Notes: generated from the letters alone by a model not told the origin. Shown: positions 1 through 64,000, counted from the stretch's first letter. The stretch is DNA of 64,000 nt from an uncultured Chloroflexia bacterium (GCA_963776285.1 CAVZLW010000006.1:38188-102187), one strand, 5' to 3'. Numbers and translations: made by a program.

Positions 1-48
1 CGTGCCCCCGATCGCCCACGACGTCGACGCCCGCGCCCGGTGCGGCGG

Positions 49-1125
49 TCACAGCTCGTAGCCCCCGCGAGTCGAGCGCAGCAGGGCCAGGAAGAACGGC
101 GCGCCGATGACGGCCGTCACGACGCCCACCGGGATCTCGCCGAGCAGGCGCGCCACGAGGTCGGCCGCGACGAGGAGGACCGCGCCGAGGATCGCCGCGA
201 GGGGCAGGACGTGGCGCGCGTTGGGGCCCACGACGAGGCGCACCAGGTGCGGCGCGACGAGCCCGATGAAGCCGATGAGGCCCGACACGGCAACCGCCGC
301 GGCCGTGACGAGCGTCGCCAGGCCCAGCAGGATCCCTCGCTCGCGCCGGACGTCGATCCCCAGGTGGGCGGCCGCCTCCTCGCCCAGCAGCAGCCCGTTG
401 AGCGACCGCGCGCGGAGCAGGATCGCGATGCTGCCGCCGATCACCAGCGGGGCGCAGATCGCGAGGCGCATCCACGAGGCGCCCTCCAGGCCGCCGAGCA
501 GGAAGGCGAAGATCTGGCGCAGGTTCGACCCCGACAGGTACATGGTCATCGCCAGCCCGGCCGCGAGCAGCGACCCGACCGCGTAGCCGGTCAGCAGGAG
601 CCCGGTGAGCGGGGCCATCGGGCCGCCGCGCCCCAGCCGGTACACGACTGCCACCGCTGCCAGCCCGCCGGCGAAGGCGAAGACGTTGAGGAGCCCCACG
701 CCCACGAGGGCCATGCGGACGGGGATGAGGACCGCGATCGCGGCGCCCAGCGCCGCACCGGACGCCGTGCCGAGGACGTAGGGATCGGCCAGCGGGTTGC
801 GGAGGAGCCCCTGGAACGTCGTCCCGGCCACCGCCAGGCCTGCCCCGACCACGACCGCCATCAGGACCCGGGGGAGTCGCAGCTCGACGACGATGGTCTG
901 GGCGGCCGAGGTCCAGGTCCGCTCCACCGGCAGTCCCAGCGAATGCAGGAGGATCCCGATCGTGTCCGCGGGCGCGACGGCAACTGTCCCCGCGGCGACC
1001 CCGAGCACGACGACCGCGGCGAGCGCGGCCAGCCCGGCCAGCACGAGGGCGGCCTGGCGCGGCGCGCCGGCCGGGCGCCGAACGCGGACTCGGCCGAGGG
1101 CGACGTTCCGACCGCCGATCGTCAT
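49..1125 (-). CDS. FecCD-family ABC importer permease (BtuC/FepD-like)
   Basis: The C-terminal ~359 aa of ORF 49..2112 form a polytopic hydrophobic permease typical of the FecCD family (...GTASGAALGAAIAVLIP..., ...LVAPHLVRLVVGPNARHVLPLAAILGAVLL...). The N-terminal half of the 687-aa ORF is Arg-rich read-through of the upstream gene in another frame. The ATG at 1125 (MTIGGRNVALG...) lies 6 nt after the stop of the binding-protein gene. A cognate ATPase gene probably starts just upstream of position 49 and runs off the window. Confidence 0.85.
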   Translation of the reverse strand: MTIGGRNVALGRVRVRRPAGAPRQAALVLAGLAALAAVVVLGVAAGTVAVAPADTIGILLHSLGLPVERTWTSAAQTIVVELRLPRVLMAVVVGAGLAVAGTTFQGLLRNPLADPYVLGTASGAALGAAIAVLIPVRMALVGVGLLNVFAFAGGLAAVAVVYRLGRGGPMAPLTGLLLTGYAVGSLLAAGLAMTMYLSGSNLRQIFAFLLGGLEGASWMRLAICAPLVIGGSIAILLRARSLNGLLLGEEAAAHLGIDVRRERGILLGLATLVTAAAVAVSGLIGFIGLVAPHLVRLVVGPNARHVLPLAAILGAVLLVAADLVARLLGEIPVGVVTAVIGAPFFLALLRSTRGGYEL

Positions 1126-1133
1126 CGCGTGCG

Positions 1134-2177
1134 CTACCCGCCCGGGCTCGGAGACGGCGCCGGAGGCAGGGAGACGGCCGGGTCGATGGCCAGGGCCAGG
1201 GCGCGGAGGCCATCGACGAGGCGCGGCCCGGGCCGAGTCACGACGACGTCGTTCACGGGCCGGATCTGGTTCGTCTTGACCGCGGTCATGCCCTCCCATC
1301 CCGGCCGCGTGGCGACCTGGTCGGCCTTTACGCCGTAGGCGGCGTCGCCGAGGACGATGACCTGGGGGTCGGCCTTGATGAGGCTCTCGAGCGGGATGTC
1401 CCACTTCGAGGCACTTCCGGATGTCACCGGCACCCCACCGGCGATCCTGATTGCGTCGGCGTAGACACTTGGGTCCGCGATGCCGTAGATCGTGCCATCC
1501 GAGTATCCGGTTTCGTAGAAGACGCGGCTTCTCGTGCCTCCTGCCGAGGCGATCGCGGCCTTGATTGCCTCGACGTCGGCGCCCATCGAGCCAACGAGTG
1601 CCCTCCCGGCCGCCGGCTCGCCGGCCGCCGCGGCCACGTTCTGGATATCGCTGAGCACGCCGGCCACGTCGGTCGCGTACACGACGAGCACGGGGATGCC
1701 AAGCGCGCGAATCGTCGTGATCGTGTCGGCGCTGCTGAATCCGCCGCCGCCCGCGACCACGAGGTCGGCCTTGAGGCCGACGATCTTCTCGACGTCGACC
1801 TTGCCCATGCTCACGACCCGGGCGACCTTCTTCGCGGCCTCCGGATAGTCGTCGGCGTCGGTGACCCCGACGACGCGGTTGCCGGCGCCGACGGCGAAGA
1901 GGATCTCCGTCGTCGCTGGGGTCAGGGAGACGATCCGCTGCGGCCGGGCCGGCAGGCTGACGGCCGTCCCTTCGTCGTCGGTGAGGGTGAGCGGGAAGGC
2001 CGCAGCGGCGGGCGATGCCGTCGGGACGGCCGGCGTGGCGGTCACCGCGGGCGCGATGGCGCCGGTGGGCGTCGGCCCGGTGGACGGCGACGCGGCCGAC
2101 CCGGCGCCGCACGCGGCGAGGAGGAGTGCCGCGAACGCGACGAGCGTCGCGATCCGGGACGGTAGGCCGGCGCGCAT
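1134..2177 (-). CDS. ABC importer periplasmic substrate-binding lipoprotein (BtuF/FecB-like, cobalamin/siderophore type)
   Basis: ORF 1134..2201. An internal ATG at 2177 gives MRAGLPSRIATLVAFAALLLAACG, a lipoprotein signal with lipobox LAAC. The mature domain has the class-III SBP pattern (...IVSLTPATTEILFAVGAGNRVVGVTD...KADLVV...). It lies immediately upstream of the permease in the same orientation. Confidence 0.8.
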   Translation of the reverse strand: MRAGLPSRIATLVAFAALLLAACGAGSAASPSTGPTPTGAIAPAVTATPAVPTASPAAAAFPLTLTDDEGTAVSLPARPQRIVSLTPATTEILFAVGAGNRVVGVTDADDYPEAAKKVARVVSMGKVDVEKIVGLKADLVVAGGGGFSSADTITTIRALGIPVLVVYATDVAGVLSDIQNVAAAAGEPAAGRALVGSMGADVEAIKAAIASAGGTRSRVFYETGYSDGTIYGIADPSVYADAIRIAGGVPVTSGSASKWDIPLESLIKADPQVIVLGDAAYGVKADQVATRPGWEGMTAVKTNQIRPVNDVVVTRPGPRLVDGLRALALAIDPAVSLPPAPSPSPGG

Positions 2178-2249
2178 GCGCCGGGGCGGGGAGAGATGCA
2201 CGGGAACCTCGCAGTCGGATGGAAGGGACGCGCGCGGAGGCGCGGACGG

Positions 2250-2440
2250 ACGCGAGGTCCTACGTGACGAAGATCATGCCTGCCTGCCCCTTTCTCTCGA
2301 GGGTGTGAGCGGCTGCACCGTGGGGCCGGCGACCGGACTTCCGTCCCGGAGGGGACGGTCACCGTAGCGGGACTGTGCCGGATTTGCACCGGCTTCGCGA
2401 CCACGCGGTGGGTCTGGATGACCGGCGGAGCGTAGCACGA
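2250..2440 (-). promoter_or_regulatory. candidate cobalamin (AdoCbl) riboswitch in the 5' leader of the ABC importer operon
   Basis: The 510-bp leader on the minus strand contains GAAGCCGGUGCAAAUCCGGCACAGUCCCGCUACGGUGACCGUCCCCUCCGGGACGGAAGUCCGG (reverse complement of 2358..2396 and flanks). This matches the conserved cobalamin-riboswitch core (GGUGc.AAuCCGGc.c.GuCCCGC.ACuGUaA...GGGAAG.C). It is followed by a pyrimidine/GGGGCAGGCAGGC stretch and the start codon. Boundaries are approximate. Confidence 0.55.
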
Positions 2441-2483
2441 GACGGGGCTCCGCGAGGGAGCCGAACGGCCCGGATTCGGGCCC

Positions 2484-2565
2484 GGATCCCGGGGCGCGCC
2501 GCGGGGGCGCGCCGCGGGGGCGCGTCGGGCACCGGGGGCGCGTCGGGCACCGCGGCCCACCCGCC
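2484..2565. repeat. GC-rich short tandem repeats in divergent intergenic region
   Basis: ggggcgcgccgcg occurs twice, followed by ggggcgcgtcgggcacc twice, read directly from the sequence at 2491..2555. The repeats lie between the riboswitch leader and the start of the + strand secreted-protein gene. Confidence 0.5.
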
Positions 2566-2687
2566 GCCCGCGCGTAAGTGACCGGTAAGCGGCGCGCGCC
2601 ACACTCGGCTCCAGCGGCGTCGCCGGGACGCCGCGAGACCCGCCTCCTCCCGCCCTGGCCAGACCCGCCGGAGGAGGTCACAACCGG

Positions 2688-3443
2688 ATGTCGCCCGGAC
2701 GATGGATCCGCCGTCTCGCCGCCGTGCTCCTCGCCGCCTCGCTCAGCGCCACCCCCGCCGGCTCGGCCCACGCCGGATACCCGGGGACGATCGCCTCCAA
2801 CAGGAGCGCCTTCGAGCCGCCGTGCCTCGGGTTCGTCGACGCGTACCCCACGAAGATGCTCAAGGCGGCCACCGCCGCATTCGGCGCGCTCGGTTACGAG
2901 ACGCATGCGGACACCGGCGCCGCCTTCACCCGCGCCTCGTACCTCGCGCGGACCGGGAGCGATTGGGGCACGTACGTCCACTCGCATGGGGACTTCTACT
3001 GGCACGCCGCCGACGGACGGCGCTACTCGGGCTTCCGCGAGGACTCCGGGGACTGCAGCCAGGCGGTCGTCTACTCCAAGGACATCGCCCTCAAGCGAGC
3101 CGGGAAGCAGGCGAACCTCGTCGTGATGTCGATGTGCCACGTCGGCGAGGATGCGTCGACCATGCCGGGCGCCTTCGGGATCGCCAAGAAGCGATACCCC
3201 GCGGGCACCTGGGGCGGCCCCGAGTTCTTCGTCGGCTACCTCGGCTCGGCCTGGGACAACGACGAGTGGACGTTCGAGGTCGCCTTCTGGAACGCGATCG
3301 GCCCGGGCTACGGCGCGGGCGAGGCGTACGACGTCGCGTCGGCCCAGGTCTTCACCCACGCGTTCGACGCGAACTGGTGGGGCTCCTACGCGTACACGGG
3401 CCGGGCGGGGCCGCTCCCCTCCGGCTGCGACCGGTGCCTGTGA
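2688..3443 (+). CDS. secreted hypothetical protein (Cys/His-containing, possible CHAP/papain-like hydrolase fold)
   Basis: ORF 2688..3443. The N-terminus MSPGRWIRRLAAVLLAASLSATPAGSAHA is a Sec signal peptide. Amino-acid composition is diverse and non-repetitive (HSHGDFYWHAADGRRYSGFREDSGDCSQAVVYS...MSMCHVGED...), unlike the Arg/Pro-rich overlapping frames. The fold assignment is a guess. Confidence 0.7.
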   Translation: MSPGRWIRRLAAVLLAASLSATPAGSAHAGYPGTIASNRSAFEPPCLGFVDAYPTKMLKAATAAFGALGYETHADTGAAFTRASYLARTGSDWGTYVHSHGDFYWHAADGRRYSGFREDSGDCSQAVVYSKDIALKRAGKQANLVVMSMCHVGEDASTMPGAFGIAKKRYPAGTWGGPEFFVGYLGSAWDNDEWTFEVAFWNAIGPGYGAGEAYDVASAQVFTHAFDANWWGSYAYTGRAGPLPSGCDRCL

Positions 3444-3453
3444 GGTGAGCGCC

Positions 3454-4377
3454 ATGCACGCCTTCCGTCCGCGAGCCCGGCGCGCCGGGCTCCTCGTCCC
3501 CGTTGCCCTGGCCGTGGCCGGCGGGGCGCTCTTCCTCGGCGGGCCCGGAGGACCCGCGCCAGGCGACGCGGTCGATCGCTACCGGGCCGGCGAGCCGGCC
3601 AGCGTCCGGTCCGTCGTCCCGGCCGACGTGGCGACCCGCGTGCGCGCGCTCGGCCTGGCGCGCGCCCGCGCGCTCGGCGTGCCGGTCGGCACCGGCGCCC
3701 ACGTCACCCGCGTGAACGACCGCTTCTCCGGCGCCGTCTTCGACGAGGTCGTGACCACCGACGCCAGAGGCCAACGGCTCGGCATCGTCCGGATGGACCG
3801 CGATGGCCGCGTCGCGATGGCGGTCCGGGTCGGATGGCGAGCGACGACCGCTGCTCGCGTCGACGCCGCGACGGCCCGGGCGCGGGCCGTCGCGCTGGCC
3901 GGCACGTCCGGGATCGGCGGCGCCGGCACGCCGACCGTCTCTGCGGCCACCGACGGCGGCTGGCGCGTGACCTGGGAACGCGCGGTCGGCGGCGTGCCGG
4001 TCCCCGGGGACGGAAGCACCGTCACGCTGTTCGCCGATGGCACGTTCCACGCCGCCGCCCGCCGCGAGCGGCGCCTCGCCGAGGCGCCTGCGCAGAGGCT
4101 GGCGGAGGCGGCGGCGGAACGAATCGGCCGGGAGCGCCTCGCCTCGCTCCTCGGTCCGGCAAGCGGCGAAGCGCGGATCGTGCAGTCCCGCCTCGCATGG
4201 GTCGCTCCCAACGGCACGTTCGACGAGAGCGCGCCGGACGCGCCCGACCCGGTCCTGCGGCTCGCCTGGGTCGTGGAGGTGCGCACGGTCGCGCCCCTGT
4301 CCGAACGCCTCCGTGCGCTGGAGCTGTACCTGGACGCGGGCGACGGGACGCTGCTCGGCGGGGATCTCCTCCGGTGA
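3454..4377 (+). CDS. secreted hypothetical protein
   Basis: An ATG at 3454 lies 11 nt after the previous stop: MHAFRPRARRAGLLVPVALAVAGGALFLGG (signal/TM). The rest of frame 1 of ORF 3151..4377 is Ala/Arg-rich but coherent (…GGWRVTWERAVGGVPVPGDGSTVTLFADGTFHAAARRER…). This is possibly a PepSY-like fold. Confidence 0.6.
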   Translation: MHAFRPRARRAGLLVPVALAVAGGALFLGGPGGPAPGDAVDRYRAGEPASVRSVVPADVATRVRALGLARARALGVPVGTGAHVTRVNDRFSGAVFDEVVTTDARGQRLGIVRMDRDGRVAMAVRVGWRATTAARVDAATARARAVALAGTSGIGGAGTPTVSAATDGGWRVTWERAVGGVPVPGDGSTVTLFADGTFHAAARRERRLAEAPAQRLAEAAAERIGRERLASLLGPASGEARIVQSRLAWVAPNGTFDESAPDAPDPVLRLAWVVEVRTVAPLSERLRALELYLDAGDGTLLGGDLLR

Positions 4378-4473
4378 CCGAGCTCCCGCCGGCCCCGCCG
4401 GACATCCCGGCCCTGCCGGCAGATCCGGCGCCGGGCATGCCGGCTCCGGCTGCCGGCGCGGCGGGCCGGCGGG

Positions 4474-5554
4474 ATGGCAATGGTGGCGGCCGCCGCGACG
4501 CCGGTCGTCGCGGCGGCCCTCGCCGCAGTCCTCGTCGTCGCGAGCGGCTGCCGGGCGCGACCGCCAGGGCCGGAGACGACGCCGCCGGGCCTCTCCTCGC
4601 ACGGTCTCGTCCATGCCGCCGGCCGCATCTGCCCCGCCGAGCACGTCCGGGGCGGCCTCGGCGACCCCTGCCGGCGCCACCGCGATCCCGGGCTGGAGCG
4701 GCCCACGGCTGCTCCTCGTGGTCGGCGCCCCGTCACGGCCGCGCGGCGCGATCCACGACCTCGCACACCCGGACCATCCGGGCGTGCCCCTGGAGCTGCC
4801 ACGCGCGCTGGCGGACGGCGGGCTGGCAGCGCTGGCCGCGGCGCCGGGCGGCCGGCTTGCCGCGATCGGGCAGGACGGGGCGGCATGGGTGGCGCCGGCA
4901 CCCGCCGCGGGCGAGGCCGGCCCGCCCCGTTGGACGCCGGTCGCGGCGGCGGCATCCCGCCGGGGGCTCCCGGGGCCGATCCTCGGCGGGACGTGGAGCG
5001 TCGACGGGTCGGCGCTCGTGCTCATCGCGGGCGCACCCGGCTCCGGCGCGCGGAGGACCACGCTGCTGAGCGTCCCCGTCGACGGGTCGCGAGCGGCTGC
5101 CATCGAGGTCCCCCTCGAGGCCGACGGGCCGGCCGTCGCGGCCCTGCCCCGGCGGGTGGTCGCGTTCGTCGGCCGCGACCTCCACGATCGCACCGTGCTG
5201 GCACGCGTCGCCGCCTCCGGCTCCCTCGCGACGCTGCCCGTCGCCACTCGGGCGGTCGCTGCGGGAGGCGACCTCGTGGCGGTGGTCGACGACGTCGCCG
5301 TCCGCGTCGGCACGCTGGAGGACCTGGAACGAGGCGTCCTCCCGACCGACCCGCTGCCCCTGGACGGGCCGGGCGGCATCGGCGGGGTCGTGATCGCCCC
5401 GGACGGCGGCGCGGTGGCCGTGGTCCGTCTCGACGACCAGGGGGCCGCGGTGCGCGTCGAGGTCCTCCGTCGCGTCGAGGATGGATGGGCTCACGGCCCG
5501 AGCATCCCGCTGCAGGCCGCGGACGCCACGGCTCTCCCGGCGTGGCTCCCCTGA
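4474..5554 (+). pseudogene. putative lipoprotein with beta-propeller-like C-terminal domain; apparent frameshift around 4600-4640
   Basis: Frame 1 from 4474 encodes a lipoprotein signal, MAMVAAAATPVVAAALAAVLVVASGC, followed by a PT-rich linker (RARPPGPETTPPGLSSHGLVHAA), and then degenerates. Frame 2 is junk before about 4613. From 4613 to 5554 it encodes an S/T/A/P linker (MPPAASAPPSTSGAASATPAGATAIPGW) plus a coherent domain (…WSVDGSALVLIAGAPGSG…VAVVRLDDQGAAVRVEVLRRVEDGW…). The switch occurs near gccgccggccgc/cggggcgg runs. Confidence 0.5.
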
Positions 5555-5566
5555 CCCGGACACGTT

Positions 5567-5591
5567 GGACCCCGGCGCACGGCCGGGGTCC
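5567..5591. terminator. GC-rich hairpin between convergent genes (putative bidirectional terminator)
   Basis: ggaccccggc gcacg gccggggtcc is a perfect 10-bp inverted repeat with a 5-nt loop, lying between the stops of the 4474..5554(+) and 5652..5933(-) genes. There is no U-tract, which is usual at this GC content. Confidence 0.4.
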
Positions 5592-5651
5592 AGGGCGAGC
5601 GCAGGCCGGCGACGAGGGCCGGCCGACGGGCCGGCGGAGCCGGCCGGCGGA

Positions 5652-5933
5652 TCAGTTCGCCGCGGCGACCTCCTCGACCGCCGTGAAGATGGAGACCTGC
5701 GACGCCTCGGGCAGCATCTCGCCGAGGATCTTCTGCAGGGTCAGCTGGTGAACGCAGCTCTTCCAGCTCTCGAAGTAGTGGCACGTGCAGTGCCAGGCAC
5801 CGGCGTCGAGACTCACGTGATGCGTGTCGTTGTCGCCCCGAAACGTGACGCCGAGGCGATCGAACGTCAGGCGGTCGCGCTCGCGGGCGTAGCGATTCGC
5901 CTTCTCGACCTTGCCGATGAGAGAGCTGTGCAT
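5652..5933 (-). CDS. small SWIM zinc-finger domain protein
   Basis: ORF 5652..5933 (93 aa) has diverse composition. It contains ...AWHCTCHYFESWKSCVHQL..., which matches the SWIM CxCx(n)CxH zinc-finger signature. Confidence 0.6.
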   Translation of the reverse strand: MHSSLIGKVEKANRYARERDRLTFDRLGVTFRGDNDTHHVSLDAGAWHCTCHYFESWKSCVHQLTLQKILGEMLPEASQVSIFTAVEEVAAAN

Positions 5934-6072
5934 CGCCGGGGTCCCTCCGTGGCCCGATGGGCCCTTCCAGGGGCCGCCGCCCGGCCGTGCGCTCGTCGGT
6001 CGGGAGGGGCGGTCGTCCCCACAACTCTACTCCCCGGCGCCAAGAAGAGGGCCGGGTTGCGGCAGCTGTTCC

Positions 6073-6162
6073 TCAGCCGCGGACGAGCGATTCTCCGGCG
6101 ACGAGGCAGGTGCTGGCTCAGCCGCGGACGAGCGATTCGCCGGCGACGAGGCAGGCGTCGGC
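6073..6162. repeat. 45-bp tandem direct duplication of the manB 3' end
   Basis: Segment 6118..6162 (tcagccgcggacgagcgattcgccggcgacgaggcaggcgtcggc) is the manB stop plus its last 14 codons. It is repeated immediately downstream at 6073..6117 with about 41 of 45 identities. The copy would encode ASTCLVAGESLVRG*, compared with ADACLVAGESLVRG* in the gene. Confidence 0.7.
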
Positions 6163-7602
6163 CACCGCAGCCGAGGTGGCCTCCGTGTAGACCCGGACCA
6201 GCGGCTCGGTCCCGCTGAAGCGGACGAGGAGCCACGAGCCGTCGCCGATGAAGAACTTGAAGCCGTCGTTCGTCGAGAGCTCGACGGTCCGGATGACGGG
6301 CTGCCCGGCGAGATCGGTCGGCGCCTTCTCGACCAGCTCGACGGCGAGGCGCTCCTTCATCGCCGGGTAGCTCGCCCGGTCCACGTGGACGTCCACGCGC
6401 TGGTAGAACGACGGCCCGGCGATCTCGTGGAGGTGGGCGATCGCCGAGGAGACGGGCCACCGGCCCGCGGCCCGCTCGCGCAGGAAGAGGTCCAGCAGGA
6501 GAAGGTCGGAGTAGATCCCGTCGCGCTCCGGGAGGTGCATCCCGAAGCCGTACCCGCCCGACTCCTCGCCGCCGTACATCGCCCCGGTCTCGATCATCTT
6601 CGGGCCGACGTACTTGAAGCCGACCGGGGTCTCGTGGACCGTGATCCCGTAGTGGGCCCCGAGCCGCTCGGCCATCGACGTCTCGTTCACGCTCTTGACC
6701 ACCGGCTGGCGCATCCCGCGATGCTCGGCCAGGTAGTACATCAGCAGACCGTAGACCTGCAGCTGGTGGACGAAGGCGCCCCGCTCGTCGATCGCGCCGG
6801 CCCGGTCGGCATCGCCGTCGAGGAGCAGCCCGAGGTCGAACCCGCCGCCCGCGACGACACGCAGGGCCTCGTCCACGTGCGGTCGGATCGGCTCGGGGTT
6901 CACGCCGCCGAAGTACGGGTTGCGCTCGGTGTGGAGCTCGACGACCTCGATCCGACCCCCGGACAGGAGGCGGCTGATCCAGCCGGCCCCGGATCCCCAC
7001 AGCGGCTCGACGAGGATCCGCACGTCCGCGGCCTTCAATGCCTCGAGGTCCAGGGTGCGGCGCACGAAGCGCTCGTACCCCTCGAACGGATCGAAGCGCT
7101 CGACCAGCCCGGCCGCCTCCGCCTCGGCCATCGGGCGGCGCGGGATCGGGCGCCGGCCGTTCTCCGCGATCACCGCCTCGAGCGTCGCCAGGATGTCGGG
7201 CCCCGCCGCCGCGCCGCTCGCGGCCTTCACCTTGAAGCCGTTGTCGGTCCACGGGTTGTGGCTCGCCGTGATGACCACCCCGGCCGCCGCGCCACGCTCG
7301 ACGACCTCGTAGCTCGCCATCTGGGTCGGGACGGCGTGGGCCGCGAAGGCGACGGGAATGTCGTAGGCCAGGAGCACCTCCGCGGCGGCGGCAGCGAAGT
7401 CCTCGGAGGCGAAGCGCCGGTCGTAGGCCACCACGACGCCTCGCGCCTGCTCGTGGCGGTCGGCGACGTAGCGGGCGACGCCCTCGGCGCAGCGGCGGAC
7501 GCTCTCGAACGTGAAGTCCTCGGCGATCCTCGCCCGCCACCCGTCGGTGCCGAAGACGATCGTGGCGGGAGCGGGGACGCTCTCGGCGACGGGCGTGGTC
7601 AC
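6118..7602 (-). CDS. manB: phosphomannomutase/phosphoglucomutase (alpha-D-phosphohexomutase family)
   Basis: ORF 6118..7602 (494 aa). It has the active-site Ser loop TASHNPWTDNGFK, the metal-binding loop DGDADR, and the GEESGG sugar-binding motif. Confidence 0.9.
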   Translation of the reverse strand: MTTPVAESVPAPATIVFGTDGWRARIAEDFTFESVRRCAEGVARYVADRHEQARGVVVAYDRRFASEDFAAAAAEVLLAYDIPVAFAAHAVPTQMASYEVVERGAAAGVVITASHNPWTDNGFKVKAASGAAAGPDILATLEAVIAENGRRPIPRRPMAEAEAAGLVERFDPFEGYERFVRRTLDLEALKAADVRILVEPLWGSGAGWISRLLSGGRIEVVELHTERNPYFGGVNPEPIRPHVDEALRVVAGGGFDLGLLLDGDADRAGAIDERGAFVHQLQVYGLLMYYLAEHRGMRQPVVKSVNETSMAERLGAHYGITVHETPVGFKYVGPKMIETGAMYGGEESGGYGFGMHLPERDGIYSDLLLLDLFLRERAAGRWPVSSAIAHLHEIAGPSFYQRVDVHVDRASYPAMKERLAVELVEKAPTDLAGQPVIRTVELSTNDGFKFFIGDGSWLLVRFSGTEPLVRVYTEATSAAVADACLVAGESLVRG

Positions 7603-8675
7603 GAGTCTTCCTCCCTGTCTCGGGCGAGCTCTTCGGCGATCCCGCGAACCTCCTGCGAGCGGTCGGCGGCGCAGACGAGCAGCGCGTCCGGCGTATCGAC
7701 GACGACCGTGTCGCGCAGGCCGATCGTCACGACCAGCCGGTCGCCGGCCAGCACGAGCGTGCCCTCGGAGCCGACGTCGCGGCGCGGCCCCGACCCGACC
7801 GCGCCGGCCGGCTCGCCGTCCGCCAGGGCCCGCGCCACCAGCGCGTCGCGCAGGGCCAGCCAGCTGCCGAGATCGCTCCAGCCCACGTCGGCCCGGAGCA
7901 TCGCCACGCGGCCGGCGACCGAGGCCGGCTCCATGACCGCGTAGTCGATCGACGTCGCCCGCACCGTCGCATACGCCGCCTCGAGGGCGGCCGGCCCGGC
8001 CGCCGCCCCCGCGCGGACCGCGGCGAGGATGTCGGGCGCCGACGCCGCGAGCGCCGCCAGGATCGTGTCGCGCCGCCAGACGAAGATCCCGGCATTCCAG
8101 GCGACCGGGTCGGCCCCCGCGAGGAGTGCCGCGGCGGCGTCCGCCGCCGGCTTCTCGACGAAGCGGCGAACGGCGCAGGCGCCCGCCTCGGGCCGAACGT
8201 CGCCGGCGACGATGTAGCCGTAGCCGGTCTGCGGACCGGCAGGCGCGATCCCGAGCGTGACGAGCGGGTGGTCCGCCGCGCCGGCCACCTCGGCCGCCCG
8301 CGCCAGGAGGGCGCGAAAGGCGGCTTCGTCGAGGACCAGGTGGTCGGCCGGCAGGACGGCCATCGCCTCGTCGTCGGCCCGCTCGACGGCCACCGCCGCC
8401 AGGGCGATGGCCGCCGCCGTGTTCCGGCCCGTGGGCTCCGCGAGCACGTTGCCCGGCGGGACCTCCGGGAGCTCCTCGCGGGCCAGCTCCGCGTGGCGCC
8501 GGTCGACGACCACGATCACGTCCTCCGGCCCGCCGAGGAGCGGACGCACGCGGTCGAAGGTGGCGCGCAGCAGGGTCCGCTCACCGAGAAGCGGCAGGAA
8601 CGGCTTGGGCCGGTCGGGACGCGACAACGGCCACAGCCGCGTGCCTCCGCCGCCGGCGAGGATCACGACGTACAT
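7599..8675 (-). CDS. manC: mannose-1-phosphate guanylyltransferase (GDP-mannose pyrophosphorylase)
   Basis: ORF 7599..8717 contains MYVVILAGGGGTRLWPLSRPDRPKPF, a nucleotidyltransferase G-loop; the start was taken at this internal Met. There is a 4-nt overlap with the manB start, indicating an operon. Confidence 0.85.
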   Translation of the reverse strand: MYVVILAGGGGTRLWPLSRPDRPKPFLPLLGERTLLRATFDRVRPLLGGPEDVIVVVDRRHAELAREELPEVPPGNVLAEPTGRNTAAAIALAAVAVERADDEAMAVLPADHLVLDEAAFRALLARAAEVAGAADHPLVTLGIAPAGPQTGYGYIVAGDVRPEAGACAVRRFVEKPAADAAAALLAGADPVAWNAGIFVWRRDTILAALAASAPDILAAVRAGAAAGPAALEAAYATVRATSIDYAVMEPASVAGRVAMLRADVGWSDLGSWLALRDALVARALADGEPAGAVGSGPRRDVGSEGTLVLAGDRLVVTIGLRDTVVVDTPDALLVCAADRSQEVRGIAEELARDREEDS

Positions 8676-8768
8676 GCCTGCAATTCTACGGGCCGTCACG
8701 GGATCGGTGCCCGGCATCGGGGCCGGGAGCTCGGAGAGCCGCCCGGCGACGCGCCGTGCGCCGGCCTG

Positions 8769-9386
8769 TCAGGGCCGCGGCCAGGCCCGCGAGAACGTCG
8801 TCGCCCGTTCGGGGCGCACCAGCACGTAGTCGAGATGCCACGGCTCGCGCTTCTGGGCCTCGTAGTACCGGTTGTACTGGCCGAGGAACGCATCGATGGC
8901 CATGTAGCGCACCGGCCACGGGTCGCGCGGCGACCCGAGCGGGCCCACCGCGTAGAAGCCGAGGATCTGGCGGGTCGCCGGCTTGCCGGGCACCTGGCTG
9001 ATGCGATAGCCGACGACGGACCACGCGTGGCCGCCGTGCCAGACGGTGATCCCCACCGGGTAGCCGGTCTGGTCGATCGCGTCGACGATGGCGCCCAGGG
9101 CAGCCGACCGGGTGGCATACGAGCGGTCCCGATACACCACCGGCAGCGTGTCGGGCAGGCGCCAGTTGAGCGCGCCGGCCCAGCCCCGGATGTCGTTTCC
9201 GGGGCCCTGGTAGCGGTAGCGGTTGAACCGGTACGTCACCGATGCGAGCAGCTTCTGGGTCGCGTAGCTCGTGTCGCGCGTGCCGAGGATCAGGTTCGCC
9301 ATCGTCTGGACGGACGCCGGGACGCACCAGGTGCTGGTGTACTGCAGGACGGCGGTCCCCGTCCGATACAGGTTGCGGCTGATCAC
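8769..9386 (-). CDS. peptidase C39-like (papain-fold cysteine peptidase) domain protein
   Basis: ORF 8769..9386. LQYTSTWCVPASVQTMANLIL resembles the C39 catalytic-Cys motif (Q…CGPASLAMVL). A later GGHAWSVVGY provides a candidate catalytic His. The GTG start overlaps the stop of the upstream PT-rich ORF (GTGA). Confidence 0.6.
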   Translation of the reverse strand: MISRNLYRTGTAVLQYTSTWCVPASVQTMANLILGTRDTSYATQKLLASVTYRFNRYRYQGPGNDIRGWAGALNWRLPDTLPVVYRDRSYATRSAALGAIVDAIDQTGYPVGITVWHGGHAWSVVGYRISQVPGKPATRQILGFYAVGPLGSPRDPWPVRYMAIDAFLGQYNRYYEAQKREPWHLDYVLVRPERATTFSRAWPRP

Positions 9387-9748
9387 GGCGGGCGTCGGCG
9401 ACGGGTGTCGGGACGGCGCGGGACCGGCGTCGGGACGGGCGTCGCCGTGGGGTCGGCAGCTGGCGTGGGCGTCGCGTCCGGCGCGGGCGCCGCGCTCGGG
9501 GCCGGGTCAGTCCAGGGTGACGGGGTCGGACCCGGCGTCGCCGCGGGCGTCGGGGTGGCGAGCGGCTGTGGCGCGGACGGGGCGGCGCGCGGCTGTGGCG
9601 CGGACGGGGCGGCGCCGCCGCTGGCGAGCACGCCGGCGGGGACGAGCAGGATCGCCACGAGCGCCGCGACGACGGCCCGTCGCGCGCGGCGGCTGAACCC
9701 ACGCGAAAGCCGCGCCTGCCGGCTCGCAGGCGGGAGCGGCGCGGCCAT
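9383..9748 (-). CDS. membrane-anchored Pro/Thr/Ala-rich linker protein (probable N-terminal part of the C39-like peptidase)
   Basis: The ATG at 9748 gives MAAPLPPASRQARLSRGFSRRARRAVVAALVAILLVPAGVLASGG, a signal anchor. This is followed by AAPSAPQPRAAPSAPQPLATPTPAATPGPTPSPWTDPAPSAAPAPDATPTPAADPTATPVPTPVP. The last 11 codons (RRPDTRRRRPP) look out of frame. Confidence 0.5.
   Translation of the reverse strand: MAAPLPPASRQARLSRGFSRRARRAVVAALVAILLVPAGVLASGGAAPSAPQPRAAPSAPQPLATPTPAATPGPTPSPWTDPAPSAAPAPDATPTPAADPTATPVPTPVPRRPDTRRRRPP
9562..9615. repeat. perfect 27-bp tandem repeat (2 copies) inside PT-linker coding region
   Basis: gcggctgtggcgcggacggggcggcgc occurs at 9562..9588 and again at 9589..9615. 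On the minus strand it encodes AAPSAPQPR twice. Confidence 0.9.
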
Positions 9749-9937
9749 GGCCGACCGTCCTCCGGTGGGCGGCGACGCGGGTCCGGCGACGGCCCTGGGC
9801 GGCACTCGCACTCGTACCCTCTCCACGCGGGCACGCCCCGGCGCCCGTGTCGAGGAGGATGGACCCATCGACCACCGATGGGAAGGGGTCGATCGTCCCG
9901 GTCGCGCGAGGCTCCCGGGCGTACCCCCGGGTGGGCG

Positions 9938-11125
9938 TCAGGCCTCGACAGCCTCCGGCAGCGCCAGGCCGCACGCGTCGGCGAGGAGGGCGGCCTTGTC
10001 GGTGCGCTCCCACGGCAGGTCGAGATCGGGGCGTCCGAAGTGCCCGTAGCTCGCGGTCTGGCGATAGATGGGGCGGAGCAGGTCGAGCGCCTCGATGATG
10101 CTCGCGGGGCGCAGGTCGAAATGGCCGTCGATCGCGGCGCGGATCCGGTCGTCCGGCACCCTCCCCGTCCCGAACGTCTCGATGGAGACGGAGAGAGGGT
10201 AGGCGATGCCGATCCCGTAGGCGACCTCGATCTCGAAGCGGTCGGCGAGACCGGCGGCCACGACGTTCTTGGCGACCCATCGCGCCGCATAGGCGGCGGA
10301 GCGATCCACCTTCGTCGGGTCCTTGCCCGAGAACGCGCCTCCCCCGTGGCGGGCCATCCCGCCGTACGTGTCGACGATGATCTTGCGCCCGGTGAGCCCG
10401 GCGTCGCCCATCGGCCCGCCGATGACGAAGCGTCCCGTCGGGTTGACGTGCATGACCGGATCGCTGGGACGCAGGGCGTGGGGGATCACCGGAAGGATCA
10501 CCGCCTCGACGAGGTCGTCGTGCAGGTGATCCGGCGCGTCGGCGTCGTGCTGGGCCGCGAGCACGACCGTCGTGACGCGGGCGGGACGGCCGTGCTCGTA
10601 CTCCACCGTGACCTGCGTCTTGCCATCGGGGCGCAGGTAGGGCAGCTGGCCCGACTTCCGCGCCTCGGCCAGCCGGCGCGCCATGCGGTGGGCCAGCGCG
10701 ATCGGCAGCGGCATCAGCTCCGGAGTCTCCCGGCAGGCGAAGCCGAACATCATCCCCTGGTCGCCGGCGCCCAGCTCGCGGGCGTCCACGCCGCGGGCGA
10801 TGTCGGGCGACTGCTCCTTGATGCTCACGAGGGCGCCGCAGGTCTGGTAGTCGAAGCCGTAGTCCGCGCGGGTGTAGCCGATCTCCTTGACGGTGTCCCG
10901 GACGACCGACTGGAAGTCCACGTAGACCGTCGTCGTGATCTCGCCGAGGACGGCGACGAGGCCGGTCGTCGTGGCGGTCTCGCAGGCGACCCGCGCGTCC
11001 GGGTCCTCGCGGATGATCGCGTCGAGGATGGCGTCCGAGATCTGGTCGCACATCTTGTCGGGGTGGCCCTCGGTCACCGACTCGGACGTGAACAGGTAGC
11101 TCGGGGCGTCGACGATGCTTGTCAT
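9938..11125 (-). CDS. metK: S-adenosylmethionine synthetase
   Basis: ORF 9938..11125 (395 aa) contains [29 protein letters not shown] and [28 protein letters not shown], which are hallmark MetK motifs. Confidence 0.97.
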
Positions 11126-11236
11126 GGCGCCGGCGAGCGTAGCATGCGGGACGGAGTCGGTGCGCCCGGCGCCGGCCGGACGCGGGCACCCACGGTGGGC
11201 CCGACCGCGGCGTCGCGGCCGCGTCGCTGCCGCACG

Positions 11237-11929
11237 TCAGCGGCCGCAGACGCGCGGGCGGGCGCGCGGGCGCGCTTCCGCTGGGGAGGCCGCCACGGGC
11301 GGCCCGACCTGTGTCGCCTGGAGCATCACCTTCGCCCCGGTCCGGTACTGGTCCTCGGACGTCTGCAGGACGAGGGAGTTGGCGGGCAGAGCGTAGGCCC
11401 AGGCGAGCGACTTCTGGTGGCGCCGAACGCGCGTGATGCGGTAGGTGAAGAGCTGGTTCCGGGCGGTCCAGATCTTCACCGTCCTGCCGACGAGGGCCAG
11501 CCCCCGGTTCACCCGGGACGCCTCGAGGATCGGCAGGAACATCCCCTCCTGGGCGTGGGCGTACATGTAGGTCACGCCCCCGGCGCCGGGATGCTGGAAG
11601 GCCGGTGCCCCGAAGTACTCGGCCACGTCGCACAGCGGCCACGTCGAGTTCCTGGGCGGCGTGACGACGGGGAGGTCGATCCGCAGGACCGGGATCGCCA
11701 CGCGGGTCGGGCGGGCACCCGGGTCGACGGCCGCGGGCGACGGCGAGGGGGACGGGCTGGGGATGGGGCTCGACGAGTCGACCGGCGTGGCGCCCGGGAC
11801 CGGCGTCATGGACGGAGGCGGCGTCGCCACGGCCGGCGACGGGGACGGCGTGGCCGGCGGACTGATGGCACAGCCCGCGGCGACGAGGGCTGCGAGCGAC
11901 GCGGCGGCGAGGCCCCGGGCCCGCGTCAC
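11237..11929 (-). CDS. lipoprotein with PT/S-rich linker and sortase-like (class F-like) C-terminal domain; catalytic Cys apparently replaced by Ser
   Basis: MTRARGLAAASLAALVAAGC is a lipobox. The linker is SPPATPSPSPAVATPPPSMTPVPGATPVDSSSPIPSPSPSPSP. The domain begins VAIPVLRIDLPVV (sortase L.IP.IG.D.PVV), continues PGAGGVTYMYAHAQ (His motif) and NQLFTYRITRV, and ends LVLQTSEDQY where sortases have L.LxTC. Confidence 0.6.
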   Translation of the reverse strand: MTRARGLAAASLAALVAAGCAISPPATPSPSPAVATPPPSMTPVPGATPVDSSSPIPSPSPSPSPAAVDPGARPTRVAIPVLRIDLPVVTPPRNSTWPLCDVAEYFGAPAFQHPGAGGVTYMYAHAQEGMFLPILEASRVNRGLALVGRTVKIWTARNQLFTYRITRVRRHQKSLAWAYALPANSLVLQTSEDQYRTGAKVMLQATQVGPPVAASPAEARPRARPRVCGR

Positions 11930-13893
11930 CCAGGCCCGCCGCGCCAGGGCAGCTCCGGCAGCACGTCGTCCGGCACGAAGCCGAAGACGGCCCCGTAGAA
12001 AGCGAGCTCGGCCTGCTCGGAGCGGACGATGCTCGCGGCCTGGCGAAACCCGTGGTCCTCCCCCTCGAATGCCAGGTAGACGTGGGGGATCCCCCTGGCC
12101 GCCAGGGCCGCGACGATCCGCTCGGCCTCAGCCGGAGGCACGATGCGGTCGTCGAGCCCCTGCAGGACGAGCACGGGACAGGCGAACCCCTCCGCGTGGA
12201 AGATCGGCGATCGCGCCCGGTAGCGCTCCGCCTCCGCGGGATACGGCCCGATGAGCCGGTCGAGATAGCGCGATTCGAACTTGTGCGTCTCGGCCACGAA
12301 CGTCTCGAGATTGCCGATGCCGAAGTAGCTGACGCCGGCCCGGAAGACGTCGCGGAACGCGAGGGCCGCCAGCGTGGTATAGCCGGATGCGCTGCCTCCC
12401 TCGATCGCCAGCCGGTCCCCGTCCGCCTCCCCCCGGCGCGCCATCTCCAGGGCCCCTGCGACGCAGTCGTCGACGTCGGTGATGCCCCAGGTCCCCTCGA
12501 GGCGCTTCCGGTAGGCCTTGCCATAGCCGGTGCTGCCGCCGTAGTCGACGTCGAGGACGGCGATCCCGCGGCTCGCCAGCAGCTGGTACGAGAGCGTCAG
12601 GCCGGTGTACGCCGCCGAGGTGGGGCCGCCGTGGCTCGTGACCACGAGGGGCGGCAGCTCCCCGTCGGGGGCCCGGAAGCCTGGGTTCGTGGGGCGGTAC
12701 AGGATCCCGTGGGCCGTCCGGCTGCCCGTCGTCGGGAACTCGACGGGCTCGCCGACGGAGACGGCGCCGGGCTCCAGGTCCATGTCGGACGTGGTGCGAA
12801 CCACCACCCACGTGCCGGTCGCAAGGTCGATCCGGACGAGGGCCCGGAACATCGTCGGCGCCGCCACGATCGCGGCAACCTCGGACCCGCGGACGGCCAC
12901 GTCGGTGATGGACGTGAACGGCAGGTCGAGGGCGGCGGGCTCCCGCTCCCCGGCCGGGTCGATTCGCCAGAGCCGGTCCCGCCCGGCGGCGCGCCCGACC
13001 GCGACGATCGTCCCGTCGCCGGCGAGGCCGTGCGTCGAGAGGCCGAAGACCCAGTCGGGCCCTGCGAGCTCCGCGTCGATACCCGCGGTCAGCGGCGCGA
13101 GCCCCGTGCCGTCCCAGCGGTGGAGGCCGATCCACTCTCCGGGCTCCGACGCGAGGACGAGCGACCCGTCGGGCGCCCAGCGCGGCTGCGTGGTCCACGT
13201 TGCGGCGTCCCCGGCGATCACCCGCGGCCGGCCGGGCAGCCCGTCCGCGCCGAGCTCGGCGACGACGCACTCGGTGCCGTCCCAGGGAAGGTTCGGGTGA
13301 TCCCAGCGCAGCCACGCGAGCCGCGTCCCGTCGGGCGAGAGCCGCGGCGACGAGACGAAGTCGCTCCCGTCCGCCAGCACCGTCACCGCCCCGGCGTCGC
13401 CCGCCGCGGAGCCGTCGAGCGGGATCGCGACGAGCGTGTTGGCGGCCTCCCCGGTGCCCGTGTGGTCCTCGCGGACCGCCAGGAGGCGGCCCCGCCGTCG
13501 GTCCAGCTCCAGGTCGGCGAAGCGGAACGGCCCCTCGGGCGTGATCGGCGTCGCCGCCCGGTCCTGCGCCACGCGCAGAAGGCGCCCCGTCGCGAAGTCC
13601 GCGACGACGAGCACGTCGCCGGCCGCGAGGTACGCGCCCCCGCCATACTCGTGGACGCGCGTCCTCACGTTGACGCCGGGCGGGCTCACGTCCTGCGGGG
13701 CGCCGCCGGGCCGGAGCCGGACGAGCGTCGCGCGGCCGCCTTCGTCCGGCCTGCCCTCGAGCCAGAACAGGTCGTCGCCGTCCCAGCGCACCTCGGCGAG
13801 CCGGACGAACCCGGCGACCAGCGCCTCCGGCGTGATCGTCGACCGCCAGCTCCCGTACGGCGCGACCGTGCGGCCCATCAGATCGTTCATCAT
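11926..13893 (-). CDS. S9 family serine peptidase (prolyl oligopeptidase/dipeptidyl-aminopeptidase-like; beta-propeller plus alpha/beta hydrolase)
   Basis: ORF 11926..13893 (655 aa). The N-terminal half has propeller-like repeats. The C-terminal half has the nucleophile elbow GGSASGY and a DxxHGF His motif (EGEDHGF). There is a 4-nt overlap with the downstream lipoprotein gene. Confidence 0.85.
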   Translation of the reverse strand: MMNDLMGRTVAPYGSWRSTITPEALVAGFVRLAEVRWDGDDLFWLEGRPDEGGRATLVRLRPGGAPQDVSPPGVNVRTRVHEYGGGAYLAAGDVLVVADFATGRLLRVAQDRAATPITPEGPFRFADLELDRRRGRLLAVREDHTGTGEAANTLVAIPLDGSAAGDAGAVTVLADGSDFVSSPRLSPDGTRLAWLRWDHPNLPWDGTECVVAELGADGLPGRPRVIAGDAATWTTQPRWAPDGSLVLASEPGEWIGLHRWDGTGLAPLTAGIDAELAGPDWVFGLSTHGLAGDGTIVAVGRAAGRDRLWRIDPAGEREPAALDLPFTSITDVAVRGSEVAAIVAAPTMFRALVRIDLATGTWVVVRTTSDMDLEPGAVSVGEPVEFPTTGSRTAHGILYRPTNPGFRAPDGELPPLVVTSHGGPTSAAYTGLTLSYQLLASRGIAVLDVDYGGSTGYGKAYRKRLEGTWGITDVDDCVAGALEMARRGEADGDRLAIEGGSASGYTTLAALAFRDVFRAGVSYFGIGNLETFVAETHKFESRYLDRLIGPYPAEAERYRARSPIFHAEGFACPVLVLQGLDDRIVPPAEAERIVAALAARGIPHVYLAFEGEDHGFRQAASIVRSEQAELAFYGAVFGFVPDDVLPELPWRGGPG

Positions 13894-13930
13894 GGATTCC
13901 GTTCGCGTCCGCTTACGTACTGTCCCGCGC

Positions 13931-15208
13931 CTACGTCCCCGTGTGCCAGCTGGCCATGTAGGCCTTCTGCTCGTCGGTCATGTCGTCGATCTGGACGCCG
14001 AGCGCCTCGAGCTTCAGCCGGGCGACCTCCGCGTCGATCTCCTGCGGGACGACGTAGACCGTCGGCTCGAGCTCGCGTCCGTGCTTCACCACGTACTCTG
14101 CGCAGAGCGCCTGGTTGGCGAAGCTCATGTCCATGACCGCGGCCGGGTGCCCCTCGGCCGCGCCCAGGTTGACGAGCCGCCCCTCCGCGATCAGGTGGAG
14201 CTTCTTGGGGCCGAGGTCGAACTCCTGGACGTTCTCGCGGACCTCGCGCACGTGGCCCTCGGCGAGGGCCCGCAGCGCGACGAGGTCGAGCTCGGCGTCG
14301 AAGTGGCCGCTGTTGGCCATGATCGCCCCGTCCGGCATCGCCACGAAGTGCTCGCGCCGAAAGACGTTCACGTTGCCGGTGGCGGTGACGAAGACCTCGC
14401 CCCACGGCGCGGCCTGGTCGACCGTCTTCACCTCGAAGCCGTCCATCAGCGCCTCCAGCGCTCGGACCGGGTTGACCTCGACGATCGCCACGTTCGCCCC
14501 GTGGCCCTTCATGCGGGCCGCGATCCCCTTCCCCACCCAGCCGTAGCCGGCGACGACCACGCGCCGGCCGGCGATGAGGATGTTCGTCGCCCGAAGGATC
14601 CCGTCGAGCGTGCTCTGGCCGGTCCCGTAGCGGTTGTCGAAGAGGTGCTTCGTCTCGGCCTCGTTGACCGCCACGACCGGGAACCGAAGGGCGGAGTCCT
14701 TCGCCATGGCCCGGAGCCGGATGACGCCGGTCGTCGTCTCCTCCGTGCCGGCCAGGACGCCCGGCAGGAGCTCCGTGCGCGAATCGTGCAGCAGGCTCAC
14801 GAGGTCGCAGCCGTCGTCCATCGTGATCTGCGGCTTCGTGTCGGCGATCGCGTTGAGGTGCGCGTAGTACGTTTCCCGGTCCTCGCCGCGACGGGCGAAG
14901 ACGCCGATCCCGTAGCGAGCCGTGAGCGCCGCCGCGACGTCGTCCTTGGTCGAGAGCGGGTTGCTGGCCGCGAGGGCCACCTCCGCGCCGCCCGCCGCGA
15001 GCGTGCGCACCAGGTTCGCCGTCTCCGTCGTGACGTGCAGGCAGGCCGCGATCCGGATGCCGGCCAGCGGCCGCTCCCGCCCGAAGCGCTCGCGGATCAG
15101 GCGCAGGACGGGCATCTCGCGCTCGGCCCACTCGATGCGGCGGACGCCCTCCTCGGCCAGGCCGAGGTCGGTGACGTCGTGGGGCGGCAGGGCGGTCGGA
15201 GTCGTCAT
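13931..15208 (-). CDS. ahcY: adenosylhomocysteinase (S-adenosyl-L-homocysteine hydrolase)
   Basis: In ORF 13931..15763 the first ~185 codons are Pro/Ser/Arg-rich junk. Start taken at the internal ATG 15208 ([21 protein letters not shown]...); the junk-to-coding transition is not pinned and 425 aa is at the short end for AhcY. Typical AhcY blocks include [16 protein letters not shown] and the NAD-binding motif [14 protein letters not shown]. Confidence 0.95.
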
Positions 15209-15437
15209 GGGGGTGGAGTCTCCGGGGAGGGTCGAGGGGGCGGTTCGATCACGCGGCGGGTCGATTATGCCCGAGGGCCGATCCGGCCACCTGTGGCTCC
15301 CGCGAGCCGCCGGCGCGCCGCGATGCGGGCACGTGTCAGAGGGCACTTCCCACGGGGATCGGGCGGAGTAGCGTGGGCATGCAAAGCCGGGCAGGAGCGG
15401 GGGCGAGGGCAGCGGGACGACACGGGGAGCATGCACC

Positions 15438-16595
15438 GTGGACTTCGACCTGTTCCTCCGAGGGGCTGCCGTGAGCCGGCGCAGCGTCCTGGGCGCGGTA
15501 GGGCTGGCGGGAGCCGCGATGGCCGTGGGCGCATGTGGCAGCGCCGGGCCGCCGGCCCGGTCGCCCGGCGAGGGCGGCACCCCGGCGGCCTTCGGCGACA
15601 CCGAGGGCTCCCTCTCGATGCTGAACTGGCCCGACGACGTGAACCCGGACAACGTCGACCAGTTCAAGCGTCGCTTCGGCATCTCCGCCTTCCGCGACGA
15701 CATCATTGCGAGCAGCGACGCGCTGCTCGAGGCGCTCGGGGGCGGACCTCCCGGCCGCGACATCGCCGCGCCGGCCGGGGTGCTCGTCCCGCGCCTGGTG
15801 GAGATGGGGCTGATCCAGAAGCTCGACCGGTCGCGGATCCCGAATGCGACGAACGTCGACGCGTCCTTCCGCCGTCCCGCCTGGGACCCCGCCGACGAGT
15901 ACCAGGTACCGAAGGACTACGGCACGACCGGGATCCTGTACCGGAGCAGTCTCGTCCCGGAGCCGCTGGAGTCGTGGAGAGAGTTCCGGGCCCTGGTCAC
16001 GAACGGCCGCTACAGCGGGAGGACCGTCTTCGTCGACTCCAGCGACGACGTCCTGGCCTTCCCGCTGAAGCTGCTCGGGTCGTCGGTCAGCACGGTCGCG
16101 AAGCGCGAGCTCGAAGCGGCCCGCACGATCCTGCTCGAGGTGGCTCCCCACCTCCAGGCCCTGGACTCGACGGGATACGGAGAGCGCCTGCGGTCCGGAC
16201 AGGCCGTGCTCGCGCTCGGCTGGGCCGCCCCGCTGGCGGGCCTTCGCACGGACCCCGAGGCCGTCGACACGCGGTACGTCGTGCCGAGCGAGGGGACGCT
16301 CCTGTGGCTCGACACCTGGGTCCTGCTCGCCGGCGCCGCCCACCCGAAGGCGGGCCACGCGTGGCTCAACTTCATCCACGAGCCCGAGGTCCAGGCCAAC
16401 GAGACGAACTACACGCGCCACGCGACCCCGGACCGGGCCGCCCGGGCGCTCGTCGATCCCGCGCTCCTCGCCGACCCGGCCGTCTTCCCGCCGGACAGGC
16501 TGATGGCCAGGCTGGAGGTCGCGGGGGACACCTCGGGCAGCCGGCAGCGGGCCGACATCTGGGCGGAGTTCCGGTCGAAGGTCGGCCGAGGCTGA
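15438..16595 (+). CDS. spermidine/putrescine-type ABC substrate-binding (lipo)protein, Tat signal; no adjacent permease or ATPase
   Basis: GTG at 15438. The signal is [23 protein letters not shown] (twin-arginine motif plus lipobox-like VGAC). The fold is PotD/PotF family (…[16 protein letters not shown]…[31 protein letters not shown]…). An SD sequence (ggggag) precedes the start. Confidence 0.8.
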
Positions 16596-16620
16596 CCCAC
16601 GGATCGCGCCCGCCGGCCCC

Positions 16621-17475
16621 CTAGCCCAGGGGCCCGTGGCCGCCGTCGACGCGGCCAAGCAGCCGGCGGACCGGTGCGGCGAGGGCCTGGAGAAGACCCC
16701 CGCCGCCATCCGCGTCGCGGTGGACCAGCCGCTCCTCGAAGCGGACGTGCTCGCGATAGCCGAGCTTGCGGTACGCCTGGAGCGCGGGCGGATTGTCGGC
16801 CCGCACGTTGAGCACCACCTGGTCGCAGAAGCGGAGGAGCTCCGCCGTGACCGCGCCGGTGACGGCGGTGGCGTAGCCCCGGCCCCGGTAGTCGGCGTGG
16901 GTCATGACGTTGCCGACGACGCCCAGGCGCGCCTCGGGCGAGACGACGTGCGTCCCGGCTGCGGACACCAGGCGGCCGCCGACGCGGATCCCGTAGTAGA
17001 CCCCTTCGGTGATCGCGGACGGCGGGAGCCACGCGGTGAAACCCAGCTGGTAGAGCCGGTTGAGGTCGCTCACCTCGACGGGGAGGAGGCGGGCCACGTC
17101 CGCGGGACAGGGGCGGAACGACGCGCGGTCCACCCACATCCGGACCATCTGGGGGCCCGGCTCGACGCGGTAGTGGGCCTCCAGCGCGGCCAGGCTTGCA
17201 GGCAGCACCGCCGCGTATGCCGCCCGGGGCCGAATCACGTCGCGCAGGATCGCGGAGATCCCTGCGTTGTCGCCCATCACGAAGATGGGCTGGGGAGCGT
17301 AGCCGGCGTATTCCAGGACGACGGCCGTGGGCTCGTCGGCGGCAAGCGCGACGCCCCACCGCGTGCGCGCGAACTCGCGGACGTCGAGGTCGCAGATGGC
17401 GTATGCCGCGAAGAGCCGGTCGCGCTCGAGGAAGCCGCGCAGGAGGCCGCGATCAGTCGTCGTCCGCACCGTCAC
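16621..17475 (-). CDS. GNAT family N-acetyltransferase
   Basis: In ORF 16621..17862 the N-terminal 130 codons are Arg/Pro junk that overlaps mtnA. Start set at GTG 17475; this is one of three adjacent candidate GTG starts (17469/17475/17487) and is unvalidated. The acetyl-CoA motif is VVGNVMTHADYRGRGYATAV. The protein ends at 16621, convergent with the PotD-like gene. Confidence 0.7.
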   Translation of the reverse strand: MTVRTTTDRGLLRGFLERDRLFAAYAICDLDVREFARTRWGVALAADEPTAVVLEYAGYAPQPIFVMGDNAGISAILRDVIRPRAAYAAVLPASLAALEAHYRVEPGPQMVRMWVDRASFRPCPADVARLLPVEVSDLNRLYQLGFTAWLPPSAITEGVYYGIRVGGRLVSAAGTHVVSPEARLGVVGNVMTHADYRGRGYATAVTGAVTAELLRFCDQVVLNVRADNPPALQAYRKLGYREHVRFEERLVHRDADGGGGLLQALAAPVRRLLGRVDGGHGPLG

Positions 17476-17518
17476 GCCGCGGGTGACGAGGGAGGAGGAG
17501 GCGGCGGAGGTGGCCACG

Positions 17519-18703
17519 TCAGGCCTCGCCGGGTGCGCCGGGGCGGTCCGGGTCGGCGCCGGAGCCACCGTCCGGCTCGGCGGTGACCGGCCCGGCCGCG
17601 CCCGGCCCGTCCGGGCCGGGCGAGCGGTCCGGCCGGCGCGCCTCGCGCGCCGCGATCGCGTCGGCGATGGCCGGACGGTAGGGATCCCGGAGCACGCCTG
17701 CCTCGGTGACGATCGCGGTGACCAGATCCGCCGGGGTGACGTCGAAGGACGGGTTGATCGCCGCGGCACCGGCCGGCGCGACGCGGCGCCCGGCGAACGA
17801 GGTGACCTCGCCTGCCGAGCGCATCTCCAGGCTGACCTGCGAGCCGTCCGCCGCCTCGGCATCGAGGGTCGCCGTCGGCGCCACGACGTAGAACGGCACG
17901 CCGTGGCGCGCGGCCAGGACCGCCAGCGGGTAGGTGCCGACCTTGTTCGCCGTGTCGCCGTTGGCCGCGATCCGGTCTGCTCCCACCAGGATCGCGTCGA
18001 CGTCGCCGGTGGCGAGCAGCCAGCCGGCCGCGGAATTGGCCAGCAGCGTGTACGGGATCCCGGCCTGGCCGAGCTCCCAGGCCGTGAGGCGGGCGCCCTG
18101 CAGCCAGGGCCGGGTCTCGTCCACGTAGACGTGGACCTCGCGGCCGTCGGCCGCGAGCGCCTGGACCACGCCCAGGGCCGTCCCGACCTGGCCGCAGGCG
18201 AGCGGCCCGGTGTTGCAGTGGGTGAGCAGGCGGATCGGCCTGCCCTCGGGGACGGGCAGCAGCCCCACGCCCAGGCGGGCCATCGTCGCGTGGTCGAGGG
18301 TCGCCTCGTCGATGATCGCCTCGGCCTCGGCGCGCAGGGCGGCGGCGATCGCCGGCCCGTCGTCGTGCAGCTCGCCCAGCTCGGCGTACCGCGCGAGCAT
18401 CCGGTTCGTCGCCCAGCGGACGGCGACGGCGGTCGGCCGCGCGTTGACCAGCGCGTTGGCCGAGCCGCGAAGGATCGCCCGGCGGGCGTACGGCTTCGTC
18501 AGCGTCGCGCGGCCGGCGGCGAGGGCCAGGCCGGCGGCGGCGACCTGGCCGAGGGCCGGGGCGCCGCGCACCACCATCTCGCGGATCGCCTGGGCCACGT
18601 CGCCCGCGGACTCGCAGGAGACCTCGACGAGCTCCTCGGGCAGGCGCCGCTGGTCCACCAGGATCAGCCGATCGCCCTCCAGGCGGAACGGGCTCCGGAA
18701 GAC
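17519..18703 (-). CDS. mtnA: S-methyl-5-thioribose-1-phosphate isomerase (eIF-2B alpha/beta/delta-like family)
   Basis: ORF 17519..18916. The coherent sequence begins at about FRSPFRLEGDRLILVDQRRLPEE (MtnA N-terminal signature), with later blocks VVRGAPALGQVAAAGLALAA and TLLANSAAGWLL. The start is approximate (GTG ~18703). Codons upstream of it are junk. Confidence 0.8.
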   Translation of the reverse strand, partial: VFRSPFRLEGDRLILVDQRRLPEELVEVSCESAGDVAQAIREMVVRGAPALGQVAAAGLALAAGRATLTKPYARRAILRGSANALVNARPTAVAVRWATNRMLARYAELGELHDDGPAIAAALRAEAEAIIDEATLDHATMARLGVGLLPVPEGRPIRLLTHCNTGPLACGQVGTALGVVQALAADGREVHVYVDETRPWLQGARLTAWELGQAGIPYTLLANSAAGWLLATGDVDAILVGADRIAANGDTANKVGTYPLAVLAARHGVPFYVVAPTATLDAEAADGSQVSLEMRSAGEVTSFAGRRVAPAGAAAINPSFDVTPADLVTAIVTEAGVLRDPYRPAIADAIAAREARRPDRSPGPDGPGAAGPVTAEPDGGSGADPDRPGAPGEA

Positions 18704-19053
18704 TCCCGGCGCAGGCGCCGCGGACGGGGCGGACCGCGTCGCGCCGGGGATCGCGGCGTCGCGGCCGGCGGTGACCGGGCCCGATGCTCGCGTCGGCGAA
18801 GACCGAGGTCGCCATCTCCTGGGTCGTGTCGCGAAGGGCTCCCGCCGCGCCAACCAGGGTGGCAGCGGTCCGCACGGCATCGCTGGCCATCGCCCGGAAG
18901 AAGCGTCGCCGGGCAAGGCGGAGGGCCTCGTCCGGATCCGGCGGTGCCGCCTCGGGCGACCCCGCCGTCGCGCTCGCGGCGGGCTCTGCGGGACGCTCCT
19001 GGTCGCTCATCGGACGGCGGACGGATCTCGGCGCAGGCGTGGCGTGGGCTCGA

Positions 19054-19575
19054 TCAGTACTGGATCACCGACGTGACCGTCTGCTCCACGAGCCGCTCGC
19101 GACCCTTCAGGAAGGCGAGCTCGACGAGGAAGGCCAGGCCCACGATCTCCCCCTGCAGGCGCTGCACCAGCTCGACGGTGCCGCGGACCGTGCCACCCGT
19201 CGCCAGGAGGTCGTCGACGATGAGGACCTTCTGACCCGGCTGGATCGCATCGCGGTGGATCTCGAGCGTGTTGGATCCGTACTCCAGGGCGTACTCGACG
19301 CTGATGGTCTCGGCCGGAAGCTTGCCCAGCTTGCGGACGGGCGCGAGGCCCGCGCCGAGCTCGTAGGCCATCGGCGCCGAGAAGATGAAGCCGCGCGACT
19401 CCATCCCGACGACGATGTCGATCTTCCGGCCCGTGTAGGGCGCCAGCATGGCGTCGATCGCGGCGCGGTAGGCGACGGCGTCCTTGAGGAGCGTCGTGAT
19501 GTCGTAGAAGAGGATCCCCGGCTTCGGGAAGTCCGGGATCTCGCGGATCTTCGCGCGGAGCTCGTCGGGGGTCAT
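19054..19575 (-). CDS. apt: adenine phosphoribosyltransferase
   Basis: ORF 19054..19575 (173 aa) has the PRPP-binding motif VLIVDDLLATGGT and is a full-length Apt-like sequence. Confidence 0.95.
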   Translation of the reverse strand: MTPDELRAKIREIPDFPKPGILFYDITTLLKDAVAYRAAIDAMLAPYTGRKIDIVVGMESRGFIFSAPMAYELGAGLAPVRKLGKLPAETISVEYALEYGSNTLEIHRDAIQPGQKVLIVDDLLATGGTVRGTVELVQRLQGEIVGLAFLVELAFLKGRERLVEQTVTSVIQY

Positions 19576-19655
19576 GGTCGCGGGAACCTCCAGGGCGCCG
19601 GCGCCGCGCCGGCAGATAGCGGATCGCCGGCGGCCGGATGCCGCCCGTCGAGAGT

Positions 19656-21143
19656 CTACCGCAGCGGGGCTCCGACCTGACCCTCGGGGCGCCGGCGCAG
19701 CCGTCCCGAGAGGGCAAGCCCCGCGACGCCGGCGACGGCGCCCGCGGCGAAGGCCGCCGCAACCCCGGCAGCCATGCGTCCGGGCTCCACGTCGCCGCCG
19801 GCGGACGCGCCCGCGATCACCGCCACGAGCGCGCCCCCGACCCCCGTCCCGGTCGCCGTCCCGACCACGTCCGAGAGCTGCAGGCCAGCCGTCGCGAATC
19901 CCTCCTCGCCGCTCCTCGCCTCCCGCAGCACGGTCAGCGACAGGGGTGCGTAGGCGAGGCCCATCCCGAGGCCGGCGATCCCCCAGCCGGCGATGCCGAC
20001 GACGAGCGGGACGGCGGGAGCCAGCACGGCGGCCGTGGTGCCGAGGCCCCCCAGCACCACGAGGAAGCCCACCCCGACGAACGTCCGGGCCCCGATCCGC
20101 CCGACGAAGCGGGCCTGGATCCAGGCCCCGCCGGTCCAGGCCAGCGTGGCGGCCGTGAAGGCGAGCCCGGCGACGGCCGCCGTGGTTCCCCGGACCACCA
20201 CGAGGGCCAGCGGCACGTACGCGTCGGCCGCGAAGAACGCGAACGTGAGCAGGCCGCGCAGCAGGACCGCGGCCGGGAGCACCGGACGGGCGACCAGGGT
20301 TCCCGGCGGTGTGAGGCGCCGGAACGCCGGCACCCCCACGGCGAGGCCGATCGCGAGGAGCGCGGCCGCGGCCGCCGGCGACTCGGCGAGCGCACCCAGC
20401 CCGGCGAGCGCGAGGCCGGCCCCCGCCGCCGTGGCGAGCGCCAGGGGAGCCCGGATGCGCAGGTCATCGGGGCGGCGCTCACCCTCGACGTCCCCGCGCG
20501 GCGGCTTCCGGGACGGCCCGGGAGACGGACCTGGCAGGTCAGCCAGGGGCGCGGCGGCGGCCGCCCGGCGATCCACGGCCGCGAGGGCGGGGATGGTGAT
20601 GGCGGCTGCGACGGCGATGAGGGGCAGGATGCCGAGGAAGATCCAGCGCCAGCCCAGGGCGTCCGCGACCAGGCCGGCAATCGCCGGGCCGACGAGCCCG
20701 GGGATGACCCAGGCCGTGGAGAGGACGGCGAACATGCGCGGCCGGAGAGCGTCGGGCAGCACGCGCCCGATCGCCACGTAGGCGACGGGCGGCTCGAAGC
20801 CGGCGCCGAGGCCCTGCAGGACCCGCGCCAGGACCAGGAGCGGCATCGACGGCGCCAGGCCCCCGAGAGCCAGCCCGGCCGCGAAGCAGGCGAGGCCGAA
20901 GGCCAGCGGGGGCGCCAGCCCGACCCCGCGATCGAGCAGCCCGCCCGAGATGACGATGCCGACGAGCGTGGCCAGGAAGAAGGCCGAGAAGACCCACCCG
21001 TAGAGCTCCAGGCCGCCGAGCTCGCGGGCCACGAGCGGCATCACCGTCCCGACGGCGAGCGCCTCGGAGGCGACCAGGGTGACGGTCAGGACCAGTCCGC
21101 CGGAGAGCGCACGTCGCTCGGGCGACCACAGCCCGCCGGTCAC
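19656..21143 (-). CDS. MFS transporter
   Basis: 495 aa with 12 or more hydrophobic segments and an MFS-type loop motif (GRVLPDALRPRMFAVLS). It is the last gene of the minus-strand glycerol cluster. Confidence 0.8.
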   Translation of the reverse strand: MTGGLWSPERRALSGGLVLTVTLVASEALAVGTVMPLVARELGGLELYGWVFSAFFLATLVGIVISGGLLDRGVGLAPPLAFGLACFAAGLALGGLAPSMPLLVLARVLQGLGAGFEPPVAYVAIGRVLPDALRPRMFAVLSTAWVIPGLVGPAIAGLVADALGWRWIFLGILPLIAVAAAITIPALAAVDRRAAAAAPLADLPGPSPGPSRKPPRGDVEGERRPDDLRIRAPLALATAAGAGLALAGLGALAESPAAAAALLAIGLAVGVPAFRRLTPPGTLVARPVLPAAVLLRGLLTFAFFAADAYVPLALVVVRGTTAAVAGLAFTAATLAWTGGAWIQARFVGRIGARTFVGVGFLVVLGGLGTTAAVLAPAVPLVVGIAGWGIAGLGMGLAYAPLSLTVLREARSGEEGFATAGLQLSDVVGTATGTGVGGALVAVIAGASAGGDVEPGRMAAGVAAAFAAGAVAGVAGLALSGRLRRRPEGQVGAPLR

Positions 21144-21757
21144 TTCGCCCCGAACTTCCTCTCCTCGCCACGCCGCAGGCGCCCGATGTTGTCGAGATGG
21201 AAGAGCCAGATCAGGACCGGCGCTCCGATCGAGAACCCCAGCAGGGCGAGCGGCTCACCCGCAGCCAGGATCTGCACGGTGAACACGACGCCGCCGACGG
21301 CGGCGCTGACGAGCGAGGCCACGGACGTGTAGCGCGTGACACCGAGCACGATCAGGAAGACCACCAGCGTGACGATCGCCTGGGCGGGCGCCAGGACGAG
21401 CGCCGCCCCGAACGCCGCCGACACACCCCGGCCACCGGAGAAGCCGAGGAAGGGGGACCGGCTGTGGCCGACGATCGCGGCCAGTCCGGCGAGCACCTCG
21501 ACCTCGACGCCGGCCCCCAGGGCGCGGGCGAGCAGGACGGCCAGCGTGCCCTTGAGCATGTCCAGGATGCCCGAGACGAGGGCCAGCCGCGGACCGAGGG
21601 CTCGCATGACGTTTGCCCCGCCCGTCCGCCCGCTCCCGATCGTGCGCGGGTCGGGGCCGCCGGTGAGCCGGGCCACGATGACGCCCCAGGGGATCCCGCC
21701 GATGAGGAACGCGACCGCGACGATGGCGACGGCGCGAACGGCGGCGGCGAGGTCCAT
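21140..21757 (-). CDS. plsY: glycerol-3-phosphate acyltransferase PlsY
   Basis: In ORF 21140..22000 the first 81 codons are junk that overlaps the EI gene. The ATG at 21757 gives MDLAAAVRAVAIVAVAFLIGGIPWGVIVAR…GSGRTGGANVMRALG…HSRSPFLGFSGGRGV, which are PlsY motifs. Confidence 0.85.
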   Translation of the reverse strand: MDLAAAVRAVAIVAVAFLIGGIPWGVIVARLTGGPDPRTIGSGRTGGANVMRALGPRLALVSGILDMLKGTLAVLLARALGAGVEVEVLAGLAAIVGHSRSPFLGFSGGRGVSAAFGAALVLAPAQAIVTLVVFLIVLGVTRYTSVASLVSAAVGGVVFTVQILAAGEPLALLGFSIGAPVLIWLFHLDNIGRLRRGEERKFGAK

Positions 21758-21779
21758 GGCCGGGGAGTATAGGGGGCCG

Positions 21780-23989
21780 TCAGGCCCCGGAGCCGCCCTC
21801 CCCGGCCGCCCCGGCGATCCGCCCGAGGAGCGCGGACGCCAACGTCCGGACGGCCGTCGCGTCCCGCGCGACGAGCGCGGCGCCTGCCAGCTTGCGGAGC
21901 TCCGCGCTCGTGACGGCGGCCAGCGCCAGGCGCACTTCGTCGAGCGAGCCGGCGTCCGCAGACAGCTCGTCGACGCCCAGGCCGACGAGCACCAGGGCAC
22001 CTGCAGGGTCGCCGGCGAGCTCCCCGCACACGGCCACGGGGATGCCGGCGGCGTCGGCGCCGGCCACCACGCCCGCGATCGCCCGCAGCACGGCGGGATG
22101 GAGGGCGTCCTGGAAGCGACCCAACGTGGCGTTCCCGCGGTCCGCGGCCATCACGTACTGGGTCAGGTCGTTCGTGCCGATGCTGAAGAAGGCCACCCGC
22201 CGGGCCAGCTCCGGGGCAAGCAGCGCGGCGGCCGGGATCTCGACCATGATGCCGGTGACCATCGCCTCGGCGCAGACCTGGCCGGCCGCGAGGACCCCCG
22301 CACGGGCCTCGTCGCGCAGGGACTCCAGGAGGTCGACGTCGTCGAGAGTCGCGACCATGGGAGCCATGACGTGCGGTCGCACGCCGGCCAGCCCGCCGGC
22401 TCGCCAGATCGCCCGGAGCTGGGTCCGCAGGAGCTCGGGGTCGCCGTACGCCAGGCGGATCGCCCGCACGCCCAGGAAGGGGTTCGCCTCCGCCGGCAGG
22501 CCCAGGTAGGGGATCTCCTTGTCGCCCCCGATGTCGGCCAGCCGGACGACGACGGGGCGGTCCGGGCCGAATGCCTCGAACGCGCGCCGGTACGCGGCGA
22601 CCTGCTCGTCCTCGGTGGGCGGCACCTGGCGCCGCATGAAGAGGAACTCGGTCCGGAAGAGCCCGACGCCCTCGGCGCCGGCCTCGAGCGCCCGCGGCGC
22701 GTCGTCCGGATTGCCGATGTTCGCCACGAGGAGGACGCGGGCGCCGTCGGAGGTTGCCCCGGGCGCGGCCGCGCGCCGCGGCGGCCCTGGCGCGCCGCGC
22801 GGCGAGCGCCGCCGCGCGCTCGGCCAGGGCGGCCTTTCGCCCCGGCGTCCGGGTCGATGAGGACCTCGCCGGATTCGCCGTCGAGGGCGATCTCGACCGC
22901 GACTCCCGACGCGGCGGCGTCGTCGACCGCCTCCAAAAGCCCGGCGCACCCGACGACGCACGGGATGCCGAGCCCGCGGGCAAGGATCACCGCGTGCGCC
23001 GTCCGCGACCCGCCGGCGAGGGCGATGCCGCGCAGGAACGCGGCCGGGATCTCGGCCGTCACCGAGGGCGGCAGGTCGTCGGCGATCGCGACGACGGGGG
23101 CATCGGGGAGCGCCAGCGTCTCGCCGCGCAGGATCCGGGCGATCCGCGCGCCGACGTCCCGCACGTCCGCGGCGCGCGCCGCCAGCAGCTCGTCGCCGAG
23201 GCTGGCGATGGCGAGCGCCGCCTCCGATGCCGCGGCCGTGACGGCCGCGGCCGGGTCGGCTCCGGCCGTCACGCGCTCGAGAGCGTCGTCGACGATGGTC
23301 GGGTCGGTGGCCAGGACCGCCTGGGCCTCGAAGATCCCCGCGTCGTCGGGCCGTCCTGCTGCCCGGATGCGGGCTGCCAGCGCGTCGAGCTGGGCCTCGG
23401 CCTCCGCAGCTGCCGCGCGGATCGCGGTCGCGGGATCACCGGTTGCCGCGGCCGGCGCGGCGGACGGCTGCTCGCGATAGCGCCACGCCGGTGCCGTCGC
23501 GATGCCGGCGACGGCACCGTCCCCGCGAAGGCGGCGGGCGCCCGGATCCACCGCCGGGCCGGTCCCGGCCACGGCAGGCGACGGCGGCAGGGGCGGCCCG
23601 GGCTGGGCGGCAGAGGCCCCGGGGGCCGCAGGAACGGCAGCGGCCGACGGCGCCGCGGAGGCCGGCGACGCAGCAGGCGCTGCGGCGGCCTCGGGAGCCG
23701 CGGGACGCGGGGGGATCTCCTCGCCCAGGCCGGCCTCGATCGCCGCCCTGATGGAGGCGATCGCCTCCACCTCGTCCTCGCCCTGGGCCGTGATCCGGAC
23801 CACGTGGCCCATGCGCACGCCCAGCGGCTGGACCCTCAGCATCTGCTTCGCGTTGGCGGGACCCGCTCCCGTGGACAGGTTCTGGATCGTCACGTCCGAG
23901 CGGACCTTGCCGCAGGTCCGGACGAACTGGCCCAGCGGTCGCAGGTGGAGTCCGTTCGGGTTGCGGATCTCGATCTCGAGCGTCTGCAC
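21780..23989 (-). pseudogene. ptsI: HPr–Enzyme I fusion (ptsH-ptsI) gene, interrupted by two single-nucleotide frame changes
   Basis: Frame A (23989 down to ~22845) encodes an HPr domain (MQTLEIEIRNPNGLHLRPLGQFV…), an Ala/Pro linker, and the EI N-terminal and phospho-His domains (GGSRTAHAVILARGLGIPCVVGC). Frame C (about 22840..22760) encodes the EI linker helix RKAALAERAAALAARRARAAAARG. Frame B (22760..21780) encodes the PEP-utilising TIM barrel (LLVANIGNPDDA…GVGLFRTEFLFM…FFSIGTNDLTQY…CGELAGD). The switches occur at the C/G runs at 22840-22844 and 22757-22763. Confidence 0.75.
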
Positions 23990-24006
23990 GGGTCTCCTCC
24001 CGGTGG

Positions 24007-25131
24007 TCAGGGCACGGGACGGCGAGGCTGGTCGGCCTCGGGGGCCGCCGGCGAGGCCGGACGACCGGCCTGGCCGGTAGCGAGGAGTGCGACGATGCGG
24101 GACGGCTCAGCCGCCAGGTCGGCGGCCAGGACCGGGTCGACGGTCGCCGCGTCGACGAGCGCGGCCAGGGCGGCATTGACCGGCGTCGCGACGCCGCACG
24201 CGATCCCGGCCCGGGCCACGGCCCCGTTGAGCCACGCGACCTCCGAGGGTCCCTCAGCTCCGCCCCGCAGGTGGAGCCGGAGGGACGGCGACTTTCCGCC
24301 GCGAGCCCCGCCGACCACCCGGCGCAGGGCGAACCGCGACAGCCGGCGCGGCAGGCGGATGCCGATGGCGAGGAGGGGCACGTTCGCTCCCGGGAGCCCA
24401 ACCGGCCGGATCTCCAGGGCGCGCATCACGGCGAGCGCCTCGAGCAGCTGGCGGCGCTCGACGTCGAAGAGCGCGGGGTCGGCGTAGAGGACCGCCGGGT
24501 CGCGGTCTGCGAGGGCGGAGAGCGCGTTGCCGACGAGATTGGCCAGCAGCTTCGACCACTTCATGGCCCGCGCATCGGAGATTCGCCGCGCCGGCAGGCC
24601 CGCCCCGCCGAAGTCGTCGACGAGCGCGGCCACCAGCCCGTCGACGTCCCCCGCGACACGGGCGAGGCCGATCCCGCCCCGGCCGCGCCACTCCACCTCC
24701 TGCGGGCGCGAGCGCTCGACCGGCGCGGTCAGCGAGCCGGCGACGTGGGCGATCCCCGGGCGGGCCGCCGCGACGAGGTCCTCCGCGCCGACGCCGTTCT
24801 GGATCGTCAGCACGGGAGCCGAGGGCCAGGCTCGCAGGTCGTCGAGGGCCCCGGCCAGGTCGAACGTCTTCACCGCGAGGACGACCAGGTCCGGGGACGC
24901 GGCGAGCTCGGCCGGGGTGCTCGCGCGGCGCACGCGTGCCACCACGCGACGGCCGTCCGGCTCGTGGACGACGATCTCGTCGCCCGCGTCGGGCACGCGC
25001 GGGTCCAGCAGGACGACCTCGGCGCCGGACGCGGCCAGGAGGCCTCCCAGCAGCGTCCCGACCGCGCCCGCCCCCAGCACGGCGACGCGCCGCGGCGCGC
25101 CGGGCAGGCCGGCCGCGGCGGTCGCGCTCAC
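24007..25131 (-). CDS. ketopantoate reductase (PanE/ApbA) family NAD(P)-dependent oxidoreductase
   Basis: It has the Rossmann motif VAVLGAGAVGTLLGGLLAASG, a catalytic Lys in VKTFDL, and KWSKLLANLVGNALSAL. The order and spacing of these match the PanE family. Its stop overlaps the dhaM start. Confidence 0.7.
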   Translation of the reverse strand: MSATAAAGLPGAPRRVAVLGAGAVGTLLGGLLAASGAEVVLLDPRVPDAGDEIVVHEPDGRRVVARVRRASTPAELAASPDLVVLAVKTFDLAGALDDLRAWPSAPVLTIQNGVGAEDLVAAARPGIAHVAGSLTAPVERSRPQEVEWRGRGGIGLARVAGDVDGLVAALVDDFGGAGLPARRISDARAMKWSKLLANLVGNALSALADRDPAVLYADPALFDVERRQLLEALAVMRALEIRPVGLPGANVPLLAIGIRLPRRLSRFALRRVVGGARGGKSPSLRLHLRGGAEGPSEVAWLNGAVARAGIACGVATPVNAALAALVDAATVDPVLAADLAAEPSRIVALLATGQAGRPASPAAPEADQPRRPVP

Positions 25132-25535
25132 TCCGGGATCTTGGGCAGGGTCGCGGCCTCCTCCGCCGCGGCGAGGACGGCGGCCAGGTCGTCGCCGCAG
25201 CTCGCCTGGACGGCGGCAACGACGGCGCCCTCCACCAGCGGCCCGCCCGACAGGCGGACCCGTGCCGCCGCCTGCTCCCCGAGGAGCTCCAGCGCCGTCT
25301 GGGTGGCCAGCACCGCGCTGCCCAGGTCGACGAGGACGAGGACGCCCGCCCCGGCGTCCGCGGCTGTGATCGCGGCCATGATGGCGGCGGCATCCGTTCC
25401 GAGCTGGCCGTCGGCGGTCCCGCCGGCGGCCTCGATGCGCAGGTCGTCGCCGGCCATCTGGCGGGCCAGCTCCACCGTCCCTGCCGCGATCTGCGCGGAG
25501 TGGCTGACGATGACGATCCCGACAAGCTCATCCAT
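25128..25535 (-). CDS. dhaM: PTS-dependent dihydroxyacetone kinase phosphotransferase subunit, EIIA(Man)-like domain only
   Basis: 135 aa. GIVIVSHSAQIAAGTVELARQM … GTDAAAIMAAI … LVLVDLGSAVLATQTALELLG … RVRLSGGPLVEG aligns closely to the E. coli DhaM N-terminal domain (phosphorylatable His in VSHS). It has no HPr or EI-like extension. Confidence 0.85.
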   Translation of the reverse strand: MDELVGIVIVSHSAQIAAGTVELARQMAGDDLRIEAAGGTADGQLGTDAAAIMAAITAADAGAGVLVLVDLGSAVLATQTALELLGEQAAARVRLSGGPLVEGAVVAAVQASCGDDLAAVLAAAEEAATLPKIPE

Positions 25536-25544
25536 GGCGGGTTC

Positions 25545-25937
25545 CTATGGCGCCGCGTTGATGATCGCCGCGAAGAGGACGACCCCGTAGACGACGGTGA
25601 TGATGCCGACGACCGACAGGACGTTCGTGATCCGCCGCTCCGTCCGCTCCGAGAAGCCGAAGTCGAACAGGATGGCCCGCACGCCCACCAGGGCGTGGTA
25701 CGTCACGAAGACCAGGAAGCAGACCTCGAGGACGATCACCACCGGGTTCCGCAGCCAGTCGATGACCTCCTGGTAGAAGCGCAGCCCGCTTGGCGCGACG
25801 AAGTGCTGGGCGATCATGTGCAGCCCCAGCAGGACGATCAGCGCGACGCCGCTGACGACCTGGCCCACGAAGACCGGCACGCCGCGCGAGCCGGCGGGGC
25901 GATCGGCCGGCCGTGGTTCGGTGGCCATCTCGCTCAC
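25545..25937 (-). CDS. succinate dehydrogenase-type hydrophobic membrane anchor subunit (SdhD-like)
   Basis: 130 aa with three predicted TM helices and a conserved His in HALVGV. It lies 3 nt downstream of the SdhC-like gene. Confidence 0.6.
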   Translation of the reverse strand: MSEMATEPRPADRPAGSRGVPVFVGQVVSGVALIVLLGLHMIAQHFVAPSGLRFYQEVIDWLRNPVVIVLEVCFLVFVTYHALVGVRAILFDFGFSERTERRITNVLSVVGIITVVYGVVLFAAIINAAP

Positions 25938-25940
25938 CTC

Positions 25941-26360
25941 CTACTCGCCCGCGAAGATCCGAAGCGCCCCGACGAGCGCCACGAAGGCCGCGATGACCAT
26001 GAACGCGATGAAGAGCGCCTTCTGCCGGCTCGCCACGAGCCCCAGCCCGACGAGACCGACGCGGATCCCGTTCAGGCCGTGGATCAGCATCCCCGTCAGG
26101 AGGAAGACATCGAGAAGGAGGAACGGGGGGCTGAGCGCGATGTTGACGAAGCTGTCCCAGGCGTTCGGCCCCTGGACCAGCATCGACAGGATCATCAGGT
26201 GGAGATAGAGGTAGACGACGAGGCCGAGCCCGGTGAGGCGGTTGAGGATGAAGGCCAGGCCACCGAGGCGACGGCCGCGCGGGTCGAACCAGCCGACGAT
26301 GCCCCGGCGACGCGCGGGGCCGGCTACGGGCCGCGGCCGCTCGACGGTCGTGCTCGCCAT
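25941..26360 (-). CDS. succinate dehydrogenase-type cytochrome b subunit (SdhC-like)
   Basis: 139 aa with three TM helices (…LAFILNRLTGLGLVVYLYLHLMILSM…LTGMLIHGLNGIRVG…), carrying candidate heme-ligating His residues. Its ATG overlaps the SdhB-like stop (TGATG). Confidence 0.6.
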   Translation of the reverse strand: MASTTVERPRPVAGPARRRGIVGWFDPRGRRLGGLAFILNRLTGLGLVVYLYLHLMILSMLVQGPNAWDSFVNIALSPPFLLLDVFLLTGMLIHGLNGIRVGLVGLGLVASRQKALFIAFMVIAAFVALVGALRIFAGE

Positions 26361-27106
26361 CAGCGGTTTCCTCCGAACGAGAAGAGGCGTCGCGCCCGGG
26401 CCGCGGCGGCCGACCGGCGGAGCCGCATGATCGCGGCTGCCGGGTCCACGCCGGACGGGCAGGCCTCGGAGCACTCCCAGGTCAGGTGACAGCGCCAGGC
26501 GGCCTGGTCGTCGTCCATCAGCCGGATGACGGGGCCCGGGTCGAGCCCGCGGGGCTCCTCGACCACGCGCCACGCCGCGGCGAGCGCGGCGGGGCCCACG
26601 TAGCGCGGGTCGCTGCCGGCCACCGGACAGGCGGAGAGACAGATCCCGCACTCGATGCAGTCCTCGTAGCGATCCAGCTCGTCGATCCCTTCCGCCTTCT
26701 CGGCGCCGGGGATCTTCTCCGAGGACCTGACCAGCGGCCGGCCGGCCTCGTCGAACTCGTCGAAGAAGACGTTCATGTCGACGACGAGGTCGGAGAGGAC
26801 CGGGATGTTGTCGAGCGGCTCGACGACGACCTCGGCGCCGGCCGGAACGGGCGTCACGCAGGCCAGGCCTTCCCGGCCATTCACCTGCATCCCGCACGTC
26901 CCGCACGAGGCGTGGAAGCAGGAATGCCGGAAGGTCAGGCTCGGGTCGAGCTCGCGGCGGATGGCCACGAGCGAGTCGAGGATGGTCGTGCGGGGCCCGA
27001 CGGCCACGTCGAAGGTGTCGTAGCGCAGCGCCGCGGGATCGTCGCCCTCCTTCCGGCGGGAGACGACGAAGCGGGTCGTGCGGAGGTCGGTCGCGCTGTC
27101 GGTCAT
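26360..27106 (-). CDS. succinate dehydrogenase/fumarate reductase-type iron-sulfur subunit (SdhB/FrdB family)
   Basis: The 2Fe-2S segment DPSLTFRHSCFHASCGTCGMQVNG…LAC…DLVVDM is followed by CIECGICLSACP ([4Fe-4S]), GPAALAAAWR, and CHLTWECSEACP ([3Fe-4S]). It is collinear with E. coli SdhB. Confidence 0.85.
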   Translation of the reverse strand: MTDSATDLRTTRFVVSRRKEGDDPAALRYDTFDVAVGPRTTILDSLVAIRRELDPSLTFRHSCFHASCGTCGMQVNGREGLACVTPVPAGAEVVVEPLDNIPVLSDLVVDMNVFFDEFDEAGRPLVRSSEKIPGAEKAEGIDELDRYEDCIECGICLSACPVAGSDPRYVGPAALAAAWRVVEEPRGLDPGPVIRLMDDDQAAWRCHLTWECSEACPSGVDPAAAIMRLRRSAAAARARRLFSFGGNR

Positions 27107-27116
27107 CGCTCCGCTC

Positions 27117-28304
27117 CTACGCCGCGTAGTACGCGGTGTGCGGAAGGGTCACGACCTCCCGCGTCTGGCACGGCGCCTCGACGCCGACCTTGCGACAGAT
27201 GACGTCGGCCGTCGTCTCGGCCATCGCGCGGAGGGTCGTCCCCTTGCCGCCGGAGATGGTCACGAAGCCCTCGACGCCGTCCGTCTCGCGGTGGTCGAAG
27301 CACTTGAAGGTCCGGCTGAGCTCGCGGCCGCTCTCGGCGTCCTTGGAGCCGATCAGCGGGCGGGCGGCCGACCAGGCGGCCCGTCGCTCCGCGTGGCGGA
27401 TCGCGGGGATCATGGTCGACCCCTCGACGTACATCCGCTCGACGTGGTCCTCGGGCACTCCCAGGTCGTCCGGATCGTCCACGACCCAGGAGCTGGTGCC
27501 GACAACGGAGAGGCCCCGCTGGGGCACCACGATGTCGCCGTCACCGGAGGGGTGCAGGCGGTTCACGACCATGTTGCACCAGCGGCCGCGGACGGCCAGC
27601 AGGACGCCGGGCGAGGGCCGGATGGGCACGTCGCAGCCGGCCATCACGGCGAGCTGCTCCGCCCATGGCCCGGTGGCATTCACGACGAGGTCGGCGCGGA
27701 TCTCCTCCTCGACGCCGTTCACGAGGTCGCGGACCCGGATCCCGGAGACGAGGTGGTCGGCCACCAGCATCTCGGTCACGGTGGTCCAGGGACGGACGAC
27801 CGCGCCTCCCGCCTTCGCGCTGGCGAAGAAGCGGAGGGGCATCCGCATCGCGTCCATCGTCGCGTCGGGGACCTGGACGGCCATCCTGACCTGGGGGTTC
27901 AGGTTCGGCTCCAGGCGCAGGGCCTCCTCGCGCGAGACCCGGCGCGCCGGGATGCCGCTGGCGAGGCAGGACTCGAAGAACAGGGGCTCGTAGGCCACGT
28001 CCTCGTCGGTGATGGCGACGAAGAGCCCGTCGTTCGCCTCGAAGGCGCCCGGGCAGACGCGGCCCAGGATCTGGCGCTCCTCGATGCACTCGACGGCGGA
28101 CTCGCGATCCTTGACCGCGTAGCGAGCTCCGGAGTGGAGCAGGCCGTGGTGGCGGCCGGTCGTCCCGGAGGTGATCTCGCCACGCTCCACGAGCGTCACG
28201 CGGAAGCCCCGGAGGACGAGGTCGTGGGCGAGCGCGCCGCCGGTGCCGCCGCCCCCCACGATCGCGACGTGGAAGGGCTGTCGGGGTAGTCGGGTGATGG
28301 TCAT
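27117..28304 (-). CDS. glpA: FAD-dependent glycerol-3-phosphate dehydrogenase, GlpA-type flavoprotein lacking the C-terminal BFD-like Fe-S domain
   Basis: The ATG at 28304 gives MTITRLPRQPFHVAIVGGGGTGGALAHDLVLRGFRVTLVERGEITSGTTGRHHGLLHSGARYAV, near-identical in pattern to the E. coli GlpA N-terminus. Similarity continues to ...FVTISGGKGTTLRAMAE...CRKVG. The 395-aa product corresponds to about the first 400 of E. coli GlpA's 542 residues. Confidence 0.85.
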   Translation of the reverse strand: MTITRLPRQPFHVAIVGGGGTGGALAHDLVLRGFRVTLVERGEITSGTTGRHHGLLHSGARYAVKDRESAVECIEERQILGRVCPGAFEANDGLFVAITDEDVAYEPLFFESCLASGIPARRVSREEALRLEPNLNPQVRMAVQVPDATMDAMRMPLRFFASAKAGGAVVRPWTTVTEMLVADHLVSGIRVRDLVNGVEEEIRADLVVNATGPWAEQLAVMAGCDVPIRPSPGVLLAVRGRWCNMVVNRLHPSGDGDIVVPQRGLSVVGTSSWVVDDPDDLGVPEDHVERMYVEGSTMIPAIRHAERRAAWSAARPLIGSKDAESGRELSRTFKCFDHRETDGVEGFVTISGGKGTTLRAMAETTADVICRKVGVEAPCQTREVVTLPHTAYYAA

Positions 28305-28373
28305 GTGCTGCGCTCCGCGCCCTGACAGGGAGATGCCCGGGCCCCGCGTGCGGGGCCCGGGCACCGGGAGGGT

Positions 28374-29873
28374 CTAGTCGACCCAGCCGAACGTGCGGGT
28401 GACGGCCTTCTTCCACTGCGCGTACTCGGCGTCGACCTTCGCGGGATCCATGGTCGGATGCCACTCGTGGTCCTTCGCCCAGTTCGCGCGGAGGTCCTCG
28501 ACCTCGGCCCAGTAGCCGACCGCCAGGCCGGCCGCGTAGGCCGCCCCGAGGGCCGTCGTCTCGGCGACCTTCGGCCGGATGACCGGGACCTTCAGGACGT
28601 CGGACTGGAACTGCATCAGCAGGTTGTTGTAGACCATGCCGCCGTCGACCTTGAGGGCCGTCAGCGGAACGCCGGAGTCGGCGTTCATCGCGTCCAGGAC
28701 CTCGCGGGTCTGCCAGGCGGTCGCCTCGAGCACGGCTCGGGCGATGTGGCCCTTGTTGACGTACCGGGTCAGGCCGGCGATGACGCCGCGGGCGTCGTTC
28801 TTCCAGTACGGCGCGAAGAGGCCGCTGAACGCCGGCACGAAGTAGACGCCGCCGTTGTCCTCGACCGTGGCCGCCAGGGCCTCGATGTCGGGCGACGCCG
28901 CGATCAGGCCGATGTTGTCGCGGACCCACTGCACGAGGGCGCCGGTGATGGCGATCGACCCCTCGAGGGCGTACACGGCCGGCTGGTTGCCGATCTTGTA
29001 GCCGAGCGTCGTGAGGAGGCCGCTCTTGCTCGGGACGGCCTTCGTGCCCGTGTTGAGGAGCATGAAGCAGCCCGTGCCGTAGGTGTTCTTCGCCTCGCCG
29101 GGCGAGAAGCACGTCTGGCCGAAGAGGGCAGCCTGCTGGTCGCCCAGGTCGCCGGCGACGGGGACGCCGAGGAGGTCGCCGACGGCCCGGCCGTAGACCT
29201 CGGACGAGGCCTTGACGGCGGGCAGCATCGCGTGCGGGACGCCGAGCAGCGCGGTGATCTCGGGATCCCAGGCCAGCGTGGTGTAGTTGAACATCAGGGT
29301 CCGGCTGGCGTTGGAGACGTCCGTCACGTGGACGCCGCCGGTGGTGCCGCCCGTCAGGTTCCAGATGCACCAGGTGTCGATGTTGCCGAAGAGGAGGTCG
29401 CCGGCCTCGGCCGCGGCGCGCGCGCCGTCGACGTTGTCGAGGATCCACTTGACCTTCGGGCCCGAGAAGTAGGTCGCCAGCGGCAGGCCGGTCTTGGGGC
29501 GGAGGCGATCCGGGCCGCCGTCCTTCTCGAGGTAGTCGCAGATGTCCTTGGTGCGCGTGTCCTGCCAGACGATGGCGTTGTAGACGGGCTTGCCGGTCTT
29601 CTTGTTCCAGACGACCGTCGTCTCGCGCTGGTTGGTGACGCCGACGGCGGCGAGGTCCTCGGCCTTGAGGTGAGCCTTGGCGAGGGCGCCCTTGATGACG
29701 TCCTGGCTGCGCGCCCAGATCTCCATCGGGTCGTGCTCGACCCAGCCGGGCTTCGGATAGATCTGCTCGTGCTCCATCTGATCGATCCCCACGACCTCAC
29801 CGGCGTGGTTGAAGATCATGAAGCGGGTGCTCGTGGTCCCCTGGTCGAGGGCCCCCACGAAGTTCTTCGCCAT
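28374..29873 (-). CDS. glpK: glycerol kinase
   Basis: 499 aa. [27 protein letters not shown] and KVDGGM follow the FGGY-family GlpK organisation. Confidence 0.97.
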
Positions 29874-29911
29874 GTGTGTCTCCCGATATCGGTTGACCCT
29901 GACTTGCCGGA

Positions 29912-30544
29912 CTAGTGCCCGGCCCAGACCTCTGCGGCGGACCGCAGGAGGAGATGCGAGGACGTCGCGCCGGGATCCTGGTGCCCGGCCGACCGCTCGC
30001 CGAGGTAGCTCGCCCGGCCCTTGCGGGCGACGAGCGGCACCGTGGCGAGCATGCCCTGCTGTGCCCCGTCGGCCATCCGGGCCAGGGCGTCGCCGACGGT
30101 GGCGCCGTCGGCGATCGCGGCCCGGAGAGCGTCGCGGGCGGGGATGAGGGCATCGACCATCGTCTTGTCCCCGGGCTCGGCCTTCCCGATCCGGAGGACC
30201 CCGCCGAGACCGGCTTCGTAAGCCGTGGCGAATTCCTCCAGCGTGAGGGCTTCCTTCCCGGCGATGGCGCCTCCCATCTGCATGAAGAACATCCCGTAGA
30301 GCGGGCCGCTGGCGCCCCCGACCGTCGAGACGAGCGTGGTGCCGACGGTCTTGAGGGTGGCCCCGATGTCGGGGCCCGTCAGGCCGTCCAGCTTGCCGGC
30401 CACGGCGGTGAAGCCGCGGTCCATGTTGATCCCGTGATCGGCATCGCCGATCGCCGAGTCCAGGTCCGTGAGATACGCCTTGTTCTCCGTCACGACGGCG
30501 GCGAACCGGCGGATCCAGGCGAGGATGTCGTCGTGCGAGATCAT
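29912..30544 (-). CDS. dhaL: dihydroxyacetone kinase ADP-binding subunit
   Basis: It has [19 protein letters not shown] (Mg/ADP site), GGASGPLYG and [10 protein letters not shown]. It lies immediately downstream of dhaK. Confidence 0.9.
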
Positions 30545-30592
30545 CGGCGGCTCCGTTCCCGCGTTACGGGCAGTAACGATGTGACGAACGGC

Positions 30593-31591
30593 TCACAGGC
30601 CCCAGCGGAGGCCCGGCGTGAGGACCGGTGCGTCCCAGTACTTCGTGAGCTCGTCATCGAGGCGGAGGAGGGTGATCGAGCAGCCCGCCATCTCCAGCGA
30701 GGTGATGTAGTCCCCGACCAGGTTCCGGGCGATCGTGATGCCGCGGCCGTCGAGGATCTTCTTGAGCTCGTTGAAGACGACGTACAGCTCGATGAGCGGC
30801 GTGCCGCCCATCCCGTTGACGAAGGCGAGGACCTTGTCGCCCCTCTGGAACGGAAGGTCGTCAAGGATCGGCGTGGCGAGCATCGCCGTGATCTCGGCGG
30901 CGGAGGCGATCTTCATCCGCGTCCGTCCCGGCTCGCCGTGGATCCCGACGCCGATCTCCATCTCGTCGTCGCCGAGCTCGAACGTCGGCTTGCCGGCCTG
31001 CGGGACGGTGCAGCTCGTGAGGGCCATGCCCATGGAGCGCACGTTGTCCTGGACCTTCTGGCAGAGCGCCGTGACGGTCGCCAGATCGGCGCCCGCCTCG
31101 GCGGCCGCGCCGACGATCTTCTCGGCGAGGACGGTCCCCCCGACGCCGCGGCGGCCCGCGGTGTAGAGCGAGTCCTTGACCGCGACGTCGTCCGCGATGA
31201 CGACGCTGGTGACCTCGATCCCCTCGGCCCGGGCCATCTCGGCCGCGAGCTCGAAGTTCATGATGTCGCCGGTGTAGTTCTTGACGATGTGCAGGACGCC
31301 GGCGCCGGCGTCGACCGCCTTGGTCGCGGCGAGCATCTGGTCCGGCACGGGCGAGGTGAAGACTGCGCCGGGGCAGGCTGCATCGAGCATGCCCATCCCG
31401 ACGAAGCCGCCGTGCATCGGCTCGTGGCCGGAGCCACCGCCCGAGATCACGCCGACCTTGCCGGCCCTGGGGGCGCCGGCGCGCACGACCACGTTGGGCT
31501 CGATGACCCGCACGAGGTCGCCGTGCGCCGCCACGACGCCCGCGAGAGCGTCGTCGACGACGGTTTCGGGAGCATTGATGAGCTTCTTCAT
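30593..31591 (-). CDS. dhaK: dihydroxyacetone kinase Dha-binding subunit
   Basis: 332 aa containing [25 protein letters not shown] (active-site His) and …NYTGDIMNF…. An SD GAGGA precedes the ATG. Confidence 0.93.
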
Positions 31592-31710
31592 CCGTTCCTC
31601 CTGTGGCGCATTGGGCCCGGGTGCTCGGGAACGTGCTGTGGACGGGTGCGCGCCGGCGGCGAGGCCGTCGTGCCGCCGGCGCGCGAGGGGTGCGTGCTAG
31701 AACGCCCCCG

Positions 31711-32484
31711 TCACTTGGCCGCGTTCACGACCAAGCTGACGAAGACACTCTGGTAGATGATCGCCGCGAGGACGCCGCCGACGAGCGGGCCCACGACCGG
31801 GATCCACGAGTAGCCCCAGTCGGAGTTGCCCTTGCCGGGGATCGGCAGGATCGCGTGCATGATGCGCGGCCCAAGGTCGCGGGCCGGGTTGATGGCGTAT
31901 CCGGTCGTCCCGCCGAGGGACAGGCCGATCACGAGGACGAGGAAGGCAACGGGCAGGGCGCCGAGGGACGCGAGACCGCCCGAGGTGGGCCCGACGTTGT
32001 TCCCGAAGGCGAAGATCACGAAGACCAGCACGAATGTGCCGATCACTTCGGAGATGAAGTTGAAGACGGTGTTGCGGATCGCCGGCCCGGTCGAGAAGAC
32101 CGCCAGCTTGAGGCCCGGGTCCTCAGTCTCGACCCAGTGCGGGTAGTAGTGGATGAAGACCAGGAAGGCACCCAGCATCGCGCCGATCATCTCGCCGATG
32201 ATGTACGTGCCGAAGGTCGGAAGGTCCATCGGGTTGGGCCCGCCCAGGATCAGGTCCCGGGTGTAGATGCCGATGGTGACCGCCGGGTTCAGGTGGGCGC
32301 CGCTGAACGGGCCCGCCACCACGACGCCGCAAAAGACCGCAAAGGCCCACGCCATGGTGATGACAATCCAGCCGCTGGCATTCGCCTTCGACTTGGCGAG
32401 CAGGACGCCAGCGACCACGCCGTCGCCGAGAAGGATCAGGATCATCGTCCCGAAGATCTCGGCAAACAGGATTTCGCTATTCAT
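31711..32484 (-). CDS. glpF: aquaglyceroporin (glycerol uptake facilitator)
   Basis: 257 aa with six TM segments and two NPA boxes (GAHLNPAVT, GYAINPARD). An SD GAGGGAGAG precedes the ATG. Confidence 0.93.
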   Translation of the reverse strand: MNSEILFAEIFGTMILILLGDGVVAGVLLAKSKANASGWIVITMAWAFAVFCGVVVAGPFSGAHLNPAVTIGIYTRDLILGGPNPMDLPTFGTYIIGEMIGAMLGAFLVFIHYYPHWVETEDPGLKLAVFSTGPAIRNTVFNFISEVIGTFVLVFVIFAFGNNVGPTSGGLASLGALPVAFLVLVIGLSLGGTTGYAINPARDLGPRIMHAILPIPGKGNSDWGYSWIPVVGPLVGGVLAAIIYQSVFVSLVVNAAK

Positions 32485-32809
32485 GCTCTCTCCCTCTGGG
32501 TTGAAGGAAACGCGCCATTCGCGCGGAGGGCGACGCCACGTCGCCGATCGAACCGAGGATCCGGCGAGCGAGCACCCGGTACGGGCTCACCGGCAGGGCA
32601 CAGCACGATCTGCTCGGGTCCGTCCCTCCCGTGGTGTCGCGGCCTCGGCCTCTGGCCGCGCGACCGTCTGGGCGCGGTCGGCGCACGGTGCCCGCCGGCA
32701 CCGTTGCGGCAAGGTTACGACCGGGCACGACCGGGAATCGTCAAGACATTGTCCAGATTCGTGAGGTCCCGCTGGGACGCGGCTCCGTCGGCCGGCCGCG
32801 GGCCGCCTG

Positions 32810-33466
32810 TCAGCCCCCGGCGGCGGCGTCGGCGAGGGCCCGCAGCAGGAGGGCGCTCGACGCGGCCCCGGGATCCATGTGGCCGATCGAGCGCTCCCCG
32901 AGGTAGCTGGCCCGGCCCTTGGTGGCGAGGAGCGGGATCGTCGCCCGGGCGCCGGCCTCGGCCGCCCCGGCCGCACGCGCCGCCGCGTCGGCGAGCGGCG
33001 CTCCCGCGCCGACCGCCACCTCGAAGGCCGCGCGTGCCGGCAGCAGGGCGTCGAGCATCGTCTTCTCCCCCCGGGCGGCCCGGCCCAGGGCCGCGATGGC
33101 GTCGACCGCGGCGGCGAAGGCGACGACCGCCTGGGCCTCCCGGCCCGGGGCCGGCCGCCGGCCGTCGCTCGCGGCGGGCAGGTCGAGCGAGGTCCCGGCG
33201 CGCTGGAAGCCCCGTCCGTAGAGCGCCCCGCTCGCGCCGCCGACCGTGCCGATGAGGGTCCGACCGGCGGCCTCCAGGACGAGGGGCGGTGGATCGCCGG
33301 GACACTCACCAGTGTCGAGCCGACGGATCAGCTCCCGGAACCCGCGATCGAGGTTGATCCCGTGGTCGCCGTCGCCGATCGCCGCGTCGAGGTCCGTGAG
33401 GTGCTCGCGCTGGTCGGCGACGCGGGCCGCGGCGAGGCGCAGCCATCGAACCAGGAGATCCTCCAT
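32810..33466 (-). CDS. DhaL-family (Dak2 domain) protein, paralog 2
   Basis: It has DLDAAIGDGDHGINLDRGF, GGASGALYG and [10 protein letters not shown]. Its start overlaps the stop of the second dhaM-like gene by 1 nt. Confidence 0.85.
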   Translation of the reverse strand: MEDLLVRWLRLAAARVADQREHLTDLDAAIGDGDHGINLDRGFRELIRRLDTGECPGDPPPLVLEAAGRTLIGTVGGASGALYGRGFQRAGTSLDLPAASDGRRPAPGREAQAVVAFAAAVDAIAALGRAARGEKTMLDALLPARAAFEVAVGAGAPLADAAARAAGAAEAGARATIPLLATKGRASYLGERSIGHMDPGAASSALLLRALADAAAGG

Positions 33467-33894
33467 CAGGACCCCGTGCCGGCCAGCCAGTCGGGCGGCA
33501 GCTTCGGCGCCCGGCCCTCGGCGTCCGCGGCCACCCGGACCTGCTCGCGGGTCGAGCCCCCGGCCGCCTCGACGGCCGCCCGGATGGCCCCCTCGACGAG
33601 GGGGCCCTGGCTCACGGCGACGAGCCCTCGCTCGAGCGCCGGGAGCTCCTCGAGCGCCATCTCCAGGGCCATCGCGGCACTCCCCAGGTCGAACAGCACG
33701 ACGACGCCGTCATCCGGTGACGCGGCCAGCCCCGCGTGCAGCGCGTCGAGGATCCCCGGGCTGCTCGTGCCCAGGTTCCCGACGAGGGTCCCCCCGGCGA
33801 TCGCGACGGGGACGGCGGGGGCCGCCTGGGCCACCATCGCCCTGAGCGCGCGCAGCAGGTCCGGGCTGTGGCCGACGAGCACCAGCGAGACCAT
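33466..33894 (-). CDS. DhaM-like EIIA(Man) domain protein, paralog 2
   Basis: In ORF 33466..34608 the upstream part is antisense junk of the + strand dhaL3. The ATG at 33894 gives MVSLVLVGHSPDLLRALRAMV…GVVVLFDLGSAAMALEMALEELP…GPLVEG, with the same architecture as dhaM. Confidence 0.8.
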   Translation of the reverse strand: MVSLVLVGHSPDLLRALRAMVAQAAPAVPVAIAGGTLVGNLGTSSPGILDALHAGLAASPDDGVVVLFDLGSAAMALEMALEELPALERGLVAVSQGPLVEGAIRAAVEAAGGSTREQVRVAADAEGRAPKLPPDWLAGTGS

Positions 33895-33972
33895 CGGATC
33901 GACTCCGCGCCCTGCATTTCGGGGGCGCCGGCGCCACGCGACCCCGCCCGCCGCCGTAGACTCAGGCGGCTG

Positions 33973-34686
33973 ATGAAGAGGATAGGGACCCTGGCGCCTC
34001 CCGCGCGCGTCGACGCCGTGCGTGTCCCGCACGCCGGGCTGTCCGCGTCCGACGTCCTCGGGTTCGTCGAGCGCGCGGCGACGACGCTCACCCGGCACGA
34101 GGCACTCCTCGATCGCCTGGACGCGGCGCTGGGTGACGGCGACCACGGGACGAACATGCGGATCGGCTTCGTCGCGGCGATCCCCGTGGCGCGTGCCGGG
34201 CTCGCGGAACGACCCGACGACGTCGGCGAGCTGCTCCGCATCCTCGGCCACAGCCTCGTCGGCAGCGTGGGCGGCGCGAGCGGTCCCCTCTACGGCACGG
34301 CCTTCATCGAGGCTGGCTTCGCGCTCGCGGGGCGGCCCTCCGCCGACGCCAGCGACCTGGCCGCCGCGCTGGAGGCCGGGCAGGCGGGGCTCGTCCGTCG
34401 CGGCCGCTGCGCCATCGGCGACAAGACGATCCTGGACGCGCTCGACCCCGCGGTGCGCGCCCTCCGGGCGGGTGCGGCGGCCGGCCACCCGATCGACGCG
34501 TGCGCCGCCGGCGCCGCGGTCGCCGCCGCGGCCGGCATGCGGTCGACGATCCCCCTGGTGGCACGTCGAGGGCTGGCCCTGCGGCTCGGCGAGCGGTCGC
34601 GGGGTCATCGCGACCCCGGCGCAACCTCCTGCTTCCTCCTCCTCGAGGCGATGGCCCGGGCCGTTCGCCGGGAGCCGGCGGCATGA
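33973..34686 (+). CDS. DhaL-family (Dak2 domain) protein, paralog 3, translationally coupled to sensor kinase
   Basis: The ATG at 33973 gives MKRIGTLAPP…, with [29 protein letters not shown] and …RLGERSRGHRDPGA. Its stop TGA overlaps the kinase ATG (ATGA at 34683-34686). Confidence 0.8.
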   Translation: MKRIGTLAPPARVDAVRVPHAGLSASDVLGFVERAATTLTRHEALLDRLDAALGDGDHGTNMRIGFVAAIPVARAGLAERPDDVGELLRILGHSLVGSVGGASGPLYGTAFIEAGFALAGRPSADASDLAAALEAGQAGLVRRGRCAIGDKTILDALDPAVRALRAGAAAGHPIDACAAGAAVAAAAGMRSTIPLVARRGLALRLGERSRGHRDPGATSCFLLLEAMARAVRREPAA

Positions 34687-36428
34687 CCAGGGCGACGCGG
34701 GACCAGGCGCGAAAGGCGCCTGCCGCGACGTCGACCGGCCGCCCGGCGGAGCTGGAGGTCAGGATCCGCGAGCTCGAGGCAGAACGACGGCGCGTCTTCG
34801 AGGATGCCCAGCGCGAGGCCGACGCGATGTTCGCGCAGTATCAGCTGAGCCAGCTGCTGGCGGCGGGCGGGAGCGTGGACGAGATCGCGGCCGCCGTCCT
34901 TGCCGAGGTGGCGCGAGCGTGCGGGGCGGCGGGGGCGGCGCTGTGGCTCGCCGGCCCGGGGAGCCGGGCCCTCGGGCTGGTGGCGATGTTCCCCGGCGAC
35001 GCGGACGATCCGGTCGGTCCCGGCTGGGTGGTGGTGCCCCGGGGCTTCACCGACGCCTGGGCCGCCGCGTCGTGGGCCGCGCTGGGCGGATGGAGCGGCG
35101 TCACGCTCCCCGAGGGCCGCTCGATGGGCGGCGGCGCGCCGCCGAGCGGCGGGACAGGCGCGGTCGGGTACCTCGCCGTCCGGGCGGACGGCCGCGTGCC
35201 CCTGGAGCCCGACAGCGAGCGCTACCTGGCGAGCGTCCGCCGGGAGCTGGCCATCACGCTGCGGGCCGCCCAGCTGCGCGCCTCGCTGGCCCGCGAGCAG
35301 GCGACCCTGGCGGCGATCCTGGAAGGTGCCACCGATGCGATCGTCGCCGTCGACTGGAGCCGGCGCGTCGTCCGCCTCAATGCCGCCGCGGCGGCGCTGG
35401 TCGGCACGTCGGCCCGGACCGGGACCGGGATGCGCTGCGCGGAGTTCCTGGGCTGCGTCCGTCCGATCGCCGAGGGCAGGCTGCTCGGCGACGGGATCGT
35501 CGCCGAGCAGCCCCCGGACCTCCTGTGCGGTCAGCGCTGCCCCTTCGCGGAGGTCCTCGAAGGCGGCCTGCCGATCGTCGGCCGGGAGCTCGCGGTGCGC
35601 CGGCGCGATGGCGGCGAGATCCCGGTCGCGGCGAGCGTGTCGCGGATGCCGGTGCCCGACGGCGGCGCCGTGGCCATCCTCCGCGACCTGCGCGCCGGGC
35701 GCGTGCTGGACGACGCGAAGACCAGCTTCGTGGCGGCGGTGTCACACGAGCTGCGCACGCCGCTGGCCCTGATCGACGGCTATTCGCAGAGCCTCCTGCA
35801 CCTGGACCTGGACCGCCCGACCGCGCGGCGCCACGTCGAGCGCATCGCCGACGCCGCGCGCCGCCTCGCGACCCTCGTCGACGACATCATCGACGTGAGC
35901 CAGCTCGAGAGCGACATGCTCGTCCTGCGCCGCACGCCGGTCGCCATCGACGGCCTCCTGCGCACGTACGTGGCCGAGCGAGCCGACGGGCTCGACGCAC
36001 GCCTGATCGCCCTCGCGCTGCCGCGCCTGCTGCCGCCCGTGGACGTCGACGCCACGCGGATCCGGCAGGTCATCGCCAACCTCGTCCAGAACGCCGAGAA
36101 GCACGCCGGGCCCCGCGCGCCGATCGAGATCCGGGCGCGCCACACCGACGACGCCACCGTCGTGGTCACCGTGGTCGACGGCGGTCGCGGCATCGCTCCC
36201 GAGGATCGCGACCATGTCTTCGAGCGCTTCTACCGGGGAAGGCGCGTGCGGGAGTCGCAGGTGCCGGGAAGCGGCCTCGGGCTGTACCTGTGCCGCCGCA
36301 TCGTCGAGGCCCACGGCGGCTGGATTCGCCTCGATGCGACCACCCGGGGGACCTCCATCTCGGTCGGACTCCCGGTGGCGCCCCTGTCCGGCGGCGGAAG
36401 CGGGCCGCGCCGCGAGGCCCCCGCATGA
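34683..36428 (+). CDS. cytoplasmic sensor histidine kinase (coiled-coil/GAF-like, PAS, HisKA, HATPase_c)
   Basis: MTRATRDQ… has no TM segments. It has an N-terminal coiled coil (ELEVRIRELEAERRRVF), a PAS-like segment (AILEGATDAIVAVDWSRRVVRLN), an H-box (FVAAVSHELRTPL), an N-box (QVIANLVQNAEKH) and G-boxes (DGGRGI…GSGLGL). Confidence 0.85.
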   Translation: MTRATRDQARKAPAATSTGRPAELEVRIRELEAERRRVFEDAQREADAMFAQYQLSQLLAAGGSVDEIAAAVLAEVARACGAAGAALWLAGPGSRALGLVAMFPGDADDPVGPGWVVVPRGFTDAWAAASWAALGGWSGVTLPEGRSMGGGAPPSGGTGAVGYLAVRADGRVPLEPDSERYLASVRRELAITLRAAQLRASLAREQATLAAILEGATDAIVAVDWSRRVVRLNAAAAALVGTSARTGTGMRCAEFLGCVRPIAEGRLLGDGIVAEQPPDLLCGQRCPFAEVLEGGLPIVGRELAVRRRDGGEIPVAASVSRMPVPDGGAVAILRDLRAGRVLDDAKTSFVAAVSHELRTPLALIDGYSQSLLHLDLDRPTARRHVERIADAARRLATLVDDIIDVSQLESDMLVLRRTPVAIDGLLRTYVAERADGLDARLIALALPRLLPPVDVDATRIRQVIANLVQNAEKHAGPRAPIEIRARHTDDATVVVTVVDGGRGIAPEDRDHVFERFYRGRRVRESQVPGSGLGLYLCRRIVEAHGGWIRLDATTRGTSISVGLPVAPLSGGGSGPRREAPA

Positions 36429-37174
36429 GGCCGCGTGCCCCGGGACCCATCGCGGGCCGCGGAGAGCGGATCCTGGTCGTCGAGGATGAGCCCGCCTTCG
36501 CCGAGCTGATCTCGCTCTGGCTGGAGCGCCACGGATGGCGGCCCGAGATCGCGCCCGACGGAGCCCACGCGCTCCGCTCGTTCCAGGAGGCGCCGCCGGA
36601 TCTCATCGTCCTCGACCTGAGCCTGCCCCGGGTCGACGGCTGGCACGTGATCGAGCGAGTCCGCCAGCGCAGCGCCGTCCCGATCATCGTCGTGACCGCG
36701 CGCGGCTCCGAGGCGGACAAGGTGCGGGGTCTGGCGGCCGGCGCCGACGACTACGTGACCAAGCCGCTCAGCTTCCCGGAGCTCGTCGCCCGCGTGGCGG
36801 CCGCCCTGCGCCGGGCGCGCGGCACGCCGACCGCGGCGGGTGCCCTGGCCGCGATCGAGCTCCCCGGCGTGCGGATCGACGGCCCCAGCCATCGGGTCGA
36901 GATCGCCGGCTCGCTGGTCCACCTCACGCCGACCGAGTATCGCCTCCTGCGCCACCTCGCCGAGCGGCCGGGCGTCCTGGTGCCGCACGCGGAGCTCCTG
37001 GTCGCGGTCTGGGGCAGCGGCTATCGCGAGGATCACCACCTGCTGCGGGTGGCGATCCGCAACCTGCGGGCGAAGCTCGCGACAGCATCGCCGGGGCGCC
37101 GCTTCATCGAGACGGAGTACGGCCTGGGATACCGGTTCGCCGCTCCCGCGGTCGACGCGCCGGCGATCACCTGA
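36425..37174 (+). CDS. OmpR-family response regulator (REC plus winged-helix)
   Basis: The ATG at 36425 overlaps the kinase stop. ILVVEDEPAFAELI…DLIVLDLSLPRVDG is the receiver domain, with a C-terminal trans_reg_C domain (…LTPTEYRLLRHLAERPGVLV…). Confidence 0.9.
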   Translation: MRPRAPGPIAGRGERILVVEDEPAFAELISLWLERHGWRPEIAPDGAHALRSFQEAPPDLIVLDLSLPRVDGWHVIERVRQRSAVPIIVVTARGSEADKVRGLAAGADDYVTKPLSFPELVARVAAALRRARGTPTAAGALAAIELPGVRIDGPSHRVEIAGSLVHLTPTEYRLLRHLAERPGVLVPHAELLVAVWGSGYREDHHLLRVAIRNLRAKLATASPGRRFIETEYGLGYRFAAPAVDAPAIT

Positions 37175-37194
37175 CGGGGCGAGGCAGCCCACGG

Positions 37195-40100
37195 TCAGGC
37201 GGGCGGCGCGCCCCCCTCGCGTGCGGCAGCGACCCGGGCCACGAGCGCCAGGGTCAGCGCCCACGCCCGCCCGGGGTCCCGCGGCACGCGGATCCGGACC
37301 TGGCTCGCGGCGAAGGTGACGTCGCCCGGCCGCACGCCGGGCAGCGGCGCCCCGGCCACCAGCCGCATCGCATCCCCCCGGGAGAGTCCGCTCCCGAAGC
37401 GGACCACCAGCTGGCCCTCCTCGCGGGCCAGCGAGGCGATGCCGGCCGCTTCGGCCGCGAGCCGCAGCTCGGCGACCTCGACGAGGCGCAGGACCGGCGG
37501 GGGCATCGGCCCGAAGCGGTCCGTGACCTCCTGCCGGAAGACGGCGAGGTCGCCCGCGGTCCTGGCCCGGCCGAGGCGTCGGTAGATCTCCAGCTTCTGG
37601 GCCTCGTCGGGCACGTACTCCACCGGGAGGTGCGCGTCGACCGGCAGGTCGACCGTCGCCCCGGCGGTCGCGCGGACCGGCTGGCGGCCCTCGTGGCTGG
37701 CCTTTCGGTCCTCCACCGCCTCGGCGAGGAGGCGCGTGTACAGGTCGAAGCCCACGTCGGCCATGTGGCCGGACTGCTCGCCGCCCAGGATGTTGCCCGC
37801 CCCGCGGATCTCCAGGTCGGCCAGCGCGATCTGGAAGCCGGCGCCCAGCTCAGACGCGTTGAAGATCGCCTGGAGGCGCTTCCGGGCCTCGTCCGAGAGG
37901 CGGTCGCGGCGCCGGTACAGCAAGTAGGCATACGCCCGCCGGTTGCTGCGGCCGACGCGGCCGCGGAGCTGGTAGAGCTGGGCCAGGCCAAGCGCGTCGG
38001 CGCGGTCGATGACGATCGTGTTGGCGTTGGGGATGTCGAGGCCCGACTCGATGATCGTCGTGCAGACGAGGACGTCGGCGTCGCCCCCGGCGAACGTCCG
38101 CATGACCCGCTCCAGCGCCCCCTCCGTCATCTGGCCGTGCCCCACGACGACGCGCGCGGCGGGCAGGAGGCGGCGCAGCTGGTCGGCCTGCGCCTCGATG
38201 GTCTCGACCCGGTTGTGGACGAAGAAGACCTGGCCGCCGCGGTCCAGCTCGCGCAGGATCGCGTCCTTGACGAGCCCTGCCGAGGCCTCCGCCACGCGGG
38301 TCTGGATCGGGAGACGGTCCTCGGGCGGGGTCTCGATGACCGACAGGTCGCGGACCCCGACGAGGGCCAGGTTCAGCGTGCGCGGGATCGGCGTCGCGGA
38401 GAGGGTCAGGACGTCGACCTCGGTGCGAAGCTGCTTGAGGCGCTCCTTGGCCGCGACGCCGAAGCGCTGCTCCTCGTCGACGATCAGGAGCCCGAGGTCG
38501 CGGAAGCGGACATCCTTCGAAAGAAGCCGGTGCGTGCCGACGACGACGTCGACGGACCCGGCGGCGAGCCCGGCCAGCGTCGTCTCCTGCTCCTTCCCCT
38601 GAACCGCGCGAGACAGCAGGCGCACGGTCGCCGGGAAGGCTGCGAAGCGCTGGTCGAAGGTCCGGACGTGCTGGTCGGCGAGGACGGTCGTCGGGACCAG
38701 GACGGCGACCTGGCGGCCGTCCTGGATCGCCTTGAAGGCGGCCCGCAGCGCGACCTCCGTCTTGCCGTACCCGACATCGCCGACGACGATGCGGTCCATC
38801 GGGCGGGCCGTCTCCATGTCCGCCTTCACCTCGTCGATGGCGCGCAGCTGGTCGACGGTCTCCTCGTACGGGAACGACGCCTCGAGCTCCTGCTGCCACG
38901 GCGTGTCCGGTGAGAACGCATAGCCCTCCGCCGCGGCACGCGCGGCATAGAGTCGGAGGAGGTCGTCGGCCAGCTCGGCGACGGCCTTGCGGACACGCGC
39001 GGTGGTGCGGGCCCACTCGCCGCCGCCGAGACGCGAGAGGGACGGCCGCTCCGCGCCCGCGTACCGGCTGACCCGGGTCACCTGCTCGACCGGGACGTAG
39101 ATCCGGTCGCCGCCGGCGAAGGAGAGCTCCAGGTAGTCCCGCTCCTCCCCCGTCCCGCCGCGGCGGAGCATCTGCTCGTAGCGGGCGATGCCGTGGTCGA
39201 CGTGGACCACGAGATCGCCGGGGTTCAGGCGTTCCAGGATGTCGCGGGGAACCACGCGACGCAGCGCCTTCGGGCGGCGAACCCGGACCGTGCCGAAGAG
39301 CTCGCGATCGGTGATCACGACCAGGCCGTCGGGCCCACCCCCGAAGCCCGCGTTGAGGCTGCGGCCGACGAGCGCGACGGCGCCGGGCGGAGGAGCTCCG
39401 GGCCGCATGGTGACCCCCACGGGGATGCCGGCGTCGCCGAGGAGCTCCGCCAGGCGCGCGGCCTGGTCGGACGCGAGCACGATCCGGGGGACCGGGGTGA
39501 GGGCGGTCCCCGGAGCTCGAGATGAGGGGATGGCACCCGGCGGGAGGCTGCGACGTGGCTCGTCGGCCTCCTCCTCGGCCAGCGGCACGGACGCCGGGCG
39601 CCCGGCGCGCCAGCGCTCGATCGCCCGCGCGAGACCGGCGCTCCGCCCGGGCGGCAGGACCGGCTCGCGCCAGCCGAAGACGTCGTCGAGGGCCCGGGTC
39701 CCCCCGATCGCCGCCGTCGGCCCCGGCTCCCATGTGAGCTCGAGCGTTCGGGCCTGGAGCAGCCGCGCCTTCCAGTCGCGCGGCGCGAGGTAGGCGTCCG
39801 GCCAGGCCGCGGGCAGCTCTCCCGCCGCCACCAGGTCGCGCCGGCGCTCCGTGGCCTGCTGCCACAGGAACTCGGCCGCGGCGGCGACCTCGCCTGGCTC
39901 GTCGACGACCAGCAGGGCGTCGGTGGCGAGGTGATCGAGTCCGCTGGCCGGGCACAGGACGGCCGCCCAGATCTCGGCGGCATCGCCGACGTCGAGGGCT
40001 CGCGCGCCGGCGGACGCCTCGGCGCGACGGGGGGCCGGCTCGGCAGAGTCCCCCTCCAGGCGGACGAGGTCGACCGCAAGACGCTCCGGGAGACGGCCGG

Positions 40101-40953
40101 CGAGCGTCCCGAGCCGGGCCCTGATCTCCCCGGCACCGGCGGCCGGCACCAGGAACTCGGTGGCCGGAAGGAGCTCGATCGCGTCGGCCGCCCGGAGCGT
40201 TCGCTGGTCCGTGGGGTCGAAGATCCGGATCTCGTCGATCTCGTCGCCGAACAGCTCGATGCGCACCGGCAGCTCTGCTCCCGCCGGGAAGACGTCGACG
40301 ATGCCGCCGCGCCGCGCCATCTCGCCGCGGCCGGCGACCTCCAGGACCGGCTCGTAGCCCAGGCGGAGCAGCTCTGCGAGGAGATCGGCCTGGCGCACCC
40401 GGTCGCCCCGGCGGAGCGCGCGCGGTGCGGCCGGCAGGTCGCCCGGCAGGATCGTCGGCTGCAGAAGCGCCTGCACGGACGCCACGAGGACCCGGGCTCG
40501 CCCGCTGCGCCATCGCGCGAGCGTCGCCACGCGGGCGGCCGACTCGTCGCGGATCAGCTCGCTGCGCTCGTAGGCGAGCGCGGTTCGCGGCTCCAGGATG
40601 GCCACCGCCTCCGGGTCGCCCAGCCACGCGATCAGCTCGTCCGCCACGCGGTCGCCGATCTCCGAATCGCGGGCGATCCAGCAGACCCGCTCCTCTTCAC
40701 CCAGCGCCAGCGCCGCGACGAGGAATGACTTCGCGCCGTGGGGCACGGCCGTGACGGCGGCGTGGTGACCGCGTGCCCCGGGCGGGCCGGCCAGCGCGGC
40801 GGCCAGCGAGCGGAAAGGCCCCGTCGCACGCAGAAGCGGGGGCATCGCGGAGAGGTCGGGGATCCGGCGGGCCACGGCGTCGGCCCGCGACGGGGCGGGC
40901 CCGGCGTCCTCGGCCGGCCCGGGCGCCGCCGCCTCGCGCCGCCTGCCGGTCAT
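37195..40953 (-). CDS. mfd: transcription-repair coupling factor
   Basis: 1252 aa. It has UvrB-homology N-terminal modules and a superfamily-2 helicase core (VGDVGYGKTEVALRAAF, DEEQRFGV, …QLRGRVGRS…). A C-terminal TRG motif region is present. Confidence 0.95.
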   Translation of the reverse strand: MTGRRREAAAPGPAEDAGPAPSRADAVARRIPDLSAMPPLLRATGPFRSLAAALAGPPGARGHHAAVTAVPHGAKSFLVAALALGEEERVCWIARDSEIGDRVADELIAWLGDPEAVAILEPRTALAYERSELIRDESAARVATLARWRSGRARVLVASVQALLQPTILPGDLPAAPRALRRGDRVRQADLLAELLRLGYEPVLEVAGRGEMARRGGIVDVFPAGAELPVRIELFGDEIDEIRIFDPTDQRTLRAADAIELLPATEFLVPAAGAGEIRARLGTLAGRLPERLAVDLVRLEGDSAEPAPRRAEASAGARALDVGDAAEIWAAVLCPASGLDHLATDALLVVDEPGEVAAAAEFLWQQATERRRDLVAAGELPAAWPDAYLAPRDWKARLLQARTLELTWEPGPTAAIGGTRALDDVFGWREPVLPPGRSAGLARAIERWRAGRPASVPLAEEEADEPRRSLPPGAIPSSRAPGTALTPVPRIVLASDQAARLAELLGDAGIPVGVTMRPGAPPPGAVALVGRSLNAGFGGGPDGLVVITDRELFGTVRVRRPKALRRVVPRDILERLNPGDLVVHVDHGIARYEQMLRRGGTGEERDYLELSFAGGDRIYVPVEQVTRVSRYAGAERPSLSRLGGGEWARTTARVRKAVAELADDLLRLYAARAAAEGYAFSPDTPWQQELEASFPYEETVDQLRAIDEVKADMETARPMDRIVVGDVGYGKTEVALRAAFKAIQDGRQVAVLVPTTVLADQHVRTFDQRFAAFPATVRLLSRAVQGKEQETTLAGLAAGSVDVVVGTHRLLSKDVRFRDLGLLIVDEEQRFGVAAKERLKQLRTEVDVLTLSATPIPRTLNLALVGVRDLSVIETPPEDRLPIQTRVAEASAGLVKDAILRELDRGGQVFFVHNRVETIEAQADQLRRLLPAARVVVGHGQMTEGALERVMRTFAGGDADVLVCTTIIESGLDIPNANTIVIDRADALGLAQLYQLRGRVGRSNRRAYAYLLYRRRDRLSDEARKRLQAIFNASELGAGFQIALADLEIRGAGNILGGEQSGHMADVGFDLYTRLLAEAVEDRKASHEGRQPVRATAGATVDLPVDAHLPVEYVPDEAQKLEIYRRLGRARTAGDLAVFRQEVTDRFGPMPPPVLRLVEVAELRLAAEAAGIASLAREEGQLVVRFGSGLSRGDAMRLVAGAPLPGVRPGDVTFAASQVRIRVPRDPGRAWALTLALVARVAAAREGGAPPA

Positions 40954-41636
40954 CGGTCCTCGGAGACCGGACGGATGCGGCGCCAGCCCGTCCGGGTCCG
41001 GCGCACGCCGTCGGGGCCGGGCGGCCCGTCGACCTCGCCGGGCGGGGCGGTCCGGCTCTCGTCGGCCGGGCGGAGCTGGAACGCGTTGAAGCGGTTGGCT
41101 GCCTTCGAGACGCCCTCGCGCGCCCAGGCCTCGACCGCGTCCGCCGCCGCGTCGAGCAGCTCGTCGAGCCGCTGTCGCTCGCCCGGCCGGAAGACGGAGA
41201 GGACGTGGTCCACCGCGTCCTGGTCGGGCTCGCCGATCCCGATCCGGAGGCGAGGGAACGCCTCCGTGTGGAGCTCCTCGACGATGGAGCGGAGCCCGTT
41301 GTGGCCACCGTGGCTGCCGCCCTCACGGAAGCGCATCTTCCCGAAAGGCAGGCTGAAGTCGTCGGTCACGACCAGGACTTCGTGGAGCGGGGCCCTTTCA
41401 CGGGCGATCAGCTTCCGCACGGCGATGCCGGAGTCGTTCATGTAGGTGAGCGGCTTGGCGAGGACCAGGTCGAGGCCGCGGAAGCGGCCCTGCACCACCG
41501 AGCTGGCGTCGCGCGAGCGGCCCCGCCCCGCCCAGCCGGCTCGGTCGGCGAGCCGGTCCAGGGTCATCCAGCCGACGTTATGGCGCGTCTTCGCGTACTG
41601 CTCGCCCGGGTTCCCGAGCCCGACGACGACCTTCAC
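40950..41636 (-). CDS. pth: peptidyl-tRNA hydrolase
   Basis: MKVVVGLGNPGEQYAKTRHNVGW…GSHGGHNGLRS. It has a C-terminal extension of about 35 aa. There is a 4-nt overlap with the mfd start. Confidence 0.9.
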   Translation of the reverse strand: MKVVVGLGNPGEQYAKTRHNVGWMTLDRLADRAGWAGRGRSRDASSVVQGRFRGLDLVLAKPLTYMNDSGIAVRKLIARERAPLHEVLVVTDDFSLPFGKMRFREGGSHGGHNGLRSIVEELHTEAFPRLRIGIGEPDQDAVDHVLSVFRPGERQRLDELLDAAADAVEAWAREGVSKAANRFNAFQLRPADESRTAPPGEVDGPPGPDGVRRTRTGWRRIRPVSEDR

Positions 41637-41674
41637 GTTCCCTCCGCCGGCACGCCCTCCGCGACACGCCGAAC

Positions 41675-41700
41675 GGCCCGAATCCGACGCGGATCGGGCC
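41675..41700. terminator. hairpin between ybeY and pth
   Basis: ggcccgaatccg acg cggatcgggcc forms an 11-bp stem with a 1-nt bulge. The position is consistent with a terminator or attenuator in the 127-bp ybeY–pth spacer. This is weak. Confidence 0.3.
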
Positions 41701-41762
41701 CCAGGGTTGATGGTACCCGGGCTTCCGGCCGCGCGTCACGACGGCGGGACGGCGCGATGCCC

Positions 41763-42359
41763 TCACGTCGCCTGCGCGAGGATCCCCTGCTCGATCGACC
41801 GCATCGCGGCCTCCTCCGCCTGCTCGGCATGGTCCCAGCCGCACAGGTGGAGCCCGCCGTGGACGACGAGGAGCCGCAGCTCGTCGGCCGGCGACCACTG
41901 CACGTCGCCGGTCTGGCCGCCGCGGCCGGCGGCCGCCTGCTCGATCGCGCGCTCGACGGAGACGACGACGTCACCGACGTGGAGGCGGGTGCCGGGGGGC
42001 AGGAGGAATGCTCGCTCGCGGCTCTCCGGGTGCGACCGACCCGGGGCCGGGGCGCGGCGTGGCGGCCCCCCGGCGTGCGGCGGGTAGGCCTCCGGCGGCA
42101 GCAGCGGGAAGGAGAGGACGTCCGTGGGGCCGTCCCTGCCCATGTGCGCCGCGTTGAGGGCAGCCAGCTCGGCGTCGTCGGCGAGGATCAGGCCGACCGA
42201 CGCCGGCTCGGGCGCGCCGCCGGCCCGCAGGGCGGCGCAGAGGGTGCGCGCGAGCGCCGCCGCCGGCAGCACGGGGACGACGCCGCGCCGCACCTCGAGG
42301 TCGACGCGGAACGGAGGCCGGTAGATCGAGCGGACGCCGGCGGCCGGCCCGGCTGGCAC
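41763..42359 (-). CDS. ybeY: rRNA maturation endoribonuclease YbeY
   Basis: It has the HGGLHLCGWDH zinc-binding motif (H3xH5xH). Confidence 0.85.
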   Translation of the reverse strand: MPAGPAAGVRSIYRPPFRVDLEVRRGVVPVLPAAALARTLCAALRAGGAPEPASVGLILADDAELAALNAAHMGRDGPTDVLSFPLLPPEAYPPHAGGPPRRAPAPGRSHPESRERAFLLPPGTRLHVGDVVVSVERAIEQAAAGRGGQTGDVQWSPADELRLLVVHGGLHLCGWDHAEQAEEAAMRSIEQGILAQAT

Positions 42360-42366
42360 GATCGGG

Positions 42367-44517
42367 TCAGGCGCCGGGGCCCGAGGCGTTGCGGCGGACC
42401 TCCAGCTCCACGACGTTGCTGTCGGGATATGCGATCCGCTGGTGGTACATGCCGAGAAGCTGGGCCACGAACGCCTCCCGGATCCCCTCCAGGTCCCGCA
42501 GGGTCAGGTCGCACTCGTCGAACTGGCCGTCGTAGAGGCGCTCGTCGATGATCCGGCCGACCATGGCCCGGATCGCGGCCTCGTCCTGGCTCGACAGCGA
42601 GCGGACCGACGCCTCGACGCCGTCCGAGAGCATGAGGATCGCCGCCTCCTTCGACTGGGGGCGCGGCCCGTTGTGCCGGAAGCGCCGCTCGTCGAGCGCG
42701 TCCGCGGCCGCCAGTCCCGCCGCGCTGGCGAGGCCGCCGAAGGGCGCCGCAGCCTGCTCCCGCGCCTTGGACCAGAAGAAGGCGATCCGGGCGGTCCCGT
42801 GGTGCTGCGGGATGAAGGCGATGAGGGGCTTGGGCAGCTTGGCCCTGTAGGCGATGTCGATCCCGTCGGGCACGTGCTGACGGACGATCTGGGCGCTGAC
42901 CTCCGGCGCCAGCTCGTCGTGGACGTTCACGGCGCCGGCCTGGTTCTCGATGAACGCCCCCGGGTTGGCCAGCTTGCCGATGTCGTGATAGTAGGAGGCT
43001 ACACGGGCCAGCAGCGGGTCCGCCCCGATCGCCTCGGCCGCGCGCTCGGCGAGGTTCCCGACCATCAGGGAGTGGTGATAGGTCCCCGGCGTCTCGAGGA
43101 GGAGCCGTCGCAGAAGCGCCTGCGACGGGTTCGCCAGCTCCATCAGCTGGAAGACCGTGAGGATGCCGAAGAGGTTGCCCACGACCTGGAACGTGCCCAC
43201 GGCGGCGATCGCGGCGCCGATGCCGGCCGCCAGCGAGGCACCCCACAGCTGCAGGGTGCCGGTGAGGTCGCGCGTCCCCAGCAGCGAGAAGATGGAGACG
43301 ACCACGACGTTGGCGACGACGATGGCCAGGCCGGCCTGGAGGAAGACACCCACCCGGTCGCCGCGGCGGACCGCGATGATCCCGGTGACGCCCCCGACGA
43401 AGATGTACGCCGCGAGCTCGAGGGAGAGGCCGTTGGCGGCCCCCGCCAGGATGGCCAGGAGCGCGGTGATCATCGTCGCGGGACCCGCGCCCAGCAGGAT
43501 CGCGACCAGCATCGAGGCGCCGGCGCCCGGCATGAAGAAGGGCAGGATGGAGCGGCCGGCGGTCAGCTTGTAGGCGAGCGCGGTGACGAGCAGGACGAGG
43601 CCCAGCAGCGCGAGGGCACGCGCCCGGTGCCACAGGTCCTGGCGGTAGCGCCAGACCCAGGCCAGCAGCAGCACCACGATGAGCGTCGCGAGCAGGAACC
43701 AGCCGGCGATGCGGGCGACGTCGAGGCGAGCCTCGGTCAGGCCGAAGGCCTCGAGCTTGGCGATCTCGAGAGGGGTCACCTGCTTGCCCGCCTCCACGAT
43801 CAGCGCGCCCTGGCGAATCGTGTAGCTCACCGGCGTCACGGCGGCAGCAGCCGCATCGCGTGCCTCGGCCGTGAGGGAGTCGCTGTAGGTCGCGTTGGGC
43901 ACCAGGAGCGGTGCCACGATCTCCGTCGCCAGCCCGCGCTCGTCGTCGGTGAGGGCGGCCGAGAAGCTCTCACCGAGGTTCCGGCGAACCGACTCGATCT
44001 CGGCGTCGCGGAGCGGGGCGCGTTGGACCAGGCCGAGCACGCGCGTCGCCTCGGCGCCGGTCAGGGCCCAGCGCTCGGGCGCCAGGGCGTAGAGGGTCTT
44101 CCGGGCGGCGGGCGACAGGCCGGGGAGCGCCTCGGACAGCGCGCTCTGCCTCTTCTCCGGCGTGACGCCGGCGGCGAACGCCGCGTCGACGGGTGCGAGC
44201 TCCGCGGCCAGGGCGTCGAGCTGGATGCGCGTCAGGGCCGCGGCGGTCTCCGCCTTGTAGTCGTACTGGGGTGGCACACCGTCGTGCGCCGCCTGGCGGG
44301 CGGCATCGGTCTCGACGGCGCTGTTGAAGACGAGCGTGCGGGGTGCCAGCACGTCGGCGCCCGCCAGGTCGCCCACCTGGAGGTTGACCGCGTTGGGGAG
44401 GTCGTCGATGGACAGGACCGCCGCCAGGCCGGTGATCAGGAACACGGCAGCGACCGCGAGGCGCACGGCGTCGCGGCGGGTGAAGGCCGCGACGCGGTCG
44501 AGCCGTCGGGAGAGCAT
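42367..44517 (-). CDS. 7TM receptor with intracellular HD hydrolase (PgpH/YqfF-like HD-domain phosphohydrolase)
   Basis: 716 aa with an N-terminal extracellular region and seven TM helices. HD motifs are HHSLMVGNLAE and YHDIGK. It is immediately upstream of ybeY, as in the conserved phoH-yqfF-ybeY arrangement. Confidence 0.8.
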   Translation of the reverse strand: MLSRRLDRVAAFTRRDAVRLAVAAVFLITGLAAVLSIDDLPNAVNLQVGDLAGADVLAPRTLVFNSAVETDAARQAAHDGVPPQYDYKAETAAALTRIQLDALAAELAPVDAAFAAGVTPEKRQSALSEALPGLSPAARKTLYALAPERWALTGAEATRVLGLVQRAPLRDAEIESVRRNLGESFSAALTDDERGLATEIVAPLLVPNATYSDSLTAEARDAAAAAVTPVSYTIRQGALIVEAGKQVTPLEIAKLEAFGLTEARLDVARIAGWFLLATLIVVLLLAWVWRYRQDLWHRARALALLGLVLLVTALAYKLTAGRSILPFFMPGAGASMLVAILLGAGPATMITALLAILAGAANGLSLELAAYIFVGGVTGIIAVRRGDRVGVFLQAGLAIVVANVVVVSIFSLLGTRDLTGTLQLWGASLAAGIGAAIAAVGTFQVVGNLFGILTVFQLMELANPSQALLRRLLLETPGTYHHSLMVGNLAERAAEAIGADPLLARVASYYHDIGKLANPGAFIENQAGAVNVHDELAPEVSAQIVRQHVPDGIDIAYRAKLPKPLIAFIPQHHGTARIAFFWSKAREQAAAPFGGLASAAGLAAADALDERRFRHNGPRPQSKEAAILMLSDGVEASVRSLSSQDEAAIRAMVGRIIDERLYDGQFDECDLTLRDLEGIREAFVAQLLGMYHQRIAYPDSNVVELEVRRNASGPGA

Positions 44518-44538
44518 CGGACGGCGGGCGGCGGGGCG

Positions 44539-45087
44539 TCAGCCCCGGCCGCCACCTCCACTGGCCCGCGCGTCGGTGGATCGGGCCGCCTGGCCCCCGG
44601 ATTCGCCCGCGTGGCCTGCGGCGTCGTGGGCGGCCAGGTCCGACCCGGCGAGCGCGGCGACGACGAGCCCCGACACGACCTTGCCGTCGGCCCGGCCGCG
44701 CGTGCGCGGGCCCAGCCAGCCCATGACCCTGCCGAGGTCGCGGGCGGAGGATGCGCCCGTCGCCGCGATCGCCTCGTCGACGAGCGACGAGAGCTCGGCA
44801 TCCGTCAGGGCCCGGGGCAGGAAGCCGGAGATGATCGCGATCTCCGCCTCCTCCCTGGTCGCGAGGTCTTCGCGCCCGCCCTGGCGAAAGGCCTGCACCG
44901 ATTCGCGGCGCATCTTGACCTCGCGGGCCAGGACGGTGAGAGTCTGGTCGTCGGTCAGGGTCGCGTGGTCCCGTTTCTCGATACCGTAGACGGCGCTCCA
45001 GACCATGCGCAGGGTGTCGCGGCGCAGCACGTCACCCGACCGCGTGGCGGCGGTCATCTCCTCGTGGAGTTGGTCACGGAGGGACAC
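44539..45087 (-). CDS. GatB/YqeY domain protein
   Basis: MSLRDQLHEEMTAATRSGDVLRRDTLRMVWSAVYGIEKRD is the YqeY family N-terminus. It has a C-terminal Gly/Ala-rich tail. Confidence 0.8.
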   Translation of the reverse strand: MSLRDQLHEEMTAATRSGDVLRRDTLRMVWSAVYGIEKRDHATLTDDQTLTVLAREVKMRRESVQAFRQGGREDLATREEAEIAIISGFLPRALTDAELSSLVDEAIAATGASSARDLGRVMGWLGPRTRGRADGKVVSGLVVAALAGSDLAAHDAAGHAGESGGQAARSTDARASGGGGRG

Positions 45088-45231
45088 CGGCGTGGCTCCT
45101 TCGCCGGGCGCGGCGTCCGCTGACGACGCGCCGGTGCGCTGGGGGCGTCCGGGGCCCGGGAACGGGCCGGGGAAGCAGGTGGACCGGCGAACGAAGAGGG
45201 GTGGTGCGCCCCTGGACGCCGGTCCCGGCGG

Positions 45232-45426
45232 CTAACCCTGCTGGCGGGTGGCCTTCTTGCGCTTGGCTTCCTTGCGCTTGCGCTTCACGCTGGGCTTCTC
45301 GTAGTGCTCGCGACGGCGAGCCTCTGCCAGGATGCCGGACTGCTGGATCTTCTTGTTGAAGCGACGCAGTGCGCTCTCGAAGGTCTCGTTCTCACCAACG
45401 CGGATCTCTGCCAATGCCGGGATCAC
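45232..45426 (-). CDS. rpsU: 30S ribosomal protein S21
   Basis: The GTG at 45426 is preceded by GGCGGAGGAG. The product (V)[57 protein letters not shown] is a canonical S21. The longer ORF upstream is not coding. Confidence 0.9.
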
Positions 45427-45620
45427 CTCCTCCGCCCTGGGTTCAAATCCCGCTGCCGCCGCCGGGCGAGGTCGGCAGGCGCGAACGCCCACCGACGCAC
45501 GGTTCCGTCGCGCGTCGGCGAGCCCGGCGGAGCATAGATCGGCGCCCCCGGGCGGTCAAACGTGCCAAAGGTCCCGGAAGCGGACTCCGCCGCGGCGGAC
45601 CGGCCACCGGCCAGGCCGTC

Positions 45621-45947
45621 TCAGGCGCCGGAGGGAAGCAGGTAGAGCGCCAATCGCAGCGGTGTCCGGGCCCGGATCGAATGGGGCATCCGCGCCGGCA
45701 TCCGGAACCACGTCCCGGGAGCCAGCACGTGAGGTTCGCCGCCGACCACGGAGTCGCCGTCACCGTCGAGCACGTGGACGACCGCGGCGCGGGCAGCGGC
45801 ATGCTCCGACAGCTCCTCGCCCGCGGCGAGGGCGAACAGGACGAGCCGCAGGTCGGGGCCGTCGTAGAGCGTCTGGCTGTGGATCCCCCGGAGCAGCGGC
45901 GGCGCCTCCGCGGCAAGGTCGGCGAAGAACAGCGCTGGCTCGGACAT
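45621..45947 (-). CDS. cupin domain protein
   Basis: The ATG at 45947 gives MSEPALFFADLAAE…GEELSEHAAARAAVVHVLDGDGDSVVGGEPHVLAPGTWFRMPARMPHS, which are cupin motifs. Confidence 0.6.
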   Translation of the reverse strand: MSEPALFFADLAAEAPPLLRGIHSQTLYDGPDLRLVLFALAAGEELSEHAAARAAVVHVLDGDGDSVVGGEPHVLAPGTWFRMPARMPHSIRARTPLRLALYLLPSGA

Positions 45948-46062
45948 GTGGACACCTCCGGCGCGAACGGTACGCCGAAGGACGTGCCCGGACCCCGGCG
46001 TGGCACGGGCGCCCCGCGGGATGACAGTTGCGCGGCCACCGATCGCCCGCCACGATGCCGCA

Positions 46063-47757
46063 ATGGACGAGCCACGACGCACCCTGGTCGACCTCCTCGT
46101 CGGGGCGGCGGCACGCTTCGGCGACCGGACCGCCCTGCGCCTGCGGCGCGACGACGGCTCGACCCAGGCATGGAGCTACCGGGAGCTGGACCGTCGCAGC
46201 CGGCTGGCTGCGTGGCGGCTCCGGTCCCGCGGGCTGCAGCCGGGAGACCGGCTGCTGACCTGGTCGCCCTCGTGCCCCGAGCTGGCGGCCGTCTACTTCG
46301 GCGCGATGCGAGCCGGCCTGATCCTCGTGCCCCTCGATCTGCGGATGGCGCCCGACGCGATCCGGCGCATCGCCGACCGCTCGGAGGCGCGCCTGCTGGT
46401 GATCGGGACCGGGCGCGAGGCGCCGGACCCGGCCGAGGCCGATCTCGACCACCTTCCGATCGCCACGACCGACGACCTGTGCGCCGATCCGGGCGCCGGC
46501 TTCCCCGCCGACTGGGAGGCGCGCGTCGCGGCCTGGACGCTGCCCGCGCGGGACGATGTCTACCTGCTCGTGTACACGTCGGGCACCACCGGCGTCCCGA
46601 AGGGCGTGATGCTCTCGCACGGCAACACGATCGCCGGCGTGGACGGCTTCCACCAGATCGTCCCGGACATCGAGTACCGGATCGTCTCGCTGCTGCCGAT
46701 GTCGCACCTGTTCGAGCAGGCGATCGGGCTCTACCTCACGCTCGACCTCGGCGCGGACATCCTGTACGTGCGGACGCTCAACCCGCGGGTCCTCCTCGAA
46801 GCGATGCGCGAGCATCGGATGACCGGCATGATCGTCGTCCCGCAGATCCTCGACCTGATGTGGAGCAACGTCGAGCGGGAGGTCGAGCGACAGGGCCGGA
46901 CCGCGACATTCCTGCGTGCCCGGGCCATCGCCCGGCGGCTGCCGATGGCGGCCCGGCGCCGCATCTTCAAGGGCAGCGTCCATGCGAGGTTCGGCGGCCA
47001 CCTGCGTCTCTTCGTGTCGGCCGGCGCCTTCCTCCCGCCGGCCCTGCAGCAGGCCTGGGAGGACATCGGCGTCGTCGTGATGCAGGGCTACGGCGCGACG
47101 GAGACGGGCTCGGGGGCGGCCACCACCTGGCGGGAGCACCCGCTCGGCACGGTGGGCCGGCCGATCCCGGGCGTCGAGATGCGGATCGCCGACGACGGCG
47201 AGGTTCAGTTCCGCGGCCCCACGGTCACCCGCGGATACTGGGAGGACCCCGGCGCGACGGCTGCCGCGTTCACCGAGGACGGCTTCTATCGCTCCGGCGA
47301 CCTCGGCCACCTCGACGCCAAGGGACGCCTCGTCCTCCACGGCCGGAAGAGGGACATGATCGTCCTGCCGAACGGCCTCAACGTCTTCCCGGAGGACATC
47401 GAGAACGCCCTGCGCGTCGCCGGCATCCGCGACTCGGTCGTCGTGGAGACGCAGCCGGGCCGGATCGAGGCGGTCGTCCTGGCGCCGGTGACCCAGGCGC
47501 GCATGCCGGCGGGCGGCACGGCCGTGGCGGAGACGGGCGCCTTCAATGGCGGAACGGACCTCGCGCTCGTCCGGGCGCAGGTCGATGCCGCGGTGAAGGC
47601 TGCGAATGCGACCCTGAGGGTGGAGTCCCGGGTCGGTGCCTGGCGCTTCTGGCCCGACGTCGACTTCCCACGGACGCACACCATGAAGGTGAAGCGCGAC
47701 CAGGTGCGCGCCTGGGCGACGGTCGCCGCGCCGCTCCCGGTGACCGAGGGCCCCTGA
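46063..47757 (+). CDS. AMP-dependent synthetase/ligase (acyl-CoA synthetase family)
   Basis: It has the AMP-binding motif YTSGTTGVPKGVMLSH, plus GYGATETG, YRSGDLG and a C-terminal K (…THTMKVKRD). The start is ATG 46063 or 46021. Confidence 0.85.
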   Translation: MDEPRRTLVDLLVGAAARFGDRTALRLRRDDGSTQAWSYRELDRRSRLAAWRLRSRGLQPGDRLLTWSPSCPELAAVYFGAMRAGLILVPLDLRMAPDAIRRIADRSEARLLVIGTGREAPDPAEADLDHLPIATTDDLCADPGAGFPADWEARVAAWTLPARDDVYLLVYTSGTTGVPKGVMLSHGNTIAGVDGFHQIVPDIEYRIVSLLPMSHLFEQAIGLYLTLDLGADILYVRTLNPRVLLEAMREHRMTGMIVVPQILDLMWSNVEREVERQGRTATFLRARAIARRLPMAARRRIFKGSVHARFGGHLRLFVSAGAFLPPALQQAWEDIGVVVMQGYGATETGSGAATTWREHPLGTVGRPIPGVEMRIADDGEVQFRGPTVTRGYWEDPGATAAAFTEDGFYRSGDLGHLDAKGRLVLHGRKRDMIVLPNGLNVFPEDIENALRVAGIRDSVVVETQPGRIEAVVLAPVTQARMPAGGTAVAETGAFNGGTDLALVRAQVDAAVKAANATLRVESRVGAWRFWPDVDFPRTHTMKVKRDQVRAWATVAAPLPVTEGP

Positions 47758-47820
47758 CACGCGGCGGTCCCCGGCGCATCCGGGAGCCCCTGCCGCGGCG
47801 CCGATCAGCCGTCCGCACGG

Positions 47821-48375
47821 TCAACCCCGGGGGATCGGCACCTCGGTGCCGACGCTGGCGACGGCCGCGGCGACATCCGCGGTGCGCGCGTCGGGCGACG
47901 ACCCGGGCGACCACGGGAAGAAGACGATCGTGGACCCCACCTGGCGCAGGACGAAACGCACGTCGGGCGGGTACTGCACGCGGCCCGGGCCGCTCGTCAC
48001 GAAGGCGGCCAGCTCCGTCGCCGCCGCGGCGGCGGCGGCCGTGTCGGGGAGCTCGTACACCACGACCAGCCCGCCGCCGGGGTCGTCCGGCAGGATGGCC
48101 CGGAACGCCGTCCGCGGCACGGCCGCCAGCGACCCCGGCTCGCCGGGACGGACGGCGATCCCGGTCGGCTGCAGCACGAGCCCGCGGGCGCGGAGGGCGC
48201 CATCGAGCTGCACCTGCGCCGAGGCGACGGCCGGCGAGATCGTCGGGCCGGGCGTGGGGCCGGACTCGGGGGGCGGGGTCGCGACAGCCCGGCACCCGAC
48301 CAGGACGAGCGCGACGAGGACCAGCGCGACGTCGACGCCGAGACGGCGTCCGGCGACCGCCGCGACACGCCTCAC
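47821..48375 (-). CDS. lipoprotein, hypothetical
   Basis: The GTG at 48375 overlaps the HIT stop (GTGA). The signal is VRRVAAVAGRRLGVDVALVLVALVLVGC (lipobox), followed by an AT-Pro linker and a small domain. The rest of ORF 47821..49590 upstream is junk. Confidence 0.6.
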   Translation of the reverse strand: MRRVAAVAGRRLGVDVALVLVALVLVGCRAVATPPPESGPTPGPTISPAVASAQVQLDGALRARGLVLQPTGIAVRPGEPGSLAAVPRTAFRAILPDDPGGGLVVVYELPDTAAAAAAATELAAFVTSGPGRVQYPPDVRFVLRQVGSTIVFFPWSPGSSPDARTADVAAAVASVGTEVPIPRG

Positions 48376-48719
48376 CCCGGGGGCCAGTCGAAGGCCCGTC
48401 CGCCCATCAGGTGGAGGTGCAGGTGGGGCACCGACTGGCCGCCCCACGCGCCCACGTTGGTGGTCAGGCGATAGCCGCGCTCGGCGATCCCCTCGGCCCG
48501 GGCCAGGGCTGCGGCCACCGCGAAGAGCCGGCCCAGCAGCGGCCCGTGCTCCTCGGTGAGGTCTGCGGCGGAGCCGAGGTGCTCCCGCGGCAGCACCAGG
48601 ATGTGGGTCGGAGCGCGGGGAGCGATGTCGCGGATGGCGATCACGAGCTCGTCGGCATGGACGGTCGTGGCCGCGATCTCGCCGGCGGCGATCCGGCAGA
48701 AGAGGCAGTCGGCGCTCAT
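48372..48719 (-). CDS. HIT family hydrolase
   Basis: It has the HxHxHxx motif HLHLHLMGG and a CLFCRI N-terminus. Confidence 0.85.
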   Translation of the reverse strand: MSADCLFCRIAAGEIAATTVHADELVIAIRDIAPRAPTHILVLPREHLGSAADLTEEHGPLLGRLFAVAAALARAEGIAERGYRLTTNVGAWGGQSVPHLHLHLMGGRAFDWPPG

Positions 48720-50188
48720 GCCGGCAAGCGTACGACGGGCAGCGCACGGGCGCGGGTGACTGGCCCGGAGACGAGCTCCTCGACGCGCCCGGCGACCCGC
48801 TCCGGGTCGGCCGGGTCGGGCCCGGCGATCGCCACGATGCCGATCTCGCCCTCCATGGACCGGACGTCGACGGCCGGGGTCCGGACGACCACGTAGTCCT
48901 CGGCGTGGCCGATCCAGCCGCCGGCCGGGTCGGACGCGTCGGCCGGCTCCTCGAAGAGGACGCGCCGACGTCCGCCGGTCGCCCTCGCGGCAAAGCGGAC
49001 CCGGGCGGCGGCCGCCTCCGCCAGCAGGACGGTGGCGCGGTGCTTCCGAGCCGCCTCCGCGACGTGGCCGTCCATGCGGGTCGCCGGCGTTCCCGGGCGC
49101 GGCGAGTACCGAAAGACGTGCAGGCCCGCCGGGTCGAGCTCACGGATGAAGGCGAGCGACCGGTCGAACGCCGCGTCGTCCTCGGTGGGGAAGCCGGCGA
49201 TGACGTCGGCGTGAATCGCGGCCCCCGGGATCGCCGCGCGCACCCGCTCGACGACGCGGCCGTACGCCGCCGTGTCGTAGCGCCGACCCATCCGCCGCAG
49301 CACGCCGTCGTCACCCGACTGGAGCGGCAGGTGGAAGTGGGGCAGGCAGCGCCCCGCGCCGGCCCCGGTCCACGTCGCCAGCAGCTCGTCGTCGACGTGC
49401 TGCGGCTCGATCGACGAGAGCCGGATCCGCTCCACCGGCGTCTCGGCGAGGATCCGGCGGACGAGGCCCGCCAGCGAGAGCGCGGGCCGGGCGTGGGCGC
49501 CCCGGAAGCCGCGCTCGGACCAGCCGCCGTCGTACGTCCCGATGTTGATCCCCGTGAGCACGATCTCGCGATGGCCGGCGGCCAGCGCACGGCGGACGTC
49601 GGTCAGCACCGCTCCAGGGGTCAGCGAGCGCTCCGGGCCGCGGGCCCGCGGGATGATGCAGTAGGTGCAGAAGAAGCTGCAGCCGTCCTGCACCTTGACG
49701 TAGGCCCTCGTGCGATCGATCCGGGCCCGCTCGTCGGCGATCCCGGCGACCTCGACGCCGGCGAGCGTCGGGAGCGCGGCGCCAAGCGATCCACGTGGCG
49801 CTCCCGAGCCGTCGTCCGCCGGCCCGACGAGGGCCTCGAGCTGGGCCAGGAGCCGGTCCTTCCCTTCGTTCCCGATCAGGCGCGCGGCCGGGTCCACCGC
49901 GGCGAACGGGGCGGGGTCGACCTGGACCGAGCATCCCGTGACCACGAGCGTGGCCCCCGGGCTGGCGCGCCGCGCCCGGCGCACGGCCTTGCGCGACTTG
50001 TCGTCCGCGACGGTCGTCACGGTGCAGGTGTTGACGACGTGGAGGTCGGCGGTGGCCCCGCCACCGACGAGCTGGACGCCGCGGGCCCGCAGGAGTCGCT
50101 CCACGGCGTCCATCTCGGACTGGTTCACCTTGCACCCCAGGTTGGTGATGGAGGCGCGGAGGACGGGTCCTGCCGGGCGTGGCGTCAT
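48716..50188 (-). CDS. mtaB: tRNA methylthiotransferase, MiaB-like radical SAM (MtaB/RimO family)
   Basis: It has MTTase N-domain cysteines (NLGCKVN…NTCTV…TGC) and a radical-SAM CSFFCTYC motif. Confidence 0.9.
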   Translation of the reverse strand: MTPRPAGPVLRASITNLGCKVNQSEMDAVERLLRARGVQLVGGGATADLHVVNTCTVTTVADDKSRKAVRRARRASPGATLVVTGCSVQVDPAPFAAVDPAARLIGNEGKDRLLAQLEALVGPADDGSGAPRGSLGAALPTLAGVEVAGIADERARIDRTRAYVKVQDGCSFFCTYCIIPRARGPERSLTPGAVLTDVRRALAAGHREIVLTGINIGTYDGGWSERGFRGAHARPALSLAGLVRRILAETPVERIRLSSIEPQHVDDELLATWTGAGAGRCLPHFHLPLQSGDDGVLRRMGRRYDTAAYGRVVERVRAAIPGAAIHADVIAGFPTEDDAAFDRSLAFIRELDPAGLHVFRYSPRPGTPATRMDGHVAEAARKHRATVLLAEAAAARVRFAARATGGRRRVLFEEPADASDPAGGWIGHAEDYVVVRTPAVDVRSMEGEIGIVAIAGPDPADPERVAGRVEELVSGPVTRARALPVVRLPA

Positions 50189-50454
50189 GGCCTCACCAGG
50201 GCGCCTGATTCGCGGACATCAGCAACCCAGGGAGGCCGACGGCGCTCGTGATCGCGTCGCCCGACGTGGTGCCGGCGGCAGGCCCGGGCTCCGACGCCCT
50301 GCGCGCGCGCTCCATGGAGCGGCCGCCCAGGCTGAACGGCAGGCGCCGGCTGGGCACGAAGGGCGGGATCGCCAGCGTCACGTGGGGCGCGAGGTTCGGC
50401 ATCGGTCCGGCGAGATGCTAGCGCAGGGGCGGGAGCTCCGCGGCGCGATCTTCG

Positions 50455-51441
50455 TCACGCCCGCGTGGCTTCCAGGGCCACCCACTCGCCCTCGACGTCG
50501 CCGCGCAGGACGCGCAGGCCGGCCTGCGCGAGGGCGGCCCGCACGCCGGCCTCGCGGTCGACGAAGATGCCCGAGGCGAGAAGCCGCCCGCCCGGAGCCA
50601 GCTCGCGCGCCAGGTCGCCGGCCAGGGCCACGAGGAGGGATGCGATCAGGTTCGCCACGACGAGGTCGAACGGGCGCGCTCCCGAGGGGAGCGACCCGAG
50701 GCGCGCCCCGAGCCGGCGCGCCACCCGGTTGCGGCGGGCGTTGGCGCGCGTCGCCTCCACCGCGAGCGGGTCGGTGTCCACGCCGACGAGCTCGCCGGCA
50801 CCGAGCAGGCCCGCCGCGATCGCCAGGATCCCCGACCCGCACCCGACGTCCAGCAGGCGAGCGCTCCCGTCGCGGGACCGGCCGTGCGCAAGCAGCCCTG
50901 CGTCGGCCCAGCGCTCGATGCCCGCGAGGCAGAGTCGCGTCGTCGGGTGGAGGCCGGTGCCGAAGGCCATCCCGGGGTCCATCGCGATCACCACGTCGCC
51001 GGGGCGCCGCCGGTGGCGCCGCCACGTGGGTCGGATGACGGTCCGCCGGCCGATGCGCATCACGCCGACGTGGCGCCTCCAGGCCGACGCCCAGTCCGAT
51101 TCGTGCACGACCCGGGTCGCGAGCTCGCCGATCCCCCGGAGCTCGAACGCCTGGAGGTGCCCGAGGGCCCGGTCCACCTCGTCGGTGGCACGCCGGACCG
51201 CGCCGGCGTCGCGGGCCGGCAGGTACGCCCGCACGGTGGCCGGGGCCTCCGGGTCGACAGCCGCGCCCAATCCCTCGTCGACGAGGGTGAACCCCGGCTC
51301 CACGCTGACCCCGCCGGGAGCGACCCGCGAGAGGATCTCGCTGACGGCCTCGACGGCCTCCAGGTCGCACGAGACGGACAGCTCGAGCCAGGCATCCTCG
51401 CCCACCAGCCCGTCGGCCGCCGGGTCCGGCCCGGCGCTCAT
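50455..51441 (-). CDS. prmA: ribosomal protein L11 methyltransferase
   Basis: It has the SAM-binding motif [16 protein letters not shown] and an N-terminal PrmA domain. It is downstream of dnaJ, as in Firmicutes. Confidence 0.9.
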
Positions 51442-52568
51442 CCCAGGGCGTCCTTGATCCGGTCCAGGACGCCGCCCTTGCCCGTCCCGACATTGGTCTC
51501 ACCGGACGCCGCCGCGTAGGCCTCGAGCGCCTCGCGCTGCTCCCTGGAGAGCTTGGTCGGGATCGTCACGTCGACGAGGACGTGGAGGTCGCCGCGCGCC
51601 CCGGCGCGGCGAAGGTGGGGCGCCCCCCGGCCCCGGAGCCGGATCTCGGTGCCCGGCTGCGTGCCGGGCTTGACCTCGAGGTCCTCCTCGCCGTCGGCCG
51701 TCGGCACGCGGACGACCGTCCCGAGCGCCGCCTGCGCGATCGAGAGGTCCAGCTCGTGGTAGAGCTCGGTCCCCTCGCGACGCAGGCGAGGGTGCGCGGC
51801 GACGTGGATCGCGACGTAGAGGCTGCCCGGCGGTCCGCCGCGGGGTCCCACCTCCCCCTCCGACGAGAGCCGGATCTGGTGGCCGTCGTCGATCCCTGCG
51901 GGAACCGAGACGCGGAGCCGCTTCGAGCGCTGCTTGCGGCCGTCGCCGCCGCAGTCCTCGCAGGGCGACTCGACGACCTTCCCCTCCCCGCGGCACCGCG
52001 GGCAGGTCACGACGTTGACCATCTGGCCGAGCATCGTCTGCCGCGCGTGGCGGATCTCTCCACGCCCGCTGCACTGGGGACAGGTCTGGGCCCCGGTGCC
52101 GGCCCGGGCGCCCGACCCCGAGCAGGTCGGGCAGCGGTCCAGGACGGGGAACTCGATCTCCTTCTCCGTGCCCCGGATCGACTCCTCGAACGTGATCCGG
52201 AGGTCGTAGCGGAGATCGGAGCCGACCGCCGGGCGGCCGCGCCGGACGCCTCCGCCGGCGGCAGTCCCGCCGAAGAAGGCGTCGAACAGGTCGGAGAAGC
52301 CGCCGAACCCGGCGCCCGCGGACGGATCGAAGCCACCGGCGCCGCCGATGCCCGCCTGTCCGAACATGTCGTAGGCCTGGCGGCGCTGCGGGTCCGACAG
52401 GACCTGGTAGGCCTCGTTGATCTCCTTGAACCGCTCGTCGGCGTCGGCGTCCCGGTTCACGTCCGGGTGCCACTGCTGGGCCAGCTTGCGGAAAGCCTTC
52501 TTGATGTCGGCGTCACTCGCCCCGCGTTCGACGCCGAGGATGTCGTAGTAGTCGCGTTGCGTGGTCAT
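51438..52568 (-). CDS. dnaJ: molecular chaperone DnaJ
   Basis: It has a J-domain (DYYDILGV…HPD), a G/F region and four CxxCxGxG zinc-finger repeats. Confidence 0.97.
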
Positions 52569-52648
52569 GTGCGACGCGAAGTCTACGGTGAGCGGCCCGG
52601 ACGGTCAGAGCGGGTCGCACGGCACTCGACGGAACCGGCCCGGCGGGG

Positions 52649-53707
52649 TTGGATGGACGGGTGAATCGTGGCGCCGCCGACCTGCCCGCGCTCCGCCGCC
52701 TCGCCCTGATCCGGCTCGAGGGGCGGCGGGCCGACGACCGCGAGGTGCGGGCGCTGGAGGGGGCCCTGGACGTCGACCCGTGGGTCACCCCGCTCCTGGC
52801 GGGTGCCGTCCGCGTGGACGCGGCCGGCGACCGGGTCCCGGTCCACCCGTACCAGAAGTGGCGCGGCGCCCACTGGCGCCTGGTGGCGCTCGCCGAGCTG
52901 GAGATCGGCTGCGACGTCGCGGCGGCGGCCCCACCCATCCGGGCCGCCTTCGGAGCCGTGGTGGAGTGGCTGGAGGCGCCCGGGCGGCTGGCGCGGGCAC
53001 ACCCCGTCGCAGGGCGCGCCCGCATGTGCGGCAGCCAGGACGGGAACGCCCTGTGGGCGGCCTGCCGGCTCGGGCTCGCCGCGGACCCGGCGACCGCGCG
53101 GATGGCGGCGCGGCTCGTCGCCTGGCAGTGGCCCGACGGCGGATGGAACTGCGACCCGCGTCCCGACGCCACCCACGCCTCCCTCCACGAGACCTGGACC
53201 CCGCTCCGCGGGCTCGCCGCGTACGCCGAGGTGGGATCCGAGCCGGCGCTGCGCGACGCCTGCAGGGCCGCGGCCGCCGCCGCCGCCGACTTCCTCCTGC
53301 GGCACCGTCTCGTCGAGCACCACCGCGACGGCGACGTCATCGATCCCTCGTTCCTGCGCCTCCGATGGCCGCCCTACTGGCACTACGACCTGCTGGCAGG
53401 GCTCGGGGCCCTCCGGGAGGCGGGGGCCGCGTACCTCCTCGACCCACGAGCCGGGCCGGCGCTGGCACGGCTCGACCGGATGCGCGGCGGCGACGGGCGC
53501 TGGCATCCCGCCGGGCGGTGGTGGCATCCACCCGCATCGCAGGGTTCGAACGTCGAGCTCGTTGACTGGGGCGCCGAGGGCGAGGCCGCGATGCTCACGC
53601 TCGGGGCGCTCGCGATCTGCTCGGCCACCGACCGGGCGTCGGGCGACGTCGAGCCGCACCGGGCGGCCCGGCGCGGGGTCGACGCGGTGGAGCCTTCGCG
53701 AGGCTAG
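52649..53707 (+). CDS. hypothetical protein with prenyltransferase/terpene-cyclase-like QxxDGGW repeats
   Basis: ORF 52649..53707 has diverse composition. WQWPDGGWNC and GGDGRWHPAGRWW resemble alpha/alpha-toroid repeat motifs. Its 3' end overlaps the convergent REC-MinD gene by 4 nt. Confidence 0.5.
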   Translation: MDGRVNRGAADLPALRRLALIRLEGRRADDREVRALEGALDVDPWVTPLLAGAVRVDAAGDRVPVHPYQKWRGAHWRLVALAELEIGCDVAAAAPPIRAAFGAVVEWLEAPGRLARAHPVAGRARMCGSQDGNALWAACRLGLAADPATARMAARLVAWQWPDGGWNCDPRPDATHASLHETWTPLRGLAAYAEVGSEPALRDACRAAAAAAADFLLRHRLVEHHRDGDVIDPSFLRLRWPPYWHYDLLAGLGALREAGAAYLLDPRAGPALARLDRMRGGDGRWHPAGRWWHPPASQGSNVELVDWGAEGEAAMLTLGALAICSATDRASGDVEPHRAARRGVDAVEPSRG

Positions 53708-55224
53708 ACGGCGGCGCGCTGGCGGCCGCGAGCGCGGGAACGCACCCGCACGGGGAGGCGCGACGGTGTCGCGCCGACGATCGCCGCCATCGCCCCGGCC
53801 AGCGCCAGCAGGTCCTGGCTGACCCGCGCCTCCGGGTGGGTCACCACGAACGGGACGCCCTCCTGGTTCGACGCGGAGACCAGCTGCCAGTCGGATGCGA
53901 TCAGGTGGTCGGGCTCGCGGCCCAGCGCGCGCCGCAGCTGGTCGGGCCGCAGGCCGCCCATGGCGTCGGCACGGTTGATGACGGTCCGGACCTTCGCCGG
54001 CGGGTAGCCGATGGCGGCGAACGCCACCGCCGCAGCCCGGGTGCTGTCGAGGGCGGCCGGCTCGGGGGTGAGGACCTGGAGGATGATGTCGGCCATGTCG
54101 AGGGCCGTCAGCGTCGTGTCGTTGAGGGCGCTCGGCGTGTCCACGACCACCGCCTGGTAGGTCCTCCGCAGGAGGTCGAGGATCTTGTCGAGGTCGCGCG
54201 CGGTGACCATGTCGGCCATCTCGAGCCGCGGCGGAGCGAACAGGATGTCGACCCCCGCCGGTCCCCGGCGCATCGACGCGACGAGGTCGGAGGATCGAAC
54301 GCAGTCGGTGGGCAGATCGCAGATGGACGGCTCGCCGGCATCGACGTGCAGGAGCCGCCGCAGGTCGCCGTACTGCAGGCTGCCGTCGACCAGGGCGGTC
54401 CGGACGCCCGCCGCGGCGAGGCAGACCGCAAGGTTCAGGGCCAGGGTCGTCTTGCCGACGCCACCCTTGGCCGCATAGACCGCGATCATGCGCGTCGCGC
54501 TCGAAGGGTCCCTGCTGGCGCGGATCTCGTGCGCGTCGCGGATGCCCCGCGCGAGGTCGATCGTTCCGAAGGGCAGGGCCACGACCGCGTCGGCGCTGGC
54601 CCGCGTGCGCTCCGCGAGGTCGGCGTCGGCCGGCACACCGAGGGCGACGACGGCCGCTCCCGGCAGCGTGGCGCGGATCCGCTCGAGCACCTCGAGGCCG
54701 GACATGCGCCCCTGCAGGAGCGCGTCGACGAGCACCACGTCGGCCCGCAGCTCGCGCACCTCGTGGGCCGCCTGGCGCCCGTCGGCGACCACCTCGACGA
54801 GGCGCAGCGACGCCTGCCCGCGGAGCATCTCCCGGACGTGGGCCGCCACCTCCGGCACCTCCTCCACGAGCACCAGCCGCAACGGGCGCTCGACGTCCTC
54901 CGGCGCCAGGCTCGGCTCGTCGGGCAGGAGCCCGGGAGGGGTCGCCGGCGTCGCGCGTCGCGTGCCTCGCGCCGGCCTCGCGGCCCGGGCCACCGGCCCC
55001 GCCTGCTGGCGGACCGGGGTCGGCCGCAGCGGCAGCGGGACGGGCTCGTCCGCCGGGCGCGGCTCCACCTGGCCGGCCTCCGCCCCCCCGTCGAGGAGGA
55101 GGAGCCCGGGCTCCATGGCGGCATCCGTGGTGTGGGTCGCGGTGACGGCGGCGGAATCGCTCGCGGTGGGGCTCGATCCCGGCGTGCGGCCGGGCAGATG
55201 CAGGCGAGAGCGGAACAGGGACAT
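53704..55224 (-). CDS. receiver-domain–MinD/ParA-family ATPase (CpaE/TadZ-like architecture)
   Basis: The N-terminus of about 110 aa is disordered and Pro-rich. This is followed by a REC-like segment (LRLVLVEEVPEVAAHVREML…VVLVDALL) and a deviant Walker A motif AAKGGVGKTT. No other pilus or tad genes are nearby. Confidence 0.7.
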   Translation of the reverse strand: MSLFRSRLHLPGRTPGSSPTASDSAAVTATHTTDAAMEPGLLLLDGGAEAGQVEPRPADEPVPLPLRPTPVRQQAGPVARAARPARGTRRATPATPPGLLPDEPSLAPEDVERPLRLVLVEEVPEVAAHVREMLRGQASLRLVEVVADGRQAAHEVRELRADVVLVDALLQGRMSGLEVLERIRATLPGAAVVALGVPADADLAERTRASADAVVALPFGTIDLARGIRDAHEIRASRDPSSATRMIAVYAAKGGVGKTTLALNLAVCLAAAGVRTALVDGSLQYGDLRRLLHVDAGEPSICDLPTDCVRSSDLVASMRRGPAGVDILFAPPRLEMADMVTARDLDKILDLLRRTYQAVVVDTPSALNDTTLTALDMADIILQVLTPEPAALDSTRAAAVAFAAIGYPPAKVRTVINRADAMGGLRPDQLRRALGREPDHLIASDWQLVSASNQEGVPFVVTHPEARVSQDLLALAGAMAAIVGATPSRLPVRVRSRARGRQRAAV

Positions 55225-55396
55225 GGCGATCTCCCGTGCCTAGGCACAGACCGTGGCGCCCCCGTGGCGCCGGCGCAACGCCTACGGTGGTACCGGTGGG
55301 TCGCGGCGGTGGTCCGGTCGGCGCGCACGCAGCTGTGCGATCGCAACAGGGCCGCCGGTCGGACCATGCGCCCGGGAGATGCCTCCCTCGGGCCCG

Positions 55397-56242
55397 TCAG
55401 TCGGCCGCGACCTCGTGGCTGCTCGCGGCGAGGGCGGCGCCCACGATCCCCGACGTGTTGAGGTAGCGCGCCGTCACGAGCGGGGCGCGCGACTTCAGCC
55501 ACCGGGAGTACTTGGAGTACTCCTTGCTGACGCCGCCCCCGAGGATGATGAGGTCCGGCCAGAACCATGCCTCCAGCAGCGCCAGGTACTCGCTGAACTC
55601 GCCCGCCCAGCGCCGCCAGCCGACCGCCCGGCGCTCCCGGGCGGCGCCGGAGACGAGGGTCTCCGCTTCCTTCCCGCGATAGGTGACATGGCCGAACTCC
55701 GTCGAGTCCAGCAGCTTCCCGTCCACCAGCAGGGCACTCCCGATCCCGGTCCCGATCGTCAGCAGCAGGACCGTCCCGAGCACGCCCTTCGCGGCGCCGA
55801 ACGCGACCTCTGCGAGCCCGGCGGCGTCCGCGTCGTTGATGAGACGGACCGGTCGGCCGAGGCGAGTCTCGAGCGACTCCTCGGCCGGGAAATCGATCCA
55901 GGCCTTGTCGATGTTGGCCGCCGTGACCAGCCGCCCACGCTTGACGACGCCGGGAAGGCCCGCGCCGGCCGGCATCGAGGCGTCGAGATGTCCGTCGGCG
56001 GCCAGCCGATCGAGGATCCGCCCGATCGTCTCGAGGACCGCCTCGGGCGTCGCCGGCTGGGGCGTCCTCTCGCGGATGCGGGGCGAGACGAGCTCGCCGG
56101 TCTCGAGATCGACGACCGCCGCCTTGACCCCGGTGCCCCCGACGTCGACGCCGATCGCACGGCGGTGGGCATCCGCGGGGGCGTCGGTCGGGCGACCGGC
56201 GAGGCTGGGCCCGGGTGTCGATGGGGCGTCGGACTCGCTCAT
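55397..56242 (-). CDS. ROK family sugar kinase (polyphosphate/ATP glucokinase-like)
   Basis: It has IGVDVGGTGVKAAVVD (ROK N-terminal ATPase motif) and …LTIGTGIGSALL…. Its 281-aa length fits PpgK-type glucokinases. Confidence 0.8.
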   Translation of the reverse strand: MSESDAPSTPGPSLAGRPTDAPADAHRRAIGVDVGGTGVKAAVVDLETGELVSPRIRERTPQPATPEAVLETIGRILDRLAADGHLDASMPAGAGLPGVVKRGRLVTAANIDKAWIDFPAEESLETRLGRPVRLINDADAAGLAEVAFGAAKGVLGTVLLLTIGTGIGSALLVDGKLLDSTEFGHVTYRGKEAETLVSGAARERRAVGWRRWAGEFSEYLALLEAWFWPDLIILGGGVSKEYSKYSRWLKSRAPLVTARYLNTSGIVGAALAASSHEVAAD

Positions 56243-56327
56243 GCCCGGCAGGATAGCGCCCTCGCGCTCGCGCCGGCGGATCTCGGGGGGGGGGCGCCGC
56301 GCGTCGTCGCCCGGCGCGCGGCGGAGC

Positions 56328-57128
56328 CTACTTCAGCAGCAGCCGCTCCAGGCGCCGCGAGGTGATCGTCAGCCCGATGAGGCCCATCGCCGCGAGGTAC
56401 CCGGCGTGGACCAGGAGGCCCGGCCCGACGACGCCCGTCGTGAGGCCACGGATGAGGGCGACGCCGTTGTAGAGCGGGGTCAGCTCGACGAGCGTGCGGA
56501 TCGGCTCAGGGTAGGTCGTGATCGGATAGAACGTGGCCGAGAAGAGGAAGAGCGGCAGGATCACGAGCTGCACCAGGTCGAAGTCCTGCCAGGTCCGCAT
56601 GAAGGTGGTTGCCGCCATCCCGGCCGCCCCGAACGCGAAGCTGACGAGGAGCGCCGCCGGGAGCGCCAGGATCGCCCAGGGCGACAGGACCATCCCGAGG
56701 GCGACCATCACCAGCAGGAACGCGGCGGCGTAGATCCCGCCCCGGATCAGGGCCCAGCCGATCTCTCCCAGGGCCACGTCCCCCACCCCGACCGGCGTCG
56801 AGAGGATGGCATCGTAGGTCTTGGCGTAGTTGAGCTTGAAGAAGACGTTGAAGGTTGAGTCGTAGATCGCGCCGTTCATCGCCGAGCTGGCGAGGAGCGC
56901 CGGCGCAACGAAGGCCGTGTACGGGATCTCCTGGCCGTTGACGGAGACGCCACCCACCAGGGCGCCGATCCCGACTCCGATCGAGAGAAGGTAGAACAGC
57001 GGCTCGAAGAAGCCGGACACGATCACCAGCCAGCCGCGCCGGTAGACGAGGAGGTTGCGCTCGATCAGGAGGCCGGCCCGCCGGCCTCCGAAGAGGACGG
57101 GCGGGGCGACGCGCGCAAGCAGCGTCAT
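56328..57128 (-). CDS. ABC-2 type exporter permease
   Basis: 266 aa with six TM helices and the ABC-2 family pattern (…RRGWLVIVSGFFEPLFYLL…). Confidence 0.8.
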   Translation of the reverse strand: MTLLARVAPPVLFGGRRAGLLIERNLLVYRRGWLVIVSGFFEPLFYLLSIGVGIGALVGGVSVNGQEIPYTAFVAPALLASSAMNGAIYDSTFNVFFKLNYAKTYDAILSTPVGVGDVALGEIGWALIRGGIYAAAFLLVMVALGMVLSPWAILALPAALLVSFAFGAAGMAATTFMRTWQDFDLVQLVILPLFLFSATFYPITTYPEPIRTLVELTPLYNGVALIRGLTTGVVGPGLLVHAGYLAAMGLIGLTITSRRLERLLLK

Positions 57129-57138
57129 CGCGCCCGCC

Positions 57139-57948
57139 TCACTTCACCAGCCGTCGCTGGAACGCGACGAAGGCCGCGGCGACGCCCGCGGCGGCCATCG
57201 TCCCCAGGTACGCCACGTGGATCGCGGTCGGCAGCGGCTCCGCGGTGCCCAGCGCCAGCGACCGGCACAGGTCCACGCCGTGCCACAGCGGCGTCAGCAC
57301 GGCGATCACCTGCAGGACCTGCGGGAGCTGGCTGATCGGGAAGAACGTGCCCGAGAAGAGGAAGAGCGGGATCACCCCGAACCGGAACAGGGCGTTGAAG
57401 CCGTTGGCGTCCTTCTGGGTGGCCGAGTAGGCGGCGATCGGGGCGGCGAAGGCGAGGCCCGTCAGGAGCGCCGCCGGGACGGCCAGGATCGACTCGGGGC
57501 CCGTCACCGCGCCGAAGAGGAGCGTCACGAGGTAGAAGACGCCAAGCACCAGGAGCAGGCGGAGGCCGATGTAGGTCAGCTTCCCGATCACGATGTCGGA
57601 CGGTCGGATGGGCGTGGCGATCATCCCGTGGAAGCTCTTGATCCAGACGATCCCGGCCATGACCGGGAAGGTCGCCTCGCCGGCAGCCGTCTGCATCGCG
57701 GTCGACGCCAGGAGCCCGGGCGCGAGGAAGGCGAGGTAGGAGACGCCGGCCAGCGCCGCGGCCGAGGCGCCCGCGGAGGACGACCCACCGCCGGCGGCCG
57801 CGTTCGCGTCGACGAGGCTCCCCAGGCCCACACCCATGGCGGTGAGGAAGAGGACCGGCGACAGGAAGGACGAGAAGAGGCTCCCGCGCCAGGCGCGGCG
57901 ATAGACGAGCAGCTCGTGCTCCAGGACCCGGACCGCCGGCGCCGTCAT
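57139..57948 (-). CDS. ABC-2 type exporter permease (second subunit)
   Basis: The ATG at 57948 gives MTAPAVRVLEHELLVYRRAWRGSLFSSF…. It is a six-TM paralog of the adjacent permease. Confidence 0.8.
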   Translation of the reverse strand: MTAPAVRVLEHELLVYRRAWRGSLFSSFLSPVLFLTAMGVGLGSLVDANAAAGGGSSSAGASAAALAGVSYLAFLAPGLLASTAMQTAAGEATFPVMAGIVWIKSFHGMIATPIRPSDIVIGKLTYIGLRLLLVLGVFYLVTLLFGAVTGPESILAVPAALLTGLAFAAPIAAYSATQKDANGFNALFRFGVIPLFLFSGTFFPISQLPQVLQVIAVLTPLWHGVDLCRSLALGTAEPLPTAIHVAYLGTMAAAGVAAAFVAFQRRLVK

Positions 57949-57958
57949 CGCGTTCCGC

Positions 57959-58897
57959 CTAGTCGACGAGGCTGCGGCCGGTGAGCCGGAGGAAGACGTC
58001 CTCGAGCGACGACCGGCGGACGAGGACCATCTCCGGCCGGAGACCCCGCTCGTGGGCCAGCTCGGACGCCGCCTCACCGTCGTCCGCATAGACGAGGACC
58101 CGGTCGGGGAGCCGCTCGACGCGATCCCCGAGGCCCTCGAGCTGGCCGTCGAGCGTGTCCTGGACCCCGATCGGGAAGCGCATCTCCAGGACCTCGCGGG
58201 TGGAGTGCTGCTCGATGAGCTGGCGCGGGCTCCCCTCGGCCACGATCCTGGCCTTGTCCATGACGACCAGGCGATCGCAGAGCTGCTCCGCCTCGTCCAT
58301 GTAGTGGGTCGTGAGGACGAGGGTCACGCCCTTCTGCTTGAGGCGGTAGAGCCGGTCCCAGAGCAGGTGCCGCGCCTGGGGGTCGAGGCCCGTCGTGGGC
58401 TCGTCGAGCAGGAGCAGGTCCGGCTCGTTGACCAGGCTCCGGGCGATCGTCAGCCGGCGCTTCATGCCGCCCGACAGCGGCTCGACCTGGTCGTTCGAGC
58501 GCTCGGCCAGCTGCACGAAGTCGAGGAGCTCGTCCACGCGCTGCCGGATGAGCGGGCGCGGGAGGCCGAAGTAGCGCCCGTAGATCGACAGGTTCTCGCG
58601 GACCGTCAGCTCCATGTCGAGGGTGTCCTGCTGCGGCACCACCCCGATCCGGGCGCGGATCCGGGGGCCGTCCGCGAGCGGGTCCATGCCGAGCACCCGG
58701 AGCGTGCCGCCGGTCACCGGCGAGACGCAGGCGATCATGCGCATCGTGCTGGTCTTGCCGGCGCCGTTCGGGCCGAGGAAGCCGAACGATTCACCGGGCG
58801 CCACGTCGAAGTCGATCGCGTCGACGGCCGTGAAGCCACCGAAACGCTTGGTAAGCCCGCGCGCATGAATGAGGGAGCTGTCGGGGAAGGCGGTCAT
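57959..58897 (-). CDS. ABC transporter ATP-binding protein
   Basis: It has Walker [10 protein letters not shown], the signature LSGGMKRRL, and Walker B LLLLDEP. Confidence 0.93.
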
Positions 58898-58916
58898 CGG
58901 ACGGGGAGTCTACGCC

Positions 58917-60689
58917 TCAACGCACGACGAGCGGCTGCCCCGCGTCCCACGGCGCTGGCGGGAGCCTGCCCGCGTACAGCCGCTCTGCCAGCGGATCCGT
59001 GTCCAGGACCTCCACCGCCACCCGTGGGCCGGGCGCGCCGGCGATCGGGCGGGGCGGCGTGGCCACGTACAGCAGGGTGCCGTCGGGGCTGAGGGCCACC
59101 ACGGCGAACGGCTCCGGCGCGGTCGAGTACCTGCCGCGCCAGGCGAGGTCCGCCCCGGAGACCGCCTCGATCCGGGCTCCTCGTCCGTCGGCGCCGGGTG
59201 CCAGGAGGTAGAGCCTGTCGGCTGCCGGGTCCAGGGCCATCATCGGCCGGGCGGCGGGATCCAGGTCGAGCGGGACGTTCGACGTGATCCCGGTCGATCC
59301 GGTGGACTCGAGCCTGATCGATGCGACGGCGCGCCCGGAGCCGGCCGCCGCGCGCAGGTCGATCGCCCAGAGGATGCCCGTCCACGGCGACCAGCGGTAG
59401 TAGCGGCCGCGAAGGCGGTCGATGGCCACGCCGTTCCCCGCCAGCCAGCGTGCATCGGCCCGGCTCGCCGGCGAGAACGCGATCTCATCGAGAATGGCCG
59501 CCGAGATGGGCCTGCCGGCCGGGTCATGGATGCCACCCGCGAGGGCCGGGCTGAGCGCGACCCTCCGGAACACCGGCGGCCTGCCGGGACAGACGACGAA
59601 GAGCACGTCGTTCGTCGCCCAGCCCTCTCCGAGCGCTCCGCCGCAGGCGGCCCCGCGGTCCCTCGCGATGGCGGCGGGCCCGGCAACGTTGGAGGTGACC
59701 TCGCCCGGGATGGTCGTCGCTGGCCCGATCGCGTCGCCGTCGACCGCTCCGGCGTCCACGCGCAGGACCGCCAGCCGCCGCTCCGGTGTCGTCGACGGTG
59801 CCCCGATGATGGTCACCCCGACGAGCGCTTTCGACCCGTCCGGCGAGACGCTCACGGCCAGGTCCGCCAGCGACGACGGCCGCATGTCACTCTCGACGGG
59901 CAGCGCCAGCACCTCGCGCGAGCCGGTGATCGCTGCGCCCGTGTCGCCAATGTGGAAGCGGTCGAGGCCGACGCGGTAGGTGCCGCCGTCCAGGATCGCC
60001 CAGCCCATCAGGAGGCTGTCCGGCTCGCCTCCCGGCACAGGCGCGATCGCCACGGGGTCGCCGATGACGAGGTCGCGCCGCCCGACGAGCGTCACCAGCG
60101 GATTCTCTGGCCGGACGACGTCGAGGAGGCCTGGCGACGGGTTCGCCAGCCCCCGCGCGGGCGCCGTCCGCGACCGTCCCAGCGTCACGACCCCGAGATC
60201 GTACGTCGCCAGCTTCGAGCCTGGCGGACGGGTCACGTGCCGGGTGACGCAGATGATCCGCCCACCGACCAGGACGAGCGGCCGCTCAAGCTCGCAGTCC
60301 GTCGCGGCGGCGGGGGTCCCGGTCGCGAGATCGACCCAGCGACCTCCGAGGAGGAGGAGCGGGTCGTCGGGAAGCGCCCCCGTGAGCCGCAGTCCGGGCA
60401 CCGGCGTCCCGTCGCCCGGCGAGCCGGCCGCGGACGGCGTGGTCGCCGGCCTCGCGCTCGCCCCCGGCGACGGCGTGACGCCGTCGACGCCGCCCGGTGC
60501 CGTCGCCTTCGGTCCGAGGAGGCCGGACCCAACGATCAGCAGGGCAAGACCGGCGATCGCGACGACCGGGACCCAGCGCCCGGCTCGTGCCGGTGTCCGG
60601 AGCGGCGCGGCACGCGACGATTTGCCCGGGACCCCCGCGCCGTCCGCTCGTGCCGGGGCGGGGACCTCTTCGAACGTCGGGTCGTCCAT
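58917..60689 (-). CDS. membrane-anchored hypothetical protein with large extracytoplasmic beta-rich domain
   Basis: MDDPTFEEVPAP…RWVPVVAIAGLALLIVGSGLL is an N-terminal TM anchor. It is followed by a PT linker and about 480 aa of coherent non-repetitive sequence. The start was taken at the second Met. Confidence 0.55.
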   Translation of the reverse strand: MDDPTFEEVPAPARADGAGVPGKSSRAAPLRTPARAGRWVPVVAIAGLALLIVGSGLLGPKATAPGGVDGVTPSPGASARPATTPSAAGSPGDGTPVPGLRLTGALPDDPLLLLGGRWVDLATGTPAAATDCELERPLVLVGGRIICVTRHVTRPPGSKLATYDLGVVTLGRSRTAPARGLANPSPGLLDVVRPENPLVTLVGRRDLVIGDPVAIAPVPGGEPDSLLMGWAILDGGTYRVGLDRFHIGDTGAAITGSREVLALPVESDMRPSSLADLAVSVSPDGSKALVGVTIIGAPSTTPERRLAVLRVDAGAVDGDAIGPATTIPGEVTSNVAGPAAIARDRGAACGGALGEGWATNDVLFVVCPGRPPVFRRVALSPALAGGIHDPAGRPISAAILDEIAFSPASRADARWLAGNGVAIDRLRGRYYRWSPWTGILWAIDLRAAAGSGRAVASIRLESTGSTGITSNVPLDLDPAARPMMALDPAADRLYLLAPGADGRGARIEAVSGADLAWRGRYSTAPEPFAVVALSPDGTLLYVATPPRPIAGAPGPRVAVEVLDTDPLAERLYAGRLPPAPWDAGQPLVVR

Positions 60690-60919
60690 CGGTGCACCGG
60701 CCACCATCCGCGACTTCTACACCACCCGACGCATTCGCGTTCGAGCGGGCGCCGGCGCCGGCCGCCCGGCGCGGACGGCGTGCCCGCGACGACGCGGGCA
60801 GCGCGTCGCGGACGGCGTTCTCGCGACGCGGGCGTCGCGGGGCGTGCCCCGCCGCGGTGGCCGCGCGGGCCGGCGGCGGCCGGAGGCGGGCCCGGCCGGC
60901 GCCGGGCCCGCGGTGCGCG

Positions 60920-62863
60920 CTAGACCTCCTTGAACTCGCCCTCGACGGTCTCGTCGTCGGCCGCGGGCTCGTCGCCCGGCGAACCGGGACCGGCGCCATC
61001 CGCGGACGGTTCCTCGCCCGCCGAGGCGTCGTCCGGCGAGCCGGCTGCCGCGGCAGCCGCATAGGCCGCCGTCCCGACCCGCTGGAGGACCTCGGCGAGC
61101 TCCGTCGCCCGTGTCTTGACGACGTCGACCGACTCCGTCTTGAGCGCGTTCCGAACGTCCGAGACCTTGCCTTCCACGGCGGCGCGATCCTCGGCCGACA
61201 CCTTGTCGCCGAGGTCCTTGAGGGTCCGCTCCGCCTGGAACGTCAGCGCCTCGGCCTGGTTGCGGGCCTCGACCTCCTCGCGGCGCCGGCGGTCCTCCTC
61301 GGCGTGGTCGCCCGCCTCGCGGACCATCCGGTCGACGTCCTTCTTGTCGAGCATCGAGGACGCGGTGATCGTGACCTTCTGCTCCTTCGAGGTGGCCCGG
61401 TCCCTGGCCCGCACCTCGACGATGCCGTTCGCGTCGATGTCGAAGGTGACCTCGATCTGGGGCACGCCGCGGGGCGCCGAGGGGATCCCGTCGAGGATGA
61501 ACTTGCCCAGCGTCTTGTTGTCCGCCGCGAACTCGCGCTCGCCCTGGAGAACGTGGATCTCGACCTGCGGCTGGTTGTCCGACGCGGTCGAGAAGACCTG
61601 TGACTTGCTGGTCGGGATCGTCGTGTTGCGCTCGATCAGGCGGGTCATGACTCCGCCCAGCGTCTCGATCCCGAGCGAGAGCGGCGTCACGTCGAGCAGG
61701 AGGACGTCCTTGACGTCGCCCGCCAGGACGCCGGCCTGGATCGCCGCGCCCACCGCGACGACCTCGTCGGGGTTCACACCGCGGTTGGGCTCCTTGCCGC
61801 CGAACATCGCCTTGACGGCCTCGATGACGGAGGGCATGCGCGTCATGCCGCCGACGAGGACGACCTCGTCGACGTCGGCCGCGGTGAGCCCGGAGTCCTT
61901 GAGAGCCTTCTGGACGGGTTCGGCCGTCTTCTGGATCAGGTCGCCGACGAGGTCCTCGAGCTTGGCCCGGTTGAGGGTCACGACCAGGTGCTTGGGACCC
62001 GCCGCGTCGGCGGTGATGTAGGGCAGGTTGATCTCGGTGGACATCGCCGACGAGAGCTCGATCTTCGCCTTCTCGGCGGCTTCCTTGACCCGCGAGAGCG
62101 CCTGCGGGTCGCCTCGGAGGTCGATCCCCTGGTCCTTCTTGAACTCGGCGAGAAGCCAGTCCATGACCCGGATGTCGAAGTCGTCACCACCGAGGTGCGT
62201 GTCGCCGTTGGTCGACTTGACCTCGAAGACGCCTTCGCCGAGCTCGAGGATCGAGATGTCGAAGGTCCCGCCCCCGAGGTCGTAGACGGCGATCTTCTCG
62301 TCGTGCTTCTTGTCGAGGCCGTAGGCCAGGGACGAGGCCGTGGGCTCGTTGATGATCCGCTTGACGTCGAGACCGGCGATGCGGCCGGCGTCCTTGGTCG
62401 CCTGCCGCTGGGTGTCGTCGAAATAGGCCGGGACGGTGATCACCGCCTCCGTGACCTTCTCTCCGAGGTACGCCTCGGCGTCGGCCTTCAGCTTCTGGAG
62501 GATCATCGCGGAGATCTCGGGTGGGGTGTAGCTCCTCCCCTCGCCCATGAGGACCTTGATGCCGTCGGACTTCTGGTCCTTCTCCACGGTGTACGGGACG
62601 AGGTCCTTGCTGCGCCGGACCTCCGGGTCGTCCCACCGACGACCCATGAAGCGCTTGATGGAGTAGACGGTGTTGGCCGGGTTGGTGACCGCCTGGCGCT
62701 TGGCCAGCTGGCCGACGAGACGCTCGCCGGTCTTGGTGAAGGCAACGACCGAGGGGACGGTGCGTCCGCCCTCGGCCGACGCGATGACGGTGGGCTCGCC
62801 GCCCTCCATCACGGCCACGACCGAGTTGGTCGTGCCGAGGTCGATACCGATGATCTTGCCCAT
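60920..62863 (-). CDS. dnaK: molecular chaperone DnaK (Hsp70)
   Basis: It has [22 protein letters not shown] and [10 protein letters not shown]. Confidence 0.98.
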
Positions 62864-62921
62864 TGGATGCTGCAGCTCCTCGTGCGTTGGTTGGGGGTCG
62901 AGTGGTGGTGGCTGGAAGTGG

Positions 62922-63509
62922 CTAGTTCGGGAGGCCGGCGGATGCGCTGCCGTCGCTCACGGCGACCAGCGACGGGCGAAGGACCCGGTCCCGGATCCGG
63001 TATCCACGCCGGATCTCGGCGACGACCTCGTTCTCCGGCCGGCCCGTGCCGGAGACGTGGCTCAGGGCCTCGTGGATCACCGGGTCGAACGTCCGACCGA
63101 GCGCGTCGATCGGCGTCACGCCCTCGCTCTCCAGGAGCGCGCGCAGCTTCCGGTCGATCGCGGCGATCCCCTCGAGCCAGGCCGTCTCGCGGGCGTCGGG
63201 GGGCACGTGGTCGATGGCAAGGTCGAAGTCGTCCGCGAGCGCGACGACCTTCGCCAGGAGCGACTCGTTGGCGAGCCCGAGGGTCTGCTCCCGCTCCTCG
63301 GCGGTGCGACGCTTCAAGTTGGCGTAGTCGGCCTGGGCCCGCTGGGCGAGAGCGAGGTTCTCGTCGGCTCTCGCGATCGCGGCGTCGCGCTCGGCCGCGA
63401 GGGCCTCCACGTCGGCCTGGAGCTCCACCGAGCCCGCGATGGGCTCGGTGACGGGCTCCTCGGCGCGCGCCCGGCGCTGCTGCATGGGCTGGTCTGGCTT
63501 GTCCGGCAT
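62922..63509 (-). CDS. grpE: nucleotide exchange factor GrpE
   Basis: 195 aa. It has the C-terminal GrpE beta-domain (…[17 protein letters not shown]) and a coiled-coil N-terminal region. Confidence 0.9.
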
Positions 63510-63525
63510 ACGGCTCCCCGCTGCT

Positions 63526-64000
63526 TCAGGCGTACAGGTGGTCGACGAGGTCGTTCATCAGGCCGGAGACGAAGCGGACCGTCCCGATCGCCTGCGCATA
63601 GCGGAGTCGCGTCGGCCCGAGCACGCCCACGACGCCGACGGCCGCGCCGGGGCGCCCGTACGGCGCGAGCACGAGGGCGACGTCCGCCATCTCCGCCGGC
63701 CGGTTCTCCCCGCCGATGAAGACACGCAGGCGCCCGGACCTGGTGACGTCCTCGAAGAGCTCGCCCAGGTAGGTGCGGTTCTCCAGAACGGCGAAGACGC
63801 GGCGCAGCTTCTCGGACGCCGCGAACTCCGGCTCCGCCATGACGTGGAGGAGGCCGTCGCTGAAGAGCTGCTCGACGGTGGCGGCATCGAACTCACGGAG
63901 GATCCGGAGCGCGCGTTCGCCGGCGCGCCTCACCAGCATGAACACCGGGTCGTCGGCCGGAGAATCCTCGAACCAGCGGAGCCTCTCGGCCAGGTCGGCC
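63526..64000 (-). CDS. hrcA: heat-inducible transcription repressor HrcA (C-terminal part; gene continues beyond window end)
   Basis: The C-terminal domain sequence …VFIGGENRPAEMADVALVLAPYGRPGAAVGVVGVLGPTRLRYAQAIGTVRFVSGLMNDLV is HrcA-like. The ORF is open to position 64000. Confidence 0.8.
   Translation of the reverse strand, partial: ADLAERLRWFEDSPADDPVFMLVRRAGERALRILREFDAATVEQLFSDGLLHVMAEPEFAASEKLRRVFAVLENRTYLGELFEDVTRSGRLRVFIGGENRPAEMADVALVLAPYGRPGAAVGVVGVLGPTRLRYAQAIGTVRFVSGLMNDLVDHLYA

Follow-up and report, generated by a model that had tools for sequence, protein, structure and literature searches.

A DhaL paralog with a replaced catalytic loop is encoded in overlap with a soluble histidine kinase in Chloroflexota and may serve as its sensing partner

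The stretch of DNA analyzed here, a window of 64,000 nucleotides from an uncultured Chloroflexia bacterium (GCA_963776285.1), carries on its plus strand a gene for a DhaL paralog, dhaL3, followed by genes for a sensor histidine kinase and an OmpR/PhoB-family response regulator. A preliminary description of the sequence had the three genes chained by two ATGA stop/start overlaps and oriented divergently from the dha/glp genes. Reading of the sequence confirms both overlaps (GGCATGACC at 34683-34686 and CGCATGAGG at 36425-36428) and also the orientation, with the minus-strand neighbors lying across an 84-bp gap. By Pfam assignment, the minus-strand side comprises dhaM2, dhaL2, glpF, dhaK, dhaL1, glpK, and a glpD-like gene, and DhaK and DhaL1 both exceed their NCBIfam equivalog cutoffs. 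An Rfam search of the locus yielded no known RNA family. The features are collected in Table 1.

Table 1. Features of the dhaL3–kinase–regulator locus and its neighborhood, in window coordinates
Feature	Position	Strand	Remarks
dhaL1	29912-30544	-	Pfam; the putative target operon (29912..32484) runs on into glpK and the glpD-like gene
dhaK	30593-31591	-	Pfam; part of putative target operon
glpF	31711-32484	-	Pfam; part of putative target operon
Candidate regulator box, GACAATGTCTTGACGAT	32737..32753	-	Direct repeat of 11-bp period over a -35-like TTGACG, upstream of glpF
dhaL2	32810..33466	-	Second DhaL paralog; KGRASY kept, GGASGALYG, insertion; predicted co-transcription with dhaM2
dhaM2	33466..33888	-	Single-domain EIIA-man-type DhaM-like phosphocarrier; Pfam EIIA-man, E = 1e-13
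-10-like hexamer TAGACT	33957..33962	+	10 nt 5' of the dhaL3 ATG
dhaL3	33973..34686	+	Dak2-fold DhaL paralog, 237 aa
RGLALR loop (aa 199-204)	34567..34584	+	Replaces KGRASY; K176R, R178L, S180L, Y181R in E. coli numbering
Soluble sensor histidine kinase	34683..36428	+	581 aa; start overlaps dhaL3 stop (ATGA)
N-terminal helix (aa 20-60) and GAF-like domain (aa 65-177)	34740..35213	+	Invariant FAQYQLSQL in helix; proposed DhaL3 docking module
PAS domain (aa 219-335)	35337..35687	+	Pfam PAS_4, AF2; Cys cluster C252, C258, C282, C286 in the E-alpha/F-alpha region
HisKA (aa 345-410) and HATPase_c (aa 456-566)	35715..36380	+	Full-length Pfam matches
OmpR/PhoB-family response regulator	36425..37174	+	249 aa; start overlaps kinase stop (ATGA)

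In every locus inspected, TAGACT or TACACT is found at the same place before dhaL3, and the position of this -10-like hexamer suggests a dhaL3 transcript that is leaderless or has a very short leader. The divergent neighbor dhaM2 scores 83.4 against TIGR02364, under the cutoff of 98.25, and its product has a VGHS histidine at the N terminus. A divergent EIIA gene adjoins dhaL3 in most loci for which enough sequence is available, and the dhaM2 product is a possible phosphoryl donor to DhaL3.

DhaL3 matches the Dak2 family (PF02734) over profile positions 2–173 of 174 with 153.1 bits (gathering cutoff 27; E = 9e-45). Against TIGR02365, the DhaL equivalog model (cutoff 138.3), it scores 166.9 bits, the lowest of the three paralogs in the window (DhaL2, 195.5; DhaL1, 239.3). 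Residues 1–22 of DhaL3 are predicted to be disordered. The AF2 model of the protein (pLDDT 83.8) folds into an all-helical barrel, and its top Foldseek matches are the E. coli DhaL structures 2btd and 3pnl_B (TM 0.78–0.88, E = 7e-11). The DGDHG and GGASGPLYG motifs are present in DhaL3 and invariant across its family; the Mg-binding Asp triad D30/D35/D37, H38, the GGASG loop, GDKT, and the ribose-binding DPGA are common to at least 95% of 137 DhaL3 and 96 ordinary DhaL sequences. The roles of these Mg/ADP-site residues are taken from a FakA/DhaL structure paper (PMC9136124); this and the other papers cited for residue roles are secondary sources.

The catalytic loop of DhaL3 has a different sequence. 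KGRASY is invariant in the 96 ordinary DhaLs (R178, S180, and Y181 each at 100%), whereas RGLA(L/M)R occupies this position in 137/137 DhaL3 sequences; R178L, S180L, and Y181R are among seven positions that set DhaL3 apart from all ordinary DhaLs. The loss of the catalytic loop in DhaL3 stands under strong purifying selection. In a study of human TKFC (PMC11506722), R543 is reported to be essential for triokinase activity and to contact ATP, and E. coli DhaL R178 is given as the equivalent conserved essential residue. Because the arginine equivalent to R178 is lost, DhaL3 is probably a catalytically dead pseudo-enzyme, and, since RGLA(L/M)R replaces KGRASY, it should not be classed as a functional DhaL subunit; the same genome retains the orthodox, TIGR02365-type DhaL1. 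The preliminary description had stated that DhaL3 keeps its ADP/Mg-binding residues and had named overlooked substitutions at nucleotide-binding residues as evidence against its own reading. The Mg/ADP motifs are indeed kept, but the change from KGRASY to RGLALR, with the loss of R178, S180, and Y181, had been missed and in part tells against that reading. Its further suggestion, that DhaL3 is the same metabolic sensor as E. coli DhaL, does not hold; DhaL3 is instead a dedicated paralog.

The kinase was likewise predicted earlier to be cytoplasmic and to carry GAF/PAS-like modules, and both predictions are borne out. No 19-residue window of the protein exceeds 1.49 on the Kyte–Doolittle scale, consistent with the lack of a transmembrane segment. 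In the AF2 model (mean pLDDT 86.9), an N-terminal helix is followed by a GAF-like domain, a linker helix (aa 178–217), and a PAS domain that is also recognized by Pfam as PAS_4. The catalytic motifs are intact, with the H-box SHELRTP at 354, NLVQNAEKH at 466, DGGRG at 499, and GSGLGL at 529, and the nearest NCBIfam models for the kinase core are of the PnpS/PhoR/WalK type.

The four PAS cysteines are invariant in 55 kinase sequences, and the deepest clade retains three of the four; family-wide, C252, C258, and C286 are invariant and C282 is found in most members. As the PAS domain has its own conserved cysteine cluster, the kinase may sense redox or metal independently of DhaL3. An alternative follows along these lines, namely that the kinase senses redox, oxygen, or metal through the PAS domain and that DhaL3 is co-transcribed cargo, an accessory or isozyme DhaL and not a sensor partner. 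That the conserved cysteines map to the cofactor site of the PAS fold (E-alpha/F-alpha) agrees with this alternative, as do the score of DhaL3 above the TIGR02365 cutoff and its retained Mg/ADP motifs. We nevertheless consider it unlikely, as DhaL3 has lost an arginine to which kinase activity is reportedly tied as an essential residue, and an orthodox DhaL1 is already encoded in the genome, as is DhaL2.

The linkage between dhaL3 and the kinase gene, which the preliminary description made central to its proposal, is conserved in related genomes: in 16/16 distinct DhaL3-type loci examined, the cognate kinase lies directly downstream. Eight of the loci collected (L001–L008; six distinct places, L001–L003 sharing one sequence) were found with the DhaL3 or the kinase protein, and in all of them the DhaL3 gene overlaps the kinase gene downstream by 4 bp and the regulator gene comes next. 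A scan with a DhaL3 alignment, whose patterns are shared motifs, returned mostly ordinary DhaLs, and those loci were reused as a negative control; in the scan of one genome per species, the cognate kinase is directly downstream of 8/8 DhaL3-type genes and of 0/71 ordinary DhaL genes. A further 80 metagenome loci were retrieved with the kinase sensor alone (38–78% identity), and a DhaL3 of the RGLA(L/M)R type lies upstream in 71 of the 72 with enough upstream DNA; locus L138 has the kinase and regulator without an upstream DhaL3. The adjacency is thus a property of the kinase family as a whole, including members with sensor identities as low as 38%. NTGA is found at the dhaL3/kinase junction in all 11 loci checked and in all 69 metagenome loci with an abutting DhaL3, 61 of the latter having A, G, or T before TGA. 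By itself, a 4-bp overlap would be unremarkable in operons of high GC content; the conservation of the overlap, together with the near-perfect co-occurrence of both genes, is not.

At the deepest split of the family, DhaL3 is also the more conserved of the two proteins (57–61% identity vs 43–46% for the kinase). A gene that stands first, overlaps the kinase gene, accompanies it in 71/72 loci, and is better conserved presents a pattern that is rare for the cargo of a two-component operon, and this further argues against DhaL3 being cargo. Candidate natural Dak2–kinase fusions (P0245, P0300, P0310, P0324, P0325, P0281, and P0270) were rejected; they resemble fusions by match position, but their sequences switch back and forth between real and out-of-frame translation, which marks them as frameshift artefacts of error-prone assemblies.

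The named sources of the loci are all Limnocylindria-like Chloroflexota; a single phylum supplies all loci, and vertical synteny accounts for part of the conserved linkage. The adjacency could in principle be without functional meaning, a synteny inherited in one lineage, with the two-component system regulating something else; that the whole region including mfd is syntenic in the clade of the window fits this explanation. The module, however, persists while its flanks vary. In one layout, it stands beside dhaM2-dhaL2 / glpF-dhaK-dhaL1-glpK, next to mfd, and in another beside dhaM-(HPr)-glpF-dhaK-dhaL-ptsI, without mfd, the operon being divergent in both; insertion of an MFS gene is also seen. 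The genes continue to overlap at their junction, DhaL3 has fixed family-specific substitutions, and the sensor domain hardly ever occurs apart from DhaL3, all of which make meaningless adjacency very improbable.

The regulator matches Response_reg (98.3 bits) and Trans_reg_C (71.4 bits) over their full lengths with its motifs intact; among NCBIfam models it comes closest to MtrA and PhoB, in both cases under the equivalog cutoff. Regulators of the OmpR/PhoB family bind direct repeats with a phasing of ~10–11 bp at target promoters. A candidate site of this regulator lies upstream of glpF in the form of a TTGAC repeat phased at 11 bp; the box has one exact match in the 64-kb window against 0.05 expected, and the block containing it is conserved in an alignment of eight loci. 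In a second clade, three yTTGMy repeats in 11-bp phase lie upstream of the dha operon. The strict expression TKGAC-N6-TKGAC, applied to all loci, finds the box in only seven, and, because the upstream half-site is degenerate, the case for the box is built on the aligned block and the triple repeat of the second clade. The -35/-10 spacing of the proposed glpF promoter (21 nt) is atypical, and the repeat could belong to another regulator. We infer that glpF-dhaK-dhaL1 is the target of the regulator and is controlled by the dhaL3–kinase–regulator system.

Because DhaL3 is almost always encoded directly upstream of the kinase and regulator, it is probably the sensing partner of the kinase for the glycerol/dihydroxyacetone genes. 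The general reading that we favor, and to which we give about an even chance, is that the three genes form one signaling module in which DhaL3, a retired paralog, is the signal-perceiving partner of the soluble GAF-like/PAS kinase. In the mechanism that we propose, DhaL3 would still hold Mg-ADP/ATP, as suggested by the intact Asp triad, Gly-rich loop, and DPGA, and would be charged by the neighboring PTS carrier DhaM. Its state would report the phosphoryl flux drained by the real DhaK/DhaL1 enzyme, which is to say the availability of Dha/glycerol. DhaL3 would dock on the kinase dimer at its N-terminal helix/GAF-like module, and docking would shift the long linker helix and toggle the kinase and phosphatase modes, by analogy with DhaL–DhaR. 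The phosphorylated regulator would then bind the 11-bp-phased TTGAC repeats over the -35 element of the glpF-dhaK-dhaL1 promoter and activate it. Direct DhaL3–kinase binding, the nature of the signal, and the sign of regulation are parts of the scheme that we infer. The nucleotide switch is uncertain, as DhaM may also be unable to charge a DhaL3 that lacks R178, and an ADP/ATP switch in DhaL3 driven by Dha turnover is unproven. A more specific form of the proposal, that the dead DhaL3 is an obligate input subunit coupling the PTS/Dha-kinase relay to the two-component phosphorelay while a Cys-ligated cofactor of the PAS domain adds a redox or metal input, is offered tentatively, as somewhat short of an even chance.

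The signal could also be the occupancy of DhaK and not ADP/ATP on DhaL3. DhaL3 would then be a decoy L subunit that binds either the kinase or DhaK and is titrated off the kinase by Dha-loaded DhaK or by DhaM~P. A DhaL fold that is kept while the catalytic loop is gone fits a pseudo-enzyme that only binds, and L. lactis DhaQ, a Dha-kinase paralog that is purely a co-activator, provides a precedent (NCBIfam TIGR02362, "DhaKLM operon coactivator DhaQ"). The strict retention of the Mg/ADP residues argues, however, that nucleotide still matters, and we judge such partner switching improbable.

Known control of dha genes involves working enzyme subunits and an enhancer-binding-type protein in E. 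coli, a retired DhaK paralog and a TetR-type protein in Lactococcus, and plain repressors elsewhere. The locus suggests a fourth solution, in which a retired DhaL paralog feeds a two-component system. If true, this would represent a new class of accessory proteins for histidine kinases, a clean case of an enzyme turned pseudo-enzyme sensor with a diagnostic loop swap (KGRASY to RGLALR), a possible point of PTS/two-component cross-talk, and a case in which the DhaL–DhaR logic of E. coli arose again, independently and by convergence, on a different output chassis. As DhaL3 proteins pass the TIGR02365 cutoff, automatic annotation names them DhaL, and Dha-kinase gene counts in Limnocylindria-like Chloroflexota are therefore probably inflated. 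As every component is small and soluble, the hypothesis lends itself to direct testing in vitro despite the uncultured hosts. A literature search found no publication that connects DhaL/Dak2 with a histidine kinase and no precedent for Dak2 as a two-component co-sensor.

Small soluble proteins whose metabolic or PTS modification state governs docking, and thereby the kinase/phosphatase balance, are represented by PII (GlnB) with NtrB and EIIA-Ntr (PtsN) with KdpD/PhoR. Unlike DhaL3, those partners belong to unrelated families, none of them Dak2, and their genes do not as a rule overlap that of the kinase. The kinase resembles NreB, the [4Fe-4S] oxygen sensor of staphylococci, in being soluble and in having a PAS domain with a cluster of three to four conserved cysteines. 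NreB, however, has no Dak2 partner, and the cysteine spacing differs as well (C-x5-C-x23-C-x3-C here, C-x2-C-x11-C-x2-C in NreB). In L. lactis, DhaQ, a DhaK paralog, reportedly co-activates the TetR-type DhaS. There, and in the reading proposed here, one copy of a Dha-kinase subunit no longer takes part in catalysis and has become the ligand-sensing partner of a dha transcription system; DhaQ–DhaS pairs a Dha-binding K subunit with a TetR-type protein, whereas the Chloroflexota module would pair a nucleotide-binding L subunit with a two-component system.

Another close comparison is with E. coli DhaR, a dhaKLM activator under trigger-enzyme control by DhaL and DhaK, of which DhaR(N) is the domain that binds DhaL (PMC10084136). 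In both systems, an L-subunit-type Dak2 protein stands beside a cytoplasmic regulator divergent from the dha operon. The top PDB match of the kinase sensor model in Foldseek is DhaR(N) (4lrx_C, E = 4.8e-8, 205 columns), and the predicted order of GAF-like domain, long coiled-coil helix, and PAS domain is the layout of DhaR(N) (4LRX, 4LRY, 4LRZ). The boundaries nearly coincide, with kinase residues 185–257 aligning to DhaR 181–253 in the linker/PAS region; no homology of the sensor to DhaR(N) was detectable at the sequence or profile level. The outputs differ, as DhaR is a one-component AAA+/Fis-HTH protein (Sigma54_activat and HTH_8), whereas the module described here has HisKA/HATPase_c and a separate OmpR/PhoB regulator. 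The partners differ as well: in E. coli the partner is a working enzyme subunit, and here it would be a dedicated paralog whose catalytic loop is mutated.

In the window, which has a G+C content of 74%, the three genes are arranged as set out in the preliminary description, with ATGA overlaps at both the dhaL3/kinase and the kinase/regulator junctions, and with intact H, N, G1, and G2 boxes in the kinase, in which no hydrophobic stretch compatible with a transmembrane helix was found (maximum 19-residue Kyte-Doolittle score of 1.49). An 84-bp gap separates dhaL3 from the divergent minus-strand genes, the nearest of which, dhaM2 and dhaL2, are separated in turn from glpF by a 325-bp spacer. The dhaM2 product scores 83.4, below the NCBIfam DhaM cutoff of 98.25, and DhaL2 has a GGASGALYG loop and an insertion of ~15 residues and keeps the KGRASY motif. 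Farther along the minus strand, a GlpD-like oxidoreductase, an Fe-S subunit, and a membrane subunit form an unusual three-part putative glycerol-3-phosphate dehydrogenase, and the HPr-Enzyme I gene switches frame around 22763-22867, which points to a frameshift (assembly error or pseudogene); in related loci, this gene is a single ORF.

Features of the dhaL3 region and of other parts of the window (aa, residues of the kinase, AF2 model)
Feature	Position	Strand	Content
dhaL3	33973-34686	+	Dak2, E=9e-45
Histidine kinase, 581 aa	34683-36428	+	PAS_4, HisKA, HATPase_c
Response regulator, 249 aa	36425-37174	+	Response_reg, Trans_reg_C
dhaM2, dhaL2	32810-33888	-	Single EIIA-man domain (dhaM2)
glpF, dhaK, dhaL1, glpK, GlpD-like FAD oxidoreductase	beyond 325-bp spacer	-	
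Fe-S and cytochrome-b-type subunits, second dhaM, ApbA-like reductase, HPr-EI fusion		-	Further genes
GlpD-like FAD oxidoreductase, 2Fe-2S/4Fe-4S subunit, Sdh_cyt-type subunit	25545-28364	-	Between glpK and second dhaM, in this order
HPr-Enzyme I fusion	21780-23989	-	Split over two reading frames
HPr-Enzyme I, first ORF	22163-23989	-	HPr, EI-N, mobile domain
HPr-Enzyme I, second ORF	21780-22961	-	PEP-utilizers_C
DhaL3 C146	34408-34410	+	RGRC...GDKT
DhaL3 C220	34630-34632	+	GATSCFL
Kinase N-terminal helix	aa 20-60		Long, charged; invariant FAQYQLSQL
Kinase GAF-like domain	aa 65-177		Alpha/beta
Kinase linker helix	aa 178-217		40 residues
Kinase PAS domain	aa 219-335		
PAS cysteines C252, C258, C282, C286	35436-35540	+	C-x5-C-x23-C-x3-C-P-F
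GACRWT direct repeat	32737-32753	-	Candidate regulator site
Leader hairpin	32685-32704	-	Perfect 8-bp stem
TAGACT hexamer before dhaL3	33957-33962	+	10 nt before ATG
Hexamer and dhaL3 start region	33957-33972	+	First codons ATGAGGATAGG-like
AdoCbl (cobalamin) riboswitch RF01482	2277-2423	-	53.7 bits, above gathering score; upstream of gene ending near 2273

The adjacency of dhaL3 and the kinase gene is very strongly conserved within the one phylum that the comparison covers. Relatives of DhaL3 (63–74% identity) and of the kinase sensor (50–55% identity) define six distinct loci, in all of which the order is DhaL3, kinase, regulator, with a 4-bp overlap between the DhaL3 and kinase genes and an EIIA-type dhaM gene divergent to the module. 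When one genome per species was scanned with the DhaL3 alignment, most of the sequences returned were ordinary DhaLs from many phyla, and these were therefore used as a control set: the cognate sensor kinase lies immediately downstream of DhaLs 54–79% identical to DhaL3 in 8/8 loci and of other DhaLs in 0/71. Seeding a scan solely with the kinase sensor yielded 80 metagenome loci (38–78% identity), 72 of which have enough upstream DNA; a DhaL3-type gene precedes the kinase in 71 of these 72, abutting it in 69 and at a longer gap in two. The adjacency whose retention in related genomes had been named in the preliminary description as a test is conserved. The junction is ATGA, GTGA, or TTGA in all 11 loci checked and in 61 of the 69 abutting metagenome junctions, the remaining eight having CTGA.

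In the one exception, L138 (metagenome contig Ga0209415_10034868, positions 1–1150), no DhaL3-type gene lies within about 1.2 kb upstream of the kinase, and no recognisable gene was found in the 1.1 kb before it; the kinase itself is intact (FAQYQLSQ and the Cys cluster) and accompanied by the regulator. The N-terminal sensor module is rare, with 97 matches at E<=0.001 among 1.84 billion cluster representatives, many being partial members of this kinase family. Seven apparent Dak2-histidine-kinase fusions among database proteins (P0245, P0300, P0310, P0324, P0325, P0281, and P0270) proved to be artefacts, error-prone assemblies of this locus having been translated with frameshifts; such pseudo-fusions in public protein sets could mislead surveys of domain architecture. 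The MAGs with proteins identical or close to those of the window carry the labels Chloroflexi/Chloroflexota or Candidatus Limnocylindrales, and as far as sampled the system is restricted to Limnocylindria-like Chloroflexota. Full-text literature searches brought up no paper in which a Dak2/DhaL protein is linked to a histidine kinase.

Conserved order could be meaningless synteny, but the module outlives a rearrangement of both the divergent dha operon and the flanks. In the clade of the window, the divergent side reads dhaM2-dhaL2, spacer, glpF-dhaK-dhaL1-glpK, and mfd follows the regulator, in some loci after an intervening MFS transporter gene. A deeper clade (L012, L022, L034, L051, L055, and many metagenome loci) has a compact divergent dhaM-(HPr)-glpF-dhaK-dhaL-ptsI operon and lacks mfd; with its single dhaM and one enzyme dhaL, it also lacks the dhaM2-dhaL2 pair, which is confined to the clade of the window. 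That the three-gene module and its placement opposite the dha operon survive this change of layout counts against simple hitch-hiking, and meaningless synteny is the least likely of the explanations considered. A functional link between DhaL3 and the two-component system is well supported, and we regard it as highly probable.

The AF2 model of DhaL3 (pLDDT 83.8) has the DhaL fold, with residues 1–22 predicted to be disordered and E. coli DhaL (2btd/3pnl_B) as the best PDB match (TM 0.78–0.88). A comparison of 137 DhaL3-type with 96 ordinary DhaL sequences shows that D30, D35, D37, H38, the GGASG loop, K128/T129, and the DPGA ribose contact, the Mg-ADP ligands described in the secondary source PMC9136124, are common to both groups. 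Seven positions are fixed differently in DhaL3 (E. coli numbering: T27D, I33L, M130I, K176R, R178L, S180L, and Y181R), the last four of which convert the KGRASY loop into RGLA(L/M)R. Every ordinary DhaL inspected, across a range taking in cyanobacteria, clostridia, and E. coli, has KGRASY without change. The KGRASY arginine and Arg543 of human TKFC both lie 32 residues from the C-terminus and 13 residues from the DPGA aspartate, from which, together with a statement in PMC11506722, we infer that R178 is the equivalent of R543. In that secondary source, the TKFC arginine is described as contacting ATP and as essential for triokinase activity, and its E. coli DhaL counterpart as the conserved essential residue. 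The claim that DhaL3 retains its ADP/Mg-binding residues holds for all known Mg-ADP ligands, whereas nucleotide-site substitutions overlooked in the preliminary description, which it had named as grounds for refutation, do occur in the KGRASY loop, R178L included, so that this ground applies in part. Judged from these replacements, it is very unlikely that DhaL3 can serve as an ordinary subunit for phosphoryl transfer.

A decaying duplicate is ruled out by three observations. Across the deepest split, DhaL3 is more conserved (57–61% identity) than its accompanying kinase (43–46%); C146 and C220 are invariant in DhaL3-type proteins, where ordinary DhaLs have Ala and Ser/Thr/Val, respectively; and the DhaL3 score of 166.9, the lowest of the three paralogs (DhaL2, 195.5; DhaL1, 239.3), is above the curated DhaL cutoff. 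DhaL3 is best read as a pseudo-enzyme retained for a role in regulation.

The kinase sensor was modelled from 55 homologues (pLDDT 86.9). Its first Foldseek match in the PDB is the receiver domain of E. coli DhaR (4lrx_C, E=4.8e-8), with 4lry_C second and 4lrz_H sixth; this domain, DhaR(N), is likewise a GAF-like/PAS tandem and binds DhaL and DhaK (PMC10084136). The likeness is unspecific, as TM is just 0.24–0.28 and other PAS tandems are nearly equal. Profile-profile comparison with DhaR residues 1–318 gave 14.5% probability, with the linker/PAS boundary aligned at nearly equal residue numbers, and no DhaR-type protein was among the remote sequence matches of the sensor. Given these values, the sensor cannot be classed as homologous to DhaR.

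The PAS domain carries four cysteines between E-alpha and F-alpha, the usual seat of PAS cofactors. None of the four varies among the 55 homologues, and the deepest clade retains three of them. The pattern suggests a metal or Fe-S site, which may give the kinase a second, redox-type input; a rival explanation is a redox- or metal-sensing kinase for which DhaL3 would be cargo.

Upstream of glpF, the clade of the window shares the block ctgGACaaTGTyTTGACGwTT-N(~21)-CGTAaCCTT, a direct repeat (GACRWT-N5-GACGWT) of 11-bp period. The repeat shares bases with a -35-like TTGACG, behind which comes a TAnnnT -10; in the whole 64 kb, the exact pattern has a single match, where 0.05 would be expected. 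The second clade has, between dhaM and dhaL3, three yTTGMy repeats with an exact 11-bp period on the strand of the dha operon (e.g. CTCTTGATGCC|ATCTTGCTTTC|TTCTTGATGAC). Phased direct repeats that overlap the -35 are classical features of promoters activated by PhoB/OmpR, and the repeats upstream of the dha operon in both clades are candidate sites for the regulator, the operon being its likely target. Just past the putative glpF -10, where a leader of ~220 nt begins, lies a hairpin (ACGGTGCC-GGCG-GGCACCGT) whose stem varies compensatorily across loci (GTGCC/GGCAC, GCACCC/GGGTGC, GTACCC/GGGTAC, and GTGCT/AGCAC) and which matches no Rfam family. On the other side, a conserved TAGACT or TACACT hexamer precedes dhaL3, whose first codons are conserved at the nucleotide level; together they suggest that the sensor-operon mRNA is leaderless or has a very short leader.

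The system probably controls the glpF-dhaK operon, and we lean slightly towards direct binding of DhaL3 to the kinase sensor. Signalling through the nucleotide state (ADP or ATP) of DhaL3, as first proposed, is a more tentative suggestion, which we hold somewhat less likely than not. In one mechanistically coherent version, DhaM~P would reversibly charge DhaL3-ADP; when the real enzyme (DhaK-Dha with DhaL1) drains DhaM~P, DhaL3 would stay in its ADP form and dock on the GAF-like/N-helix module of the kinase, and the linker helix would pass this docking to the DHp domain. A rival to nucleotide signalling is a nucleotide-independent partner switch involving DhaK. The DhaL3-kinase system plausibly works by analogy with the DhaL-DhaR system of E. 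coli, with which it shares a GAF-like/linker/PAS sensor architecture but not detectable sequence homology to DhaR. The use of a trigger enzyme or a retired paralog as co-sensor has precedents in DhaL/DhaK-DhaR, DhaQ-DhaS, and PII-NtrB.
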